DNA of 64,000 nt, taken from Fuerstiella sp. (lineage in GTDB: Bacteria; Planctomycetota; Planctomycetia; Planctomycetales; Planctomycetaceae). Below are positions 1 through 64,000 of the stretch, piece by piece (the first letter of the stretch is position 1; the number at the start of each line of letters is the position of its first letter). The notes beneath the pieces were generated by a model. It searched no databases. It worked only from the letters and a program-made list of their open reading frames with translations, and was not told where the DNA came from. Made by a program: the position numbers and the translations under genes. The stretch is from contig JABABI010000035.1 in the NCBI GenBank assembly GCA_014238335.1, forward strand, positions 2,361 through 66,360, in the 5' to 3' direction.

Positions 1-970
1 AGACGAAGTCGTGCACAACTCGATCACCCGGAACCTGCTTTGGCCAGCGGACAGCCAGCGGTACATGAGTTCCGAAGTCGTACAGGTTGCACTTGCCGTT
101 CGGAAATCCTGGCGCTCCGTGATCGCCACTGACGACGATGATGGTGTTATCGATTTCGCCGGTTTTCTGCAGTTCGTCCAGTAACACACCAAGTCCGGCA
201 TCAAAAGCCATCGCTTCGCCCAGATAGTCTGCAAAGTCTTCGCGGACAATCGGGACATCCGGCAGACAGGCGGGCAGCTTGCCTTTCAATTCGTCAGGGT
301 TCAGGCCCCATAATTCTTTTCCCGACCCTTTAATCCATTTGCGATGGCAATTGGTGGGTCCCCACCAGTAACAGAATGGATCGCCGTCATCACGATCCGC
401 AAGGAAGTCTCTGAAGTTGCCTCGCACTTCATTCAGCAGCGTGTTTTTGCCGGCTTCGGCGTCGTCCTGTTTGGTCACAAACTGACTGAAGCCATTAAAC
501 CGGCTGCCCCTTTTGCCGTAGCTGGTCGGACGGGCTCCGTAGGGCGCGTTGGCAGGCGAGCCGGGACTCCAAACTTTGTAAGTGTGCCCGATGTGGTAAC
601 CGGCCTTTTGCAGAATCAACGGGTAGCTGGGAATGTTCTGGTCCCAGACGGCGCCCTGCAGAATTGCTCCACGTCCCGTGCGCCAGAAATACTGACCGGA
701 AAGCAGAGAGCTGCGACACGGCGTGCACGACGGCGCGTTGACAAAGGCGTTGGTAAACAGCACACCTTCTTTAGCGATACGGTCGAAATTTGGTGTACTG
801 ACAATGTCGCTGGGGCCACCTTTTTCGATGGCCGCGTAGGCACTGGCGTACCGACCCCAGTCATCAGCAAAGGCAAACAGAATGTTCGGGCGACTGGAAT
901 CTGCAGAAGCCGGAGACGACAGCAGCAGCAGCATACCCGTCAGAAAGACGGGAACAGAATGATTCAACAT
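1..970 (-). CDS. Sulfatase family protein (runs off the window start; absent from the ORF track)
   Basis: Manual translation from ATG 970: [39 protein letters not shown], then [18 protein letters not shown] (CxPxR formylglycine motif), later SGDHG and GKCNLYDFG. It has a signal-peptide-like N-terminus. Confidence 0.93.
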
Positions 971-1115
971 CGGAAGAGACCTCGACAGAATGTGGATCAA
1001 ATTTCGTCCGTGTCATGATAGCGATCGGCAATTGACTGCCAAAGCGTAGAGACAGCTTCTACGATAGGCGGCGCATAATGAGACAATGTCGTGCCTGAGT
1101 GCTTGAAGAATTCGC

Positions 1116-1706
1116 ATGCCATACATTGAGCAGATCGACGAGGACGAAGCGACAGGCGAGCTGGCAAAGATCTATGAGTCATGTCAGCAGCGCATGGGCC
1201 TGGTCGCCAACATCCTGAAGGTGCAGGGTCAGGATCCGGGCATTTTGCGAGAATCACTCGGCTTTTACATCCGGCTGATGAAGTCGCCGAATTCGCTGGG
1301 TGCCGCACAACGTGAGATGCTGGCGGCAGTAGTCAGCAACGTCAACGACTGCTACTACTGAACAGTATCTCACGCACGGGACTTCGGTCTGGAGTCCGGA
1401 AACGAGCAGGTGGCCCGGCAACTCATCTACGACTATCGCACTGCAGAACTTTCTATCGCAGATCGAGCGCTCTGTGACTACTCGGTAAAACTGACGCTGA
1501 CACCGGGAGAGGTCGACGAATCGGACGTCGTCGTTCTGCATAAAGCAGGATTCAGTGACGAGCAAATCACAATTGCCGTTCAGGTCATTGGCTACTTCAA
1601 CTACATCAATCGCATTGCCGATGGGCTGGGAGTTGATCCTCAGGACGGCATGCGGCCCGGTCACGAAGAGTGGCGTGCTGCAAAAGGCAGAGACTACTTG
1701 TCATAG
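1116..1706 (+). CDS. AhpD-like/CMD-family peroxidase with in-frame UGA (probable selenocysteine, CxxU), 196 aa
   Basis: ORFs 1116-1361 and 1410-1706 are in the same frame and separated only by TGA 1359-1361. Readthrough gives VSNVNDCYY-U-TVSHARDF, which matches the AhpD-family CxxCxxxH motif. Both halves look like CMD/AhpD protein. Confidence 0.85.
1379..1397 (+). promoter_or_regulatory. Candidate bacterial SECIS hairpin
   Basis: GGACTTC-GGTCT-GGAGTCC forms a 7-bp stem (one G-U) with a 5-nt loop starting with G. The loop begins 24 nt after the UGA, which fits the bSECIS geometry. Confidence 0.65.
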
Positions 1707-1748
1707 GTCGCTGAAAGTAAACTCAGGGCTGCTATCATTGGCGACGTT

Positions 1749-2813
1749 ATGCCTGACCGATCGAAGACCCGACGCGATTTAATGAAACCTGGCGGATCCG
1801 GCGACGATCGCTGCGCGGATGCCACAGACGCTCCGGTCGGCGGCAGCACGGTACGAGTGGCAACTCGTGCGATGGCGTGCGAGTTTTCGATTATCATGAA
1901 TCCAGGTTCGCACGAACACCTGTCGACCGTTGGTGACGTCCTGGAAATGGTCCACGAAATTGAGAGCTGGCTAAGTGTCTACAAGCCAAACAGCGAGATT
2001 TCGCAGACCAATCGCCTGGCGGCAACGGTACCCGTCAAGCTTCAACCTGCACTCTACGACCTTCTGAAGACTGCTCGAAGGCTGCATCAACAGACGAATG
2101 GCGCCTTTGATGTGGCGGCGGGTGCGCAAATCAGGCTGTGGCGTGCATGTCGCGCTGAGCAACGCATTCCGACGACGGAAGAACTCAAGGCAGCCGTCGC
2201 CACGTCGGGCTCCCACCACCTGGAACTGGACGACGAAGCCAGCACGGTGACATTCGACATTGATGGACTGCAGCTGGATCCGGGAGCGATCGGAAAAGGA
2301 TATGCTCTGGACGAGGCCGCTGCATGGATGTCGCAAGCGGAAGACGGACCGCAATCATTTCTGATTCACGGTGGTCACAGCAGCCTTGTGGCTCGTGGAC
2401 AGCACACCGGCCAATCAGGATGGCCGGTGGGAATCGGAAATCCGCTGTTCACGAAGAAACGCCTGGGAACAGTGCTGCTACGGGATCAGGCGATGTCGAC
2501 GAGTGGCTCGAACATTCAGTTTTTTCGACATGAAGGGCAACGCTACGGGCACATTCTGGATCCTCGAACAGCAATGCCCGTCGAGGGAATGCTGTCGGTG
2601 ACCGTTTTGGCGGATTCTGCAGCCGTCGCAGACGCACTTTCCACTGCGTTTTTCGTGTTGGGGGTCGAAAATGCTCGGGTGGTCTGTGATAATCTGCCAA
2701 ATGTTGGAGCCATCCTGATTCCCTTCCCCGAAAGTGGAAAACGTGTCACTCCAGCGGTCATCGGAGTGCCTTTTGACCAGATTTTCTGGGACAAAGAGCA
2801 AGTGGCTCTGTAG
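1749..2813 (+). CDS. apbE: FAD:protein FMN transferase (ApbE family)
   Basis: RAMACEF, GAFDVA, LDPGAIGKGYA, GHILDPRT and ADALSTAFFVLG motifs. Confidence 0.93.
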   Translation: MPDRSKTRRDLMKPGGSGDDRCADATDAPVGGSTVRVATRAMACEFSIIMNPGSHEHLSTVGDVLEMVHEIESWLSVYKPNSEISQTNRLAATVPVKLQPALYDLLKTARRLHQQTNGAFDVAAGAQIRLWRACRAEQRIPTTEELKAAVATSGSHHLELDDEASTVTFDIDGLQLDPGAIGKGYALDEAAAWMSQAEDGPQSFLIHGGHSSLVARGQHTGQSGWPVGIGNPLFTKKRLGTVLLRDQAMSTSGSNIQFFRHEGQRYGHILDPRTAMPVEGMLSVTVLADSAAVADALSTAFFVLGVENARVVCDNLPNVGAILIPFPESGKRVTPAVIGVPFDQIFWDKEQVAL

Positions 2814-2945
2814 CTTGATTCTCCCAAGTTGAGCATCAGGCCATCTTCGGCGGTCTCATCCGGCATGAGCCTGGAAATGGATTTTCCGCCTGGAACAGAA
2901 TAGTCGCAACGTATTCACAGTTGAGCACACCCTTCGCGGAATACA

Positions 2946-4322
2946 ATGCTCGACTCTGGAGAGTTCAGCGACCAAACTGTCTTATATTCCAACGTGAGTT
3001 CCGGCAGATTTCTGCCCACTATAAATACCCGGAGTTCAGATCTCGTGACCGAAATCCGTCGCTATTCTCTAGCCGCCATCATTCTGCTGGTGGTGCTGCG
3101 TCTGGCCATTGGTTGGCAACTGCTGTACGAAGGCCTGTGGAAGATTGATACGCTGAAGTCGCCGCGACCGTGGACGTCCGGCGGCTACCTGAAGAATTCT
3201 GTTGGGCCAATGCGAGACACATTTCGCAAAATGGCCGGCGATCCGGATGAACTTGGCTGGCTGGACTACGACGTCGTCGCGACTCGCTGGCAGAGTTGGG
3301 CAGAGCGTTTTCGGAGGCACTACGATCTAAACGAAAAACAGGCGGAGTCATTTCGCAAACTTATGGAAGGCAGTTGGGGACAGGTCGACGGGAAAAAAGT
3401 CTATGCCGCCGAACTGCTTACGTTGCCTGCAGGGGTGAGTGCCGACAGTCTGCTCATCAAGCACCGCGATCCGGGAAAGAAGCTTCATAATATCGCCTGG
3501 TACGACGCGGGGCGAAAACGACTATTGGTCAACGCGGAGCAACAGCTGACTCCGCGAGACAAGGCGAAGCTGTTGAGCCTTTCTAACGATCCGAAATTTC
3601 AGAAAGCTGTCAATGACGTCGATACGCGACAACGCAGAGGCATGGGATATCCCATGAAGCTGGCCGGGGCATTGAAAGGTAATCCCGAACTGCTCGGCAA
3701 CGAAGACTGGCAACGTCTCGGCAAACTCGATCAGTACAAACAGGAACTCGCGGAATACGAAACGCTGCATGCGAAGGCAGCCACGCCATTTGAATGGGAT
3801 CACCTGAAGTACACGTGGGGAAAAATTCAGGACCTTCGCTCAGAACTCACCGGGCCGATCAAGGGCATGGAAACAGAACTAATGGACAAAGCCAATGCTC
3901 TGCTTACGATTGAACAGCAAACGCGTGGACCGGTTTCTAAACCATGGACTGCGTTAAGGTTCACCGACACCATGACAATTCTTGGGCTCACAGGTTTGGG
4001 AATCTTGCTGGTACTGGGATTGTTCACACGGTTTGCCGCAGTCGCTGCAGCGTTCATGCTGTTTAACTTCTATCTGGCGATGCCACCTCTGCCCGGCGTG
4101 CCTGAACTTCCGGGGCCCGAACATAGTTTCATCGTGAACAAAAATCTGATCGAAGTCTTCGCACTGCTGGCCATTGCCGCACTGCCCACCGGCATGTGGT
4201 TCGGGCTGGACCGAATTCTCAGCGTGTTTTTCGGCAACTGGCAAGCCGACAGGAAGGTTGGTTCGTCGATGAAATCGACAGTAGCTACCGGCGACGAGCC
4301 GGAAGCCGCGGCGGCAACCTGA
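2946..4322 (+). CDS. DoxX-family membrane protein with large soluble insertion (start may be GTG ~3045)
   Basis: N-terminal LRLAIGWQLLYEGLWK and C-terminal GILLVLGLFTRFAA...IVNKNLIE TM segments flank a ~280 aa hydrophilic loop. Confidence 0.8.
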   Translation: MLDSGEFSDQTVLYSNVSSGRFLPTINTRSSDLVTEIRRYSLAAIILLVVLRLAIGWQLLYEGLWKIDTLKSPRPWTSGGYLKNSVGPMRDTFRKMAGDPDELGWLDYDVVATRWQSWAERFRRHYDLNEKQAESFRKLMEGSWGQVDGKKVYAAELLTLPAGVSADSLLIKHRDPGKKLHNIAWYDAGRKRLLVNAEQQLTPRDKAKLLSLSNDPKFQKAVNDVDTRQRRGMGYPMKLAGALKGNPELLGNEDWQRLGKLDQYKQELAEYETLHAKAATPFEWDHLKYTWGKIQDLRSELTGPIKGMETELMDKANALLTIEQQTRGPVSKPWTALRFTDTMTILGLTGLGILLVLGLFTRFAAVAAAFMLFNFYLAMPPLPGVPELPGPEHSFIVNKNLIEVFALLAIAALPTGMWFGLDRILSVFFGNWQADRKVGSSMKSTVATGDEPEAAAAT

Positions 4323-4424
4323 AATCAATGGCTGCCGGAACAGATGGCGAAACTATTCCTGTTCCGACAGATGTGACAACAAATACAAATCAATTGACTC
4401 AACCATGAAGTGGAGGAATCCAGA

Positions 4425-5972
4425 ATGCTTCTCACTCCCGAACAGGAACAAATCGGTAAAGACAACTTTCATGAGGTTGTTGGCGTTTCCCGCCGAGACT
4501 TCATGAAAACCGCAGCAGCGGCAGGAACAGGTCTGGGTGCTCTGTACTTCGGCTACAGCAAACTGGAAGGCAAACCGGTCCGGACGGCATTCATCGGCAC
4601 GGGCGACGAAGGCAATGTGCTGATCAACGAGCACCCGACGGACTACATGGAAATCGTGGCGATCGCGGACCTGCGACCTGCCAACCAGAAACGAACGTTC
4701 ACGGGCAGCCATCCGGTTGCTCGTCGAGGTCTGAACGCGGTTCTGGGCAGAGCCAAAGCGGACAACGTTGCCAAGAACGTATTTACCAACCATCGCGATC
4801 TGCTGGCGAAAAAAGACGAGCTGGGCCTGGAAGCCGTCGTGATCGCCGTGCCGTTGAATCAGCACGCTCCGATCGCCATCGAATGTTTGGAAGCCGGGCT
4901 GCACGTCATCTGCGAAAAACTGATGGCACAGAATGTCACGGACTGCAAGCGGATGATCCGAGCGGCCGAGGAACAGGACCTGATGCTGGCCGTGGGGCAT
5001 CAGCGTCACTACAGCGTGCTGTACGACAACGCTGCATATCTGACAAATGAGATGGAACTACTCGGCGACATCAAATTCATTCGAGCTCAATGGCACCGCA
5101 ACAACAGCTTTCCTGGCAGTGACGCATGGCAGAAGTGGAACTCCTCAGCAAAAGAAGACCGCGATCTGCTGACAAAGATGGAGCAGGACGGGTCGCTGAA
5201 GGAATACGGTTATGAAACCGCAAGAAAGCTGATCGACTGGCGGCTGTACAATTCAACGGGTGGCGGTCTGATGGCCGAACTTGGCAGCCACCAGATGGAC
5301 GCAGCCAGCATATTCCTGGGAAAGAAGCACCCACTGGCTGTTCAGGGCTACGGCGGCAAAAACTTCTTCGGCATGGAAGGCGTGGGTCCGGAATCGGCAT
5401 GGAACGACGATCGAGATATCGACGATCAGATCTTTGTCACGTTTGAATTCCCTGGCAAGACTCATGAAAAGAATGAGCGCGATGTCGCCGTCGTGACTTA
5501 CTCATCCATGAACACGAACCGCTGGGAGCCATACGGTGAAGCCGTGTTTGGCAGCCGAGGCACGCTGTGGATGAAAACCGAAAAAGAAGCTCTGCTGTAC
5601 AAGGAATCCAGCAAGAACAGCCCCGGCGGCGTTGAACAACGCATCTGGATGGTGGACAGCAAGGGTTCCGGTCCCGTGCTGGACAGCTACGAAACCAGCG
5701 CTCCGTCCGCGGCAGCCAGTGGAGCTCAGGCAGGCATGGGTGAAACGATCAGCCGTGGTTACCGGGAAGAAATGGAGCACTTCTGCTATTGTGTCCGCAC
5801 TGGTAAGAAAGAACTGCGCTGCAATGGCCACGTCGCCATGGCCGATGCAATCATGGCGTTGACCGGAAATCTGGCCATGATGCACAAGAAGCGAATCGAG
5901 TTCAAACCGGAATGGTTTGACGCGTCCAGTGACGCCTGTCCGGAAGAGGATGAACAGGTGAAGACTGCGTAA
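4425..5972 (+). CDS. Tat-exported Gfo/Idh/MocA family oxidoreductase
   Basis: SRRDFMK plus hydrophobic stretch; Rossmann IGTGDEG; HVICEKLMA; [16 protein letters not shown] lies before ATG 4425. Confidence 0.9.
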
Positions 5973-6211
5973 TCCGTCGACCCAAATTCGGTTTACCCGG
6001 TGAGGGTAAGAATTTCATCGACGCATCATAAAGCAGACGTATGGCGCGGTGGCCTGACAACAAGAAATCCAACCTCGTGATGCTCGCGTTGATCTTCATG
6101 CTGTTTCCACTGCTCGCATGGCTTTGCACGCGGTTCGTGCAAGGTTAGCACACATCTGAAAACATGGACCCGTCGTACACGCAGCGGGAGCGGGCCACGA
6201 CATTCCGGGCT

Positions 6212-8053
6212 TCAGTCCGCGTCGGCTTGCGGGCCGCCCCGCAGCGTGATACGGAACCAGCAGCCTGTTGCACTTTCCATCAGTACAACATCTCCGCCGT
6301 GCAGTCGGGCGAGTTCGCGGGCGATTGACAGTCCGATGCCTGTACCAGCGGCATAGCTGAGCGTATTCGAGGCGCGAGCAAACGGCTGGAAGATTTCACT
6401 GCGTTTCGAAGGTTCCACACCGGGACCTTTGTCGATGACATCGATCGTCAGTCGGCACAAGGAACTGCCGGTGGTCGCGGACTCATTCGGAATCCTACTG
6501 ACCGAGTCCGATCGGGATAACTGGCTTTCAATCCGCAGCAGGCCTCCGGACGCTGCGTATTTTTCGACGTTACTCACGAGGTTACCGAGTATCTGTTCCA
6601 CGAAGTCCGGATCCAGCGACATCGTCTGCCCGGCATTGAGTTCCAGCTGGACATCAATTCGCTGGTCGCCAAAGACCGGCTCAAAACGATCAAGAATTGT
6701 TCGGATGAGTCGATCCGGAATCTCTTCGCGAAGCTGGAGTTGCAGGGTCCTGCGTTGCTGCCGGGCAAACGTGAGCACATTCCCGATCAATCGACTGAGG
6801 CGCTGTCCTTCTGAGAGGATGATGTTCAAACGTTCTTTTGGTCGCGCCGCTCCTGCGTTCTCCATTCCCTGCAGGTCGCGGTCCAGCAATTCTGCGTACA
6901 TGCGAATGTTCGTCAGCGGAGTCTTCAATTCGTGTGAAACCTGATTCACAAAACTCACCTGCTGAGACGCCTGCCGCATGTCGCGTGCGTACTCACGAAT
7001 GAAGAGAACTGCAACGACGGCCAGCACGGCCGCCACCGCGCAAAGTCCTGCGGCAAGAGTAAAGTACACACTGCGGCCGGTTCCGGCAGTCAACTGATCT
7101 TCCGGCACGAAACACTGCAGTCGCCATGACGCCAGCGGAGCCACGACCGGAACCTCGCACAACGGCTGCGTTTGATCAGGTTCAAAACTGCCCCATTGAT
7201 AAACAGATTCTGCTGACGTGTTGACGAGCCTCACGCGAGTGGCAACGCGTCGCACCTTTTCTGTCGCGCTGTCGACGGTTTCCGGAAGGTGAGCAACAAG
7301 GTCTGCCATCCACCGCGCCCGCTCCAGTGCGCAGCCGACGATGTGTCCGGATGACCGGCGCTGCCAGTAAATCAGGTTCAAGCCTCGGTCCCAGTACCAG
7401 ACGAACCAACCGGAGGACTCCGTGAAATCGGCGATGTTCTGCACCTGGGCAACGCTGTACGCATCTTCGACCAGTTGCGAAGGGGCCTGGACTTGCTGCT
7501 GTGCCTGCAATTTCTGCACAGCCTGCGGCGCTGGTGACCGGAACGTCCGGGAGGACGCCGGCGCAGGGGGCTGGCTGGGGGCCGACCGATTATCTTCCTC
7601 GGCAACCAGACCGCTGGCAACGTTGGTCGCGTGTTCCGATCGCACGATGGCTTCTTTGAGATCCTTGCCGGTGAACATCTTTGCCGCCTGGACCAGAAAC
7701 AACCGTTCTCTGCCGTTCAGGCTTTCCATGTTGCCTGGATCGGGATAGGTAATCTGACCCGAGGGGCTCAGCACAAACATCTGCAGCATGCTGGGCTCGC
7801 TGCGAATGACCCGCCGCAGCTGGTCGACGTCGAAGTGATCGATAGCAGTGACTTGATTCAGCGACCGCTCTGTGTTCTCAAAGAATATCGCGACGTTGGC
7901 ATTCACGTCGTGCAGCCGATCTTCCATCAGCTCACGAAATCGTTGTCGTACAACAATCTGTTCACTTTCGGCAATGCGTAACGCGGCCCATGTCAGGGCT
8001 GTCAGCGGCAGAATGACGATCAGTGCAATCAGGATTAACGGGCGACGTTTCAT
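6212..8053 (-). CDS. Sensor histidine kinase (HisKA + HATPase)
   Basis: Two TM segments; H-box VSHELKTPL; N-box NLVSNVEKY; G1 DKGPG; G2 GTGIGLSI. Confidence 0.95.
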   Translation of the reverse strand: MKRRPLILIALIVILPLTALTWAALRIAESEQIVVRQRFRELMEDRLHDVNANVAIFFENTERSLNQVTAIDHFDVDQLRRVIRSEPSMLQMFVLSPSGQITYPDPGNMESLNGRERLFLVQAAKMFTGKDLKEAIVRSEHATNVASGLVAEEDNRSAPSQPPAPASSRTFRSPAPQAVQKLQAQQQVQAPSQLVEDAYSVAQVQNIADFTESSGWFVWYWDRGLNLIYWQRRSSGHIVGCALERARWMADLVAHLPETVDSATEKVRRVATRVRLVNTSAESVYQWGSFEPDQTQPLCEVPVVAPLASWRLQCFVPEDQLTAGTGRSVYFTLAAGLCAVAAVLAVVAVLFIREYARDMRQASQQVSFVNQVSHELKTPLTNIRMYAELLDRDLQGMENAGAARPKERLNIILSEGQRLSRLIGNVLTFARQQRRTLQLQLREEIPDRLIRTILDRFEPVFGDQRIDVQLELNAGQTMSLDPDFVEQILGNLVSNVEKYAASGGLLRIESQLSRSDSVSRIPNESATTGSSLCRLTIDVIDKGPGVEPSKRSEIFQPFARASNTLSYAAGTGIGLSIARELARLHGGDVVLMESATGCWFRITLRGGPQADAD

Positions 8054-8091
8054 GTAGCGTTATTGTATCGGTTTTAGGTCCGGACATGAAA

Positions 8092-8121
8092 GAAGCCCGG
8101 CACTTTGACATGTCGGGCTTC
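8092..8121 (-). terminator. Stem-loop between vWA and kinase genes (possible terminator or processing signal)
   Basis: An 11-bp inverted repeat (GAAGCCCGGCA/TGTCGGGCTTC, one non-Watson-Crick pair) followed on the minus strand by only TTTC. Confidence 0.45.
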
Positions 8122-8195
8122 GCGATTCTGTGGATGGAGATTGTCCGCCTCTGAGGCAACAGCCTCGTCAGACGTTTTGACGTGTGATCCGCACG

Positions 8196-9560
8196 TCATT
8201 TATCCTTTGGCGTCGAAATGCTGCTGGCTCGTTGCTGCACGTCGACCGCGTTCTGGTAATACCGGAAGCTCTTGCGTGCCAGATTGGCCTTCACATCCTT
8301 GTTACTGGTCACACCCTCCAGCTGTTCCAGCTGAAAACAGTTCTGCACAGCAAGCCCCTTCAACCGAACAGAATCTGTCGGACAGAGCATGGCGTTGATG
8401 TTCAGATAGTCAACATTCTCCTTGAGGACCTGCCGACATTTCACCAGGTCTCCTGCGTCAAGGTATTTAGTTGCCAGCTTGTTCTGCTCGCTGGAAAACA
8501 GCGCCACGACGTCTGCCATAGCCTTATGATTCAGGCTTTCTGTCACCTTCTTCTCATCGTCGCTGAACGAGGTTTTTGCCCCATCCGACAACTTATCACT
8601 TTCGTGCGTCTTCATGTTTGCGTAGGTCACAGACACAGTCGCCAGTTCGAGGCTACTGCCGTTCTCTGCTGCTGAAAGCTCAACTTCAACAACGATATAC
8701 TTGTCCTGCTCGCTGTAAATTTGCGCCAGCCGAGTAACGATATTCTGCCCGTTAATGTCGGCATCATTCCCAAGAACCCGAACAGGCCGAATGCCCTTTG
8801 GTATGGATATGCTGACATCAACTTCCTGGGCCACCACGGACAGCACATCGTCAAATTCGCTGCGGAAAATATCCGCAAGTTCGGACGCGTCTTCGATGAA
8901 CAGATGATTGCCCCCGCTGGCTCCGGCAAGCTGCACCATCAGGTCTTCGTTGTAACCGAGCCCAAGTCCCAGCGTGGACACGCTGATGTTTTCCTTCATC
9001 AGCGATTTACCAAGACTGCCAAGTTCGCCGGGTGAGGACGGTCCCACGTTGGCAAGCCCGTCAGACAGCAGGATCACGCGATTGACGCGTTCCTTGTCCA
9101 GAAACTTACGAACTTCGGCAGCGCCTTTGCTGACGCCGGCGAACAGTGCTGTGTTTCCTCTCGGCTGGATACCGGTAATCGCCGCGATGACCGCCTTCTT
9201 GTCGGTCAGCTTTGTGGAGGGCACAAGCACGTTGACCGTTGAATCATAAGTGATGATGGACACGATGTCGTCAGCACTCAGCAGGTTAATCGCATCAATC
9301 GCCGCTTCACGGGCCCGCTTAATCTTCTCTCCCTGCATTGAACCTGACTTATCCAGGACAATCGCCAGATTAACACCCGCTCGTTTATTGTCAGTCTCCC
9401 GCTTGAACCCTTCCAGACCCACACGAATCCAAGTCGTCTGTTTCTCTCCCGACTTTAACACACCGTAGACTGGTGACACGTCCAGTCTGACCTGGTGAGT
9501 GTCGGCAAACGCCGCGCCACCCAGTACGCACACCAAACTCATCACTGCAAAGTTTTTCAT
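8196..9560 (-). CDS. Secreted von Willebrand factor A domain protein (YfbK/CLCA-like)
   Basis: Signal peptide MKNFAVMSLVCVLGGAAFA; MIDAS LDKSGSM; GNTALFAG; ILLSDGLAN. GAGG SD lies before ATG 9560. Confidence 0.9.
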   Translation of the reverse strand: MKNFAVMSLVCVLGGAAFADTHQVRLDVSPVYGVLKSGEKQTTWIRVGLEGFKRETDNKRAGVNLAIVLDKSGSMQGEKIKRAREAAIDAINLLSADDIVSIITYDSTVNVLVPSTKLTDKKAVIAAITGIQPRGNTALFAGVSKGAAEVRKFLDKERVNRVILLSDGLANVGPSSPGELGSLGKSLMKENISVSTLGLGLGYNEDLMVQLAGASGGNHLFIEDASELADIFRSEFDDVLSVVAQEVDVSISIPKGIRPVRVLGNDADINGQNIVTRLAQIYSEQDKYIVVEVELSAAENGSSLELATVSVTYANMKTHESDKLSDGAKTSFSDDEKKVTESLNHKAMADVVALFSSEQNKLATKYLDAGDLVKCRQVLKENVDYLNINAMLCPTDSVRLKGLAVQNCFQLEQLEGVTSNKDVKANLARKSFRYYQNAVDVQQRASSISTPKDK

Positions 9561-9721
9561 CTTCTGCCTCCGTTTCGTATTGGAAATCATAAGCTTTTAC
9601 TGCCGCACAACGTAAGTACCGATTACCAATGACGGCCATCAGTCCAGGTCCGTGCTGCAGTCGAAGCGTCTTTTGACACCGAGGATTAGACACAACATCG
9701 TCAAGCAAGTGGTCAGCCCTC

Positions 9722-9739
9722 TGTAAGAAGAATGTAAGA
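9722..9739. promoter_or_regulatory. TGTAAGA direct repeat with 11-bp period, possible OmpR/PhoB-type operator
   Basis: TGTAAGA at 9722 and 9733, about 160 bp upstream of the vWA-kinase genes. Confidence 0.35.
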
Positions 9740-10275
9740 CATTTGTCAGTTTTCGAGGTTCACAGATTCACAGATTCACAGGAAGCTGCGGGCCTGCCAT
9801 TGGGCCATCGCCCGGGGCGTTGCCAACTGCAATTCCGCGGCAGCACAACACGCTCAGACACAGTTAAACTGTGGCATTTGGGCGAACAGTCATCAGATAA
9901 CAGAGTGGCAAATCAAATCCACGGCGGAATACGCTCTCAAGCGGGATTTGGGAGATTTGGCGGCTGTTGCCGGTGTCACGCCGGCCCGATCGGATAGTCA
10001 CTTCAGGCGCCGACCGCCCGATTGGTCTCTAAGTCGTTTTTGCTAAAGATGTTACGGCGTTTTGTGTGTATCCGCTCGGTATTGACCCTGTTTCGCGTCT
10101 GACCGTATAGTTCAGGTGTAAATGTGTTGCCCAACAGGCGTTGGGACAAATTCACGTTCACAGTCCTGCAAACCCACTCCCGTCTCTCGAAGCATTCTGC
10201 TTTCCCAACGTGTTCTCACCTCTCTCCCGCCTCACAGTGCGCTCGGACCACCGGTGCATTGCGTTGTCCCACCAC

Positions 10276-13200
10276 ATGCTTCCTGTGTTTCGCGCACTCA
10301 GATTTGTCGTAGTGACAGCGATGCTGCCCGCATCCGCTTCGGTGACGTGCGCTCAGACAGAGATCGCAACAGCTCAGCCGGACGCCTATGAAAATGTTCA
10401 GGTGTCCGCCGCACACGAAGAATCATGGCAGATGGGAGACATTAAAGTCTTCGCATTCAAAGGTGGTCGCGGCGCGGACGGGTTGGCGCAACTGCGGCAG
10501 GGCACACTGAATCTCTCTGGTGAAAGCATCGTTGTTTTCGATACGGCCACCGCAGACGGACACGCGATTCGTGCCTATGCAGAAGGGCGAGTTATCTATC
10601 GGGATAATGAGCAGTGGCAGAACAAACAGTCCCATATCGTCCGGCTGCGTTCGCAGAACGCCATTCAGACAAACAGTGGCTCGTCCCACAAAGGCGACGC
10701 ACGCCGAGGTCCAAGCAGTCTTGTTCAGCGAGCTATCAATCGACTGAATCCTGCTCAACAACAGGTCACTCCGGTCACTCCGGTCGGTCTGCAGGTCAGT
10801 CAGGATTCGTTTGTGCCACCTCAGTTTGAACGCCTGCCGGAGGTCGTCACTCCGTTGTCCAGGCGCATCCAGATCCGTCCTCGCTCGAATGAACAGTTGC
10901 AAATCGAATCATCGCAATCGCGCGACACAATTCCCGCAGAACAGGTGTACGTGATCAGAGGGGGAGCCAACGTGCTGGTGGACGGCGTGGCCATCGACGT
11001 CGCCGGACAGACGTTGCGGCCCGGAGTCCTGGATCTTTCGGCAGATCGCATTGTCATCTGGACCGAAGCGAGTGAAAACAACGAGCTGCCGCTGCAGCAG
11101 GACATTCTTCAAACAGCAGGAAAACGCTTTCAGGTTTACCTTGAGGGCAACATTCTTGTGCGCCTCAAAGACAACACGATCACTGCGACTCATGCGTTTT
11201 TTGACGCGAACAATGACCGGGCGCTTCTGCTGAACGCTGAGATGCGGGCATTTCTCCCGCAAACAGGAGGCTCGGTACGTGTGCGAGCCGCCCGGCTTCG
11301 TCAGTTGTCCGCAAACCGATTTCATGCACAGAATGGGTGGACGACAACCAGCCCGTATGGAAAGCCGGGGTATCGAATCCAGGCCAGCGATATCTTTGTC
11401 GAGCCAGGCCCGATTTCACCCTTCACAGAACTCGATCCGATCACCGGTCAGCCGGTTCACGGGCAGCCCATGTGGATCACTGCGATGAATTCGCAGTTCA
11501 TGGTCGGCGACACGCCGCTCTTGTGGCTGCCACGATTAACAGCCCCAGCAGAAGACCCGCATATCCCGATTCGCCAGGCTGCCGTGAAACACGATCGAGT
11601 GTTTGGGCTGCAGATCAAGACGGTCTGGAATCTGACGAAAGTTCTGGGCCAGTCCCAACAGCGAGGAACACAGTGGGATCTGCTGACTGACTATCTTTCT
11701 GATCGTGGACCAGGCGCTGGCGTCCACGGCGAATACAATGTTCACAACAACATGGGGCAGGCGACGGGAAACGCCACCATTTATTATCAATACGACGACG
11801 GCAATGACCGTCTGGGTCTTGATCGTATGGCCGTCCCGCCCGATAACATGCACCGTGGCGAGGTCACTTGGCGACACAAGCAGCAACTTCCTGGCAATGC
11901 TCTGCTGTTCGGCGAAATCGGATATCTCAGTGATCGCAATTATCTGGAGTCGTTTCAGGAGAATCGCTTCGACACCGATAAGGACGCAGAAACGATCCTT
12001 GGTATCCGAAAAGACTCTCAGGTATGGAGCGGGGCCCTGTGGGGGCGAGTCCGACTGAATGACATCGAAGCCACCACGGACTGGCTGCCACGAGCCGACG
12101 TGTTCGGATTCTCTCAGCCATTGTTCAATGGACATGCGTACTGGAGTTCCCACTCCAGCGTGGGATACGCTGACCTGCAGAAGGGTGATCCGCCAAACGA
12201 TATCGCTGTGGACCCATACACGCCGCCGGGGCTGCCTTACATTCAGTCCGCGTCGGGCCTTGTGGCCATGACACGCCACGAAATCGACGCGCCGTTTCTG
12301 TTAGGACCGGTCAACATTAATCCTTTTGTGATGGGTGAAGCAGCAACATGGGATGCAGGTCTGAATGGCCAGCAGGACATCGGCCGGTTCGTGGCGAGCG
12401 GTGGCGTGCAGGCTCACCTGGCAGCCACAAAAATCATGCCCTTTGTTCACAGCGAACTCTGGAACCTGAATGGCCTGGCACATAAATCCGATACGTATCT
12501 TGAATATCGCCTGACGGATTCGTCCGATGACCTCGCCAATATCGCTCAGTACAACGAGATTGACGACAATGCAACAGAACGATTCCGTGGCAGGTACCCT
12601 TTGCAAATCTACGGCGGACTGATCCCCAACGAGTTTGATCCTCGCAATTATGCGGTTCGCAACGGAGCTGGTATCTGGACAAGCGCACCCTATCACGAAC
12701 TGGTTGACGACCAGGAAGTGCTTCGCCTGCGATGGAGAAACCGGCTGCAAACCAAAGTCGGACCTCGGGAATCAGCAAGAATCCGGGATTGGATGATCTG
12801 GGAGAGCGGGCTGAGTTATTTTCCTAATGCGACCAGAGATAACTTTGGCGAGCACGTCGGTTTGATCTACAGTAACTATCGCTGGAACATCAACGACCGG
12901 ACAAGTCTGCTGGCAGATGGAATTGTTGATCTGTTTCAGAATGCTCAGGAAAACTGGAGCGTTGGATTTCTGAGTCAGCGCAGTTCGCGGGGCAGCCTTT
13001 ATGCCGGACTGCGTCAGGTCAAGGCAAAGAACTTTCTTGACAGTCAGACCGTTGTCGCCAGTTACAGCTATCAAATGAGTCCCAAATGGATTTCGACGGC
13101 CTCGTACGCGTACGACATCGCTGCAAGCGAATCACGAGGCTCATCCATAACCGTCAGTCGAGTCGGGCTGGACTGGGTGCTGCACATTGGTCTGGGCGTC

Positions 13201-13302
13201 GACACCAGCAAGGACAATGTCGGTATTGCCTTTTCACTGGAACCGCGATTCGGCCCGCCAACACCAACCAACTTAAGTTACCTGCTGGGCCTGCAGCGCT
13301 GA
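10276..13302 (+). CDS. lptD: LPS-assembly protein LptD/OstA-like outer-membrane beta-barrel (start uncertain)
   Basis: About 1000 aa. OstA-like N-terminal beta-jellyroll-type segments, WTTTSPYGKPGYRIQA, and a long C-terminal region of alternating aromatic/hydrophobic beta-strands. Confidence 0.75.
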   Translation: MLPVFRALRFVVVTAMLPASASVTCAQTEIATAQPDAYENVQVSAAHEESWQMGDIKVFAFKGGRGADGLAQLRQGTLNLSGESIVVFDTATADGHAIRAYAEGRVIYRDNEQWQNKQSHIVRLRSQNAIQTNSGSSHKGDARRGPSSLVQRAINRLNPAQQQVTPVTPVGLQVSQDSFVPPQFERLPEVVTPLSRRIQIRPRSNEQLQIESSQSRDTIPAEQVYVIRGGANVLVDGVAIDVAGQTLRPGVLDLSADRIVIWTEASENNELPLQQDILQTAGKRFQVYLEGNILVRLKDNTITATHAFFDANNDRALLLNAEMRAFLPQTGGSVRVRAARLRQLSANRFHAQNGWTTTSPYGKPGYRIQASDIFVEPGPISPFTELDPITGQPVHGQPMWITAMNSQFMVGDTPLLWLPRLTAPAEDPHIPIRQAAVKHDRVFGLQIKTVWNLTKVLGQSQQRGTQWDLLTDYLSDRGPGAGVHGEYNVHNNMGQATGNATIYYQYDDGNDRLGLDRMAVPPDNMHRGEVTWRHKQQLPGNALLFGEIGYLSDRNYLESFQENRFDTDKDAETILGIRKDSQVWSGALWGRVRLNDIEATTDWLPRADVFGFSQPLFNGHAYWSSHSSVGYADLQKGDPPNDIAVDPYTPPGLPYIQSASGLVAMTRHEIDAPFLLGPVNINPFVMGEAATWDAGLNGQQDIGRFVASGGVQAHLAATKIMPFVHSELWNLNGLAHKSDTYLEYRLTDSSDDLANIAQYNEIDDNATERFRGRYPLQIYGGLIPNEFDPRNYAVRNGAGIWTSAPYHELVDDQEVLRLRWRNRLQTKVGPRESARIRDWMIWESGLSYFPNATRDNFGEHVGLIYSNYRWNINDRTSLLADGIVDLFQNAQENWSVGFLSQRSSRGSLYAGLRQVKAKNFLDSQTVVASYSYQMSPKWISTASYAYDIAASESRGSSITVSRVGLDWVLHIGLGVDTSKDNVGIAFSLEPRFGPPTPTNLSYLLGLQR

Positions 13303-13365
13303 TAGAGGCATCCGACACGTTTCATCGCTGGCGTCGTGCAAATCGCTCAGGGACATACATAAGCG

Positions 13366-14619
13366 TCACCGCTTTACGGGTGCACCGATGCAATAGAGGA
13401 CACTGTCAGACCTCAGGAATAACTGCCCGTTACCTGGCGTAATTGACGCTCGGAAGATTTCACTGGACTCCGGAGCGACATCGTTGATTGCCACGATTTC
13501 CATATCTTCATCAGGCCGGATAGCCAACGTCTGACCTTTCTCGCCGACAAAGAAAGCTACTCCGTGCCACGTGACCGGCGTTGCACAGAACTGTCCGGTC
13601 GAGGCCGCCTCCCCCACCCGACGACGCCATTTTTCTTCTCCTGATTCAACGTCGTACGCAGTCAAAGTAGCACGCCGCATATCCATCACGAGCGAGTTCT
13701 TGCCAATGACTATCGGAGAGGGCAGATCGCGCGAACTGTTTCTTGGCGAATGCCAGACCATATGGGTGTCCGTCACGTCGCCACTCCCGCCAGGGCGAAC
13801 TGCATAGGTGTCACCTCGCAGACCACATAAGACATGCAGCAGGTCACCGGCCGGTGTGATCGTCGGTGTGCCTCGACCGGAGAATCCTTTGCAGAACCAC
13901 AGCTCCTTTCCTGTGTGCGGCTCGTATGCTCGGACACCGTGATGGCCATTAACCACAACTTCGTCGTGGCCTTCGACGTTGATCAGAATCGGCGTACTCC
14001 ATCCGCGAGCGTCGTCGCGTTTGGTCCGCCAGACCTCCTCACCTGTCGTTTTATTGAGCCCGACAATAAACGCGTTAACTTCAGCGTCACAGTTCTGGAT
14101 GACAAGGTCTCCTGCCAGCAGAGGTCCGGCGGCCGTACCCCAGGGACCTTCGAATCGTCCCAGATCTTTTTTCCAAAGCGGCTCGCCGGCGACGGAATAA
14201 CAAAACAGCCCACCACCCCTGCCAAAAAACGCATACACTCGTTCACCATCGGTTACGCACGTGGCAGACGCCCAGCCGTTCATGCCGTGGCTCTCTTCCG
14301 GTTCGCCCGTCCATGCAACATGAGTCCAGAGCAGGCTGCCGTTTCTGCGATCAATACCCATGACCACTCGTTGACGACCGTCTTCCAGCGCAGACGTCAG
14401 AAAGATTCTGTCGCCGGAAATGACGGGCGACGAATGTCCTTTGCCCGGCAACGGTGTCTTCCAGACAACCGATTCCGGCCCCCACTTGATGGGCAACCCC
14501 CGTCCCGTCGCGTGTCCGTTCTGCAACGGCCCACGCCATCCCGTCCAATCCTGATCCGCGGACCGAACGGGACAGGCACAGACAACGACTAGAATCAGCG
14601 GCAGAATGCGGTGGGGCAT
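13366..14619 (-). CDS. PQQ-like/BamB-like beta-propeller protein
   Basis: Signal peptide; DWTGWRGP; repeated W-containing propeller blades (VWKT, GEEVWRT, GKELW). Confidence 0.88.
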   Translation of the reverse strand: MPHRILPLILVVVCACPVRSADQDWTGWRGPLQNGHATGRGLPIKWGPESVVWKTPLPGKGHSSPVISGDRIFLTSALEDGRQRVVMGIDRRNGSLLWTHVAWTGEPEESHGMNGWASATCVTDGERVYAFFGRGGGLFCYSVAGEPLWKKDLGRFEGPWGTAAGPLLAGDLVIQNCDAEVNAFIVGLNKTTGEEVWRTKRDDARGWSTPILINVEGHDEVVVNGHHGVRAYEPHTGKELWFCKGFSGRGTPTITPAGDLLHVLCGLRGDTYAVRPGGSGDVTDTHMVWHSPRNSSRDLPSPIVIGKNSLVMDMRRATLTAYDVESGEEKWRRRVGEAASTGQFCATPVTWHGVAFFVGEKGQTLAIRPDEDMEIVAINDVAPESSEIFRASITPGNGQLFLRSDSVLYCIGAPVKR

Positions 14620-14773
14620 CAATAGCACTTTGAAAATTCCTGTTTCGGGCCAGCAGGTGAAAACTCGTGTGTTGCAGTCTAGTTCGACACGGACGCAAAA
14701 ACGACTGAAAAGCGACCAGTCGGTCCGTTGACCGTCGTGAGTCCAAACCTCACGGAATCAGAAAGTGTCAAAT

Positions 14774-15976
14774 TCAGAACAGCAGCGACTTTAATCCGTC
14801 GGCGGCCACCACGCTCGCCAGCCACGCTCCCGTTACAGCAATCAGGATTCCCGCAGCGCACATCATCAGAAACTCGGTGCTGATCAGCACGGCGATCGTC
14901 CCGCGACTGCAGCCGAGCTTGTGCATTGTCCGAATTTCGACCGCCCGCAAACGAATCGACAGCGACAACACCAGCGTCAGCAGTAGTGCGGTCACCGTGG
15001 CAGACAGGAGAGAACTCAGCCACACCAGATGTTCGACGCGAAACACGATGTTCAGCAGGTCCTGTACAACTTCCGTGGGCTTCACGCATTGAGCGATGTC
15101 GCGCCGTTCTGTGAGGTATCGACCCAATAACAGTGTCCTGTTCTTGCGATTCGACGGCTGAGCAATCACGGCCGAAATCGGAAAGCCATCTTCATCCCCA
15201 TGAAAATGAAAACTGTCGATGTTGTCTGGCGTGATTTCCGTGAACGGCAGAACGGCCGCACTGGCAGTCACGTTAGTATCGGTCTTCTCCAGCAGGACTC
15301 CGTCATCTGCGTTCTTCAGCGCCTGGTGCCCATGTCCGATTCCATCAATTATCCATGCCGTTTTTATATCAACAAATACAACGTTGTCGTCCGGCGAATG
15401 CGAAGGAGCCAGTACGCCGACGACGTTCATTTTGAGCGGATAGTTTCCAGCCAAATTGAAGGCGTTTCGAGGAGCCGACAGAATTCGGTCACCGGGTCCC
15501 AGTTGCATTCGCGCAGCGATGTCACAGCCAATAACGCAGTCGCCAAGCACGGACAGACCATGTCCCGCGGCCACACCCAGCTTGCGGAATTCAAAGTATT
15601 CAATTGTCGTGCCGACGATCGGTACGCCTGCCACACGATTGACCGATTGAGTGCGATACTGCACGTGAACAGGAATGGGCGTGGCAAATCCTGTGTCGTG
15701 GATGTAATTGGATTCGGCCATCGTAGTCTGATCCGGAGACACGCTGTCGAAATACAGACCGTGCAGAGCCAGGTCGATACGACTGCCTTTGGCACCCACG
15801 ATCAATGGTGTCGCAACAGCTCGAGCGATGATGTCTTCACGAAACTGATTCAGCAGCAGCCGCACCGTAATTGGCAGCCACAGCGTCAGGGCCAGGCACA
15901 GCACAACCGTGATCGCACGACCGCGATACCACGACAGCGAACGAACAGCCAGGTAGAGTGCGTTGCGCCAACTCAT
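14774..15976 (-). CDS. ABC transporter permease (FtsX/MacB-like)
   Basis: N-terminal TM, periplasmic core, and C-terminal TMs with RAVEIRTMHKLGCSRG. It overlaps the ATPase gene by 4 nt. Confidence 0.85.
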   Translation of the reverse strand: MSWRNALYLAVRSLSWYRGRAITVVLCLALTLWLPITVRLLLNQFREDIIARAVATPLIVGAKGSRIDLALHGLYFDSVSPDQTTMAESNYIHDTGFATPIPVHVQYRTQSVNRVAGVPIVGTTIEYFEFRKLGVAAGHGLSVLGDCVIGCDIAARMQLGPGDRILSAPRNAFNLAGNYPLKMNVVGVLAPSHSPDDNVVFVDIKTAWIIDGIGHGHQALKNADDGVLLEKTDTNVTASAAVLPFTEITPDNIDSFHFHGDEDGFPISAVIAQPSNRKNRTLLLGRYLTERRDIAQCVKPTEVVQDLLNIVFRVEHLVWLSSLLSATVTALLLTLVLSLSIRLRAVEIRTMHKLGCSRGTIAVLISTEFLMMCAAGILIAVTGAWLASVVAADGLKSLLF

Positions 15977-16668
15977 TCCGGCGTCCCCCGTGCAGCAGGC
16001 GCCGGCTCAGACGACGTCAGAAAACGCTCAAAATCAATGACATGATCAAAGCGGTTCAACAATGAATGGTCGTGGGTAACCATCATCACCGTGGTATTGT
16101 TTTCGCGAGCAGAACTCAGCATGAGATCCAGAATCTGGCCGGACGTTGTCGGATCCAGGTTGCCGGTCGGTTCATCAGCGAGCAGAATCGCGGGCTTGGG
16201 CAACAGAGCTCGACATATGGCCACGCGCTGCTTTTCTCCCTGAGACAACTGCGTCACAGGTTTGCGAATGTGGTCCACCAGACCCGATTGCTCAAGCAGT
16301 TTCTCGGCTCGCCGCTGAGTCGCATCGTCAAGTGCCACGGCGTCGCCGATGCGACAAGGCAGCAGAACATTGTCAATGACTGACAGATAATCGATCAGTT
16401 CAAAGTCCTGAAACACCAGACCAACCTGCTGTAGTCGGAACCGTCGTCGCTCAGCATCTGTCAGCGTTGAAAGGTCTGTCTGATCGATCAGAATTTTTCC
16501 GAGAGCGATCGGCAGAATCCCGGAAACGAGGTGCAGCAGAGTGGTCTTTCCCGAACCACTCGGTCCCACGACAGCAGAAACGGAAGCAGATTCGACAGCC
16601 AACTCTGAAATATGCAGATGGAAGCTGCCGTGCGGGTACGTGAATGTCAGTTGTTGAATCTCAATCAT
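15973..16668 (-). CDS. ABC transporter ATP-binding protein (LolD-like)
   Basis: Walker A GPSGSGKT, signature LSQGE, Walker B LLADEPTGNLD, H-loop VTHD. Confidence 0.95.
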   Translation of the reverse strand: MIEIQQLTFTYPHGSFHLHISELAVESASVSAVVGPSGSGKTTLLHLVSGILPIALGKILIDQTDLSTLTDAERRRFRLQQVGLVFQDFELIDYLSVIDNVLLPCRIGDAVALDDATQRRAEKLLEQSGLVDHIRKPVTQLSQGEKQRVAICRALLPKPAILLADEPTGNLDPTTSGQILDLMLSSARENNTTVMMVTHDHSLLNRFDHVIDFERFLTSSEPAPAARGTPE

Positions 16669-16860
16669 CGTGTCCGCAGTTTAAGGCGGAAACTGCTCCG
16701 ATGTGCGCGCGGCGAAAGATTTTGACTGAGAATCTGATGGCTCCTCCAAATTCGAGGGGACACTCTCATGCGGATCTTGCCGCGACAAGGCGGACCAGAC
16801 TGGCCAGCCTAACTCAGCAACGCTTGGCTCCCCCGCCGCGGTCTATCGGTTCCGCAGTCA

Positions 16861-19569
16861 TCAATGCGCGGTCTTCGGCTCCTTATACAGCTTCTCCAGC
16901 AAACGTGCGGCCAGCGCGGTCCAGCCGGTCTGGTGGCTGGCTCCCAGACCCTTGCCGGATTCTCCGTGGAAATACTCGTAAAACAGAATCAGGTCCTTCC
17001 AGTGAGGGTCATCCTGAAATCGTTTGTCGTCGCCATGGCAGGGGCGACGACCATCCCTGTCACGCAGGAATAATTTCACCTGACGACGCATGAGTTCTCG
17101 GGCAACATCGCCCAGGTGCATCACGTTGCCGGAACCCGTTGGGCATTCCACCTTAAACGAGTCACCATAAAACCGGTGGTAACGTTCCAGAGCTTCTACC
17201 AGCAGGTAGTTGACCGGCAGCCAGATAGGCCCCCGCCAATTGGAGTTCCCACCGAACATCCATGAATCGGATTCGCCGGGCAGATAGGAAACGCGATGCT
17301 CCTGACCACCGGCGTGCAGTACAAACGGATGCTTTTCATGGACCTTCGACAGCGAACGAATACCGTACGGAGACAGGAATTCTTCTTCATCCAGCACATA
17401 AGCCAGAATGCGCTGCAGACGTTCTCGAGACGGAATCGCCAGCAGTCGGGAACCACCGGGTGCATCGCTTTCGTCGCAGTCTCGTTCCATGTAGGTCACA
17501 TGTTTCAACTGGTCGGCCCGGTGCCTGACGAACCAGTTGACGCGTTTGCGAAACCCGGGCAGTCGTTCCAGTACGCTGTCGTCGATCATCGTGACCGTGA
17601 ACAGCGGAATAATGCCGACCATGGAGCGGACTTTCAGCGGAATCGCGTTTCCGTTTTCGTACAGGTGGTCGTAGTAGAATCCATCTTCTTCGTTCCAGAG
17701 TCCATTCGTACCCACCGAATTCATCGCATCGGCAATTTCGACGTAGTGTTCAAAAAACTTGCTGGCCATATCCGCGTAGGCTGGGTTTTCGGCCGCCAGT
17801 TCCAGAGCAATCGTCAGCATCGTGGCACAGAAGAATCCCATCCAGGCGCTGCCGTCGGCCTGATGCAGGTGACCGCCGGTCGGTAACGGCTTGGAGCGGT
17901 CGAAAACACCGATATTATCGAGACCAAGAAAGCCACCCGAAAACACGTGCTTGCCAAGAACGTCCTTGCGGTTCACCCACCACGTAAAATTCAGCAGTAG
18001 TTTCTGGAATGTGCGCGCCAGAAACTGTCGATCTCGTTTCCCACCGGCTTCGCCCGTTCGTTTGTAAACATGCCAGCAGGCCCACGCATGGACGGGAGGA
18101 TTGACGTCACTGAAATTCCATTCGTACGCCGGAATCTGCCCATTGGGGTGCATGTACCATTCGCGCAGAAACAGAATCAGCTGGTCCTTGGCGTATTCGG
18201 TATCCACGTGGCCCAGCGGGATCATGTGAAACGCCGAATCCCATGCGGCGTACCAGGGATACTCCCACTTGTCGGGCATCGAAATAATGTCGCGGTTGTA
18301 CAGATGCGGCCAGTCACCGTTACGGATCTGTTTTCGGTGAGGCGGCGGAGGCGACATGTTGGCATCACCCTTCAGCCAGTCGTATACGGAGTAATTATAG
18401 AACTGCTTGGTCCATAGCAGGCCGGCATACGCCTGACGCATAGTTTGCTGTGCATCTCCAGGAAGGTTCTTGGGCAGCTTTTGTGCATAGAAAGCGTCGG
18501 CTTCTGCTTTTCTTTGCTGCAGAGTGAAGTCGAAGGGTTTTCCGAAAACCTGTGCCGGTGGTTCGTCCTCTGCCCACAGCCGCAGCCGCAGCACTACGTT
18601 GCCGCCTGCTTCGATCGTCGTCACATAATGTGCAGCCACCTTTGTGCCAGCACGTTTCGGATTGACAGCCTCTTTTTTCCCGTTGACGACATATTCGTGG
18701 AACGCATCCTTCGAATACTTGCTGACAAGCGTCGGGTCATGAACGTATTTGGGATTGGATTCGTTTTCGGTAAACAACCATTGCGGAGCTGCACCACAGC
18801 TGGAAATGTCGGCTGCGAACAAAAACGTGCCGAGCGTTTCCTGCTGGCTGACGATGTGACCATCGCCGTCGACCCGCATGGTCGGTTTTGGCCAGGAGCC
18901 TTCATGCTGACATCCCCAGGACCACGTGTTACGAAACCACAGCGTTGGCAGAATGTGCAACGGTGCCGCTTTGGGCCCGCGATTGGAAACGGTGATTTGA
19001 ATCTGCAGGTTGTTCGCGGACGCTTTGGCGTATTCCACCTGCACATCAAAGTATCGGTTTTCATCAAAGACACCAGTGTCAGCCAGTTCATATTCCGGCA
19101 GATGCTGTCCGCGCGTTCGGTTTTCAAGGGACAGTCTGTCGTACGGAAATTCCTGTTGAGGATACTTGTACAGCCCCTGCATATAAGAATGTGTGGGAGT
19201 CGAATCCTGATAGAAGTAGAACTCCTTGACGTCCTCACCGTGATTGCCTTCGGTGCCGCTGACACCGAACATACGTTCCTTGAGAATCGGATCTTTGCCA
19301 TTCCACAATGCCAGAGCAAAGCACAAGCGACACTGCCGATCGCAAACGCCCAGCAAGCCGTCTTCTCCCCACCGATACGCTCGTCCACGTGCGTCGTCGT
19401 GCTTGAAATAGTCCCACGGCTGACCATTGTGAGAGTAGTCTTCACGAACCGTACCCCACTGTCGCTCAGATATGTACGGTCCCCAGCGCTTCCAGTTTTC
19501 GCCAGGTTCGCGGCGGGCTTCCCGCTCCAGCCGCAGACGTTCTGCGTTCTCGATCTGTTCAGATGACAT
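16861..19569 (-). CDS. MGH1-like glycoside hydrolase (GH63-like glucosidase)
   Basis: WKRWGPYISERQWGTVREDYS, SMPDKWEYPWYAAWD, EYFHGESGKGLGASHQTGWT. There is no signal peptide. Confidence 0.9.
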   Translation of the reverse strand: MSSEQIENAERLRLEREARREPGENWKRWGPYISERQWGTVREDYSHNGQPWDYFKHDDARGRAYRWGEDGLLGVCDRQCRLCFALALWNGKDPILKERMFGVSGTEGNHGEDVKEFYFYQDSTPTHSYMQGLYKYPQQEFPYDRLSLENRTRGQHLPEYELADTGVFDENRYFDVQVEYAKASANNLQIQITVSNRGPKAAPLHILPTLWFRNTWSWGCQHEGSWPKPTMRVDGDGHIVSQQETLGTFLFAADISSCGAAPQWLFTENESNPKYVHDPTLVSKYSKDAFHEYVVNGKKEAVNPKRAGTKVAAHYVTTIEAGGNVVLRLRLWAEDEPPAQVFGKPFDFTLQQRKAEADAFYAQKLPKNLPGDAQQTMRQAYAGLLWTKQFYNYSVYDWLKGDANMSPPPPHRKQIRNGDWPHLYNRDIISMPDKWEYPWYAAWDSAFHMIPLGHVDTEYAKDQLILFLREWYMHPNGQIPAYEWNFSDVNPPVHAWACWHVYKRTGEAGGKRDRQFLARTFQKLLLNFTWWVNRKDVLGKHVFSGGFLGLDNIGVFDRSKPLPTGGHLHQADGSAWMGFFCATMLTIALELAAENPAYADMASKFFEHYVEIADAMNSVGTNGLWNEEDGFYYDHLYENGNAIPLKVRSMVGIIPLFTVTMIDDSVLERLPGFRKRVNWFVRHRADQLKHVTYMERDCDESDAPGGSRLLAIPSRERLQRILAYVLDEEEFLSPYGIRSLSKVHEKHPFVLHAGGQEHRVSYLPGESDSWMFGGNSNWRGPIWLPVNYLLVEALERYHRFYGDSFKVECPTGSGNVMHLGDVARELMRRQVKLFLRDRDGRRPCHGDDKRFQDDPHWKDLILFYEYFHGESGKGLGASHQTGWTALAARLLEKLYKEPKTAH

Positions 19570-19576
19570 GCTTCGT

Positions 19577-22500
19577 TTATTCACTCGGGAGCACGAGAAT
19601 TCGCGCACGTCGTACGGAAAGCTGAGGGTCAGCGCGACGCAGATCGGCCACGAGACCCACTCGACCCGCAGTCAGCTCAGCAATCTGCGCCTGCGAAACC
19701 AGCGTACCGTTAATACGGACTACGACTCCAGGTCCGTCAACCACCACTTCCACCGCATTGGCATGTCTGGTCGATAACGAGAGTCCGGAATTGCTGGATT
19801 CGTTATAGACAGTCATTCCAGGAAAGCCCTGTATCTGACCCATCGCAGATGGATTCAGCACGACACTAAACGCCGTTAAACCCGTTGCCGTCGCCCCGGT
19901 TGCTCCGGTTGCCCCGAACATGAAATGTGCTGCATTGGATGTGGGCAGCAGCGCGAACCGAACGACAAATCGATCCACCTGCTGCGACCGATCAAGAAAA
20001 GCGATGGTTCCCGGCAGTGTAGACGTCATCAGCTGAACCGTACCATCCTCAATATTCCACAATTCTCTGCCAATGACGGCCGGGGGCAGGGTATCCGACT
20101 GAACGTAGACCAGAGCACTCGGCTGCACAAACAGGTCCTGAAACTGCCAGCGACCCAACAGCCCGGCTAACTGGCCCGATTTGATTTCAATCGTTGCTTC
20201 AGCAGATTCCGCGGCCAGTTCTTTCGCCAGCCCTGCTGCGTCCGTTACGTCTTTGACCAGCTGGACTGCCGCACCCTGAGCGTTCGTGCTGCGAACCAGT
20301 AATTTCAGACTACCCAGAATTTTGTCCGCGAGTTCAAAGTTGCCGGCCTTCGTCGCAGCCAGCCCCAGTCGCAGGCCATGTTCAACTACTGATTCCTGCT
20401 GCTGTAAGCTCAGGCCGGTACGACGAAACGCTTTGAAGATAGTCGCCGCGGTCTCTAACTCATTCGTTTCGTAACGCAGTGCTCGTAGACGCGCTGTTTC
20501 CAGCTGAATATCTGTGGCCCGCGATTTCGCGGCCAGGTCCTGATCGATCAGCTGCAGCAGCGCGACGTCGGTCGCGCCCGCTTTGGACGTGTAGCATTTT
20601 TCCAGCAGATGTTTGGCCAGCTGTGTTCGCTGTTGAGTCGTGCGCGCCTTGATCAGCTGCTTATCGTACGTCTTCTTAAGCTCCACCAGCGCGGCTTCGA
20701 CTTCCTCCTCAGTTGGAAGTCCGTTGCCCGGTTGCGGAGTCGGTGACGCGACATCAATTTCCAGCAGCACGAAACCGTCCAGACTGCGCGAACGACCGGG
20801 CGGCAGTGATTCCAGCTTTGCGGTCAGCGAAATCTTCACCAGCCCTGAGCCATCCTCAGGAACCATCCAGTGAATGTTGCAGTTGCCGGCATCGGAGGAA
20901 ATCGAAAAACCCGATGGTGTTCGCGGGCCGGTTTCAATGACACGCACAAACTGTCGACTAAGTCTCTTCAATGCCGCATTTTTTGGTAGCTGAAACTCAT
21001 AAGATTGTCCGGCGGTCGCTTTCTGAGGAGAAATTTCGGGCAGCACATGGCGAATGTGAGTCGGCATCACATTGATCTCCAGAGTCGCAGTATCACGTGA
21101 CTCCAGGTCACCTTTTTTGAAGACAGCGACCTGAACATTGTGCCGTCCCAGATCAGCCAGCGTCGGCTTCCAGTGAAACTCGCCTGACGATTCTTCAATC
21201 GTCAGGCCCTGCGGATTGCTGCCTTCCAGGCGGTACTGCAACGCAAAGGCCGCCGCAATTTCCGGTGCGACGGCAAAAGACCGGCTGTTCTGCTGCTCGG
21301 GAACGAATTCGATTGGCATTATTTCGGGCAGTTTGATCGACGCAGGTCCAACACCGACCGTCATGTTGATCTCTGTTTCCGCGATTACCGCATCCTGACC
21401 ATCAACTGACTGCACGAGATTCAGCCGAATTGTGTACGGACCGGTCGTCTGACCCACTGGAACCTGCCATTGAAGCACGCCGGTGTCGTGAGTCATATCA
21501 ACGCCCCCCGGCGCAGACCCACCAACTTCGATACAAACCTCACCATCGCCCTCAGACACCTCAATCTTCGGGCGGTAAACCCAGAGCTCACCCGTCCTGG
21601 CCAAATCCACCGGCGATTCCAGGAACCTGCCTTTGGCAATCTGCGGCTGGACCGGCAGCAAATTCGTTCCTGACGGTCCGGGTGCCACATCGGGGTCTTT
21701 GTTTCCGCCGTCCCGAATCAGAAGCAAGGCAATAATGATGACCGCAACAACGGATCCGCTACCGAGAACCCCGAGTCCGGCCTTTTGTTTGCGTCGCGGT
21801 CGTACCTGATGGCTGGTCGCTGGTGGCGCGGAAACGCTGATGTTAGGGAAAGGTGCAATTTCCGTTTCCACAAATTCGCCGACATCAGTCGCCAGCATCA
21901 GGTCCACAACGCTTCCGTCTCCGACTGCCTGAAGAAACTGCCTGTACGTGTGGTCCAATTCGTCTACCTCGTTTTCATCGCCTGCCGGTTCACTGATGTC
22001 CATATCGACATCGTTGGAGGCCGCTTTTGCCGCCGCTCGCAGAGCCTGCCGCTTCAGCGGCTCACACAACGGCTCAAGTGCAGTTACCAGCTCGGCGGGC
22101 GTCTGATACCGCCCGTCCGCATTGCGAGCTGTCATTTTCGACACGACGTCCGCGACGTCTGACGGTATGTCGTCACAGACGGTCAGCACCGACGGAGTGT
22201 CGCGCTGCAGACGCTGACTCAGAACCTGCAGCGGATTCGTGCCGTGAAACGGAATCTGTCCGGTGAGCAGTCGAAAGAAAGTGCAGCCCAGGCTGTAAAT
22301 GTCGCTGCGAATGTCGACCTGACTTGTGTCCCAGCCCTGTTCCGGCGACATGTAGTCCGGTGTGCCCATCACCTGGCCGGCGCGAGTCACCGTTTTCTCC
22401 TCAGCGTCGTCAGCCATCAACAGGACCAGCCCCATGTCCATCAACTTCACAATGCCGTCACCGGAATCTTTCCAGTGCACCATCATGTTGCCGGGCTTTA

Positions 22501-23083
22501 TGTCACGATGAACCATTTTGCGTTCGTGAGCGTGCTGCAGTCCGGCAGCAACCTGTCGGATAATGTCGCAGGCCATTCCCACAGGCACACGACCAAGGCG
22601 CGTCGCAATTCGGTCGACCTGATCGCCGTTGACGTACTCCATCACCATGAAGTCGATTTTTCCGACACGGCCGGCGTCCAGTGTTCGAACGATGTGGGGA
22701 CTCTGGAGTTGTGAAGTGGCACGAATTTCTCTGCGAAATCGAGAAACAAGTGTCTTGTTGCCGGTCAGTTTTCGGGCCATAACCTTCACAGCAACGACGT
22801 CGCTCGTTTGGGTATTGCGGCCTCGAAAAACATGCCCCATACCGCCTCGGCCGACGGGATTCAGCAACTGATAGTGTTGCAGAACAAGTCCGGACTGTCC
22901 CTTCAACAGCTGTTTGGCCTGCCACTGCGTCAGATGCTTCTGACCGACCAGCACGCTGGCCAGACCATCGGCCGTCAACGAGTTGTCTGCCAGTTGCTTT
23001 TTCAGCCGCTGAAACTGCGCATCTGTCAACAACTGGCTTTGTTCCAGGCTGCTCAGAAACTGAGGAATCGTCGGCTTGGACAT
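19577..23083 (-). CDS. Membrane Ser/Thr protein kinase with extracellular Ig-like repeats
   Basis: GRGGMGHV, VAVKVM, HRDIKPGN, DMG, GTPDYMSPEQ motifs; a single TM (VVAVIIIALLLI); then repeats such as GVLQWQVP, GEFHWKP and NIHWMVP. Confidence 0.92.
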   Translation of the reverse strand: MSKPTIPQFLSSLEQSQLLTDAQFQRLKKQLADNSLTADGLASVLVGQKHLTQWQAKQLLKGQSGLVLQHYQLLNPVGRGGMGHVFRGRNTQTSDVVAVKVMARKLTGNKTLVSRFRREIRATSQLQSPHIVRTLDAGRVGKIDFMVMEYVNGDQVDRIATRLGRVPVGMACDIIRQVAAGLQHAHERKMVHRDIKPGNMMVHWKDSGDGIVKLMDMGLVLLMADDAEEKTVTRAGQVMGTPDYMSPEQGWDTSQVDIRSDIYSLGCTFFRLLTGQIPFHGTNPLQVLSQRLQRDTPSVLTVCDDIPSDVADVVSKMTARNADGRYQTPAELVTALEPLCEPLKRQALRAAAKAASNDVDMDISEPAGDENEVDELDHTYRQFLQAVGDGSVVDLMLATDVGEFVETEIAPFPNISVSAPPATSHQVRPRRKQKAGLGVLGSGSVVAVIIIALLLIRDGGNKDPDVAPGPSGTNLLPVQPQIAKGRFLESPVDLARTGELWVYRPKIEVSEGDGEVCIEVGGSAPGGVDMTHDTGVLQWQVPVGQTTGPYTIRLNLVQSVDGQDAVIAETEINMTVGVGPASIKLPEIMPIEFVPEQQNSRSFAVAPEIAAAFALQYRLEGSNPQGLTIEESSGEFHWKPTLADLGRHNVQVAVFKKGDLESRDTATLEINVMPTHIRHVLPEISPQKATAGQSYEFQLPKNAALKRLSRQFVRVIETGPRTPSGFSISSDAGNCNIHWMVPEDGSGLVKISLTAKLESLPPGRSRSLDGFVLLEIDVASPTPQPGNGLPTEEEVEAALVELKKTYDKQLIKARTTQQRTQLAKHLLEKCYTSKAGATDVALLQLIDQDLAAKSRATDIQLETARLRALRYETNELETAATIFKAFRRTGLSLQQQESVVEHGLRLGLAATKAGNFELADKILGSLKLLVRSTNAQGAAVQLVKDVTDAAGLAKELAAESAEATIEIKSGQLAGLLGRWQFQDLFVQPSALVYVQSDTLPPAVIGRELWNIEDGTVQLMTSTLPGTIAFLDRSQQVDRFVVRFALLPTSNAAHFMFGATGATGATATGLTAFSVVLNPSAMGQIQGFPGMTVYNESSNSGLSLSTRHANAVEVVVDGPGVVVRINGTLVSQAQIAELTAGRVGLVADLRRADPQLSVRRARILVLPSE

Positions 23084-23615
23084 TGTGAATGGGGGCTCGT
23101 TGACTTCGTTACAATGGTCAACACGATTAAGACTCAGCGATTGGTCACAATCAAGACGGACTGACGCGAGGAGAGTCACACAGTATCCTAACGAATTACT
23201 AATCCACGGTGTATCAACGTCCAATTTGCAGAACCCCGAAATCGCAGAGTCCCAATCTTTTTCTGAAGTCCGGGGCTCTTCTGCCCGTGACTTGCCGACA
23301 AACCATGCAAATTATGGCCGAACGAGGGTTTTGCGGCGTGGTGACGTTGCAGCACTGTCTTTGTTTGCTGTAGTACACGGTTGAGGCGGTGACGACCTCG
23401 AACGGATGTTGAAGCCTCGGTCTGAAACTTCCATTTGGGACCATTTGTCGTGGATGTTCTTGTTCACCTGCGGGCGATCACAGACCGCGATGCAGAGCCC
23501 TGAGAAATGGTGTTCCCAGGCCGAAGTCCGGAAACAGTTTATATCTTAGAATTCGAACTGACCGTCGGAGACGGCTCGATTTTGGTGGTGGTGGTGCCGC
23601 ATTCGGAAGGGTGAA

Positions 23616-24887
23616 ATGGAACGAATTTTTATCTCGGGACTCGGTTTTGCTACGTGTTTGGGGAATGACCGTGAAACCTTCTGGAACAATCTGACCTCGG
23701 GTGTCTGTGGTCTGGACACACTGAAAATCCACGACACCACTGACCTGCCTGTCGATATTGGCGGTGAAGTGCTGGAACTTGATGCGTCCCGCATTAACGT
23801 CAACGACCTGGTGGCCATGAAAAAGATGGACCGAGCCAGTCAGTTTGCGGTGCTGGCGGCTCACGAAGCACTGGAAGATGCCGGGCTGCCGACGACCGAC
23901 GTTGGCGAAAACGCAGCTGTGATTCTGGGCGCCGGACTTGCCGGACTTGAGACCTACGAGTTCCAGATGGAACGACTGCTGACCAGGGGACCGTCACGAG
24001 TCAGTCCGTTCACGATTCCCATGCTGATGCCGAACGCGCCTCCGGGCAACGTCAGTCTGGCATTCGGAATTCAGGGAACGGCCTATACGACCAGCAGTGC
24101 CTGTTCGTCGTCGGGTCATGCGATGATCGACGCCATGCACTATCTTCGCCGTGGCGACGCCGACTTTGTGGTCACGGGCGGAACAGAAGCGTCATTGACT
24201 CGGCTGGGCATCGCGTCGTTTTCGAACATGAAAGCCATGTGCCGAAATCGCAACGACGACCCAAAGAGTGCTATGCGGCCGTTCGACACCGACCGATCCG
24301 GGTTCATTATGGCCGAAGGGTCTTCGATTCTGATTTTCGAAACAGAAACCCACCTTCGTAAACGCGGCGGAACCGCATGGGCCGAAGTGATCAGCGGTGC
24401 GTCGACAAGCGATTCCTACCACCTTGTGCAGCCGGATCCTGAGGGTCGTAAAGCGATCGTGGCAATCACCAAAGCGCTGGAAGCGGCCCAGCTTAACCCG
24501 GCGGACATCGCCGATCAGGCTTATGTCAGTGCTCATGGCACCAGCACCCAGTTCAACGACAGCATGGAAACTGTCGCCTTGAAAAAAATCTTTGGCGATG
24601 ACGCACAGAAGCTGCAGATCAGTTCCGTCAAAAGCATGCTGGGACACATGATCGGTGCCGCCTGTGCCGTGGAAATGTCCGCCTGTTCGATGGCACTGGC
24701 CAATGGACTGCTCCCTCCGACCATCAACTACGAGACACCGGATCCGGACTGCGACCTGAACTACATTCCAAATACGGCAATCGAAAAGAATGTTCGTTTT
24801 GCCATCAACAACAGCTTCGGGTTCGGCGGACACAACGTCTCTTTGGTCATCAAGAAAGTTGAAGATGACGACCTGAAACGCTGCTGA
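23616..24887 (+). CDS. fabF: 3-oxoacyl-ACP synthase II
   Basis: SACSSSG (catalytic Cys), SAHGTST, KSMLGHMIGA, NSFGFGGHN. Confidence 0.92.
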   Translation: MERIFISGLGFATCLGNDRETFWNNLTSGVCGLDTLKIHDTTDLPVDIGGEVLELDASRINVNDLVAMKKMDRASQFAVLAAHEALEDAGLPTTDVGENAAVILGAGLAGLETYEFQMERLLTRGPSRVSPFTIPMLMPNAPPGNVSLAFGIQGTAYTTSSACSSSGHAMIDAMHYLRRGDADFVVTGGTEASLTRLGIASFSNMKAMCRNRNDDPKSAMRPFDTDRSGFIMAEGSSILIFETETHLRKRGGTAWAEVISGASTSDSYHLVQPDPEGRKAIVAITKALEAAQLNPADIADQAYVSAHGTSTQFNDSMETVALKKIFGDDAQKLQISSVKSMLGHMIGAACAVEMSACSMALANGLLPPTINYETPDPDCDLNYIPNTAIEKNVRFAINNSFGFGGHNVSLVIKKVEDDDLKRC

Positions 24888-24931
24888 CCCGGCGAATGTT
24901 AATCAGTGAACGGTGGTGCGGTTAAACGGAG

Positions 24932-25861
24932 ATGAACATGTTAACAGGCAGCAAACCCATGAGAATCGCCGTCAGTGGAGCTTCGGGACTGGTCGGCTCG
25001 GCTCTGTGCCCGCTTCTGACTCAACAGGGTCACCAGGTGGTCGCGATCAGACGTGGCGACGGTGGCTCATATGAAGATTCGATTCGCTGGGATCCAAATT
25101 CGGGCCTGACAAATCCGGCTCGGCTGGAATCCATTGACGCCATCGTGCACCTTGCCGGCGAAAACGTAGGCGAAGGTCGCTGGAACGACGCGAAGAAACG
25201 ACGAATTCGCAGCAGTCGCGTCGATGGAACAGGAAGTCTGGTGCGATCAATCGCTGCCGTGGAGAAACGTCCACGGGTTCTGGTTTGTGCTTCCGCAATT
25301 GGTTTCTACGGAGATCGCGGAGCAATGGAGATGGAGGAATCGTCGGCAGCCGGCAGCGACTTCCTGGCCGATGTGTGCGAGCAATGGGAAGCGGAAGCCA
25401 GCGCCGCGATAGAGCTCGGCGTGCGAGTTGTCAACGTCAGGATCGGTGTGGTTCTCAGCCCGAAGGGAGGCGCCCTGGCAAAAATGCTGCTGCCATTCAA
25501 GCTGGGACTGGGTGGCATCGTGGGTCCGGGCACTCAGTACTGGAGCTGGATTGGACTCAACGATCTGACCCGCATTATTGCGTTCTGCCTTGCTGACGAT
25601 GCGGTCAGCGGACCTGTGAATGCCGTCAGTCCTGAATCATCGACCAACAGGGAATTCACGGCGGCCGTCGGTCACGTGCTGCATCGTCCGACCGTCATTC
25701 CAATGCCCGGCTTCGTGGCAAAACTTATGCTCGGTGAAATGGCGACAACACTGTTGCTGGCCAGCACCCGCGTACTACCGAAACAATTACAGGCCCACGG
25801 GTTTGAATTCGAACAGCCGGGGCTGGTGGACTGTCTGCAGCACGAACTCAACTGCGTATGA
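24932..25861 (+). CDS. TIGR01777 family NAD-dependent epimerase/oxidoreductase (DUF1731)
   Basis: GASGLVG, HLAGENV, CASAIGFYGDRG, RIGVVL, GPVNAVSP. Confidence 0.92.
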   Translation: MNMLTGSKPMRIAVSGASGLVGSALCPLLTQQGHQVVAIRRGDGGSYEDSIRWDPNSGLTNPARLESIDAIVHLAGENVGEGRWNDAKKRRIRSSRVDGTGSLVRSIAAVEKRPRVLVCASAIGFYGDRGAMEMEESSAAGSDFLADVCEQWEAEASAAIELGVRVVNVRIGVVLSPKGGALAKMLLPFKLGLGGIVGPGTQYWSWIGLNDLTRIIAFCLADDAVSGPVNAVSPESSTNREFTAAVGHVLHRPTVIPMPGFVAKLMLGEMATTLLLASTRVLPKQLQAHGFEFEQPGLVDCLQHELNCV

Positions 25862-26274
25862 ATACAACGTACTCAACTCTGCGCTGGCAAGGCCTGATCC
25901 TGAAGGCAGCGTGTCTTCACTGTGTGCTGTGGGGAGTCTTCATCATGGCTCTGCCGGCATCATCGGCCAAAGTCTACGGTTTTTCAGAAACGCCTCATGA
26001 AATCCACCTGTGGCAGGGCACGGGATTGTTCATCACTCTGCTGGGCGTCGGTTATGGCCTGGCTTCCACAGACCCTCGAAAACACTGGGGCATTGTGCTG
26101 ATCGGATTGCTGGCCAAGGTGTTCGGCGCAACAGGCCTGTGCTGGTCAGTATTGACCGGACAGGTGTCGAGCCACTTACTGTGGCTGGTGCCGTTCAACG
26201 ATGTGATTTGGTTTTGGCCATTCTGGCGAGTCGTGCGCGACGGCATGACCTCTAATGCCCGACCTGTAGACTGA
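25858..26274 (+). CDS. Small multi-TM membrane protein
   Basis: Four hydrophobic segments; ATGA overlap with the upstream gene. Confidence 0.7.
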   Translation: MNTTYSTLRWQGLILKAACLHCVLWGVFIMALPASSAKVYGFSETPHEIHLWQGTGLFITLLGVGYGLASTDPRKHWGIVLIGLLAKVFGATGLCWSVLTGQVSSHLLWLVPFNDVIWFWPFWRVVRDGMTSNARPVD

Positions 26275-26376
26275 CGATTCGACGGCTCTGATTGACCTAA
26301 CGTCTTATTGCCTGATCCATGTCGCGGTCGAGTCGCGATTAGCGACCAACGGGAGCGGGCCATCAGCTTCCGGGCG

Positions 26377-27279
26377 TCAGCCCGTATTGGCTGGCGGGCC
26401 GTTCTGCCTCCAGGCTCGAATGATCGCACTGTTGTCGAGTTCACCGTTGCCTGCAGCTTCAACTGATTCCAGCAGTTGCTGGTGCAGGGACGACAATGGC
26501 AAGTCGCTGTCGGAAGCATTCGCCAGGTTCAGAATCAGTCGCACATCTTTCAGGTGCTGGCTCAGTTTTGCCTGCGGCTCGAAGTCTTCGTCAATCATCT
26601 TCCTGGCTTTGGCATCCATCACCGTTGAATAGGCAGCTCCGGATTTCAATACGTCCAGCACAAGATTCAGATCCAGGCCCAGCGACTTCGCAAAACTCAA
26701 ACCTTCCGCCAAAGCCGCCCGGTTCAGGCCCAGCACAAGATTCGCCACCAGTTTCATCTGTTGACCACTGCCCACTGGCCCAACATGAATAACCTTCGCG
26801 GCAATCGCCTCCAGCACCGGCCGAACACGCTGAAACGGTTCCGCTGCAGATCCCACCATGAACACGGCGTTTCCTGCCCGAGTCACGTCGCTGGAACCCA
26901 GCACTGACGCATCCAGCAAATTGACCTCTGCACCTGCCAGACGTGCCGCCAGCTCGGACGTCCTGTCCGGCTCACCCGTGGTCGTATCGATCAGAGTAGT
27001 GCCCGGTTTCAGGTTAGGAATCATGTCGGCCAGAACCTGCTCCACCACATCCGAGTTTGGCAGACACAGCACAATTGGATCTGCGACCGCTGCAATGTCA
27101 CCGATCTTAAGCACTGAGCAGCCACCGTTCTCTGTAAACGCGTGTTGCGCCTCTGGTGCCGGATCAAAACCGCAGAGCGAACAACCAGCTGCCAACAGGC
27201 GGTCCGCGATGGCTGAGCCCAGCAAACCAATCCCGATGATGCCGACCGTCTTTCCGGCGTTGCCGTCATCAAGTGCCAT
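26377..27279 (-). CDS. NAD(P)-dependent beta-hydroxyacid dehydrogenase (3-hydroxyisobutyrate/tartronate semialdehyde reductase family)
   Basis: GIIGIGLLG, LDASVLGS, GSGQQMKLVAN, LSQHLKDV. Confidence 0.9.
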   Translation of the reverse strand: MALDDGNAGKTVGIIGIGLLGSAIADRLLAAGCSLCGFDPAPEAQHAFTENGGCSVLKIGDIAAVADPIVLCLPNSDVVEQVLADMIPNLKPGTTLIDTTTGEPDRTSELAARLAGAEVNLLDASVLGSSDVTRAGNAVFMVGSAAEPFQRVRPVLEAIAAKVIHVGPVGSGQQMKLVANLVLGLNRAALAEGLSFAKSLGLDLNLVLDVLKSGAAYSTVMDAKARKMIDEDFEPQAKLSQHLKDVRLILNLANASDSDLPLSSLHQQLLESVEAAGNGELDNSAIIRAWRQNGPPANTG

Positions 27280-28687
27280 CAGTCGCCTCGGCATCAACTT
27301 CGTCCATGGATTCGGGCGACTTCGGAACGACCAGAATGATCAACATACCCGCCACGTAAACCCAGCTGGTGAGCGAACCAATCCGAGCATAGTCGTTGTC
27401 CAGGGCCGAGACAAAACCCGAAATCGTGAGCACTACAATCGCTGAGATCACTCGACCGGAATTAAACGAAACACCGCTGCCGGTCGCGCGGACACGCGTT
27501 GGAAACATCTCTGGCAGAAACAATGGCAGCCAGCCAAAATACACCGTCGCGATCATGCCCAGCAGAAACACGGGCAGCATGAACCGCCAGTCAGAGGACG
27601 GTTCCAGTCCGGAAAAAATCACCTGAGCCAGAATCAACGACAGCAGACTGACCACGAAATAGGTCGTCCGGCGACCGAACATTGTCGCCAGCCAGCCACC
27701 ACACAGACTTCCAATCGCTGCACCAATCGCCCAAATCGTCTGAGTATCCGCCTTCAGCGATTCCTGTCCGATTTGAGCACCCACCTGCCCGGCCCACGGC
27801 AAAATCCATTTTTGCGATCCCCATGCTCCCAGCAGCGGAATCGCTCCCAGCGCAATTCCGGCCAGCGTGTAGCGCAGCAAGGGGGGACGAAGCACTTCGG
27901 CCAGCGGGGCAAACTTTCCTGCTGCCGATTTTCCGTCAGCTGACTTCTGCTCGGCCAGCCAGCGAGGCGATTCCGGAACTACAAAATAAACCCACACACC
28001 CAGCACGGCGGGTACTGCGCCCAGCAGCATCAGCCACCGCCAGGCATCCGGTGTGAGTTCATACTGCGGCGACATCTGACCAATCTGTTTGACGACGATA
28101 CTTAGCAGAGCAATGCCGACGTTCGCTGAAGTTCCGATCAGTCCCGCCAGCGTCGGTCGTGAAACATCCGGCCATGCTTCCGAGACCAGGGCGACTCCGG
28201 CCGGCCACATGCCGCCGATTCCCATGCAGGCGACGAATCGCATAACACACATCTGCAGCGGAGTCTGAGCAAAATAGCTGAGCCCTGTGAAGACGGAATA
28301 CCAGACGATACTGAGCGCCATCGCTTTCACTCGTCCCGAATAGTCACCTAACCAGCCGAACACCCAGCCACCCAGTGCCGCTCCAAACAGAAACACAGCG
28401 ATGTAGCGGGCAAACCATTCGCCGACAACTCTGTTCAGTTTATCGGCCGCAGCAGCATCTGCGGCCGTCGGCGCTGAATTTTTCGTTTCCAGAACCACTC
28501 GCGCCCCTGTGACCCAGTCGGTGTGCGCGGGATCGTGCTGCAACATGCCGATCGTTACCGAGCGGGCCGACAACGGCAGCAACGACATTTCCCAACCCGC
28601 AAACATCCAGCCAAGAAATGCACCCAGCAGAATAAGAATTCGCCCACTGCGGCTGATCGTGCCGAGCGATGTTTCGGACTCTGACAT
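27269..28687 (-). CDS. MFS transporter
   Basis: Twelve-TM pattern; GWLGDYSGRVKAM (motif A); EMFPTRVRATGSG. Confidence 0.93.
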   Translation of the reverse strand: MSESETSLGTISRSGRILILLGAFLGWMFAGWEMSLLPLSARSVTIGMLQHDPAHTDWVTGARVVLETKNSAPTAADAAAADKLNRVVGEWFARYIAVFLFGAALGGWVFGWLGDYSGRVKAMALSIVWYSVFTGLSYFAQTPLQMCVMRFVACMGIGGMWPAGVALVSEAWPDVSRPTLAGLIGTSANVGIALLSIVVKQIGQMSPQYELTPDAWRWLMLLGAVPAVLGVWVYFVVPESPRWLAEQKSADGKSAAGKFAPLAEVLRPPLLRYTLAGIALGAIPLLGAWGSQKWILPWAGQVGAQIGQESLKADTQTIWAIGAAIGSLCGGWLATMFGRRTTYFVVSLLSLILAQVIFSGLEPSSDWRFMLPVFLLGMIATVYFGWLPLFLPEMFPTRVRATGSGVSFNSGRVISAIVVLTISGFVSALDNDYARIGSLTSWVYVAGMLIILVVPKSPESMDEVDAEATDGT

Positions 28688-28867
28688 GTGGAATCCTGCA
28701 GCTCTCTGATTCTAATTCGTTTAAACGATTGCCCGGTCTTTCTTTACGGCCGCAACTCCGACATCTGATTCGACAGTACAAGATGTGGCACGCGATGGCT
28801 ATGCTATAGCAGAACATTCCCTCGTCAGCAAATTCCGCGTCAGAAGCTCCTGTCAGGAGAGTCACTC

Positions 28868-30253
28868 ATGCACGCCACTGCCGACCTCACTCACGGTGCC
28901 GCCACAGTTATTAATGTTGCCCAGCATTTTTCCCGCCTGAAAGATCGGGCCACCGAGTTGACGGAACAGATCAACGCGGAAGATCGTGGTTTTTTTACGC
29001 CAACAGAAGATGAGCAGACGCGACATCTGTTGGTTTCCTACTGGCAGTCACGCAACGCGTTATTTGAACTGGTCTCGTCGTTTCATCAGGTCGACCGGTT
29101 CGAACCGGATCAGCAACCACTGGCGTTAATGATCGCATACGCTGGTGCGCTGGTGCTCGTCGACGTGGCACGATTTATAAGAGAAAGCTTCCACCATCTT
29201 CACATTGTGCGAGAAAAATTGAATGAACCCGCACCGCACTTCGGCATCCCCGGTGGCACATACGATCACGTACAAAAGTCACTCACCAGTCCCGTACATG
29301 CATGGCATCTGTATCACGCCCTGACGTTTTTCCGGAAAAACCAGGGCAGGTTACTCGCAACAGCTGCCGACGATCCGGAGCTTCGCGAGGTCCTGAAAAT
29401 TATCGCACGGCTGCAGGATCGACTTGGCATTTCGCCGGAAACGTTCGCGCTGGCCAGAACTCGCGTCCACGCGCGTTCGCTGCGCACGAGCATCGGACGT
29501 AACCTGCTCGGACGGGCGCTGTACGGCCTGCAAAAATACGTCTCCAGTCTGATGGCTGATCGCTACGTGAAGACAGGACATGAACCTGGTCTGCCAACAG
29601 ACATTGATGCTCAACTGGAAAAGGAACTTAAGCCCGGCGACATCATCGTGGTTCGCAAGGAACATGCCTTCACCAACTATTTTCTACCGGGTTACTGGCC
29701 ACACGCCGCTCTGTACATCGGCACCCTGCCGGAACTAAAGAACCTGGGCCTGCATGAACACGAGAACGTTCAATCAAGATGGAACACGATCGAAACGGTC
29801 GACCCGTCACGCGCAGGACGCGTTCTGGAAGCCCTGAAGGACGGCGTGCGAATTCGTTCGGTATCATGTCCGTTTCGCAGCGATGCGGTGGCCATCATTC
29901 GACCACAACTGTCACCGGGTGACGTCGCAGATGCCATCGGTCGAGGCTTCTTTCATGCCGGCAAAGGGTACGACTTCGACTTTGACTTTGCGCGGTCTGA
30001 CAGACTGGTGTGTACAGAAGTCGTTTATCGATCGTACGAAGGAATCGGCGGCATCAGCTTTGAGCTGACGCGACGGGCCGGACGGATGACGCTGGCGGCG
30101 GAAGACCTGCTGCAAAAAGCGATCAACAAAGATGGCATGGCAACGCACGCTGTTTACTGTCCGGCGAAATCCGAAAAAATACTTTTCGGTGATGATGGCG
30201 ATGACGCCCTGCGGAACACGATCGGGCGGAAGTCGGTGTCGGATGAGACATAA
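28868..30253 (+). CDS. YiiX/YaeF-like permuted papain (NlpC/P60, C92 family) hydrolase with N-terminal helical extension
   Basis: LKPGDII, PGYWPHAALYIG (His) upstream of GYDFDF...LVCTEVV (Cys), the permuted order. Confidence 0.85.
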   Translation: MHATADLTHGAATVINVAQHFSRLKDRATELTEQINAEDRGFFTPTEDEQTRHLLVSYWQSRNALFELVSSFHQVDRFEPDQQPLALMIAYAGALVLVDVARFIRESFHHLHIVREKLNEPAPHFGIPGGTYDHVQKSLTSPVHAWHLYHALTFFRKNQGRLLATAADDPELREVLKIIARLQDRLGISPETFALARTRVHARSLRTSIGRNLLGRALYGLQKYVSSLMADRYVKTGHEPGLPTDIDAQLEKELKPGDIIVVRKEHAFTNYFLPGYWPHAALYIGTLPELKNLGLHEHENVQSRWNTIETVDPSRAGRVLEALKDGVRIRSVSCPFRSDAVAIIRPQLSPGDVADAIGRGFFHAGKGYDFDFDFARSDRLVCTEVVYRSYEGIGGISFELTRRAGRMTLAAEDLLQKAINKDGMATHAVYCPAKSEKILFGDDGDDALRNTIGRKSVSDET

Positions 30254-30515
30254 CACGTGGTGTCACCGCTCGATCGCCAGCTGGTGATAGTCGACAGGAA
30301 ACGACCGCATGGTGTCCGGCCAGCGATTGCAAAGTGCGAGTGATCTCGAATAATGATCATACTTCAGGGTCAAAATGCCAGTCGACAGGTGCGCTTCCGT
30401 TGTTCGTTCCACAATTAAACGATTGACTTCGCAACCGGCTTTGGGTAATTTATTTACAAAGGTAATAAACTCGGGCCGGAACGTTTTCCCTTCCACCTAC
30501 CGTAAAGTTCCCTCC

Positions 30516-33032
30516 ATGATGTCACGAGCCATCCCGTGCTTGTTTTTCGTGATTGCGACGTCTGGTCTCGTGTGCGCTGATGACGCAACGAAATTCACGG
30601 ATGATCAAATCGCGTTCTTCAATAACGACGTTGTTGAATTGCTTACCGACAATTGCCTGAAGTGTCACGCCGGAGAATCACCAAAGGGCGAACTTAACCT
30701 GACGACGCGGGCCGGAATCCTGATGGGCGGCGAGTCCGGGCCGGCAGTCGATCTGAAGAGTCACGCGGACAGTAATCTGCTTACGGCGATCAACTATGAA
30801 AGCTTCGAAATGCCTCCCACGGGGCAGATGTCACCGGAGCAGATCAGGACATTAACCAAGTGGGTAGAGATGGGACTGCCCTGGCCAGAGGATTTGCATG
30901 AGATCAAATTCGAAGAATCGCCCGGCCCACCAGTTGTCGACGATGAGACAAAAAAATTCTGGTCGTTCCAGCAGGTACAGCAGCCCAAAGTTCCTCACGT
31001 TGCTGACGCAGGCAATAACGCAATCGACGCCTTCATTCGCCACAGACTGACGGCTGCCGGACTGCAAGCTTCGCCAGCGGCCAGACCTCGCGAACTTGTG
31101 CGGCGAATGTACTACGACCTGCTGGGACTGCCTCCGGAACCGACGGACGTGGAACGATGGGCGGCGAGAATTTCAGCGGTCGACGGGGAATTGAATCAGT
31201 CGGGTGTCGCGGAACTTGTTGATCACCTGCTCGATTCGCCACACTACGGTGAGCAGTGGGGACGGCACTGGCTGGATCTGGTTCGCTACGCCGAAACCAA
31301 CAGTTACGAACGCGATGGCGCCAAACCTCATGTCTGGCGCTACCGTGACTACGTGATCCAGTCGTTCAACGACGACAAGCCGTACGACCTGTTCATCACC
31401 GAACAACTGGCGGGCGACGAAAAAAAAGAGCCCACACCGGACTCGATCGTCGCCACCGGCTATTATCGACTCGGTCGGTGGGACGACGAACCGGCGGATC
31501 CCAAACTCGCATTCTATGACGACATCGACGACATCATTACGACCACCAGTCATACATTCCTGGGGCTGACGTTAAACTGCGCTCGCTGCCATGACCACAA
31601 GATCGATCCTGTTCCTCAGCGGGATTATTATCGTATGGTAGCATTCTTCAGAAACGTGCGGCGTTACGGAGTTCGGGGCAACGAATCAGTTCTGGATGCT
31701 TCCGTGATGCCGATTGATCGGCCGGCTGATCCCGATATTTATCGGACGGCATTGACCAGATACGAAAACGATACAAAGGACGCGGAACGGCACCTGAAGG
31801 AAATCGAAAAGCTAATCTGGGACGACCTGCAGGATGTTGAAAAGGAAGAGTTCCAGTACGACATGAACCGAGTTCCGATTGTCGCCAAACGTGAGGGGAC
31901 GATTCTTAAAGCACCGCAGGTCAATCGCTATCGCAATCACTTCAACAGACTGCAAAAGCTGAAAGCCAGCAAACCGTCAGGACTCGCTGACGCGTTGTGT
32001 GTGAAAGAGGACCTGCGAAACACAGATGCCACCCACATTCTGACACGAGGCAATCCACATGCCGAAGGTGAGGAAGTGACTCCTGGATTTCCGTCTGTAC
32101 TGTCGCCGCCCGAAGCGGTAATTCCGGAACTTCCTGAAGGGGCAGCGTCGTCCGGACGCCGCAAGGTGCTGGCTCAATGGGTGGCCAGCCCGGCAAATCC
32201 GCTCACTGCTCGAGTCATGGTGAACCGCATCTGGCAGCACCACTTCGGTCGCGGCATTGTTCGGACGTCCAGCGACTTTGGCTTCCAGGGCAGCCGACCC
32301 ACTCATCCGCAACTGCTCGACTGGCTGGCTGCAAAGTTCGTCCAGAGTGGATGGTCAGTGAAGGATATTCATCGGCTGATCATGTCGTCTGCCGCGTACC
32401 AGATGTCTTCTCGACCCAACAAACAGAGCTACGACGTCGACCCGACCAACGATCTGTTCTGGCGGTTCGACATGCGACGGCTGTCGGCCGAAGAAATTCG
32501 TGATTCGCTGCTGTGGGCCAATGGCAGTCTGAACGCCGACAAAATGTTCGGGCCCAGCATCTACACAGACATTCCAGCAGCGGTGAAGGCGGGGCAGTCG
32601 CGTCCCGGTTCCGGGTGGGGAAATTCGTCTCCGGAAGACAAGGTCCGCCGCAGCGTCTACATTCACGTCAAACGATCATTGCTGGATCCACTGATCGAGA
32701 GCTTCGACTTTGCCGATACCGATCAAACCTGTCCGGTGCGTTTCGTGACAACCCAGCCAACTCAGGCGCTGGGCATGATGAACGGCGAGTTCATCCAGCA
32801 GCAGGCAGAAATCTTTGCCCGACTGCTGCAGCAAAAAACAGACTCGCCGGAGGAGCAGGTCACACTTGCTCTGCGGCGCGTGATGCAGCGACAACCAACG
32901 CCGGAAGAGGTGACTCGCGGCTTGAAATTGATCGAAACGCTGAAGACAGAACAAAAACTTAATGACGACCAGGCCAGAAAATACTTCTGCCTTGTCGCCC
33001 TGAATCTTAATGAGTTCATGTATCTGGACTAA
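30516..33032 (+). CDS. Planctomycete cytochrome c (PSCyt1) + DUF1549 + DUF1553 protein
   Basis: CLKCH haem motif; NAIDAFI, WGRHWLDLVRYAET, CARCHDHK; NPLTARVMVNRIWQHHFGRG. Confidence 0.93.
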   Translation: MMSRAIPCLFFVIATSGLVCADDATKFTDDQIAFFNNDVVELLTDNCLKCHAGESPKGELNLTTRAGILMGGESGPAVDLKSHADSNLLTAINYESFEMPPTGQMSPEQIRTLTKWVEMGLPWPEDLHEIKFEESPGPPVVDDETKKFWSFQQVQQPKVPHVADAGNNAIDAFIRHRLTAAGLQASPAARPRELVRRMYYDLLGLPPEPTDVERWAARISAVDGELNQSGVAELVDHLLDSPHYGEQWGRHWLDLVRYAETNSYERDGAKPHVWRYRDYVIQSFNDDKPYDLFITEQLAGDEKKEPTPDSIVATGYYRLGRWDDEPADPKLAFYDDIDDIITTTSHTFLGLTLNCARCHDHKIDPVPQRDYYRMVAFFRNVRRYGVRGNESVLDASVMPIDRPADPDIYRTALTRYENDTKDAERHLKEIEKLIWDDLQDVEKEEFQYDMNRVPIVAKREGTILKAPQVNRYRNHFNRLQKLKASKPSGLADALCVKEDLRNTDATHILTRGNPHAEGEEVTPGFPSVLSPPEAVIPELPEGAASSGRRKVLAQWVASPANPLTARVMVNRIWQHHFGRGIVRTSSDFGFQGSRPTHPQLLDWLAAKFVQSGWSVKDIHRLIMSSAAYQMSSRPNKQSYDVDPTNDLFWRFDMRRLSAEEIRDSLLWANGSLNADKMFGPSIYTDIPAAVKAGQSRPGSGWGNSSPEDKVRRSVYIHVKRSLLDPLIESFDFADTDQTCPVRFVTTQPTQALGMMNGEFIQQQAEIFARLLQQKTDSPEEQVTLALRRVMQRQPTPEEVTRGLKLIETLKTEQKLNDDQARKYFCLVALNLNEFMYLD

Positions 33033-33036
33033 AACC

Positions 33037-34497
33037 ATGACCATACAAAACTTCTGCGGACGTACGCGGCGCGAATTCCTGTGGCAGGCCGGAGCGGGAT
33101 TTACCGGACTTGCGCTCACGTCCATGCTGGACCAGGACGGCTTTCTGACTCAGCAATCCGTGGCGGCCGATGGCGCAGCAGACTGGACTAATCCGCTGGC
33201 TCCAAAGAAGCCACACTTTACCCCCAAAGCAAAGAACGTCATTTTCTTCTACTGCTACGGCGGTCCCAGTCACATCGATACGTTTGACTACAAGCCGACG
33301 ATGTATGGCATGGACGGCAAGACGATCGACGTGAAGACGTTCGGTCGGGGTGGTCACAAGAACCAGGGACGAATCGTGGAGCCTCGCTGGAAATTCAATC
33401 AGTACGGCGAGTGTGGCAAATGGGTCAGTGACCTGTTTCCCAACCTCGCAACCTGCGTTGACGACATCGCCTTCCTGCATTCGATGACGGCAGATTCGCC
33501 GATTCACGGGTCGGCGATGCTGATGATGAATTCCGGCAAGGTGCTGAGTGGTCATCCGTGTCTTGGTTCGTGGGTCAACTACGGCCTGGGCAGCGAGAAT
33601 CAGGACCTGCCTGGCTTTGTGGTGATGCTTGATCCTCGCGGCGGTCCGATCAGCGGTTCCAAGAACTGGAGCAGCGGGTACATGCCGGCAACGTATCAGG
33701 CCACGGTCATGCGTTCTCAGGGTGATCCGATTCTGGACCTCTCACCGCCCCAGGATCTGGCCAATGGCGGTCAGCGCAGACTGCTGGACACTCTGCGAGA
33801 GTACAATGAGGAACACCTGACACCTCGTCAGGACAACAGCAATCTGGCCGCGCGAATCGCCTCGTACGAACTCGCCTATCGCATGCAGTCAGAAGCCCCG
33901 GAAGCTGTGGACATCAGTCAGGAAACCGAGGCCACACAGGAACTATACGGCCTCAACGACCCCAAATGTTCCACCGTCGGTCGACAGTGTCTGCTGGCCC
34001 GACGCATGGTCGAACGCGGCGTGCGAATGGTGCAGATTTATTCGGGCGGTGCTCACAACGACGACAACTGGGATGCTCACGGTGACCTGGAGAACAACCA
34101 CAATCTGCACGCCGGTGAAACTGACAAACCACTGGCTGGGCTGCTGAAGGATCTCAAACAGCGAGACATGCTGAAAGACACCTTGATTGTCTGGGGCGGT
34201 GAATTCGGACGCCAGCCAACGGCGGAATACGCCAAGGGCAGCGGCCGAGACCACAACAGCTACGGCTTCACCATGTGGATGGCGGGCGGTGGCACCAAAG
34301 GAGGCACCAGTGTCGGCACCACCGACGAAATCGGCAGCCGCGCTGTCGACGACACCTTCCATGTCAAACATCTGCACGCCACTGTCCTGCACCAGCTGGG
34401 ACTCAACCCGGACAAATTGAGCTACTTCTTCGGCGGCCTCGACAACAAACTCGTCGGTGTCGAAGGCGCTTCGCCAATCTGGAAAGCAATGGCCTGA
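33037..34497 (+). CDS. DUF1501 domain protein (Tat)
   Basis: TRREFL Tat motif; GGPSHIDTFDYKP, CLLARRMVERGVR, WGGEFGRQP, GRDHN. It directly follows the DUF1549/1553 gene. Confidence 0.93.
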   Translation: MTIQNFCGRTRREFLWQAGAGFTGLALTSMLDQDGFLTQQSVAADGAADWTNPLAPKKPHFTPKAKNVIFFYCYGGPSHIDTFDYKPTMYGMDGKTIDVKTFGRGGHKNQGRIVEPRWKFNQYGECGKWVSDLFPNLATCVDDIAFLHSMTADSPIHGSAMLMMNSGKVLSGHPCLGSWVNYGLGSENQDLPGFVVMLDPRGGPISGSKNWSSGYMPATYQATVMRSQGDPILDLSPPQDLANGGQRRLLDTLREYNEEHLTPRQDNSNLAARIASYELAYRMQSEAPEAVDISQETEATQELYGLNDPKCSTVGRQCLLARRMVERGVRMVQIYSGGAHNDDNWDAHGDLENNHNLHAGETDKPLAGLLKDLKQRDMLKDTLIVWGGEFGRQPTAEYAKGSGRDHNSYGFTMWMAGGGTKGGTSVGTTDEIGSRAVDDTFHVKHLHATVLHQLGLNPDKLSYFFGGLDNKLVGVEGASPIWKAMA

Positions 34498-35759
34498 TGA
34501 ACTGTCGGGCGTTCGTTTTCCTGACGGTCGGCCTCTTTCTGCCACAACGCGCAGAAGCGGCCGAAATTCACATTCCGGCAGCGACTGCGTACCTCGATCC
34601 CAATCACAACGCCGCGCGCATTTCTGCCGACGATGGCATTACTCGATGGACCGGACCGGAAACAAGTGTGACCTGGTTCGGCCAGCTGCAGACGCCCGGA
34701 GCTCTGAGTGCATCAGTCGTGCTGCGTCTGCAACCGGAGACAACATCGCGACTAAAACTCAGCATCGGTGAACAGTCTCGTGAAGTCACCGTTCGTGGTC
34801 ACGCGACGGATTCAGTGACTGCCCAGTTCGGTACTTTCAAGATTGATGAGGGTGGCTATCACAGCTTCCAACTTCTGTCGTTGAATTCATCCGGACAAAA
34901 CAACGGCAGCGTACTGAAATTAGTACTGGTCGGCACGGCCGTCGACGACGCTCATTTCAACATGCAGCCTCGACGGAACGCGGCCTCGGTTCATCTGGCA
35001 TATCCCGTGCCGCGCGATACCCAGGTGTCGGCATTTTATTGCGAAATGACCGGTCTGGAAGATCCGCTGTGGAGTTACTACATGGCCTGCGGCTGGCATC
35101 GTGGGTATTTCGGTATGCAGGTCAACAGCCCGACCGAACGCCGTATCATCTTTAGTGTCTGGGACAGCGGTAATGAAGGAGTTGATCGAAACAAAGTGAC
35201 CGACGAAAACCGCGTCGTCCTGGTTGATAAAGGCGCCGATGTGTCCTCCGGTAGTTTTGGTAACGAAGGCACTGGCGGACACAGTCACCTGAAGTTCCAA
35301 TGGAAGACCGGAGAGAAGCAACGGTTTCTGGTCACGGCAGAACCCGTCGACACGACTCACACCATTTTTGCCGGCTACTACTTTCATCCGGACAAAAAAC
35401 AATGGATGCTGATATCCAGTTGGAAGGCTCCGAAAGAAGGTCGCCGTTTGCGCGGTCTTTACAGCTTCAGCGAAAACTTCATCGGCAGAAACGGACACGT
35501 CATCCGCAAAGCCCTGTACGGTAACCAGTGGATTCGGGATTCCGCGGGAGAATGGTCCGAAATCACAACGGCGAAATTCAGCCATGACGCAACGGGAAAG
35601 GCCCACCGGCGAGACCGATTTATGGGCGTTGAGGGCGGACAGTTTTTTCTGTCACATGGTGGATTCATCAACGGCTACACCGAATTTGGTGTTCTTTTCG
35701 AACGACCACCGACAAATCAGTCGCCCGCATCCATGAAACTACCGCCGCTGCCGGAATGA
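34497..35759 (+). CDS. DUF5077 + DUF3472 domain protein
   Basis: SYYMACGWHRGYFGMQVNSPTERRIIFSVWD, FGNEGTGG, YSFSENF; signal peptide; TGATG coupling with DUF1501. Confidence 0.82.
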   Translation: MNCRAFVFLTVGLFLPQRAEAAEIHIPAATAYLDPNHNAARISADDGITRWTGPETSVTWFGQLQTPGALSASVVLRLQPETTSRLKLSIGEQSREVTVRGHATDSVTAQFGTFKIDEGGYHSFQLLSLNSSGQNNGSVLKLVLVGTAVDDAHFNMQPRRNAASVHLAYPVPRDTQVSAFYCEMTGLEDPLWSYYMACGWHRGYFGMQVNSPTERRIIFSVWDSGNEGVDRNKVTDENRVVLVDKGADVSSGSFGNEGTGGHSHLKFQWKTGEKQRFLVTAEPVDTTHTIFAGYYFHPDKKQWMLISSWKAPKEGRRLRGLYSFSENFIGRNGHVIRKALYGNQWIRDSAGEWSEITTAKFSHDATGKAHRRDRFMGVEGGQFFLSHGGFINGYTEFGVLFERPPTNQSPASMKLPPLPE

Positions 35760-35952
35760 TGCCCCGAACCGCGTACTCGGCTGCTCTGCTTTTTTAAACA
35801 AAATGTCAGTCGACAGATCACGGGAACACGTCCGTCGCAAAATTGTTTTGCTGCGGTCAATTTACCCGCCGTGGCGTTTCTCGTAGCATTGTCGCTGCGC
35901 CGGGATGTGATGCCGGCCGAGAGTCACTGTTCGATTTCCGGGAGACAATTCG

Positions 35953-37290
35953 ATGTCCGATCGCCTGAGCCGACGTAACTTCCTAACCAGCAGTGCTATT
36001 TCCGGGGGGGCACTGGCCACGGCATGGCATGTGAATCCAACCGCTGTCACTGCCTCAAATTCGTCGCTGGAAAAAATCAACATTGCCGCCATTGGCACAG
36101 GAAATCGAGCGGCCGCGGATATCGCAGGTTGTGCCAGTCAGAATATTGTTGCCCTGGCGGACATCGATTCAAATTTTCTGGGAGCGGCAGGCGAAAAACA
36201 CAAAGGGGCGCGCAGGTACTCAGATTTCCGAGTCATGCTGGAAACCGAAGGCGACAAGCTGGATGCCGTCATCGTCGGAACGCCTGATCACACACATGCT
36301 CCGGCCGCGGCCATGGCCATGCGGATGGGAAAGCACACCTACTGCGAAAAACCACTCACACATACGGTGTATGAAGCACGCAAGCTGGCTGAACTGGCCG
36401 CGGAAAACAATCTGGTCACACAAATGGGCACGCAAATCCACGCGGGTGATAATTATCGACGAGTGGTGGAGGCCATCCAAAGTGGAACGATCGGGCCGGT
36501 GCGTGAAGTTCATGTGTGGGTGGGAGTAGACTATTCGGGTGGAAAGCTGGTCAGAAAATCGCCTCCACGCGGCGTCGACTGGGACTTGTGGCTCGGGCCT
36601 GCTCAGAAACGTGAGTACGTCGAGAGCACGATCAACGGAAAACACGAAACCGTTCACCCGTTTCACTGGCGCTGGTTCTGGGATTACGGCAGCGGCGGAC
36701 TGGGAGACTTCGGCTGCCACTACATGGACCTCGCTCATTGGGCCCTGAAACTGAAACACCCATCCACTGTTGCCGCAACAGGACCGAACCGCAATGACGA
36801 AGCGACAACTTCCGGAATCGTCGTCAAATACGAATATCCAGCGCGCGACGACCTTCCCCCGGTCAACTTGACGTGGTACGACGGCGGTAAGAAACCTGAT
36901 GTCCTGTCCGGTTATAAAGACCAGAACGGCAAACCCCTGGACTGGGGCGGAGGCCAGCTGTTTGTCGGTGAGCGCGGCGCGATCATCTCCAATTACAGCT
37001 CAAATCTGCTGTTGCCCAAGAATGACGGAGATCAACTGCAGCGTCCGGAACCTTACATCCCAAAATCCATCGGTCACCACAACGAATGGATCGAAGCCAT
37101 CAGGACCGGCGGCAGCACAACCTGCAACTTTGACTACTCCGGAGCATTGACCGAAGCCGTTCTGCTGGGTGTTGTTTCCTACCGCAGCGGTGCATCGCTG
37201 AAATGGGATGCAAAGAATCTGAGGGTGACAAATTCGCAGACGGCCCAGGACATGATCCACAAAGAATACCGCAACGGCTGGACGCTGTAG
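35953..37290 (+). CDS. Tat-exported Gfo/Idh/MocA family oxidoreductase
   Basis: SRRNFL; IGTGNRA; TPDHTH; YCEKPL; DWDLWLGPA; GDFGCHYMD. Confidence 0.93.
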   Translation: MSDRLSRRNFLTSSAISGGALATAWHVNPTAVTASNSSLEKINIAAIGTGNRAAADIAGCASQNIVALADIDSNFLGAAGEKHKGARRYSDFRVMLETEGDKLDAVIVGTPDHTHAPAAAMAMRMGKHTYCEKPLTHTVYEARKLAELAAENNLVTQMGTQIHAGDNYRRVVEAIQSGTIGPVREVHVWVGVDYSGGKLVRKSPPRGVDWDLWLGPAQKREYVESTINGKHETVHPFHWRWFWDYGSGGLGDFGCHYMDLAHWALKLKHPSTVAATGPNRNDEATTSGIVVKYEYPARDDLPPVNLTWYDGGKKPDVLSGYKDQNGKPLDWGGGQLFVGERGAIISNYSSNLLLPKNDGDQLQRPEPYIPKSIGHHNEWIEAIRTGGSTTCNFDYSGALTEAVLLGVVSYRSGASLKWDAKNLRVTNSQTAQDMIHKEYRNGWTL

Positions 37291-37329
37291 GACGATCGAG
37301 AAAAATGTCTGCTGACCTTCCCCTCGTGT

Positions 37330-37581
37330 ACGCAGCCAGCGTATGTGAAAGACTCCAGACCGGGGTTGCTCAGCAAACTTATTACCGCTGGCGCCAGAAG
37401 TACGGCGGAATGGCTCCGGAAATGACCAGGAAGTTAAAGGCTCTTCCCACCGTTCAGCATCACATTCGCGTCACGCAGCTTCTTGACGATCTGTTCCGGG
37501 GTATGTCGTTTACGTCTCTTCTTCATCTGAGAATCTCCTTGCCCGTCATCGGGCGTTAGACTCCCATACCATCTGGACTAG
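37330..37581. mobile_element. IS3-family remnant: OrfA N-terminus on minus strand joined head-to-head with an OrfA middle fragment on plus strand
   Basis: Minus from ATG 37526: MKKRRKRHTPEQIVKKLRDANVMLNGGKSL. Plus: GVAQQTYYRWRQKYGGMAPEMTRKLKAL. Confidence 0.8.
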
Positions 37582-39208
37582 CAGCGTGTCCGGGTACCTG
37601 CCTACCCTGGATATCATTTACGCAATCTTGTATTTGAGGTTGGGTTGACGGGACATTTTTTGAGTTGTTGAACGGGACCACGGATGAGTCGAAAGTTTCG
37701 CGAATGGCAGCCTGATGCGAGCTGATTTTTCCACCGTCTCCGAGAGACTGGCTGCCGGAAGATCATCTGGTTTATTTTCTACGGGATGTGACCGCTCAGA
37801 TCGATATTTCGCCAAGCGTTGAAGACTACGGGGACGACAACGGCGGTCCGCCACCCTTTGATCCGCGGATGATGCTCGTTCTGCTGCTGTATGCGTATAG
37901 CGCGGGTGTGTTTTCATCGCGTAAGATCATGCAGCACTGTGCCACAGACGCTGCCTTTCGAATCATCGTGGGCGAAGATATTCCTAACTATCGTCACATC
38001 GCCGAATTTCGAGCTCGGCATCTGAAACATCTGCAGCCGTTGTTTATGGAAGTGCTTGTGCTGTGTCGTGAAGCAGGCCTGTTGAAGGCTGGGCGGCTCT
38101 CGCTGGATGGCACGAAGATCAAGGCGAACGCGTCACGGAACAAGGCGATGAGCTACAATCGCATGAGACCGGAAGTGGAACGGCTGCAACAGGAGATTGG
38201 TGCTCTGCTGGCTCGGGCCGGTGGGGCGGATGTCACTGATGACGACCAGTTTGGCGATCAGGCGGGTAACGAAACCCCTGACGGACTGAAACGTCGTGAA
38301 AGCCGACTGGCGAAGATCCTTGAGGCAAAGGAAGCTCTGGAAGAGACGGCTCGCCAGAAGGCTCAGGACCACGTCGACAAAATGGAAGCGGAAGGGCGCC
38401 GGCATCGCACCAACCCTGATGAAGCCGTCCCCGCCCCGAAAGCACAGCGGAATTTTACAGACTCCGAATTGAAGATCATGAAGACTTCGAACAAGGAATT
38501 TGATCAGTGTGGAAATACTCAGGCAGTGGCAACCGATCAGCAAATCATCATCGCGGATAATGTCACCGATCAGGCGAACGACGTTCGTCAGACGGTTCCG
38601 ATGACGGATTAGATGATCGCCCATCCTGATGCCGCCCCGGCGTCACAGAAAGCATTAGAGCGCTCAGCGGCGACACGGGTTACTTCAGCGAAGAGAACAT
38701 GAACGCTCTGGATTCGAATGAACGCATCGAGGACATATTCATCGCGACCGGTCGTCAGAAGCACAACGACAAAGTGCCGGATTCGCCCCCAGGTAACCTG
38801 ACCGCGAAACAAAAGATGGCGAGTCGAAACCGAACAAAAAAGGGGCGAGCAGAGTACGCTCGTCGAAAGGTGATTATCGAACCGGTGTTCGGCCAGATCA
38901 AAGAGGGCCTCGGATTTCGCTATTTCCTCCTGCGAAGCCTTGAGAAGATGAAGGAGGAATGGAAGCTGGTCTGCCTGACTCACAACTTACTGATGCTGTT
39001 CAGAAGCGGCGCGATCGCGATAAGCTGAAATCGTTACCGTGGAGTCGTACGCCCGGAATTCCTGTCGTGTTCAACACCCCGAATCCGCGTAGCCGTCCCA
39101 TCGTCTTTGCCGTTCGCCAGACGCCGCAGATCAAACCAGGCGGCACACGAAAATTTTGAAGTTTTAGAACTCACCGGGACCACCACACGAGGCTTTCCGG
39201 ACAGCCTG
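37582..39208 (+). mobile_element. IS1182-family insertion sequence (degenerate), flanked by CTAG
   Basis: Imperfect terminal IRs CAGCGTGTCCGG and revcomp CAGGCTGTCCGG; CTAG at 37578-37581 and 39209-39212. Confidence 0.85.
37684..39028 (+). pseudogene. IS1182 transposase pseudogene
   Basis: MSRKFREWQPDAS* followed by a frameshift; then PPFDPRMM, LDGTKIKANAS, QRNFTDS, premature TAG 38610-38612, a second frameshift, and YARRKVIIEPVFGQIK. Confidence 0.9.
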
Positions 39209-41275
39209 CTAGTCGCTGTCAACCAGAAGCCGGGCGGGTGGAACCTGACCAGCCATAACAGCAAAGGCAGCTTCCAGTTCGATCTCCATCTGAGCGTTGG
39301 ACGTACCTGATGCAATGTGTACGTATTCGCCACCGCTCATCCGGGCAATCGCGTCCATCAGGACCGTGTCCGCACCATCGCCCATTGAGATCGTGTGAAC
39401 GGTATAGCCCGCATCATATGCCTCCTTCGCTCGAACAAAGGAATGCAGAGCGGCCCGCCAATTTCCACCGCTGTTGCCACCACTTACGTAGCTGCTGTCA
39501 ATAACCAGATTCGCCGAACCGTCGTCATCAAAGTCAGTGATATCGTTCCAGTTCCAGCCGGGCGGCAGGCTGCCCGTACCATATCCACTTGGATATTTAT
39601 TTGACTGACCATCCGTCATCAGCAGGATCGCCTTCTGAGCTCCGTAACGCCCCTGATCATCAAGCAGGTCGCTGGCGTCTTCAAGGCCGTATCCGATGCC
39701 GGTGGCACCGTTGTAGTGCCCGGCCTGCTTATGACGTTGAATAGTATTAATGGCCATTACGTCATTAGTCAGATGTTCACCAGCCAGATCAACGGTAACA
39801 TCTGCGCCATCGTCCCAAAGTCCGGTTTCAATTCTTGACGTTGTCGCATACGTGACCAGCCCCAGATGATCTCCGTAACCCAGATTATTCAGGAATGCAG
39901 CCAGCATCGTGACACCTTCCTTCATCCCATGGTGAGGATAGATCGGAGCACGCCAGAGATCTTCCGACTCGCTGTTCGCCTTCTTCTGACTGATCAGATA
40001 CTGCATCAGCGTTCGGTATCCGTAATCCTTTCTGTATCCGTAGCTGCTCAGGTTGTTCTTTACGTATTTAATGTAGCCCTTCCATAGTGCCTCACTTTCG
40101 CTGGCAGAAGGCTTGCCCTTCCGATTTCCGTTGGCCGCCTTCCCTTCCTGCGGAAACGCTACGTAATCGTCCTCCCCGACGCTGGGGTTGGTAATGACAA
40201 TCCACTCAGCGTCGTTGTTGCGACTACCCAATGAGCGGACGTCAGACGTATGCGGACCGGACTGCCAACCACCTTGGTTCGGATAGTCCCAGAGCGTTAC
40301 CGAGTACCCGTCCGGAACCCGAAACGAGTTGATGCGGTCATCGAGATTTCCGCTCATGACATTCAGGTCATATACTCCAACTCCCAGCTCCACCATGAAA
40401 GAACGGTAATTATTACGGTTGTAAAACCTGACTTGAGACTCACTATCGCTGCCACCCAGGTCCAATTGATTAAAGATTGTATCTGTATTGTTGCTGCTGA
40501 CATAGGTGCCGCCGTACGAATTGATGTTTCCGAAACCAGTGACAGGGAACTTCTGAGTTGCAAAATCGTCACTGAATCGTACATCTGAAGCGACCAGAGT
40601 GTCCCAGATATCATCCAGACCATCGATTACGCCGCTGAGTCCCAGTCGGTTGACCGTATCCGAACGCATCTGGCTGTCAAACGCCATTGACCCTGAATAG
40701 TCCAGTACAGCAACGATGTCGCGCGATTCGATGAAAGCGGTGGCATCAGCACGAATTGACTGGGCTCGTTCACCAACAACCGGCGCAAATATCAAGGGCA
40801 GTTTTGCGTCGGCCTGAGTCGGGTCTTCATTCGTTTTTCGGATCTCAACTTTCACCATATTGTACGGCGGGGTCCCAAAGGATTCCGTGTAAGTCACGCC
40901 GTCTTCCTTGAGCAGGCGATTCCCCAGAGTAACGTCGGTCGCCGGATCGATATAGAACCCGTTCAACTCAGCAACGTCGACAGCCATCGCTTTGGCCGCT
41001 GTCGCAGCAATCGCCTGAATGGTCTGCATGTCTGTTTCACCCTGTTCGGCGGCCGATCGAATTCCAATGACGATCTCCTGAGCTGCCGCCAACGCCGCAG
41101 AATCCGCGGCTGCCTGCATGCGAGTCTTCGTGACCGTAATCATACCCAGGTCAACGGACATCCCAACGAATGTCATTGCCGCCATCAGACAGACGACGGC
41201 CAGAACAAAAAATACACCCTTGCGGCGATGATATTTCAGATGTCTCACGATAAGTGATATTGAAGTTCTTTTCAT
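39209..41275 (-). CDS. TadG-like pilus assembly protein with vWA domain and beta/gamma-crystallin insert
   Basis: RRKG + TM + GMSVDLG...MQAAADSAALAA (Tad N-terminal domain); MIDAS LDYSGS; LLMTDG; crystallin-like segment at ~40190-40436. Confidence 0.88.
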   Translation of the reverse strand: MKRTSISLIVRHLKYHRRKGVFFVLAVVCLMAAMTFVGMSVDLGMITVTKTRMQAAADSAALAAAQEIVIGIRSAAEQGETDMQTIQAIAATAAKAMAVDVAELNGFYIDPATDVTLGNRLLKEDGVTYTESFGTPPYNMVKVEIRKTNEDPTQADAKLPLIFAPVVGERAQSIRADATAFIESRDIVAVLDYSGSMAFDSQMRSDTVNRLGLSGVIDGLDDIWDTLVASDVRFSDDFATQKFPVTGFGNINSYGGTYVSSNNTDTIFNQLDLGGSDSESQVRFYNRNNYRSFMVELGVGVYDLNVMSGNLDDRINSFRVPDGYSVTLWDYPNQGGWQSGPHTSDVRSLGSRNNDAEWIVITNPSVGEDDYVAFPQEGKAANGNRKGKPSASESEALWKGYIKYVKNNLSSYGYRKDYGYRTLMQYLISQKKANSESEDLWRAPIYPHHGMKEGVTMLAAFLNNLGYGDHLGLVTYATTSRIETGLWDDGADVTVDLAGEHLTNDVMAINTIQRHKQAGHYNGATGIGYGLEDASDLLDDQGRYGAQKAILLMTDGQSNKYPSGYGTGSLPPGWNWNDITDFDDDGSANLVIDSSYVSGGNSGGNWRAALHSFVRAKEAYDAGYTVHTISMGDGADTVLMDAIARMSGGEYVHIASGTSNAQMEIELEAAFAVMAGQVPPARLLVDSD

Positions 41276-41357
41276 AATTTTCCCCCGGAAAAGATTTCAG
41301 CTGCACGACTGGCAAGTGCCATTCGCGACTCGCTATTTTTACCCACAATGTCACCAG

Positions 41358-41867
41358 TCAGCTGGATAGAGAGCCCCCACCCAGTCCGGCTCGCAGAATA
41401 AGAAACGCTCTCACATTCGAACCACTCATGTAATTCGACGGAAACAGACTAATCGCCGAGTACGGCATGCTGATTTCGATCTTCATCAGTTGCAGCGCGT
41501 TGTCTTCATCAGCAATGTCAAATGGCAACCCGGCACTCTGACCTTCGGCGTGGACAATATCGACTGCCAGCGCCGAACCCGGCAGACCGGATGCGGTGAC
41601 GTAGTTTCGGATGTCCCGTTCAATTTTGGCATTAGGTGTATCGCCGGATTCGACGACATCGCCCCAGTTCATATTCGCCAGGCGGCCTGCTTCGCGGACA
41701 GATGACTGCATGATCGTGCTGGCTCGCAGTGCACTACCCATTTCAATCGTGCCCAGGACCAGAATCAGCATCATCGGCAGAACAACAGCTGCTTCAATAA
41801 CGGCTGCCGCCTTTCGCCTGCTGGTGTCGACGCCGTTCCGATAATGATGTTGACGTGTTGTTCGCAT
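41358..41867 (-). CDS. TadE/TadG family pilus assembly protein
   Basis: RRKAAAVIEAAVVLPMMLILVLGTIEMG...VREAGRLA pilin-like N-terminus. Confidence 0.88.
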   Translation of the reverse strand: MRTTRQHHYRNGVDTSRRKAAAVIEAAVVLPMMLILVLGTIEMGSALRASTIMQSSVREAGRLANMNWGDVVESGDTPNAKIERDIRNYVTASGLPGSALAVDIVHAEGQSAGLPFDIADEDNALQLMKIEISMPYSAISLFPSNYMSGSNVRAFLILRAGLGGGSLSS

Positions 41868-41877
41868 AGTCGGCCCC

Positions 41878-42366
41878 TTACTCTTTTCTCATCACAGCCT
41901 GCCCGTAGACATTGATATCTCCGACCCACCGCGGACCAAGAATGCCGACTTCACCATACGGAACCTGTATCCGCACAATGAATAGACTGCCTCGCTCAAG
42001 ATCTTCAATTGCCACATTCGGAAGAGACGCGTAGTACTCGTCGTCGAGAGCCTCGGCGTCGAGAGCGATGTCGTCAAAATTGCTGGCGTCTTTCACCTGA
42101 ATTTTAACGTTTTCCAGGTTAGCATCGATCGCCGAATTCAGAATGTCGTGCGCAAGCGTTTCAACCTCATCCGTCGTCGCCAAATCTCCAATACCCAGTC
42201 GAGCAGCGCGGCGCGCTGCGGAATTGAGTGTGTGGATCGTCATGAAGACGTGACCAAACTCGATAAATCCAAACAGGAAGGTAAAAAAGATCGGCAGAAC
42301 AACGGCGGTTTCCACCATCGTTGTGCCTTTTCGTCTCTGCCCGTTTCTGCTTCGAAGAAGCCTCAT
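41878..42366 (-). CDS. TadE family pilus assembly protein
   Basis: RRKGTTMVETAVVLPIFFTFLFGFIEFG...AARRAARLG. Confidence 0.9.
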   Translation of the reverse strand: MRLLRSRNGQRRKGTTMVETAVVLPIFFTFLFGFIEFGHVFMTIHTLNSAARRAARLGIGDLATTDEVETLAHDILNSAIDANLENVKIQVKDASNFDDIALDAEALDDEYYASLPNVAIEDLERGSLFIVRIQVPYGEVGILGPRWVGDINVYGQAVMRKE

Positions 42367-43576
42367 CGTGGAGACCCTCTGGCTTGCAAGTGAGAAAATC
42401 TGTAACTAATGTCGCAGTGATCATGTTCACTATTAACCTACAACCAAATTTCGTGACCGCAGGAAACATTGAGGAACTCGGGGTGTTGGATTTTGCGCTG
42501 TGTTGTGAAAATGCAACCCGAGCTAGTCTCCCGACTCAACAGACCAGTCGATACCCGTAGAACCGACCCGAATCTGTCGCCAGCGTGCAACGTCTGTTGT
42601 TCCAAAGCAACCGGTATCACTGCCAATGATGCTTTTCGTACACGCGTGCACGGACACGTTTGACCAGCGGACCGGGTAGTTACGAATGGGACTGTTACAA
42701 CGGTTAGCCAAAAACATGTACTTAGCTTGTAAGGCCCTACGTCGTAAAGCGTCGCAGCTCCACTCTAACCCCATCTCTGTGGAGCCACAGGGCCCCGTGG
42801 TGCAGGTGGTTGTTCCGGTCTACACACCGTCTGTCGGCACTGAGTCGGCAGCTTGACCAACCAGACGTAAATCTGGAAAACTCGGAATTGACTTTGATCT
42901 CTGTGAATACCGGCGACGTTGGCCTCTGGGCCTGTAATCGTCGGCGTGACACCAGCATACAAACACTTCAATCAGGCGGTTGCCTGCGTCTGCATATCAT
43001 GATGGGGGCAAAGCACATGAAGGATATGAAAGATGCCGGGCGGCCTGTCGCTGCGAGTCGACACCAAATGTCCGGTCGGATTCTCCAGCGACATTGATTA
43101 TGCTATTGAGTGCGGTGGCAACTTGGCAGGGAGGGCATGTCGTGGTCACGGAACCGTCCTGGTGCAGAGGCTTCCGTTTTCGCGACTGGCTGACAGAGTT
43201 CGGCAGAACTTCTCCGCGGTCAGGTAGAAGGCTCGGCACCTGGCGTTTCGGGCAACACGTCAGGTGACTGGAGCCGTTGGCGAAAAGATGTGGTCGTGGT
43301 GGAATGCCCACGGTGTTAAAAACATCTCGCCAGACGGCTTTTGGTGTTTTGAAATGTTTCACGGGAATTTAGAACTCGATGGGCGGGCAAAACACGAAGG
43401 ACTCTTCTGTAAGACGAGTTGTCGCAACAAACGCACGTTAGTCGCGACACGTTTCTGGCCCGCTGCTAGTCATCCGCGACGCACATCGGCACGGCGAGGT
43501 TGCGTACCAGTTGCAAAATCAAGCCGTGTTTTGCGATTTAGCACGTCCCAGGTTCACCCACCAACGCCCGAAAACG

Positions 43577-43618
43577 GCAAGTGTGCAAAGGCGGCCATGG
43601 TCGCCTTTGCACACTTGC
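43577..43618. repeat. Perfect 17-bp inverted repeat with 8-nt spacer
   Basis: GCAAGTGTGCAAAGGCG-GCCATGGT-CGCCTTTGCACACTTGC. Confidence 0.95.
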
Positions 43619-43784
43619 ATCCCTTGAATCAACGATTGTTCCCTATAGAGTGAGTTCTAGCGCTAAAATCAAAATTACTATCCGTTAATGAATGACGGTG
43701 ATCTTGAAGTTCGGCTGAGTTTCCTGAAACTAACCAACTTAACCGGAAACCAGCGACTGAATAAAGCTGATAGGGTAATTCAGG

Positions 43785-46778
43785 ATGACTCGAATCCAAC
43801 GGCATTGGACGACCGTGCTGACAGGCTTCCTCGCCGTCGTCTGCCACGGAGCATGGCAATTGTCTGCAACTGCGCAGGATCAGCGTCAGGTCAGCCTGGC
43901 CACGAAGATGCTCGCATCGGTCAACAGTCAGAAAGGACTCTGCGTTCTCCTCGGCTCCGAGGACGGAGGACTCGCCGTCGCTTTGTGTCGTGACGGTGAG
44001 TATCTGGTGCATGGCCTGTGCACCGGCCATGACGCGGTCAATCGAATGCGGCAGGCCATCGACAAGGCGGAGCTTCGGGGTGTCGTGTCGGTTGAGACCG
44101 GGTTGGCCAAACAGCTGCCTTATTCAGACAACATGGTCAACCTCGCCGTGGTCGAGAATTTCGGCCGGTTATTGCAGAACGGACTGCAGCTGAAAGAAGT
44201 GCTTCGAGTTCTCCGGCCGGGCGGTGTCGCCTGGCTGGGTAACTGGAACACTGATGGAAAACCGATTCCCGCCGCGCAACTGAATGAACTGTCCGCCGCA
44301 ACCGGAATTGAGGGTCTTGTGGTCATTCAGGACGATACCGGTGTCTGGGTGCGTGTGCGAAAGTCTCGACCAACGGCCATGGATGACTGGACTCACCAGC
44401 GCGGCGACGCCAGCGGCAATCCGGTTTCCATGGATCAACAGATTGGCGTGCCGACCGGAGTTCGCTGGGTGGCTGGCCCCAACTGGCCGACCGGAGACCG
44501 CAAGGCCTCCACGCCCTCGGCCGTCGCTTCGGACCAGCATCTCGCCGTCGTGTTTCAGGACGAGGTCGTCACCGAAAATGGGCTTCGCAGGGAAAACTCG
44601 TTGATCGTCCGCGACGTTTACAACGGACTGCGTTTGTGGAGACGCAAGGCAGACTCACTGGAACTGATTTCAGACGGCGGGCGGATATACACAAAGGTCG
44701 ACGGGAAACTGGTGGCTCTTGACGGTGAGACTGGTGAAGTGACTCGCACGTTCGATGTCGACGTTCCCGGTGAGTTTCTCCTCAGTGACGGATTGCTTCT
44801 CGTCGCGAACTCAAAAGCGGTCCACGCAGTGGATATTGAAACCGGAGACAGCCGCTGGTCCGCTCCGCTGGTGTCCAAACGAATGCGGGCAGGCGACGGC
44901 CGGCTGTTCGTTCACGTGGACAACAGCCGCCGCGGAGGGGATTCGCAGCTCGTTTGTTTTGAGCTGAATACCGGAGAACAGCTATGGAAAGCCTCCACGA
45001 AGTCGTGGACAAAGGAGGCGGCATTCACACTGGTCTTCTACAGCGATGGCGTTCTCATTGCCGCCACCAACGACGCGAACCACGCCGTCTCGGCCGAGGA
45101 TGGCTCACACTTGTGGGAATACACCTACACAAAGATCGGTCACGGCGGCAGCTATGAAAAAGTGATTTACTCCGACGGCCTCGTCTGGATTCACACGGCC
45201 GATTCGAAAGGGACGAAGCAGTACGCGTGGGAAGGCCTCGATCCGAAAACGGGGAAGGTCAGGAAGCAACTGCTGCAACCGAAGGAGTTCACCTACAAGC
45301 ACCGCTGCAGTTATGACGTCGCAACCGAGCAGTTTTTCCTGTGCGGCTCGATGGATTTTGCCGATCTGAAAACGGGCGAGTATCGGCACTTCGGAGCCAG
45401 CCGAACGTCATGCCGGACGGCAGGACTCGTTCCGGCCAACGGTTTGATTTACACGTTTCCGCACGCCTGCGGATGTTACGTGATGCTGCGCGGATTCATC
45501 GCCCTGGAGACAAGTCCGCAGACCGCTCCAATTGACGAAGACAAGCGTCTGAAAAAGGGACCAGCATATGGCGCCCAACACACGCGATCCGATTCTCCCG
45601 TGGCAGACTGGCCGACGTATCGTTGCAATGTGGCGCGCAGCGGCAGCACCGGCGAAGCCGGTCCGACGAAACTCACGCGGCTCTGGGATCGACGGGTCGC
45701 TGGTCGAGTCGCTGAATCGGTGGCACTGGAATGGGGGCAGAAAAATGCCAACCCACTTACCAGTCCAGTCGTGGCAGAGGGACTGGCGTTTGCCGCGAGC
45801 AGCGATCATCACCGTCTCGTCGCCCTTGATGCGAACACCGGTGAGCTGCGGTGGAACTTCACGTCCGGCGGACGGATCGGCTGCCCGCCGACGATCGACG
45901 GAGGTCTGTGCCTGTTCGGTTCACACGACGGCTGGGTTTACTGCCTCACCACTGATGACGGCCAACTCGTCTGGCGATTTCGCGCAGCACCGCGCGACCG
46001 CCGGATTGTCGCGTACGGGCAGATCGAATCTGCTCGGCCGGTCCTGGGAGGAGTCCTCATGTACGATGGCCTCGCGTATTTCGTCGTCGGCCGACACAGC
46101 GACTCGGACGACGGACTGCTTGTGCAGGCTGTCAAACCGGAAACCGGAGAACTTGTCTGGGCTGAGCCGGTCACAGGACACGATGGTGTCCCCGATGTGC
46201 TGACGGGCGGCCAAGGAACCATTCAACTGGCCTCCTGGGAAGTCGACGCAAAAACCGGCAAACCCGGATCGGCCGGTCTCGATCGACTTCGCGGAGGCCG
46301 ACTGGGGCTGCTGAATGCCGCATGGGCGAAACGGCCGATCGCGATTCGTCGAAATCTGTCGGAGTGGAAAACCGGCGATCGACCCGCCGGCCAGATGCTC
46401 GCCTTTGACGACGCGGCCACGTGTGGTTATCGGGCGTGCGTAAAGGTCAACACCGGCAACGGTGAGATGTCCGGCAATGCCCTGCTGTTCGCCAAAGCAG
46501 TTTCGGGAAAAGAGTGGAGTGTCAAGATGCCCAACACCGCCCGGATGCGCGGCATGGTGATGGCTGGCGAACGACTCTACGTGGCAGGAAAGTTGTACGG
46601 GGACGAAAAAGGCAAGAGTGCCATTAACGGCGTACGGGTTCATGACCTTGTTGACGGAAAGCTTCTTGCCGAGCACGCCATCGACGGCGGCCTGGTCCAC
46701 GACTGCCTCGCGGTTGCCGGAGAACGGCTCTACGTTTCGACGCAAAATGGCAGAGTAATTTGCCTGGGCTCGAAGTAA
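43785..46778 (+). CDS. Secreted methyltransferase-like + PQQ-like beta-propeller protein
   Basis: Signal peptide; class I SAM-MTase-like region (CVLLGSEDG, LPYSDNMVNL, EVLRVLRPGG); two propeller blocks starting DDWTHQRGD and DWPTYRCN. Confidence 0.85.
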   Translation: MTRIQRHWTTVLTGFLAVVCHGAWQLSATAQDQRQVSLATKMLASVNSQKGLCVLLGSEDGGLAVALCRDGEYLVHGLCTGHDAVNRMRQAIDKAELRGVVSVETGLAKQLPYSDNMVNLAVVENFGRLLQNGLQLKEVLRVLRPGGVAWLGNWNTDGKPIPAAQLNELSAATGIEGLVVIQDDTGVWVRVRKSRPTAMDDWTHQRGDASGNPVSMDQQIGVPTGVRWVAGPNWPTGDRKASTPSAVASDQHLAVVFQDEVVTENGLRRENSLIVRDVYNGLRLWRRKADSLELISDGGRIYTKVDGKLVALDGETGEVTRTFDVDVPGEFLLSDGLLLVANSKAVHAVDIETGDSRWSAPLVSKRMRAGDGRLFVHVDNSRRGGDSQLVCFELNTGEQLWKASTKSWTKEAAFTLVFYSDGVLIAATNDANHAVSAEDGSHLWEYTYTKIGHGGSYEKVIYSDGLVWIHTADSKGTKQYAWEGLDPKTGKVRKQLLQPKEFTYKHRCSYDVATEQFFLCGSMDFADLKTGEYRHFGASRTSCRTAGLVPANGLIYTFPHACGCYVMLRGFIALETSPQTAPIDEDKRLKKGPAYGAQHTRSDSPVADWPTYRCNVARSGSTGEAGPTKLTRLWDRRVAGRVAESVALEWGQKNANPLTSPVVAEGLAFAASSDHHRLVALDANTGELRWNFTSGGRIGCPPTIDGGLCLFGSHDGWVYCLTTDDGQLVWRFRAAPRDRRIVAYGQIESARPVLGGVLMYDGLAYFVVGRHSDSDDGLLVQAVKPETGELVWAEPVTGHDGVPDVLTGGQGTIQLASWEVDAKTGKPGSAGLDRLRGGRLGLLNAAWAKRPIAIRRNLSEWKTGDRPAGQMLAFDDAATCGYRACVKVNTGNGEMSGNALLFAKAVSGKEWSVKMPNTARMRGMVMAGERLYVAGKLYGDEKGKSAINGVRVHDLVDGKLLAEHAIDGGLVHDCLAVAGERLYVSTQNGRVICLGSK

Positions 46779-46817
46779 GAACGTGGAGCTCAAAGACGGT
46801 CCTGTTAAAGAGAACAA

Positions 46818-48929
46818 ATGAGCGACTCGCCAGTCAAGCCAGCCGCCTCACCGTCAGATGCCCCATCGTTAGGCGCACCACCTGCAAGTCACTGTTCACT
46901 GTCGAGGCGAAAGAAGCTCGCGTACTCGCTCGTCACAACGCTGCTGTTTGTCGTCTCGCTTGAGACCGGGCTGGCGCTGGTGGGAGTGGAACTTGCGGTC
47001 GACTTGAGCGACCCGCTCGTCGGGTTCGATGGCAGCTCACCTCTGTTCGTTTCCGACACCGCATTCGGCGATCCGTCGTGGATGGTCACGTCGAAAAACA
47101 AGCTTGCGTGGTTCAATCAGCAAAGCTTTCCTCGCCACAAAGTTCCCGGCACGCGGCGCGTCTTCTGCCTGGGCGGGTCAACAACCCATGGTCGACCTTA
47201 TGACGACACGACGTCGTTCCCGGGCTGGCTGCGTGAGCTGCTGCCTCGCGTCGCTCCGGATACCCGGTGGGAAGTCATCAATGCCGGAGGAGTCAGCTAC
47301 GCCAGTTATCGTGTGGCCCGGTTGACTCAGGAGCTGGTCCAGTACGAGCCGGACCTGTTTATAGTCTACACCGGGCACAACGAGTTTCTCGAAGATCGCA
47401 CTTATGGTGAGATCAAGCATGCTTCGCCACTGCGACGTGGTGCGATGGCCATGTTGGCTCGATCACGGACCGCCACGCTCGCTCAGTGGATGTTCGGTGG
47501 TCAGAGCGAGGATCGAGTTCAGTTGTCAGAGGATGTCGACACTGTGCTTGACCACACAGTCGGCCCCACGACTTACCAGCGCGACATCGAACAGCAACGA
47601 CGGATTATCGAGCACTTCAAGGTGAATCTGTCCCGCATCGTGGCTATCGCCCGCGGGTGCGGCGCAGAGGTCGTACTGGTCACGCCGGCCTCCAACCTGA
47701 AAGACAGTGCGCCGTTTAAGAGTCAGCACTCCAACGGGATGTCTACTGAAACACTGCTGGAGTGGACGCAACAGTACGAGACAGCGCGACAGCAGGAACG
47801 TGATGGTCACCTTGAAGCAGCTCGGCTTGCTTATGCTCGTGCCGCGGAGCTCGACTCATCCTTCGCTGAGCTTCACTGGCGAACCGGTCGGTTGCTACTG
47901 AAGCAAAAACAGTTCGAGCAGGCCCATGCTGCATTTTGCCGTTCCATCGACGAAGACGTTTGCCCGCTGCGGGCGGTCAATGAGATTCCGCGGATCATTC
48001 GCAACACGGCTGAGCGGTTGAACGTGCCACTCGTGGATTTCGAGCAGCTTGTTGCTGCACAGTGTCGTGACCAGCTGGGACACTCATCACCTGGCCGGGA
48101 AGTGTTCCTGGACCACGTGCACCCCACTATTGCCGTCAACGGCCAGTTGGCGAAGGCGATCGTTGACCGACTGATCGACGCGGAAATTATCGAGATGGAG
48201 TCGGCCCCGACCGAACAAGCGCTGACTGAAGTGTCCCGTCAAATCAACTCGCGCGTCGACGAACGGCAGCATGCGATCGCTTTGCGAAACCTTGCGAAGG
48301 TTCTCAACTGGGCGGGCAAACATCTTGAAGCGGGATCGCTCGCCACGCGGGCCGTCGAGCAGTTGCCCGATGACCCGGAAAGCCTGGTGCTCTCAGCAGC
48401 GTACCTCGGCGAAACTGGTCGCGTCGACAAGGCCATCGAGTATTATCGGCACGCCCTGCGACACCGACCGGAATACGCCACGGCTCACCAGATGCTTGGG
48501 GCGGCGCTGGTCGACCGCGGCCAGCTGAATGAGGCTCTGGGGCATTTCAGAGAACTGGCCCGACTCCGCCCCGGCGACTCTCACGCCTGGCAGATGATTG
48601 GAGCGATCTACGCCGAGCAGGAGCAGTTTGACGCAGCTCTGCCAAACTTCGAGAAGGCGCTCGCGCTGAACGGCGAGGATGCCAACATCCACTACAACCT
48701 GGCCAATGCACTGGGCCATTCAGGACGACGCGGGGATGCCATCGATCATTACACCCGTGCGGTCGAGCTGAATCCGAAGGATTTAGACGCCCGAAACAAC
48801 CTCGGCGTCATGCTGATGCGGGACGGCAGAAGGAAAGAAGCTGCACGGCAGTTTCGAAAAGTTCTTCGGTTACGCCCTGACGATCCTGTTGCGGCAGCCA
48901 ACCTTCGCGACGCACAAAGTGAAAAGTAG
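46818..48929 (+). CDS. SGNH/GDSL-hydrolase-like + TPR repeat membrane-anchored protein
   Basis: N-terminal TM; CLGGSTTHG (block I), GHNEF (block III), DHVHP (block V); C-terminal TPRs (HYNLANAL, ARNNLGV). Confidence 0.88.
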   Translation: MSDSPVKPAASPSDAPSLGAPPASHCSLSRRKKLAYSLVTTLLFVVSLETGLALVGVELAVDLSDPLVGFDGSSPLFVSDTAFGDPSWMVTSKNKLAWFNQQSFPRHKVPGTRRVFCLGGSTTHGRPYDDTTSFPGWLRELLPRVAPDTRWEVINAGGVSYASYRVARLTQELVQYEPDLFIVYTGHNEFLEDRTYGEIKHASPLRRGAMAMLARSRTATLAQWMFGGQSEDRVQLSEDVDTVLDHTVGPTTYQRDIEQQRRIIEHFKVNLSRIVAIARGCGAEVVLVTPASNLKDSAPFKSQHSNGMSTETLLEWTQQYETARQQERDGHLEAARLAYARAAELDSSFAELHWRTGRLLLKQKQFEQAHAAFCRSIDEDVCPLRAVNEIPRIIRNTAERLNVPLVDFEQLVAAQCRDQLGHSSPGREVFLDHVHPTIAVNGQLAKAIVDRLIDAEIIEMESAPTEQALTEVSRQINSRVDERQHAIALRNLAKVLNWAGKHLEAGSLATRAVEQLPDDPESLVLSAAYLGETGRVDKAIEYYRHALRHRPEYATAHQMLGAALVDRGQLNEALGHFRELARLRPGDSHAWQMIGAIYAEQEQFDAALPNFEKALALNGEDANIHYNLANALGHSGRRGDAIDHYTRAVELNPKDLDARNNLGVMLMRDGRRKEAARQFRKVLRLRPDDPVAAANLRDAQSEK

Positions 48930-48960
48930 CGTACAGATGCCAGGTAAACCGACTCGACGG

Positions 48961-49850
48961 GAATTAACGTGTTGCACGAACGAGCCCCATTCCCAGCCGG
49001 TAACGACTTCATCAACTTAGATCGTGACCTCCAGGACATCGCCCTGCGTTACTTCGAACGACTGCTGAATCACAAAAATCCCTATACAGGCTTGCGGTAT
49101 AAGGACGATCCTGCATTGGCAGTGCTCGAGTTTCAGAATGAGAGCAACTTGTTCTTCCATACGCTTAACTTTTTGCGTGGCGGCGAGCGTCCGCTGTTCG
49201 CCCGCAGGATGCGGGCGAACTTGGCTTGATGGGCGCCTTCCATTGGGGTAGCGATGGGACGTTGCATGAGTTTCGCGGACAAAAGAGGCGCGCGGGCGAC
49301 TACATCGAGTTCCTCACGAACCTGCAACGAGACTACTGCGCACGTCGCGAACGCGACGTGCGCCAGATCGGCTTCCAGGTTGTTACAGTAACAAAGGCGT
49401 GGAAGTCTGGTGGTCCCACCGCCAGCATGGCGAATCTGGTCGCAGACTATGCCGGCGGCATGATCGATCGACACAATTATTTTGGTGGAGGTGCCGGTGG
49501 ACATGTCATAACAGAAGGTGATGTTGTCACGAAGACGCATCTGGCCTAGCCTGGTCGCGGACTGCTGAGCCCCGGCTGTTCCAGGTCGGCAACAAGCCGT
49601 TTGGAGTCAGTGAGTGGAGCATGTTGCCACCGTCGCCATACAAAGCCGAGGCCGCACCACTTTACGCGTTCTATGGAATGGGATTGCAGGGCTGGGACGC
49701 GGTCTGTCATTTCAACTGCCATGCGCCCAACATGGGCGACGGTTGGCCATCGTTGCGGAATACGTGACGGAGACACCGCACTCTCTTGGCCAGTTTCCGT
49801 TCCATAGTGAACGATGCCAGCTTCACCGTCGGTACGCTTAATCGCCTGAA
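48961..49850 (+). pseudogene. Fragmented glycoside-hydrolase-like (GH5/GH42-related) gene
   Basis: Consecutive fragments in different frames: NHKNPYTGLRYKDDPALAVLEFQNE, IDRHNYFGGG, and FGVSEWSMLPPSPYKAEAAPLYAFYGMGLQGWD. Stops and frameshifts lie between them and the N-terminus is missing. Confidence 0.7.
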
Positions 49851-50649
49851 CGCGAATGCCAGCGTCCATCGACCGCCAGTCCTTCTTAGCGGCGTCCGAA
49901 TACGAATGGCGTCTGAGTGAAGTATTCACCGCACCGCCGAACGGCTTAGAGGGTTCGAGTGATTGCAGGTGGCCATAGAATCGGAAGTAGATCCTTTTCC
50001 CTGCAGGTGAGCGTCTTTTTGACCACTTGCCCGTGCAATCAAACCGTGGTTTTCGGATCGTGTCACGTCATCTTACGTCCGACGGGGTTCTCACTCGGAC
50101 GAGGTCCTTCGTAGAGTTGCCGGTCGAGCGGATTGCGCCGACCACGAGCAATACCCCGACGGTCTGGCGGTGTCAGGTGATCTCTCGTTGTATCCCTCCG
50201 AGCGGCCGTCTGGTCGGTCGGGATTTGCACGCACTGGAAATAGCCGACGCTTGTTGTGCACAATACGCTCGCCCGTTTCGGGGCTGGCGGACGATCCACG
50301 GTAAAATAGAGTGTGAGGGAGATCTGGTGACATACGCGTTAAGCATACGGTTGGCATTACTCGTGCTGTTCGCGGGCATCGTTCCGCTGCAAGCCGGGAG
50401 CCTGAAGAACCCGGGGTTTGAGGAACACGGCGGTTGGCAAGTCGTAATCGTCACCGACAAAGACAAGGCCAGCGCCGCACTTCTCGGAGCATCCGTGTCC
50501 GTCGCATTGATGCTGCAGGTAATTCAGGATTGCCTGCCTCAGGTTATTGAGGACTCAAAATCCGCCGATACGCTTCGCAAATATTTCCAACCTGCGACGT
50601 GGACTTGATGACGACCACTGAAAGAAGAAAGCAAAGTATAGATTTGCCT

Positions 50650-51042
50650 TTTGGTCAGTCCCGTTGCCAAATGTTCGCAAATCGAAGCCATTCCGAGCGT
50701 GCCGACGTCTCGTGGACGTGCCATCTATTTCTCAGTGAAGCCGCCTTGTCGACATTCCACCAATCGCCCCTCCCAGACGGACACGACACCGGCTTCAACC
50801 CAGGCATCAACTTCACTCATAAATCCAGGTGCGTCAGCGGAAAAACGCTTACAGCCATGATCGAACGATAAATCCCGATCAAGGCCGCCAGTCGACGTTC
50901 GACCACCCGGTCTCCGGACCTTGTCAAAGACTTTGACGAAGAGTCCAGCTTTCGCGAGTTGGCGAGCAAACGTAAGGCCCGACAGCCCCACTCCGACTAT
51001 CGCAACCTCAGAAGGCGTTGCTTTTGCTGCAGAATTTGCCAT
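50650..51042 (-). pseudogene. Renalase-like NAD/FAD-dependent oxidoreductase, truncated
   Basis: VAIVGVGLSG, VFDKVRRPGGR, FDHG; in-frame TAG at 50725-50727, then DVGTLGMASICEHLA, and the C-terminal half is lost. Confidence 0.75.
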
Positions 51043-51428
51043 CAGTGCTTGCTCGTTTGCTGCGCCGCACCTGGCGTCAAATTGGAAGTCAAACATCTGG
51101 GCGTGAGAAGTTCAAACAGGCCGCTGCCGGAAGGAAGCTTCATGAGTTGCATCAGAACATAAGCTGAAATGGACATGTTTCCGAAAGCCATCACCAGCAC
51201 GAACCAGAGTACGCGGCTCAACAGCGTTTCTTCCTTCCAGGCGATCCAGACGTAAACAGTGATGAAGCCAAGGTAAGCGTCAAGCAGAGTCACCTGAAAC
51301 CACACGTCCTTCATCAGCGATGCGTTGTCGAAAACGCTGCGGACCTGTGAAGCTCGAACTGTGAACGCAAGAAGCACTGCAAACGCCCCCGCAAACAGAC
51401 AGAACAGGGTTTTGCGGCTCTGAAACAT
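51042..51428 (-). CDS. DUF1475 family membrane protein
   Basis: WFQVTLLDAYLGF...W...GNMSISAYVL pattern with three to four TMs. Confidence 0.8.
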   Translation of the reverse strand: MFQSRKTLFCLFAGAFAVLLAFTVRASQVRSVFDNASLMKDVWFQVTLLDAYLGFITVYVWIAWKEETLLSRVLWFVLVMAFGNMSISAYVLMQLMKLPSGSGLFELLTPRCLTSNLTPGAAQQTSKH

Positions 51429-51544
51429 CGTGGAATTCTCTTCGTATGGCAGAAATTGATAGCGGTCATTGCTCACATGGGCAAGGTGTCGCGGATCGAG
51501 AACCGTTGCCGTCGAAATAGCCGATTCCAGGCTCAGAGTGTCTC

Positions 51545-51826
51545 TTGGCCAACGTCGGCACCAAGCCGTGTTTGCAGCAGCGGCAACTACATCAACAAGA
51601 CGAGCTCCAGCGGCAGTGGCTGTCGGTTCGACTACAAAAAACGAGCGGCGAAGACGCCTGCCCGTTCACAACGCTGTATTGGGAATTTCATGGACCGGCA
51701 CTACGAGTTGCTCAAGGACAACCAACGCATAAAGTTCCCGATGAAAAACCTCGAGAAGATGCGAAAGCAGCCGGACGAGATGGCCAACGCTCAGGAACGA
51801 GCAGCCAAATTGAGAATGCCAGGTGA
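51545..51826 (+). pseudogene. C-terminal remnant of cryptochrome/photolyase-related protein (COG3046, FeS-BCP type)
   Basis: Stitching frames gives VGTKP..SSGNYINK..GCRFDYKKR.GEDACPFTTLYW.FMDRHYELLKDNQRI, with several frameshifts. Confidence 0.72.
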
Positions 51827-51839
51827 CTGATCGACGTAC

Positions 51840-52286
51840 TTATACAGCTCGCAAAAACAGAGCGTTGCATTCGAATTCCGCTAATCCAGAAATTAGCTGG
51901 CAATCGCGTCTATGCGATTTCGCGATGACGTCGGCAGCTCGAATGTTGATTTGGTTCCAGCCCAGTTCCATGAGCGTTGGAATCGACGTGCCGAATACGG
52001 CGGAGTTGATGCCGCTCCAAAGAATTGCACTCATGCACATCGGGCAGGGTTCGGCAGTCGTGTAGAGTGTCAGCGCTTCCCAGTTTGTCTCTCCAGTCGC
52101 CGCGCAATTATTGATCGCGTCGATCTCACCATGTAGCGTTGGATTGTCGCTCGAGCGGTTGATGCCTTCCGCGACGATCACCTGAGATGCATTGTCCACG
52201 ATCACCGTACCGAACGGATTCCGGGGGTTCTCTTTCGCGACTTCAATGGCGCGAGACATGAATTGTTCGTGACTATTATCAAGCAC
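51840..52286 (-). CDS. Nucleoside/guanine deaminase (CDA fold)
   Basis: PFGTVIV, HGE and TAEPCPMC zinc motifs; AGGAG SD before GTG 52286. Confidence 0.9.
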   Translation of the reverse strand: MLDNSHEQFMSRAIEVAKENPRNPFGTVIVDNASQVIVAEGINRSSDNPTLHGEIDAINNCAATGETNWEALTLYTTAEPCPMCMSAILWSGINSAVFGTSIPTLMELGWNQINIRAADVIAKSHRRDCQLISGLAEFECNALFLRAV

Positions 52287-52318
52287 GATTGCTCCTGCCC
52301 GCAGCGGCACAACGTAGG

Positions 52319-52828
52319 CTACTGTTTCGCGGCTGATGTGTTAGCGAGGAGTGCGGAGTCGGCAAGCCGGCAATCCGCGGCCTGCTTTCCAAAGTAGCGA
52401 TTATCGGCCACCCAGTCTTCTCGCGTGTAACTGACCACTGATGTGTCAGTTTCCTGAACTTCCAGCAGGGCCAGACGAAAGCCCATCTGAGTGATTTCCG
52501 TGAACAGTTTGTGGCAGAGATTTTCGACGCTGGTTGGGCCGTCGAAAACGTTGAGCCTGAGTGTCTCGCCAGTGCGTGCCATGTGCCTCTGCAGCGATTC
52601 GTACAGTGGGTCGTGCATATTGATCAACATGCCGTGGTCGTAATGTTCCTTTAGCCAAGGTTCGACCTTCGCGTCGAAGTCACCGAACAGTGTGCTGATG
52701 TCGCCGTCTCGTTCCACTTCGAAATGGCACTTCACGCCGTAACGATGACCATGCAGATTGCTGCATTTGTCCTGCAACGTTTCGTTTCGATGAGCCGCGT
52801 AGAACTTGTACTGTTTTTGAATGATCAT
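52319..52828 (-). CDS. queD: 6-carboxytetrahydropterin synthase / PTPS (QueD-type)
   Basis: FYAAHR...CSNLHGH (CX3HGH), DHGMLIN, PTSVEN, ETDTS. Confidence 0.85.
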   Translation of the reverse strand: MIIQKQYKFYAAHRNETLQDKCSNLHGHRYGVKCHFEVERDGDISTLFGDFDAKVEPWLKEHYDHGMLINMHDPLYESLQRHMARTGETLRLNVFDGPTSVENLCHKLFTEITQMGFRLALLEVQETDTSVVSYTREDWVADNRYFGKQAADCRLADSALLANTSAAKQ

Positions 52829-52841
52829 GGTTTGCCTTTCG

Positions 52842-52865
52842 CAGGGCCGGTTCCCACCGGCCCTG
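52842..52865. repeat. Intercistronic GC-rich hairpin between folE and queD
   Basis: CAGGGCCGG-TTCCCA-CCGGCCCTG, a 9-bp perfect stem. Confidence 0.8.
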
Positions 52866-52868
52866 TGA

Positions 52869-53531
52869 TCACTGATTGATCAGAGACATCAATTCCGCTC
52901 GGCTGGCGGCATCGTTGCGAAAGCTGCCTCGCATAGAACTCGTGACGGTCATACTTCCGGGCTTCCGGATGCCGCGGATTGACATGCAGGAATGTTCCGC
53001 CTTCACGATGACTCCGACGGCGCTGCTCTGCAAACGGTCTTCTATCAGATCGGCGACAGTCTGAGTCATACGTTCCTGAACCTGAGGTCGACGAGAAACT
53101 TCTTCGACGACGCGAGCGAGTTTACTCAGGCCCGTCACGCGACCATTCGGAATGTAAGCCAGATGAGCGACGCCTCGAAATGGCAACAGATGATGTTCGC
53201 ACATGCTGGTGAATTCGATGTCGCGAACCAGCACGATTTCGTCGTAATTTTCTTCGAATGTCACGTCCAGATGCCGACCGGGATCCAGGTGCAGACCTGC
53301 GAACATTTCAGCGTACATTTTCGCCACTCGCCGCGGAGTCTCCAGCAGACCATCGCGATCAGGGTCTTCACCGACAGCTTTGAGAATTGTGCGAACAGCA
53401 CCGTTGATGGCGTTCAGATCAACGTGGGGCTTCATCACGTTCTTTGCTGTCAGCGATTCTGCCTTAACATGCACGCACTTGTAATCGACTTCGGTATCGC
53501 CGGGAATTGTTTCAGGGAAGGCAATGGGCAT
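52869..53531 (-). CDS. folE: GTP cyclohydrolase I
   Basis: REGL-like RDGLLETPRRVA, SMCEHHLLPF, GLSKLAR, QVQERMT, HSCMSIRG. Confidence 0.95.
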   Translation of the reverse strand: MPIAFPETIPGDTEVDYKCVHVKAESLTAKNVMKPHVDLNAINGAVRTILKAVGEDPDRDGLLETPRRVAKMYAEMFAGLHLDPGRHLDVTFEENYDEIVLVRDIEFTSMCEHHLLPFRGVAHLAYIPNGRVTGLSKLARVVEEVSRRPQVQERMTQTVADLIEDRLQSSAVGVIVKAEHSCMSIRGIRKPGSMTVTSSMRGSFRNDAASRAELMSLINQ

Positions 53532-53706
53532 GAATGATTCTTTCGTATTCAGCGTACGACAGGCCTGCGTGATTGTAGATTGATTTAATTCCAGGTCCAC
53601 ATGAACCGGACAGGCAGAGTGCCTGCCATTAGTGCGACCACGGCACGAAAATGGGAGGCTGGAATTTGTTCCAGTCTCCCAGGCGCGTCTTCGCCACCCG
53701 TCCTGG

Positions 53707-54711
53707 CTACGGGAGGATGACGCTGTCGATGACATGGATAACGCCGTTGCTGGTTTCGATATCGGTGGCGATCACTTTCGCACTGTCAATCATGACACCG
53801 GCGTCACTCACTTTGACCAAAGCCGACTTGCCGTTAACTGTCTTCGCAGACGAAATCTTTACGACGTCACTGGCGAGCACTTTGCCAGCCACAACGTGGT
53901 AAGTCAGGATTGCGATGAGCTGATCCTTATTCTCAGGCTTCAGCAGATTGGCAACAGTGCCTTTCGGCAATTTTGCGAAGGCGTCATCGGTTGGTGCAAA
54001 CACGGTGAACGGTCCTTCGCTCTTAAGCGTGTCGACAAGACCGGCAGCTTTCACAGCAGCGACAAGCGTCTTGAATGAACCCGCTCGTACGGCGGTGTCT
54101 ACGATGTCATTGTCGGCCGGCAGAATGACGCTGTCGATGACATGAATAACGCCGTTGCTGGTTTCGATGTCAGTTTTCACGACGTTGGCACCATCGACGG
54201 TGACCTTGCCGTCAGCCACTTTGATATCGACCTGCTGCCCCTGAACAGTTTTTGCATTGCTCAGCTTAATAACATCCGAAGCCATCACTTTGCCAGCGAC
54301 AACGTGGTAGGTCAAAATCGCCTGCAGCTTGGCCTTGTTTTCTGGTTTCAGCAGGCTTTCCACTGTTCCCTTTGGCAGTTTTGCGAATGCTGCGTCGGTT
54401 GGAGCAAACACGGTAAACGGTCCATCTCCCTTCAGTGTGTCAACTAAGCCAGCGGCCTGTACAGCGGCAACCAGCGTCTTAAACGATCCGGCTCCCACTG
54501 CCGTGTCAACGATGTCTGCTTTGGCAGCGGCGTGGAAAGCCACCGGATGGGCCGCGACCGGTTGAGCTGCAGGATGGGCTGCCGTTGTGATGTGTGACTG
54601 CTGCTGCTGGCATGGCTTGCTGCTGAGAATAACCGTGCCTTTGCATTTCTGCCCGGCGTTGGCTGTGGATGCGAGCATTGCGACGGCCGTGAGTGCGATG
54701 AGCTTCTTCAT
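53707..54711 (-). CDS. Secreted fasciclin protein with two FAS1 domains
   Basis: Signal peptide; two near-identical repeats [18 protein letters not shown]...[16 protein letters not shown]...[14 protein letters not shown]. Confidence 0.95.
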
Positions 54712-55016
54712 GATCTTAGTTTTCCTGGTGTGCGGTTGAGTTGCGTGTTCAGAGTCAAACATGACTTCAATTTCCATCGATGGCAGTTTGTAGAACGCGG
54801 CTTAACTACGTCCACAAGAATGTTGAGATGACAGAGACAGTTTGGCAGGCGGTGCGTAGTGAGATTGGTATAAACCCGTCGTTATGCAGGCCAAAGCATT
54901 CGTTCACAATAGTTACAAATCAGACCATGCCCCGCCGCGCCGATAGCTGGTGTCTCAACGGACTGAGTTGAGATCGTATGAATCCCCGAGGTCGTTTGGT
55001 TTTCAGTTCTCACACA

Positions 55017-55199
55017 TTAAAGCGGCTTCGGTGCCAGAGGACTGGCAACGGCAGCGCGCCTGTCGTCTTCTTCTGTCAGTTGATTTCGGCCGTCACCTGT
55101 CGACTCTGGGCGCGATGTGCCGATGACTGAGATCAGCGAAGACGCAATCGCCACAGCGAAAACGAGCATTCCGAAAATGAATATTGAGGTGTCACTCAT
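55017..55199 (-). CDS. Small single-TM hypothetical protein
   Basis: MSDTSIFIFGMLVFAVAIASSLI; ATG overlaps the end of the upstream small gene. Confidence 0.55.
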   Translation of the reverse strand: MSDTSIFIFGMLVFAVAIASSLISVIGTSRPESTGDGRNQLTEEDDRRAAVASPLAPKPL

Positions 55200-55368
55200 C
55201 ACGACCGCCAGACAGCAGCAATGTGCCAAAAGAGAGTATGGAGGGCACCCATAAGCCGACGAATGCGCCCTGCTCTTTGTTGCCTCCGAACCAGAGCCAA
55301 ATCGACAGGAGAAAGGAAGCGCCGGCCGCGGTAATAAAACCGATCTTGGCCTGTGAGCGTTTAGACAT
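55192..55368 (-). CDS. Small two-TM hypothetical protein
   Basis: ...SFLLSIWLWFGGNKEQGAFVGLWVPSILSFG helical-hairpin pattern; AAAGGA SD. Confidence 0.65.
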   Translation of the reverse strand: MSKRSQAKIGFITAAGASFLLSIWLWFGGNKEQGAFVGLWVPSILSFGTLLLSGGRDE

Positions 55369-55646
55369 AGAACTCATTCCTTTTTGCAAAAGTGTATTGT
55401 TCTTCTGTTAGTAGACTCGTGCGGCACATCGACCAGAGGAACTGGTACCCGGGAGTTCCTCAATTGACGCGCGTCAGATTCCGCCAGCGAACGCGCATTG
55501 CCCCTGGGCAAACACCGAAGTCTCTAACGAGATGAGCTGCGTTGCTGGCATCAGGAGTCCTCCCTCATGGAGCGCTAGGTAACAGCACGTCGCCGAGCGA
55601 AATCGCAGCGTCACGAATTGGTCATCAGACGGTGAACAGCGCACTG

Positions 55647-55838
55647 TCAGGTGTTGGCACTCTTCTTGCCGACGGATTCTGCGGCTTCGATTTCCCGCAG
55701 TAAGCTGTCGGCTTCAGCGGAGACTCGTGCAAACCCAATGATGTCCCCTTTCCGCTGCAAATCACGAGCTTCGGTGAGCATCACCGCGTATTTATTTTCC
55801 AGCTTCTTCACAGGGTTTCGCTTGAACAGGCCGAACAT
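55647..55838 (-). CDS. DUF6435 / Lacal_2735-like small protein
   Basis: MFGLFKRNPVKKLENKY..MLTEARDLQRKGDI..FA pattern. Confidence 0.7.
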   Translation of the reverse strand: MFGLFKRNPVKKLENKYAVMLTEARDLQRKGDIIGFARVSAEADSLLREIEAAESVGKKSANT

Positions 55839-56010
55839 CGTAGGGGTCTCCGATTTCTAAGTTTGTTGCCGTTGGTCGTAGCGGAAGCCGCCACGACTTT
55901 CGGCCTCTCCAAGTAGCAAGGCAAACCAAAAGTCCTGACTGTCTGTTGATCTAGTGACGGCCTATTGACTAAATCAAAAACGTTGGCGACTTCCGCTACG
56001 AGTGACCGCA

Positions 56011-56967
56011 TCAATCGCCATCCGTTGCTGCTGAATCGATGGTAGAATGAGGCACGTCATTCATCGCGAAGCCCTGCAGTCGCTCGAGTGCTCGAAGCTG
56101 TAGCTGCCGGACTCGTTCCTTGCTCAATCCCATAGCGTCGCCGATCTCGCGCAGGGTTTTACCGTTGTCTGATTCCAGACCGAATCGAGAAATGACCACT
56201 CTTTGTTCTCGCTCAGGCAGCACCTTTTCTATCAACCAACGCACGTAATCGACTCTGCGGTTCTGTTCTTCGTATCCCCGCAAGTCGCTGCGATCTTCCA
56301 CGGAATCCAGAAGAATTTCGGGAGCCGTGGACACTTCTGTCAGCCGAAGCTTCTGTCGTTTACCGGAGCTGCGGTAGAGTTCTCGCTGGACAGAGTGTGT
56401 GGCGTATGTGCTGAACCGAAATCCGCGGCTGTAGTCGAATCGTTCGACGGCCTTAATCAGAATCAGGTTTCCCGTGCTGACCATCTCATCCAATGCATCG
56501 GCCGCGTGTTTCAATCGCCGAGCAATCGACACCACCAGTCGCGCATTGGCCTGCACAATGTAATTGCGAACATCAGTCGCTTCACTCAACATACGCTCGA
56601 TGTCATCCATCGACCCTGCATTGGGCCGTGCCGGGTTCAATCGACTCCGCAGGACGTTGCTTCTGTGTTTCAGATAGTTCATCCGCCGAAACAGGTCCGT
56701 TTCTTCGTCGGGACTCAGCAGAGGAATTTCCCACAGGTGCCGCAGATGGCCCGGCACATCAGACGGCGCTTTTCTCCGCCGTCTGGCCGGTACCTGAGAC
56801 GCGGAATGTTCCAGAATGCGTCGCTCCGCGCCGGGCCGTTCGAATTCTGCGCTGTAAATGAAGTTCACCTCGCACTGAATGATCCTTCTGGCTCGCTTTG
56901 ATCGTTCTGATTTCTTCGAAGTGTCATTGTGCTCGGTCGGTTCACGGTCAATGGCGGGTGCTGACAT
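56011..56967 (-). CDS. Sigma-70 family RNA polymerase sigma factor (regions 1.2, 2 and 4; no region 1.1)
   Basis: PLLSPDEETDL, NARLVVSIAR, AVERFDYSRGFRFSTYAT, TLREIGDAMGLSKERVRQL. Confidence 0.92.
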   Translation of the reverse strand: MSAPAIDREPTEHNDTSKKSERSKRARRIIQCEVNFIYSAEFERPGAERRILEHSASQVPARRRRKAPSDVPGHLRHLWEIPLLSPDEETDLFRRMNYLKHRSNVLRSRLNPARPNAGSMDDIERMLSEATDVRNYIVQANARLVVSIARRLKHAADALDEMVSTGNLILIKAVERFDYSRGFRFSTYATHSVQRELYRSSGKRQKLRLTEVSTAPEILLDSVEDRSDLRGYEEQNRRVDYVRWLIEKVLPEREQRVVISRFGLESDNGKTLREIGDAMGLSKERVRQLQLRALERLQGFAMNDVPHSTIDSAATDGD

Positions 56968-57211
56968 GTTCTTTTTCCTGATCGTTAGCAACACAGAGAT
57001 GATTTGGTCTGATGCACAAACCGCAGCAACTGTCCGAATGAAACACGAAGCCTGACGCTGCTTGACACTTTCCCTAATTCGATGCTTGAGCAGGCTCACC
57101 CTGTCCGGCCTTTGAGACACGCTCGATTTCTCATGGCCAGATGGTCATTGCTGTCTAAAACCGGGGCATCCAACTGCTATTTCAATGATCCCAATCACTG
57201 GAGACGCGAAA

Positions 57212-57418
57212 ATGTCCGAAAGCACAGACACGAAGACATGGCCCGAACTGGCAATCGGCCTGTACGACCAGCTCACTGACCGAAACGCGGAAATCGTGTA
57301 CAATTTCGATAACTTCGAACTTGGTATTCCCAGCAGCACGGACGCGACCGCTCAACACGCTCACTGGAAGCTGAACGGAGCGATCCGCGTAACAACCCAC
57401 AGCGGAGCGAGCAATTGA
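57212..57418 (+). CDS. Conserved hypothetical protein
   Basis: GGAGA SD; TWPELAIGLYDQLT...HAHWKLNG; overlaps the next gene by 4 nt. Confidence 0.7.
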   Translation: MSESTDTKTWPELAIGLYDQLTDRNAEIVYNFDNFELGIPSSTDATAQHAHWKLNGAIRVTTHSGASN

Positions 57419-57735
57419 CAATCGAACGGCTGTTTTCCGTCGATGCGGACATGACCATCGACGTCGGCGACGACCGAGTGTACGTACGTGGAGACGGCAG
57501 CAGCGTGGTTGTTGAAGTGCCGAGTATTTCACTGGTCTTTCAGATGTTGCGTTCCGTCGGCTCCATCAAGCCGGTCCGAGAGCGGGTTACGGATCTGTCC
57601 CAACTGCTGACCAACGTCGGCCTGACGATAATAGTGCGGACTCCCGGTCGCCGGTTGATGACGATCGGTCGAGACGGCAATTCGTGGTTGCTAAAGCTGT
57701 TCGGTGTTCCGCATGCCAGGCTGCACCTATCATGA
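57415..57735 (+). CDS. Hypothetical protein, coupled to the upstream gene
   Basis: TTGA start/stop overlap; plausible globular composition. Confidence 0.6.
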   Translation: MTIERLFSVDADMTIDVGDDRVYVRGDGSSVVVEVPSISLVFQMLRSVGSIKPVRERVTDLSQLLTNVGLTIIVRTPGRRLMTIGRDGNSWLLKLFGVPHARLHLS

Positions 57736-57880
57736 CGCTCGCTATAGATGATGAATCCACGGTCGGTGCAACTGCATTTGTTTAATCCGTTGCCGCAGGC
57801 TAGGTTTTGTTGGTGCACCGCCTCCACCTCTTCGAGTCGGGTTAGAATCACGAGTGTTGGCTTCAGATGATCCGCAACTT

Positions 57881-59377
57881 ATGAACCCACCTCGCAGAAT
57901 CCTCATTACAGGTGGCACCGGCTATGTTGGAGGACGTCTCATCCCGTTGCTGCGAGACCATAGTGACGACTTCCAACTTCGCCTGATGGCGCGGAAGCCG
58001 GAATATCTTCGTGCTCGAGTTGGCGATGACTGCAAAATCGTCGCCGGCGACGTGACCAAACCGGAAACGCTGACGGCCGCTCTGGAAGGCATCGATACGG
58101 CATACTACCTGATCCATTCGATGGGCAGCGGACAGGATTTCGAAGATCAGGACCGGCTGGCCGCCAGAAATTTCGCTCAGGCGGCACAAGCGAGCGGCGT
58201 CAAACGTATCGTCTATCTCGGCGGTCTGGGGGAACAGGACGAATCGCTGTCGAAACACCTGCGGAGCCGTCACGAAGTGGGTGAGGTCCTTCGGGAATCC
58301 GGTGCTCAGGTGATCGAATTTCGCGCATCTATCGTCATTGGTTCCGGCAGTCTGTCGTTTGAACTCATCCGAGCGCTTGTGCAAAAGCTGCCGGTGATGA
58401 TTTGTCCAAAGTGGGTGTCGACGAAAGCTCAGCCAATCGCCATCGAAGACGTGCAGACTTATTTAATAAATGCTCTCGACCATGAACCCGGTCAAAGCCG
58501 GGTCTACGAAATCGGAGGGCCGGATCAGGTTTCCTACGGCGATCTGATGCGTGAATACTCGCGCCAACGTGGACTGAAACGCCTGATGCTCCCGGTGCCG
58601 TTTCTTTCGGCTCGATTATCGAGCCTGTGGCTGGGCTTGGTCACGCCGGTGTATGCGACGATCGGCCGCAAACTGGTCGAGAGTCTGAAGAATCCAACTG
58701 TTGTTAATGACAACTCGGCACTGGAAGCGTTTGCTTTGCGGCCCATGTCGCTTGAATCTGCCATTCAACGTGCGTTGTCGAAAGAAGATCAGGAATTCGC
58801 CACCACCCGTTGGCAGGATGCCGTCTCCTCTTCCATGGCCCCACGCAGATTCGGCGGCGTGCAATTCGCGTCTCGCCTTGTTGATTGTCGGAGGATCTCG
58901 GTGAACCTCAAGCCGGAGAAGGCCTTCGCGCCAATTCAGCGAATCGGTGGCAAAACCGGCTGGTACTACGGCAATTCCCTGTGGCGAATTCGAGGCTTCA
59001 TGGACCTGCTCGTTGGTGGACCCGGGCTTCGACGCGGTCGGCGGCATCCGGTTGACCTCAAAGTTGGTGACACTCTGGACTGCTGGCGCGTCGAAAAGAT
59101 CGACACCCCGCATGAACTACGCCTGTACGCCGAGATGCGACTTCCGGGCCGTGCCTGGCTTGAATTCACAGTGACTCCCAACGTGGACGGTTGCGAGATT
59201 ACTCAAACAGCAATGTTCGACCCGGTCGGCCTTTTTGGTCTGTGCTACTGGTACTCCATCTGGCCACTGCATCAGTTTATTTTCACGGGAATGCTGCGAC
59301 GAATCGCCGAAGCCGGCACATCAGGTCGTTTCGACAAAAGCTCGAGTGAAAGATCGGCCGCAACGTCTAAAGTCTGA
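57881..59377 (+). CDS. SDR/NAD(P)-binding oxidoreductase with C-terminal DUF2867 (YbjT-like)
   Basis: [32 protein letters not shown]; IGGKTGWYY...[11 protein letters not shown]. Confidence 0.92.
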
Positions 59378-59412
59378 CGTATCGACGGCAGGCTGATGAG
59401 GAAACTGACGCT

Positions 59413-59817
59413 ATGGACAAATCCCACGCAATTGAAATGTTCTATGATGGCGACTGCCCGTTGTGCATTCGAGAAACCCGACTGTTACAGCGGATGGACC
59501 GTCATCAGCGTCTGCGGTTCACCAACATTGCCGCGCCTGATTTCGATGCTTCTTCCCTTCAGAAGACTCAGGACGAACTCATGGCAGAAATGCACGGCCG
59601 ACTGCCAGATGGGAGTTGGGTCACCGGCGTTGAGGTATTCCGACGGCTGTATTCTGCGGTGGGCTTCGGCCCTGCCGTCTGGTTGACTCGGTTGCCGATC
59701 ATCAAACAAGCACTGGACCTCGGTTATTTCGTCTTCGCCAAATACCGCCTCCGCCTAACCGGCCGCTGTAGGGAAAATTGTTCGATTGAGCCGTCAAAAG
59801 TTGCCGGTGGTTTGTAA
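59413..59817 (+). CDS. DCC1-like thiol-disulfide oxidoreductase (DUF393)
   Basis: FYDGDCPLC (DxxCxxC); Y..FAKYRL. Confidence 0.9.
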
Positions 59818-59983
59818 GGAATATCATTAGACAAACGTCGTCAACGTATCGTTGAAGAGCATCTCAACGGTTAAGCGTTAACAAACCGCTGACAGCCGTA
59901 CGCCAGGCATCCAGTCTGTCGCCGGAAGGCAAGATGCCTGTCTTACGAGCTCAAATTCAACCAAACCAAGCAAAGGAAAATAG

Positions 59984-60445
59984 ATGTTAGACGTTCAACA
60001 ACAGATCATCGATGAACTCAAAGTCGCCTACTGGATGGAGCTCGAAACGGTCACCAATTACATCGCGAACTCAATCAACCTGGATGGTGTGCGAGCTGAA
60101 GAAATCAAGAAGGCGCTGGCCGCTGATGTGCAGGAAGAACTCACGCACGCTCAAACATTGGCTCGCCGTATCAAAACCATCGGCGGCAAAGTGCCCGGGA
60201 GCGCTGACTTCAAAGCGGCTCAAACATCCCTTCAGCCAAACGACGACACGACCGACGTGGTCTCGGTGATCAAAGGAGTGATTGACGCAGAGAATGGCGC
60301 GATCGCTCAATACAACAAGTTGATTAAACTCTGCGACGGCATCGACTACGTCACGCAGGACTTGTGCATTCAGTCGCTTGCCGATGAAGAAGAACACCGC
60401 CGCGACTTCATGGGCTACCTTGCGGAATACGAGAAGCAGGCATGA
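59984..60445 (+). CDS. Ferritin-like di-iron protein
   Basis: AYWMELET, EELTHA, AENGAIAQY, DEEEH carboxylate motifs. Confidence 0.85.
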   Translation: MLDVQQQIIDELKVAYWMELETVTNYIANSINLDGVRAEEIKKALAADVQEELTHAQTLARRIKTIGGKVPGSADFKAAQTSLQPNDDTTDVVSVIKGVIDAENGAIAQYNKLIKLCDGIDYVTQDLCIQSLADEEEHRRDFMGYLAEYEKQA

Positions 60446-60945
60446 ATGCAGTCTCAACTGAGAACAACAAAAGCATAACACCGAATTTGAGGCGATTCGG
60501 ATCGCTGATGTTCTTCATCGTGTTGTGCTTCGCAGTTGCCGCCACGGGAGCTTTGTTTTCGCCTGACGACTGGTATGCCTCACTGACGAGGCCTGGTTAC
60601 GCGCCGCCGAATTGGGTGTTCGGTCCGGTCTGGACGGTGCTGTATCTGATGATGGGCTTTTCCGGCTGGCTGGTCTGGCAGTCGCCTGGACCGGCAGCCA
60701 GGCGTCTTGCCATGATCGCGTTCGGCGTTCAGTTACTATTGAACGCTGCGTGGTCGGCGATCTTCTTCGGACTGCACCAACCCGGCTGGGCGCTCGTCGA
60801 GATCTGCATGCTGTGGACCGCCATTCTGACCACGATTCTGCTGTTCCGACGTTATTCAACAGTCGCTGCCGCTTTGCTGACTCCCTACCTTGCCTGGGTA
60901 AGCTATGCGACTGTGCTGAACTACGGATTTTGGTCACTGAACTAA
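60442..60945 (+). CDS. tspO: TspO/MBR family tryptophan-rich sensory protein
   Basis: WYASLTRPGYAPPNWVFGPVWTVLY, LNAAWSAIFFG, PYLAWVSYATVLN. Confidence 0.95.
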   Translation: MNAVSTENNKSITPNLRRFGSLMFFIVLCFAVAATGALFSPDDWYASLTRPGYAPPNWVFGPVWTVLYLMMGFSGWLVWQSPGPAARRLAMIAFGVQLLLNAAWSAIFFGLHQPGWALVEICMLWTAILTTILLFRRYSTVAAALLTPYLAWVSYATVLNYGFWSLN

Positions 60946-60976
60946 TCGTGGGCGACAGAATGTCAGATATTCAGTT

Positions 60977-62199
60977 TCACAGAATTTCTTCTGCAACAAG
61001 GCGTCCGGATTGTATGGCACCGTTAATCGATCCGTTCGTGCGATGATCGCCGCAGACGAAAATGTTGTCTCGAACCTGCAACGGTTGCACGGGCAGATCA
61101 AAGGCCGGTGATGTCTGGTTGGGCAGCGCATAAGGAATCGTGTAGGTGCGAAGGTGCTGCCACGCACCGACGGAACTTCCGAACCACTCGCGCTTCTGAG
61201 CTGTGACGCTTGCGGACAGTCCATCGTCGTCCAAATCACAATTCAGCACCGTTGCAGACACAAGTGACTGTCCGGCGAGAGCGTAATCCGTCGCAACCTG
61301 ACTTGGAGCACACAGATTATTCACCATGCCGTGCCCGGTGCCGTTCAGCACCAGCATTCGGTCTTCGATCGGCGGTTCCGGTGCAGAGAAATAGACGCAC
61401 CGGACAGACCGCGGTGTTCGTTGCGAAGCCAGCTCCGGCAACAAGTTTGCCGCGGCCGGTTGCTCGGTGGCAATGATAACTCGACTGCAGGGAATGACTT
61501 CTCCCGAATGTAACGACACACCGTTTGCTGCAATCGCACGCACGGGCGAATGCAATCCTCGAGTAATTCCGCTGCCAGCTGTTGCGGAATGGCTCCCATG
61601 CCGGCGGCGGGAAGCACCGTATCTCCCTGACTGAACATGCGAAACACAAAGTACAGCATGCGGCAGGACGTTTGCAGATCGTGATCAAGAAAGATGCCGC
61701 CGAGAAACGGCCGCAGAAACTTTTCTACCATGCCGGCCGTGAAGCCAAGTCGTTTCAATTCCTCCTCCGTTGAGTGATCTGGTCGCTGAAAGATGCTCTG
61801 TACATCTCCGCGACCGGCCGCCCATCGCAGATAACCGATCCGCAGCTTGTCAGCAAAATCACCTATCGAAGCAAAAGCCGTCTGCAAAGCATGCTGAGGC
61901 CGGCGGCAGGGGTCGGACATCTTCTGAAATCTGCTGTCAGTCCGGATCAGTGATCCCGGTTCGAAAGCCTGTAAGTTCAACGCGTCATAGTCGAGCAAAC
62001 GCGTTGCTTCCGGGTACGCGGTCAGCAGCACCTGAAATCCCCGGTCCAGCAGGAAGCCGTCGACTTCGTCAGTGCGAACTCGACCTCCAACGCCGTCTGA
62101 CGCTTCGAGCAGTATGAACTCTACACCGGCCGCGTGAAGCTGCTTTGCACACGTCAGCCCGGCAAGGCCTCCGCCGATGATGACAACGGAGTTGGTCAT
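60977..62199 (-). pseudogene. NAD(P)/FAD-dependent (amine-oxidase-like) oxidoreductase, frameshifted near 61550
   Basis: GGGLAG, GGRVRTD, LDRGFQV in ORF 61345-62199; the C-terminal GDHR..GSINGAIQSGRLVA lies in the other frame (60977-61555). Confidence 0.8.
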
Positions 62200-62330
62200 A
62201 GCCTTACTTTCCTGTTAGTCGTATAACCGACACCCTGGCTGTCTCATATATTTTGAATTCAACATTTCGACGGGTCGCTCTACGGATGCAAAGTTTCGTT
62301 GTGTCGTCGACTTCCCATTTAATCAATGCG

Positions 62331-63437
62331 TTAATCCGCTGGCAATATGGCCCACAGTTCCGGGCGACCGACGTTGCAGTGAACAGCTCGCGCTAGCGGA
62401 CCGCCGAACGCCCAACTCAGGAAGAGTGTCGTTCGAGCCACATTCCATGCGGGCACGGTTTGCGGTCCTTCTTCCGCAAGCGAAAGCAACCTTCGTTCCG
62501 GACAGGGGATAGGCTGAAAGACGGATTCTGCCGCTGCTGATCGCATGGGGTCCTGTTCTGTCAATTGATCGACTTCCGAAATCGCGTGGCACAGATCGGC
62601 TGCCCTGAAGTCGACGGCGAAGTACTGGTCTAATGAAAACACGCTTCTTCGGTTTAATGCCGGAAGTATCAGGAGCCCGACGAACGAGAAAAGCAGGAAG
62701 CAGAGAAACACGTTCACCAGGTCTGCGACGGAAATAACTACGCTGCCGCTGATCAGGATCGCGGCGGTAAAGCTGGTGATGTTCCAGATCATAGCGAACA
62801 CAATTCCACGCAGTCGCCCCCCCGAAGACATGGCTGCTCGACGGCGCTGGACCAACAAATGCAGGCAGGGTGGAGTGAGCCGTGCCCGCCACTCGGCAGG
62901 AATCAGAATGGTCTCGAATCCCGGTAAACCGGTGATGCCGCCAACAAAGCGTTGATCGGAATGTCGCACGAACAACGCCGATCCTTCACTTGACTCCTCG
63001 GTGCGCTGAGCCGTCATGGCCTGCCAGATGAGTTCCTGTCCGGCGATCAGAGCGATTTGGAGCGCCGCGAACATCGCGATCAGCCAGGGAGCCCCCACTT
63101 CACGTCCAATTTGTAGATAGAAGAAAAACGTGATGGAGAAGAACAGTAGCTGAATTCCGACCGATCGAATCCATCGTCTGAACCAGGGTCGAAATTTTGG
63201 CGGGTGAGTTTCGAAAGCCGCAGGAATCAGCATGCCTCCGATTAAGTCGAACGGAAGCAACAATGCGGCCGCGGCGGCGAAGAACGCCAGAATCGCAAAG
63301 TACTCATTAAGGGCGGTCGATGCTGAAACCGGCAACAATGAATCTGCAGCGTCTAAGGAGAGCAGAACGCCGGCGCTCATGACCAGCGTCCCCACACAGC
63401 CGATCCCTGTCCACAGTCGTGCTTTTCCGGGGTTCAT
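62331..63437 (-). CDS. Multi-TM hypothetical membrane protein
   Basis: About seven hydrophobic segments; C-terminal LSWAFGGPLARAVHCNVGRPELW. Confidence 0.7.
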   Translation of the reverse strand: MNPGKARLWTGIGCVGTLVMSAGVLLSLDAADSLLPVSASTALNEYFAILAFFAAAAALLLPFDLIGGMLIPAAFETHPPKFRPWFRRWIRSVGIQLLFFSITFFFYLQIGREVGAPWLIAMFAALQIALIAGQELIWQAMTAQRTEESSEGSALFVRHSDQRFVGGITGLPGFETILIPAEWRARLTPPCLHLLVQRRRAAMSSGGRLRGIVFAMIWNITSFTAAILISGSVVISVADLVNVFLCFLLFSFVGLLILPALNRRSVFSLDQYFAVDFRAADLCHAISEVDQLTEQDPMRSAAAESVFQPIPCPERRLLSLAEEGPQTVPAWNVARTTLFLSWAFGGPLARAVHCNVGRPELWAILPAD

Positions 63438-63490
63438 GTCATCTCCGTCTAATGAAACGTGTCGAGTGTTGTTGCACGCAGTTGCCAGCC

Positions 63491-64000
63491 GGGCCACTGT
63501 CAAATGTTGTGTTTGGGGAAATCCGTTCAGGCGAGGTTCTCGGTTTGAATTGTTCGGTTCTGTGAAGGTTTCATGGCTTCCTTCCTGAGTTGATGCTCAT
63601 TGACTCCGGCGATGAATTTGACTCCCCGGATGAGGTCTGGGATGTGGTGATTTTTCCATCCCTTTGAGGCACTCTGAGCCAGCTTGAACATCATGGTCAG
63701 GCTGGCTTTGGCACTGCCACAACCTTTCGTCTTGCGAAGGTATCGGGGAAGAATACCGGGAGTGAAACATTCACGATCGACAGGATGTCGTTTGTCACGC
63801 AATCGAGGTTGCCTGACAGTGACCGGACCGATTCCTGTCAGGATCTCTCGTGCCGACAACGGTCCATTGCGATCGTCAAGCTGTCGCCCACCCTCGTCAA
63901 CGATGTCGGTTCGCTGGTTCAAGTAATCCGACACTTCCCGTTCCATGGCCGCTTTCAACATCCTCTGAGCCCCGCTCGCAGGATCTCGGTCAAAGCCCCA
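63491..64000 (-). mobile_element. Internally deleted IS256-family element (runs off the window end)
   Basis: N-terminal RNG...REILTGIGPVTVRQPRLRD...ILPRYLRKTK fused directly to C-terminal G.GSAKASLTMMFKLAQSASKGW...GVKF. A CACAACATTTGACA-like terminal sequence lies at ~63498-63511. Confidence 0.8.

Follow-up and report, generated by a model that had tools for sequence, protein, structure and literature searches.

An in-frame UGA at the redox motif of an unannotated AhpD-like gene from Fuerstiella: a probable selenocysteine codon in a known selenoprotein family

Read with the standard bacterial code, the stretch of Fuerstiella DNA studied here (64,000 nucleotides, referred to as the window) contains two neighboring open reading frames, 1116-1361 (81 aa) and 1410-1706 (98 aa), and the question that the locus raises is whether these are the remains of a broken gene, two separate genes, or a single gene whose internal UGA is decoded. 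Under translation table 11 the two ORFs lie in a common frame. Translation of the whole region yields 196 residues with a single stop, a TGA falling within the stretch N-V-N-D-C79-Y-Y-U82-T-V-S-H86, and the codons between the two ORFs (1362-1409) are all sense codons. The initial annotation had described the ORFs as one frame interrupted only by this TGA, with sense codons in between, had placed the TGA at the second Cys of the AhpD CxxCxxxH motif, and had pointed to a 7-bp stem with a G-led 5-nt loop that begins 24 nt after the UGA. The 196-codon translation agrees with the first of these points, the alignment of U82 with the second Cys of homologs and solved structures bears out the second, and the hairpin is present as described. 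We assign a probability of roughly 0.93 to the reading in which the locus (Table 1) encodes a single AhpD-like thiol/selenol oxidoreductase of the TIGR01926/COG2128 type ("AhpD-like 1"), with UGA codon 82 decoded as selenocysteine (Sec). That this planctomycete decodes Sec at the TGA, as had been proposed, is supported by the machinery genes of the genome, the Sec/Cys pair among homologs, the conservation of the TGA in orthologs, the pattern of selection and the constraint on the hairpin.

Table 1. Position of the AhpD-like gene and of its functional elements in the window
Feature	Coordinates	Strand	Details
AhpD-like selenoprotein CDS (probable)	1116..1706	+	196 residues; ATG 1116; Sec codon 1359-1361; stop TAG 1704-1706
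U82, UGA probably read as Sec at the second Cys of CxxC	1359..1361	+	TGA column in 13/13 orthologs; Cys in other homologs
Predicted active-site signature E67-x11-C79-x-x-U82-x-x-x-H86	1314..1373	+	E67 1314-1316; C79 1350-1352; U82 1359-1361; H86 1371-1373
Putative bacterial SECIS	1379..1397	+	5' arm 1379-1385 GGACUUC; loop 1386-1390 GGUCU; 3' arm 1391-1397 GGAGUCC

The read-through protein matches the NCBIfam model TIGR01926 ("peroxidase-related enzyme") with 161.2 bits for a cut-off of 81.8, its residues 3-177 covering positions 2-177 of the 178-position model. The Pfam CMD model scores 23.8 (threshold 23), and TIGR00778, a generic model of the AhpD core domain, is only just reached (28.5 versus 27.8 bits). 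Two further profiles stay below their curated cut-offs, namely NF041238, the AhpD_rel_CFYUT (seleno)protein (57.4 versus 175 bits), and NF053654, the YciW-related (seleno)protein (22.6 versus 310 bits); these are related yet different selenoprotein subfamilies. Since neither cut-off is reached and no linkage to ahpC was found, we describe the protein as AhpD-like and not as a canonical AhpD; membership of the AhpD equivalog was likewise not found.

Compared by sequence with solved structures, residues 8-178 form one continuous alignment with 2pfx, 6k40, 3c1l, 2oyo and 2prr (E 2e-30 to 1e-19), the first three matching at E 2e-30 to 1e-29. At the level of sequence this supports one all-alpha AhpD/CMD fold extending over the two halves of the protein. 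U82 stands opposite the second CxxC cysteine of 2pfx, 6k40 and 3c1l, and the conserved Glu and His of these three (REM...C..C...H) pair with E67 and H86. The U82 column is occupied by Cys in a series of further homologs (L031-L037, P0002, P0003 and P0009), and E67, C79 and H86 are invariant across 13 orthologs. The E-x11-C-x-x-C-x-x-x-H spacing is the AhpD active-site signature. AhpD of Mycobacterium tuberculosis, the lipoamide-dependent reductant of AhpC, shares this spacing, with a Glu 12 residues before the first Cys, a CxxC, and a His 4 residues after the second Cys; the residues concerned are Glu118, Cys130, Cys133 and His137, with Cys133 as the nucleophile and the counterpart of Sec82. 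The M. tuberculosis protein belongs to another subfamily, however, and the Fuerstiella gene has neither an adjacent ahpC nor a conserved neighbor. DR1765 of Deinococcus radiodurans (6k40) and the structural-genomics homologs 2pfx, 3c1l, 2oyo and 2prr are full-length homologs with an equal signature, but all of them carry Cys where the Fuerstiella protein would have Sec, and the identity is only ~30-35%. Knockout of DR1765 renders the bacterium sensitive to H2O2, a defect whose rescue requires the cysteines of the CxxC (PMC8945050). Analogy with this Cys homolog, the one source for a function, suggests that the Fuerstiella protein may have peroxidase or disulfide-reductase activity.

The closest loci come from Fuerstiella metagenome-assembled genomes and from one uncultured Planctomycetaceae bacterium. 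Of 19 genomes of the genus, 8 carry an ortholog, the source genome among them, and a search of 150 sampled Planctomycetaceae genomes gives one at E<=1e-40 in 10. The U82 column holds TGA in all 13 distinct orthologs (59-82% identity), which span several genera of the family, and more distant clades (28-47% identity) also have TGA at this column, in the contexts C-F-Y-U, C-K-Y-U, C-P-Y-U and C-H-Y-U. A Sec/Cys pair is thus present among homologs at the exact column of U82. The initial annotation had considered that close relatives might all carry TGC or TGT without a conserved hairpin; instead, every one of the 13 orthologs keeps both the TGA and the core of the hairpin.

The hairpin located downstream of the UGA has 7 bp, including one G-U pair, a calculated stability of -8.6 kcal/mol and a loop beginning with GG. 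By itself it is weak evidence, being only moderately unusual: an equally good hairpin at 20-28 nt occurs at ~1.8% of random genome positions, or at 0.9% when a G is required in the first two loop positions. The surrounding 71-nt region folds no better than its shuffles (z=+0.71), and since this value is not significant, thermodynamics alone was dropped as evidence. An Rfam scan of 1250-1550 at E values up to 10 returned no match, so that no curated SECIS model fits the hairpin. The arrangement is placed beyond chance by the TGA column in 13/13 orthologs, the equal purifying selection on both sides of the codon, and the suppression of synonymous change in the hairpin codons.

Across the 13 orthologs there is no variation in any of the six core pairs (1380-1396), and the outermost pair, formed by two third-codon positions, is G-C in six, C-G in three and unpaired in four. 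As an invariant core makes covariation uninformative, we relied instead on synonymous suppression and on comparison across clades. Nine of the 70 codon columns at which a degenerate amino acid is conserved are free of synonymous change; all four hairpin codons of this kind (D89, F90, G91 and E93) belong to the nine, compared with 5/66 elsewhere (Fisher p=1.4e-4). G91 is four-fold degenerate and yet always GGT. In the distant Sec clades, where the encoded peptides differ, a 6-8-bp stem is again found (AGCCUC/GAGGCU, GACCUC/GAGGUC, GACUUC/GAAGUC and UUCCUGC/GCAGGGA), its loop placed 24-25 nt past the UGA and bearing a G among the first two nucleotides, and loops of the GGUC or GGUCU type recur on unrelated stems. 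This layout of stem and loop across clades is that of a bacterial SECIS. In this regard, bSECIS search models place the apical loop 16-37 nt from the UGA, with a G in the first loop positions, and the SECIS of Escherichia coli fdhF has a SelB-binding apical stem-loop with a G and a U in its GGUC loop. Like the fdhF-type element, the Fuerstiella hairpin is located inside the coding sequence, immediately 3' of the UGA, and its loop GGUCU contains GGUC; it differs in the lack of a bulged U, in its short 6-7-bp stem and in the absence of stem sequence similarity.

Homologs with Cys or Gly at the U82 column were compared for the hairpin as well, and the Cys forms did not make a clean control. The nearest Cys-form relatives (L055, L056 and L057, with TGC) retain the stem, and the hairpin is therefore not restricted to genes with a UGA. 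Published examples exist of SECIS-like hairpins that persist as remnants once Sec has been converted to Cys (PMC1794560, Fig. 4), and the stem of these three relatives could be explained in the same way. In two distant Cys forms an unrelated hairpin stands at 21 nt, and a homolog from Verrucomicrobiaceae, whose U82 column holds a genuine Gly codon (GGA), has lost the stem.

The alternative that survives best accepts Sec at U82 and questions the hairpin: the conservation of 1379-1397 would stem from the D-F-G-L-E-S peptide or from codon preference, and SelB would use another or an extended structure. The lack of covariation in an invariant core, the outer pair broken in 4/13 orthologs, the stem kept by Cys forms and the non-significant folding energy of the wider region all speak in its favor, and the hairpin codons do encode a conserved D-F-G-x-E-S peptide. 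Against a peptide or codon effect, other D, F, G and E codons of the same gene vary freely while the four hairpin codons never do; moreover, the distant clades build a comparable hairpin at the same distance on other peptides, the homolog that has Gly and no UGA is also without the stem, and no competing conserved structure was seen. We therefore consider it improbable that the hairpin is not the functional element, and the reading of 1379-1397 as a putative SECIS, to which SelB would bind, is kept.

Decoding of UGA as Sec calls on dedicated machinery, and the presence of selA, selB, selD and tRNA-Sec had been suggested as a check. All four are found in the assembly (8.38 Mb, 99% complete; Fuerstiella, Planctomycetaceae). 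Profile searches score SelA at 512, SelB at 311 and SelD at 268 bits, each above its curated cut-off, and a tRNA-Sec with anticodon UCA is detected by ARAGORN and by Rfam RF01852 (74 bits for a gathering score of 47). SelD is a 738-aa Pyr_redox_2-SelD (Ndh-SelD) fusion in its Cys form, whose gene overlaps selA by 4 nt; this type of fusion was already known from the GOS study (PMC2398784). Elsewhere in the genome, five genes of the AhpC/TSA family (thioredoxin fold) have one in-frame TGA each, in all cases at or beside the redox motif of the fold. Four of these codons fall in recognized Sec motifs, namely TxxU (read as A-F-T-G-G-U), UxxC (G-D-T-U-P-V-C), W-U-P-H-C (N-W-U-P-H-C) and F-G-x-x-T-U-P-P-F (a deiodinase-like F-G-C-L-T-U-P-P-F), and the fifth, in S-W-U-F-C, is less clear as a Sec motif. 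The machinery genes together with these in-frame TGAs indicate that the Sec trait is in active use.

These observations bear directly on the possibility that translation of the UGA yields one of the standard amino acids Trp, Cys or Gly, through near-cognate suppression or an alternative code. Some metagenome pipelines do translate the TGA of homologs as W (P0004, 'with_TGA=W'), and the Verrucomicrobiaceae homolog has its Gly codon at this column. The W forms are, however, gene-caller artefacts on short contigs, and the codon takes the exact place of the catalytic Cys in a redox motif, a position at which no residue but Cys or Sec would work. Taken with the complete dedicated machinery, the conserved hairpin at a canonical SECIS distance and the other TGA-bearing genes, this leads us to reject the standard-amino-acid reading as very improbable, in favor of Sec.

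The two remaining explanations dispense with read-through altogether, and both were weighed on the pattern of selection. Among the orthologs, the part of the gene before the TGA has a median pairwise dN/dS of 0.14 and the part after it one of 0.18, at a dS of ~1.6 (saturated), and the 16 codons ahead of the first possible restart codon give 0.19; neither another stop nor a frameshift or other inactivating change was found in the gene, so that the further lesions expected of a pseudogene, which had been named as a check, are missing. This similar constraint upstream, downstream and in the 16-codon stretch excludes both a pseudogene and a two-gene arrangement. A nonsense mutation in an ordinary Cys-type AhpD-like gene, which is what table 11 and the public gene callers would read from the in-frame stop, is effectively refuted by this selection and by the TGA shared among orthologs of several genera, and ~139 of the 150 TIGR01926 matches listed from the phylum also have exactly one TGA (a count of stops per match, whatever their column); we give it a negligible chance. 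We hold just as negligible the production of two polypeptides, an 81-aa N-terminal one ending at the UGA and an independently initiated C-terminal one of ~98-115 aa, for although callers start ortholog fragments at a TTG or GTG past the TGA (P0005, P0014 and P0015) and a GTG is present here at 1410, the interval 1362-1409 has no start codon in the window, is nevertheless under purifying selection and encodes the essential His86, the solved homologs are one continuous domain across the junction, and the split would leave Cys79 and His86 on different chains and the motif without its second redox residue.

With UGA 82 most probably read as Sec, the events at the locus can be outlined from the bacterial Sec pathway. 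Selenophosphate would be provided by SelD, here the Ndh-SelD fusion, and SelA would convert Ser-tRNA-Sec into Sec-tRNA-Sec. SelB-GTP with its Sec-tRNA-Sec would then dock on the hairpin while the UGA occupies the ribosomal A site, and this docking is proposed to result in the insertion of Sec, and hence of selenium, at position 82 instead of the release of the chain. Homology suggests in turn a scheme for the enzyme, in which Sec82 would substitute the nucleophilic second Cys of the E-x11-C-x-x-C-x-x-x-H signature. Activated by a proton relay of His86 and Glu67, it might attack peroxide or an oxidized partner, e.g., a peroxiredoxin; Cys79 would resolve the intermediate, forming a selenenylsulfide with Sec82, and a reductant would then recycle the enzyme.

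A maximum-likelihood tree nests the Cys and Gly forms in a clade with 100/99 support, and the sister lineages as well as the outgroup are Sec forms. This nesting among Sec lineages fits a Sec-bearing ancestor; parsimony, however, ranks two losses level with one loss and one regain. A broader reading, which we put forward tentatively and think rather less likely to be right than wrong, is that the Sec form is the default state of TIGR01926 in Planctomycetota, and probably the ancestral one, and that this protein together with a few Prx/Trx-fold selenoproteins maintains the Sec machinery in Fuerstiella-like lineages. Within that reading, aerobic marine lineages such as Fuerstiella would carry no Sec-containing form of either FdhA or SelD. 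If true, it would depart from the FdhA/SelD-centered maintenance model for bacteria (2006), and the nested Cys and Gly forms would be recent losses still carrying, or just rid of, their SECIS.

The surroundings of the gene offer few functional clues. It is flanked by genes for a sulfatase and for ApbE, a synteny limited to the five closest genomes, and no recurrent neighbor or redox partner was found among more distant orthologs. A scan for promoters and terminators gave nothing useful for the selenoprotein gene and no terminator before apbE.

Public annotation, as had been predicted for standard gene calling, breaks the gene. The GenBank and JGI calls for the Fuerstiella orthologs (P0005 and P0010-P0016) retain C-terminal fragments of 113-115 aa beginning just past the TGA, one of them named 'hypothetical protein [Fuerstiella sp.]' (P0014) and another 'peroxidase [Fuerstiella sp.]' (P0015), and similar fragments of 107-131 aa represent more distant relatives. 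These calls are truncated because the in-frame UGA is treated as a stop, and hidden or truncated genes are a general problem for bacterial selenoproteins (PMC13326102).

As for the family and the phylum, the claim that AhpD-like proteins are a known selenoprotein family holds and was understated, as TIGR01926 with CxxU is itself catalogued. The entry 'AhpD-like protein, TIGR01926, CxxU' forms a row in a 2026 table of prokaryotic selenoprotein families (PMC13188914), and in the GOS metagenomes AhpD-like 1 (COG2128, CxxU), with 299 genes, ranked fourth in abundance among selenoprotein families (PMC2398784). With this group, found in the Sargasso Sea/GOS metagenomes, the Fuerstiella protein shares the HMM family, the CxxU with Sec in second place, the presence of one Sec, the marine origin and a bSECIS-type hairpin; nothing substantive differs, and what can be added is that the Fuerstiella/Planctomycetaceae ortholog group is currently truncated by GenBank and JGI. 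The further suggestion that Sec use is little highlighted in the phylum calls for a change of emphasis, as Sec use is common there. Sec machinery and selenoproteins have already been reported in Planctomycetes (PMC4807772), and among 301 evenly sampled Planctomycetota genomes, 214 (71%) have a SelB match above cut-off and 133 (44%) a TIGR01926 match, with a TGA-bearing form in ~40%. Planctomycetaceae are patchier, SelB being found in 1 of 15 other sampled genomes.

The gene is, in summary, genuine and functional, unannotated so far, and belongs to a selenoprotein family that was already known. Since the family is well catalogued and very common in the phylum, the case is an ordinary one of low novelty: earlier publications already cover the family, its motif, the mechanism by which UGA is recoded and the difficulty of annotating such genes, no new biology is opened, and the main value lies in the annotation. 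The phylum figures serve as a reminder that Sec use is routine in Planctomycetota. From the point of view of the organism, the corrected annotation restores the catalytic CxxU center of the protein and adds support for an active planctomycete selenoproteome, with at least five candidates.

The nucleotides flanking the UGA of the selenoprotein gene show little variation among orthologs. The Tyr81 codon directly 5' of it (window 1356-1358) is TAC in 13/13 orthologs, being among only nine codon columns without synonymous change, and the base that follows the UGA is A in every one of them. This fixed surrounding may reflect a codon-context constraint on recoding; alternatively, it may have arisen from chance plus the conservation of Thr83.

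A number of relatives are recorded with another residue at the Sec column. The closest Cys-form homologs (L055, L056 and L057, with TGC) keep the GGACUUC/GGAGUCC stem at equal distance. These stems look like SECIS elements left over from a Sec form that was converted to Cys, a phenomenon described by Zhang et al. 2006 (PMC1794560). In L054, a homolog with 50% identity annotated as 'peroxidase-related enzyme', the column is a genuine GGA (Gly) codon, one base from TGA, and the downstream hairpin is lost; its sister L057 has TGC and the stem. L054 may have lost catalytic activity or been repurposed. Trp occupies the column in six full-length TIGR01926-family database entries (P0004, P0006, P0007, P0019, P0025 and P0097), and for P0004 (locus L058) the codon behind this Trp was confirmed to be TGA. 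Apparently, metagenome gene callers moved short contigs to the TGA=Trp code so as to read through a selenoprotein gene.

Five further genes of the Fuerstiella genome, all of the AhpC/TSA family (thioredoxin fold), carry a single in-frame TGA that falls within the redox motif or next to it, namely AFTGG-U-TKE (Prx, TxxU), GDT-U-PVC (UxxC), NW-U-PHC, SW-U-FC (motif ambiguous) and FGCLT-U-PPF (deiodinase-like). In four of the five, a simple scan found a hairpin whose loop lies 20-25 nt 3' of the TGA; it found none downstream in the gene on contig C25. These candidates are likely to be additional unannotated selenoproteins.

Coordinates of the features discussed (C-numbers, contigs of the Fuerstiella genome; L-handles, homolog loci in other genomes, except L074, the Fuerstiella selA-selD locus)
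Feature	Location	Strand	Remark
selA and selD	C199:71148-74773		overlapping operon; L074 1649-5274
AhpC/TSA-family gene, in-frame TGA	C233:74877-75245	+	
AhpC/TSA-family gene, in-frame TGA	C27:7066-7464	-	
AhpC/TSA-family gene, in-frame TGA	C422:123140-123511	+	
AhpC/TSA-family gene, in-frame TGA	C99:23116-23451	-	
AhpC/TSA-family gene, in-frame TGA	C25:977-1363	+	
ApbE-family FAD:protein FMN transferase gene	window 1749-2813	+	
458-aa protein, C-terminal DoxX domain	window 2946-4322	+	next after ApbE gene
Cys-form (TGC) relative	L055 100-693		
Cys-form (TGC) relative	L056 308-913		
Cys-form (TGC) relative	L057 601-1200		
Gly-form homolog	L054 1501-2100		GCA_013391475.1, Verrucomicrobiaceae bacterium N1E253

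Regarding the Sec machinery, the gene for tRNA-Sec shares its contig with selA-selD, ~11 kb downstream of them, whereas selB is located on another. In the 738-aa SelD fusion protein, the N-terminal domain is a pyridine-nucleotide-disulfide oxidoreductase (Ndh-like) and the SelD part is of the Cys form (C-K-G-C-G-C-K). Across the whole genome, nothing scored above the TIGR01591 cut-off for the formate dehydrogenase alpha subunit; among molybdopterin enzymes, the two best matches (C99:24060-26171 and C368:15525-17387) are devoid of in-frame TGA. Neither of the two proposed maintainers of the Sec trait, formate dehydrogenase alpha subunit and SelD, is a selenoprotein in this genome.

Downstream, the ApbE gene starts 43 nt past the selenoprotein gene stop, and a promoter/terminator scan found no terminator-like site between them. 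Co-transcription is possible, but outside the closest Fuerstiella genomes this gene order is not conserved.

An ortholog of the selenoprotein gene was found in 8 of the 19 genomes of the genus (this one counted), but none in a one-contig 8.9-Mb genome of the genus. Of 15 other Planctomycetaceae sampled, only 1 had a SelB match, against 71% of the Planctomycetota sample. This patchy distribution suggests that Planctomycetaceae lost the Sec trait repeatedly or gained it laterally.

What the first reader, a model, noticed from the sequence alone, without database searches (positions are those of the whole stretch)
40190..40436. Beta/gamma-crystallin domain inserted inside the vWA region of a Tad pilus-associated protein
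Seen: an ~80-aa segment, QVRFYNRNNYRSFMVELGVGVYDLNVMSGNLDDRINSFRVPDGYSVTLWDYPNQGGWQSGPHTSDVRSLGSRNNDAEWIVI, lies between the MIDAS DYSGS and the later vWA strands. It shows the two-Greek-key pattern F/W-x-x-x-N-Y/Q-x-G and the D/N-D/N-x-I-x-S motifs (DDRINS, NNDAEW). Established: such motifs form Ca2+ sites in microbial crystallins like Protein S, and TadG-vWA proteins are minor pilin/tip adhesin candidates. Inference: a modular, Ca2+-dependent tip adhesin with a swappable insert. I am not aware of this architecture being described.
Basis: partly seen in the sequence, partly recalled or inferred. Interest (0 to 1): 0.7.

Follow-up and report, generated by a model that had tools for sequence, protein, structure and literature searches.

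The report
Swappable crystallin module in pilus-tip protein
A marine planctomycete's TadG-type pilus protein carries a genuine beta-gamma-crystallin domain in a flexible slot inside its metal-binding adhesion (vWA) domain. Near-identical relatives hold an unrelated module at that spot, so the slot looks like an exchangeable head on a probable pilus-tip adhesin.

Summary
Residues 281-361 of a 688-aa minus-strand gene (window 40193-40435) are a real beta-gamma-crystallin domain.

- **Sequence:** Hahellin E 1.2e-7 with the single sequence. A family profile gives Protein S 2.3e-12.
- **Fold:** AF2 pLDDT 82. The first 26 Foldseek PDB hits are all crystallins, TM about 0.75.

The host protein is a TadG/CpaL-type modular minor pilin. 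It has a Tad N-terminal helix, Tad_C, and a split vWA domain with an invariant MIDAS. It lies downstream of two TadE genes.

The "swappable insert" idea is strongly supported. Among 121 homologues the slot holds either the crystallin (35) or an unrelated aromatic-rich module (85).
- The backbone tree needs at least 14-15 switches, and the AU test rejects a single origin (p 1.7e-5).
- Two syntenic locus pairs are 95-100% or 85-95% identical in DNA, except at the slot.
- More distant relatives carry yet other modules.

Not shown: Ca2+ binding (both motifs are non-canonical, DDRINS and NNDAEW), tip location, and the ligand.

The split-vWA TadG layout and variable Tad tips are already published. 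The crystallin cargo and the allelic cassette exchange appear new, so this is a new variant of a known kind.

The parts
39209..41275 (-). tadG-like gene, 688 aa (P0001): pilin-like module + split vWA + crystallin insert
   Evidence: ORF. Pfam Tad, Tad_C and VWA. 120 full-length homologues. AF2 pLDDT 85. Best Foldseek hit is the PilB minor pilin, followed by vWA pilus adhesins.
41078..41209 (-). N-terminal hydrophobic TadE/G-like segment (aa 23-66), part of a long helix aa 17-77
   Evidence: PF13400 Tad E 4.9e-11, above cut-off. AF2 helix 17-77.
40736..41026 (-). Tad_C region (aa 84-180), the beta-sheet head of the pilin-like module
   Evidence: PF09977 at 26 bits against a cut-off of 22.1. AF2 strands 115-182.
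40688..40702 (-). MIDAS DxSxS loop D192-Y-S194-G-S196
   Evidence: D192, S194 and S196 are invariant in 121 homologues.
40163..40456 (-). Exchangeable slot, aa 274-371: G/S/D/E-rich linker, module, linker
   Evidence: Hypervariable between the conserved flanks ..LDLGG and Y-V-P-F-P-Q-E-G-K. AF2 pLDDT is below 50 at aa 276-279 and 365-369. DNA identity collapses here in syntenic pairs.
40193..40435 (-). Beta-gamma-crystallin domain, aa 281-361 (two Greek keys)
   Evidence: sequence against PDB; AF2 plus Foldseek; relatives are multi-crystallin-repeat proteins.
39227..39913 (-). C-terminal part of the vWA domain (aa 455-683), including MIDAS T525 (39701-39703) and D555 (39611-39613)
   Evidence: Pfam VWA 455-560. 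T525 and D555 invariant. AF2 alternating beta/alpha elements 470-683.
41358..41867 (-). TadE-like pseudopilin gene (169 aa) immediately upstream
   Evidence: PF07811 TadE E 8.9e-10. The same gene order is seen in L001-L006.
41878..42366 (-). TadE-like pseudopilin gene (162 aa), first gene of the triad, with the G-TTMV-E processing-type motif
   Evidence: PF07811 TadE E 2.4e-15. Sequence.

Best explanation
**Shown here**
- The gene encodes a TadG/CpaL-type modular minor pilin of a Fuerstiella-like marine planctomycete. It has an N-terminal pilin-like helix and head, followed by a vWA domain with a complete MIDAS.
- The vWA domain is interrupted after its first helix by a conserved scaffold of about 240 aa.
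- That scaffold contains a slot bounded by two flexible acidic/Gly-Ser linkers. In this genome the slot holds a single beta-gamma-crystallin domain.
- The slot is an exchangeable cassette. At orthologous, syntenic loci in closely related organisms, homologous recombination through the conserved flanks has repeatedly replaced the crystallin with an unrelated aromatic-rich module of about 60-70 aa, or the reverse. More distant relatives hold still other modules.

**Inferred**
- With the two TadE-like pseudopilins encoded just upstream, the protein forms a three-subunit complex that primes and caps a Tad (Flp) pilus, as modelled for CpaJ/K/L and the Kil 'Tips'.
- The vWA MIDAS and the slot module are then exposed at the tip. 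The slot module tunes what the pilus binds, or who can recognise the pilus.
- The crystallin module is probably stabilised by Ca2+, which is abundant in sea water, through two non-canonical sites. Its ligand is unknown. A carbohydrate or a surface is the best guess, because microbial crystallin domains often accompany carbohydrate-binding or glycoside-hydrolase proteins.
For: **Crystallin identity**
- PDB sequence hits are crystallins only: Hahellin 1.2e-7; Protein S 2.3e-12.
- AF2 pLDDT 82.3. Foldseek ranks 1-26 are crystallins, TMt 0.72-0.77. The domain is recovered again in the whole-protein model (2kp5 TMt 0.78, 1nps 0.81).
- Homologues of the insert elsewhere are multi-repeat Crystall / Inhibitor_I36 proteins.

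**TadG identity**
- Pfam Tad, Tad_C and VWA.
- MIDAS D192/S194/S196/T525/D555 invariant in 121 homologues.
- Top structural hit is the S. sanguinis PilB minor pilin, followed by vWA pilus adhesins SpaC, RrgA, GBS104 and Mfa5.
- Two TadE genes lie upstream, here and in every relative looked at.

**Discrete, flexibly linked module**
- pLDDT below 50 only at aa 276-279 and 365-369 within the body of the protein.

**Cassette exchange**
- Slots cluster into type A (35), type B (85) and one odd sequence. A and B profiles are unrelated (hhalign probability 0.1%).
- The backbone tree needs 15 switches, 11 of them forced by starred branches. It still needs 14 when aa 205-430 are removed, and the AU test rejects type-A monophyly (delta lnL 1531, p 1.7e-5).
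- L001 (type A) and L002 (type B) have the same gene neighbourhood and 95-100% DNA identity over 8 kb, except nt 2340-2990 of L001 where identity is 28-70%.
- L006 (A) and L003 (B) are syntenic with an 85-95% background that falls to 37-46% only at aa ~283-372.
- Six sister pairs show the same collapse at aa 271-360.
- Crystallin-slot identity is decoupled from backbone identity (r 0.38; for example 85% against 47%).
- Other slot contents occur in distant homologues.

**Published framework**
- CpaL split vWA and tip model (PMC11870444).
- Variable TadG/KilN tips encoded in separate three-gene clusters (PMC12075869).
- Modular pilins (PMC8179133).
Against: - No experimental or expression data exist for this protein.
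- No Tad machinery gene (CpaF/TadA, secretin, Flp) lies in the 64-kb window.
- TadG here lacks the Glu at +5 after the putative cleavage Gly (G20-VFFVL). Processing and incorporation into a fibre are therefore uncertain.
- No type-A insert reaches Pfam's crystallin gathering score.
- Both Ca2+ motifs are non-canonical.
In CpaL the insert at the same point projects away from the MIDAS.
- Most sequences are from MAGs and metagenome contigs. However, the two alleles come from independent samples and each ORF is intact.
Confidence: 0.65

Rival explanations
1. The slot is mainly a decoy or escape surface. Diversifying selection from pilus-tip-binding phages or other antagonists drives replacement of the exposed module. 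The crystallin has no ligand of its own and is just a compact, stable, surface-exposed fold.
For: - There is recurrent replacement among near-identical backbones.
- Among close relatives the crystallin slot diverges faster than the backbone: 78% against 92% for P0001 and P0003.
- The alternative modules share no fold family that I could identify.
- Tad pili are known phage receptors in Caulobacter. This rests on general knowledge and was not tested here.
Against: - Within type A, many surface positions are strongly conserved across backbones only 45% identical. Examples are D312, D313, N316, S317, N354, D355, E357 and W358, at 28-33 of 33 sequences. That points to a conserved activity rather than mere variability.
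- This rival is not exclusive of the adhesin reading.
Confidence: 0.2
2. The protein is not on the pilus. Like some accounts of A. actinomycetemcomitans TadG, it would stay anchored in the cytoplasmic membrane as an assembly or anchoring factor, with the vWA and crystallin domains in the periplasm. The crystallin would then be a Ca2+-stabilised structural spacer.
For: - The N-terminus lacks the Glu+5 of processed Tad pseudopilins (sequence), whereas both neighbouring TadE proteins have it.
- No pilus machinery genes lie nearby.
Against: - A periplasmic assembly factor gives no obvious reason for repeated wholesale exchange of one flexibly linked module.
- The closest structural match is a bona fide tip-type modular pilin adhesin, PilB.
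- CpaL and TadG are modelled at the tip, and TadG was found in pilus fibre preparations, as cited in PMC11870444.
Confidence: 0.12
3. The crystallin likeness is a chance or compositional resemblance, and the region is just a variable loop of the TadG family.
For: The Pfam crystallin models are hit only below their curated thresholds.
Against: - Significant and exclusive PDB sequence hits.
- A confident AF2 fold with crystallin-only top matches.
- 334 library hits at E<=1e-3. The seven non-TadG hits scanned all carry Crystall repeats.
Confidence: 0.02

Closest known systems
CpaL of Caulobacter crescentus (TadG orthologue; PMC11870444 / PMC12607857)
   Same: - N-terminal pilin-like module.
- A single vWA domain with a full MIDAS, split shortly after the MIDAS helix by a beta-rich insertion.
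- Encoded next to two small minor pilins (CpaJ/K there, two TadE here).
- Predicted to cap the Tad pilus.
   Different: - CpaL's insert is two six-stranded beta-barrels with no recognisable relatives. Here the insertion is a conserved scaffold plus one slot that holds a beta-gamma-crystallin domain.
- Allelic exchange of the insert was not reported for CpaL.
- cpaL lies in the cpa locus, whereas this triad stands apart from any machinery genes within the window.
KilL/KilM/KilN 'Tip' complexes of the Myxococcus xanthus Kil (Tad-like) pilus, and TadE/F/G tips modelled in other bacteria (PMC12075869)
   Same: - Three-gene clusters (two small and one large minor pilin) encoded away from the machinery.
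- The large subunit exposes a variable, modular domain proposed to set target specificity.
   Different: - In Myxococcus the variety comes from four paralogous clusters within one genome.
- Here it comes from alternative alleles of one slot at one orthologous locus across strains and species.
- No link to predation or a T3SS is seen here.
PilB of Streptococcus sanguinis (bimodular type IV minor pilin with vWA; PDB 7B7P/7BA2; PMC8179133)
   Same: It is the best Foldseek match of the whole model. It has a pilin module plus a MIDAS-containing vWA adhesion module and is a proven adhesin.
   Different: PilB belongs to a type IVa pilus of a monoderm. Its vWA is not split by an inserted domain, and it has no crystallin.
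Microbial beta-gamma-crystallins: Hahellin (2KP5), Protein S (1PRR/1NPS), clostrillin (3I9H), flavollin (3HZB)
   Same: Double Greek-key fold with 27-33% identity. The N/D-N/D core of both motif regions and the conserved Ser of the first motif are kept.
   Different: - Position 5 of both Ca2+ motifs is Asn or Glu instead of Ser/Thr, and position 6 of the second motif is Trp.
- It is a single domain nested inside another domain, rather than free-standing or in tandem arrays.

Membership tests
Beta-gamma-crystallin superfamily | Double Greek-key beta-sandwich fold | tested here: met
   AF2 pLDDT 82.3. Foldseek ranks 1-26 are all crystallins, E down to 1.9e-7, TMt 0.72-0.77. Confirmed in the full-length model.
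Beta-gamma-crystallin superfamily | Significant sequence similarity to solved members | tested here: met
   phmmer gives Hahellin 1.2e-7. The profile gives Protein S 2.3e-12, Hahellin 7.2e-11 and clostrillin 1.3e-9, with crystallins only.
Beta-gamma-crystallin superfamily | Pfam PF00030 / PF08964 gathering score | tested here: not met
   Window insert: Crystall_3 16.6 bits against a 27.3 cut-off; Crystall 13.2 against 25. None of the 30 orthologous inserts reaches the cut-off, and the best E-value is 3.1e-4. This is a matter of model sensitivity and does not speak against the fold.
Beta-gamma-crystallin superfamily | Y/F/W-x4-Y/F-x-G signature in each Greek key (as in PMC3551895) | tested here: inconclusive
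   - Key 1 is Y285-NRNN-Y290-R-S292. Gly is present in 11 of 33 relatives and is Ser in the window.
- Key 2 is W329-DYPN-Q334-G-G336, so the inner aromatic residue is missing.
Ca2+-binding microbial beta-gamma-crystallins | Two canonical N/D-N/D-X-X-S/T-S motifs | tested here: not met
   - Motif 1 is D312-D-R-I-N316-S317, with Asn at position 5 in 29 of 33 sequences.
- Motif 2 is N353-N-D-A-E357-W358, with Glu in 28 of 33 and Trp in 31 of 33.
- Oxygen-bearing side chains are kept at position 5, so binding is not excluded.
Ca2+-binding microbial beta-gamma-crystallins | Measured Ca2+ binding | not testable with these tools
   Needs ITC or thermal-shift measurements on the isolated module.
TadG / CpaL-type large Tad minor pilin | N-terminal TadE/G-like hydrophobic helix (PF13400) and Tad_C (PF09977) | tested here: met
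   Tad 43.2 bits against 22.3, and Tad_C 26 bits against 22.1. AF2 helix 17-77 plus a beta-sheet head.
TadG / CpaL-type large Tad minor pilin | vWA domain with a complete MIDAS (DxSxS, T, D) | tested here: met
   Pfam VWA 31.3 bits against 23.8. D192, S194, S196, T525 and D555 are invariant in 121 homologues. vWA adhesins appear in Foldseek.
TadG / CpaL-type large Tad minor pilin | vWA split by an insertion after the MIDAS helix | tested here: met
   The MIDAS loop is at aa 192-196 and helices follow to aa 229. The Pfam VWA match resumes at aa 455. The same position is described for CpaL.
TadG / CpaL-type large Tad minor pilin | Encoded with TadE/TadF-like pseudopilins | tested here: met
   Two PF07811 genes lie directly upstream. 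This order is conserved in L001-L006.
TadG / CpaL-type large Tad minor pilin | A Tad machinery (CpaF/TadA ATPase, secretin, Flp pilin, prepilin peptidase) in the same genome | not tested
TadG / CpaL-type large Tad minor pilin | Physical location at the pilus tip | not testable with these tools
   Needs labelling or cryo-ET. No multimer prediction was available.

The most novel reading that the evidence does not exclude
The slot may be a population-level recognition code. In this reading, marine Fuerstiella-like planctomycetes maintain a balanced polymorphism of pilus-tip heads: crystallin, the aromatic-rich module, and others. The heads would be shuffled by homologous recombination through the conserved flanks, which act as recombination anchors. 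Closely related cells would then differ in which particle, polysaccharide, partner cell or phage their Tad pilus engages. That would be a cassette system for a Tad pilus tip, comparable in logic to pilin antigenic variation or to polymorphic kin-recognition receptors, but working between genomes rather than from silent copies.
Probability: 0.25. Interest if true: 0.75.

Novelty: new variant of a known kind. Interest (0 to 1): 0.58.

Why it matters
Tad pili are widespread attachment and surface-sensing organelles, but what their tips bind is largely unknown. Recent work on CpaL and the Kil Tips proposes that the large TadG-type subunit displays a variable domain.

This locus offers an unusually clean natural experiment. 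The scaffold is the same, up to 99% identical, while the head differs and has been exchanged many times. The domain boundaries are sharp and one cargo, a beta-gamma-crystallin, is recognisable.

- It marks exactly where a module can be swapped without disturbing the vWA fold. That is useful for testing tip specificity and for engineering display on Tad pili.
- It adds a new context, nested in a pilus adhesin, for microbial crystallin domains, whose functions are mostly unknown.
- Public annotation calls these proteins only 'VWA domain-containing', because the crystallin scores below Pfam's thresholds.

Tried and rejected
**Led nowhere**
- Pfam alone does not call the domain. Scores are sub-threshold, so I relied on PDB sequence and profile searches and on the fold.
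- I asked whether type A and type B are remote homologues. hhalign gives probability 0.1%, so no.
- I tried to identify type B and the other slot modules.

**Considered and rejected**
- Are A and B paralogues homogenised by gene conversion? Rejected for the pairs examined, because L001/L002 and L006/L003 are syntenic single-copy loci. A 688-aa ORF on L004 that looked like a second copy is unrelated.
- Are there silent donor cassettes nearby? None in the window or in 65 fetched loci, 622 kb in total.
- Genes in L029 and L040 looked broken. This was an artefact of my ORF picker. Both have an intact type-B gene followed by a second, divergent TadG-like gene.

**Could not be run**
As a result there is no whole-genome search for Tad machinery or paralogues, and no read-level test of within-population polymorphism.
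Full report
**1. What is at the coordinates**

The finding lies in a 688-aa ORF on the minus strand, window 39209..41275 (protein P0001). The quoted peptide is residues 281-361, which is window 40193..40435. Translating the plus strand gives only stops.

Pfam finds three families in the protein:
- Tad (PF13400) at aa 23-66, E 4.9e-11.
- Tad_C (PF09977) at aa 84-180.
- VWA (PF00092) at aa 455-560 only.

The MIDAS DxSxS loop (D192-Y-S-G-S196) lies about 260 residues before the part of the vWA that Pfam sees.

Two TadE-like genes (PF07811) lie directly upstream, at 41358-41867 and 41878-42366 on the minus strand. Downstream is an IS element whose transposase is split over two ORFs (DUF772 and DDE_Tnp_1_6). 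No other pilus gene occurs in the window.

**2. Is the insert a beta-gamma-crystallin?** Yes.

- *Pfam.* The isolated segment hits only the three families of the crystallin clan, but below threshold: Crystall_3 E 0.015, Crystall 0.098, Inhibitor_I36 0.099.
- *Sequence against solved structures.* Hits are significant and exclusive: Hahellin 2KP5 E 1.2e-7, Protein S 5.6e-4, flavollin, clostrillin and gamma-E crystallin.
- *Profile of 30 orthologous inserts.* Protein S 2.3e-12, Hahellin 7.2e-11, clostrillin 1.3e-9. All 14 hits are crystallins.
- *Fold.* AF2 of aa 271-371 gives pLDDT 82.3 and pTM 0.74. Foldseek against the PDB returns crystallins in ranks 1-26 (2KP5 E 1.9e-7, TMt 0.77; 1NPS; 3HZB; 3I9H).
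- *Library search.* An exhaustive HMMER search of 1.84 billion representatives finds 334 proteins at E<=1e-3. The seven non-TadG hits I scanned all carry Crystall / Inhibitor_I36 repeats. Only one of the top 150 (P0126, 690 aa) is a TadG-vWA protein.

None of the 30 orthologous inserts reaches Pfam's gathering score. This explains why public records call these proteins only 'VWA domain-containing'.

**3. Motifs**

Aligned to Hahellin, the two Ca2+-motif regions are D312-D-R-I-N-S317 and N353-N-D-A-E-W358. Across 33 distinct type-A inserts, position 5 is Asn (29 of 33) in the first and Glu (28 of 33) in the second. Position 6 of the second is Trp (31 of 33).

The published motif is N/D-N/D-X-X-S/T-S, and the Greek-key signature is YxxxxY/FxG (PMC3551895). 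Both Ca2+ motifs here are therefore non-canonical.

The substitutions keep oxygen-bearing side chains and are strongly conserved. Ca2+ binding is plausible but unproven.

**4. The host protein**

The full-length AF2 model is confident, with pLDDT 85.0 and pTM 0.74. Its elements in order:
- A long N-terminal helix (aa 17-77) and a beta-sheet head (aa 115-182).
- vWA strand beta1 (aa 185-192) and helices to aa 229.
- A mixed scaffold.
- The all-beta crystallin domain (aa 282-362).
- Three helices, then the alternating beta/alpha rest of the vWA (aa 470-683).

Inside the body of the protein, the only segments with pLDDT below 50 are aa 276-279 and 365-369. These are the two linkers that flank the crystallin.

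Foldseek of the whole model puts the S. sanguinis modular minor pilin PilB (7BA2/7B7P) first. It is followed by vWA adhesins (TRAP, Mfa5, SpaC, RrgA, GBS104, PitA) and again by the crystallins. The five MIDAS residues D192, S194, S196, T525 and D555 are invariant in 121 homologues.

This layout is the one described for Caulobacter CpaL, the TadG orthologue: a pilin module plus a vWA split at residues 204-383 by a beta-rich insert, modelled at the pilus tip with CpaJ/K (PMC11870444). The stand-alone TadE-TadE-TadG triad resembles the separate 'Tip' gene clusters of the Myxococcus Kil pilus, where the large subunit exposes a variable domain (PMC12075869). Modular pilins in general are described in PMC8179133.

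**5. Is the insert a standard part of the family?** No. It is one of several alternative cargos.

A search of 5.8 billion proteins gave 197 hits, and the best 120 are full-length Fuerstiella / Planctomycetaceae homologues.

In the alignment, the stretch equivalent to aa ~274-371 is hypervariable between highly conserved flanks..LDLGG upstream and YVPFPQEGK downstream. Clustering the slot sequences gives three groups:
- Type A, the crystallin: 35 sequences.
- Type B, a Trp/Tyr-rich module of about 55-90 aa with the pattern NYYDxW..GYxWRKY..G.LRR..SW.T: 85 sequences.
- One outlier.

Type B has no Pfam or PDB sequence match and is unrelated to type A (hhalign probability 0.1%).

Among GTDB species representatives (59 loci), types A and B recur in Fuerstiella and Planctomycetaceae MAGs and in one MAG labelled Pirellulaceae. 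Homologues at 29-44% identity hold still other contents:
- A unit of about 44 aa, 'FxNGxxQTF..SGTWQGTGSNSG'.
- Versions of about 143 aa with two or three such units, for example in the isolate SH248.
- Segments of about 135 aa.
- One segment of 41 aa.

None of these has a Pfam match. Anchoring is less certain for these distant sequences.

**6. Exchange, not descent**

- A maximum-likelihood tree of the backbone with the slot columns removed needs 15 A/B switches, 11 of them forced by well-supported branches. The mean for shuffled labels is 30.
- Removing the whole zone aa 205-430 still leaves 14 switches. The AU test rejects a tree that holds the 35 type-A proteins together (delta lnL 1531, p 1.7e-5).
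- Six sister pairs carry different modules on near-identical backbones. P0015 (A) and P0033 (B) are 100% identical in every 30-aa window outside aa 211-420, except aa 541-600 at 93%.
- These are alleles of one locus, not paralogues. L001 (P0015) and L002 (P0033) come from different samples and share the same neighbours: TadE, TadE, TadG, glycogen phosphorylase, GH77 and others. Their DNA is 95-100% identical over 8 kb, except L001 nt ~2340-2990 at 28-70%.
- A second pair, L006 (P0005, A) and L003 (P0010, B), is also syntenic. Its 85-95% background drops to 37-46% only at TadG aa ~283-372.
- Among type-A proteins, slot identity barely tracks backbone identity (r 0.38). The slots of P0011 and P0069 are 85% identical on backbones 47% identical. 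Close relatives such as P0001 and P0003 are 78% identical in the slot against 92% in the backbone.
- No second cassette copy was found in the window or in any fetched locus.

The simplest reading is repeated homologous recombination through the conserved flanks, drawing on a shared pool of modules.

**7. How it most likely works**

Shown:
- The domain identities and the intact MIDAS.
- The flexible linkers around the slot.
- Linkage to two TadE genes.
- Recurrent allelic exchange of the slot module.

Inferred:
- TadE1, TadE2 and TadG form the priming or capping complex of a Tad pilus.
- The vWA and the slot module are exposed at the tip.
- The slot module sets or modulates what is bound or recognised.
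- Sea-water Ca2+ stabilises the crystallin.

Rivals are a phage-escape decoy, which is compatible with the above, and a membrane-retained assembly factor. The second is disfavoured by the exchange pattern, but the missing Glu+5 in TadG's N-terminus keeps it open.

**8. Novelty**

The split-vWA TadG layout, modular pilins and variable Tad tips are all published. Other agents of this scan have noted swappable inserts in pilin-vWA proteins of DPANN archaea and Bdellovibrio-like bacteria. Those are unchecked notes and are not evidence here.

I did not find a beta-gamma-crystallin in any pilin or TadG in the paper library. I also found no demonstration that a Tad-tip module is exchanged as an allele at an orthologous locus between near-identical genomes. 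I therefore rate this a new variant of a known kind, of moderate to good interest.

**9. Limits**

- Nearly all the data come from MAGs and metagenome contigs.
- There are no expression or binding data.
The genome's Tad machinery, any paralogues and within-population polymorphism could not be checked.

Noticed in passing
window 37788-39028 (+): An IS element lies immediately downstream of tadG, with its transposase split over two ORFs: DUF772 at 37788-38612 and DDE_Tnp_1_6/DDE_Tnp_1 at 38699-39028. Homology to the 94%-identical locus L007 (87.5% in DNA) ends exactly at the tadG stop codon, window 39208. The flank has therefore been rearranged relative to that relative.
   Followed up: partly
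P0010, P0033, P0077 and 82 others; e.g. L003 nt ~2570-2810: The alternative 'type B' slot module is about 55-90 aa and Trp/Tyr-rich, with the consensus NYYDxW...GYxWRKY..G..LRR...SW.T...APGYF. It has no Pfam or PDB sequence match. It is probably an undescribed small beta domain.
   Followed up: partly
L043, L051-L054, L056 (one unit); L047-L049, L057 (about 143 aa); L039, L050 (about 135 aa): Distant planctomycete TadG homologues carry a ~44-aa unit 'FxNGxxQTF..SGTWQGTGSNSG..I' in the same slot, present once or in two or three tandem copies. This includes the cultured strain SH248 (CP197413). There is no Pfam match.
   Followed up: partly
L029 nt 5607-6767; L040 nt 6475-7020: In two MAGs a second, divergent TadG-like gene lies directly downstream of the type-B tadG, about 30% identical over the N-terminal 200 aa. 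These may be tandem alternative tip subunits.
   Followed up: no
L023 and L033 (MAG ABC2.145); L025 and L030; L020 and L045: Some Planctomycetaceae MAGs have two separate full-length tadG-vWA loci, both type B. Paralogous tip genes therefore exist in that clade in addition to allelic exchange.
   Followed up: no
P0038 slot; P0083 slot: Some slot linkers are long poly-Thr or Thr/Glu/Val runs, for example EQTTTTTVVTTVTTT and STEVEEEVEEQVTTT. They are reminiscent of O-glycosylated stalk linkers.
   Followed up: no
window 43785-46778 (+): A 997-aa protein combines an N-terminal methyltransferase-like region with PQQ/BamB-type beta-propeller repeats. It is divergently oriented from the tadE-tadE-tadG triad. 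No relation to the pilus genes was examined.
   Followed up: no
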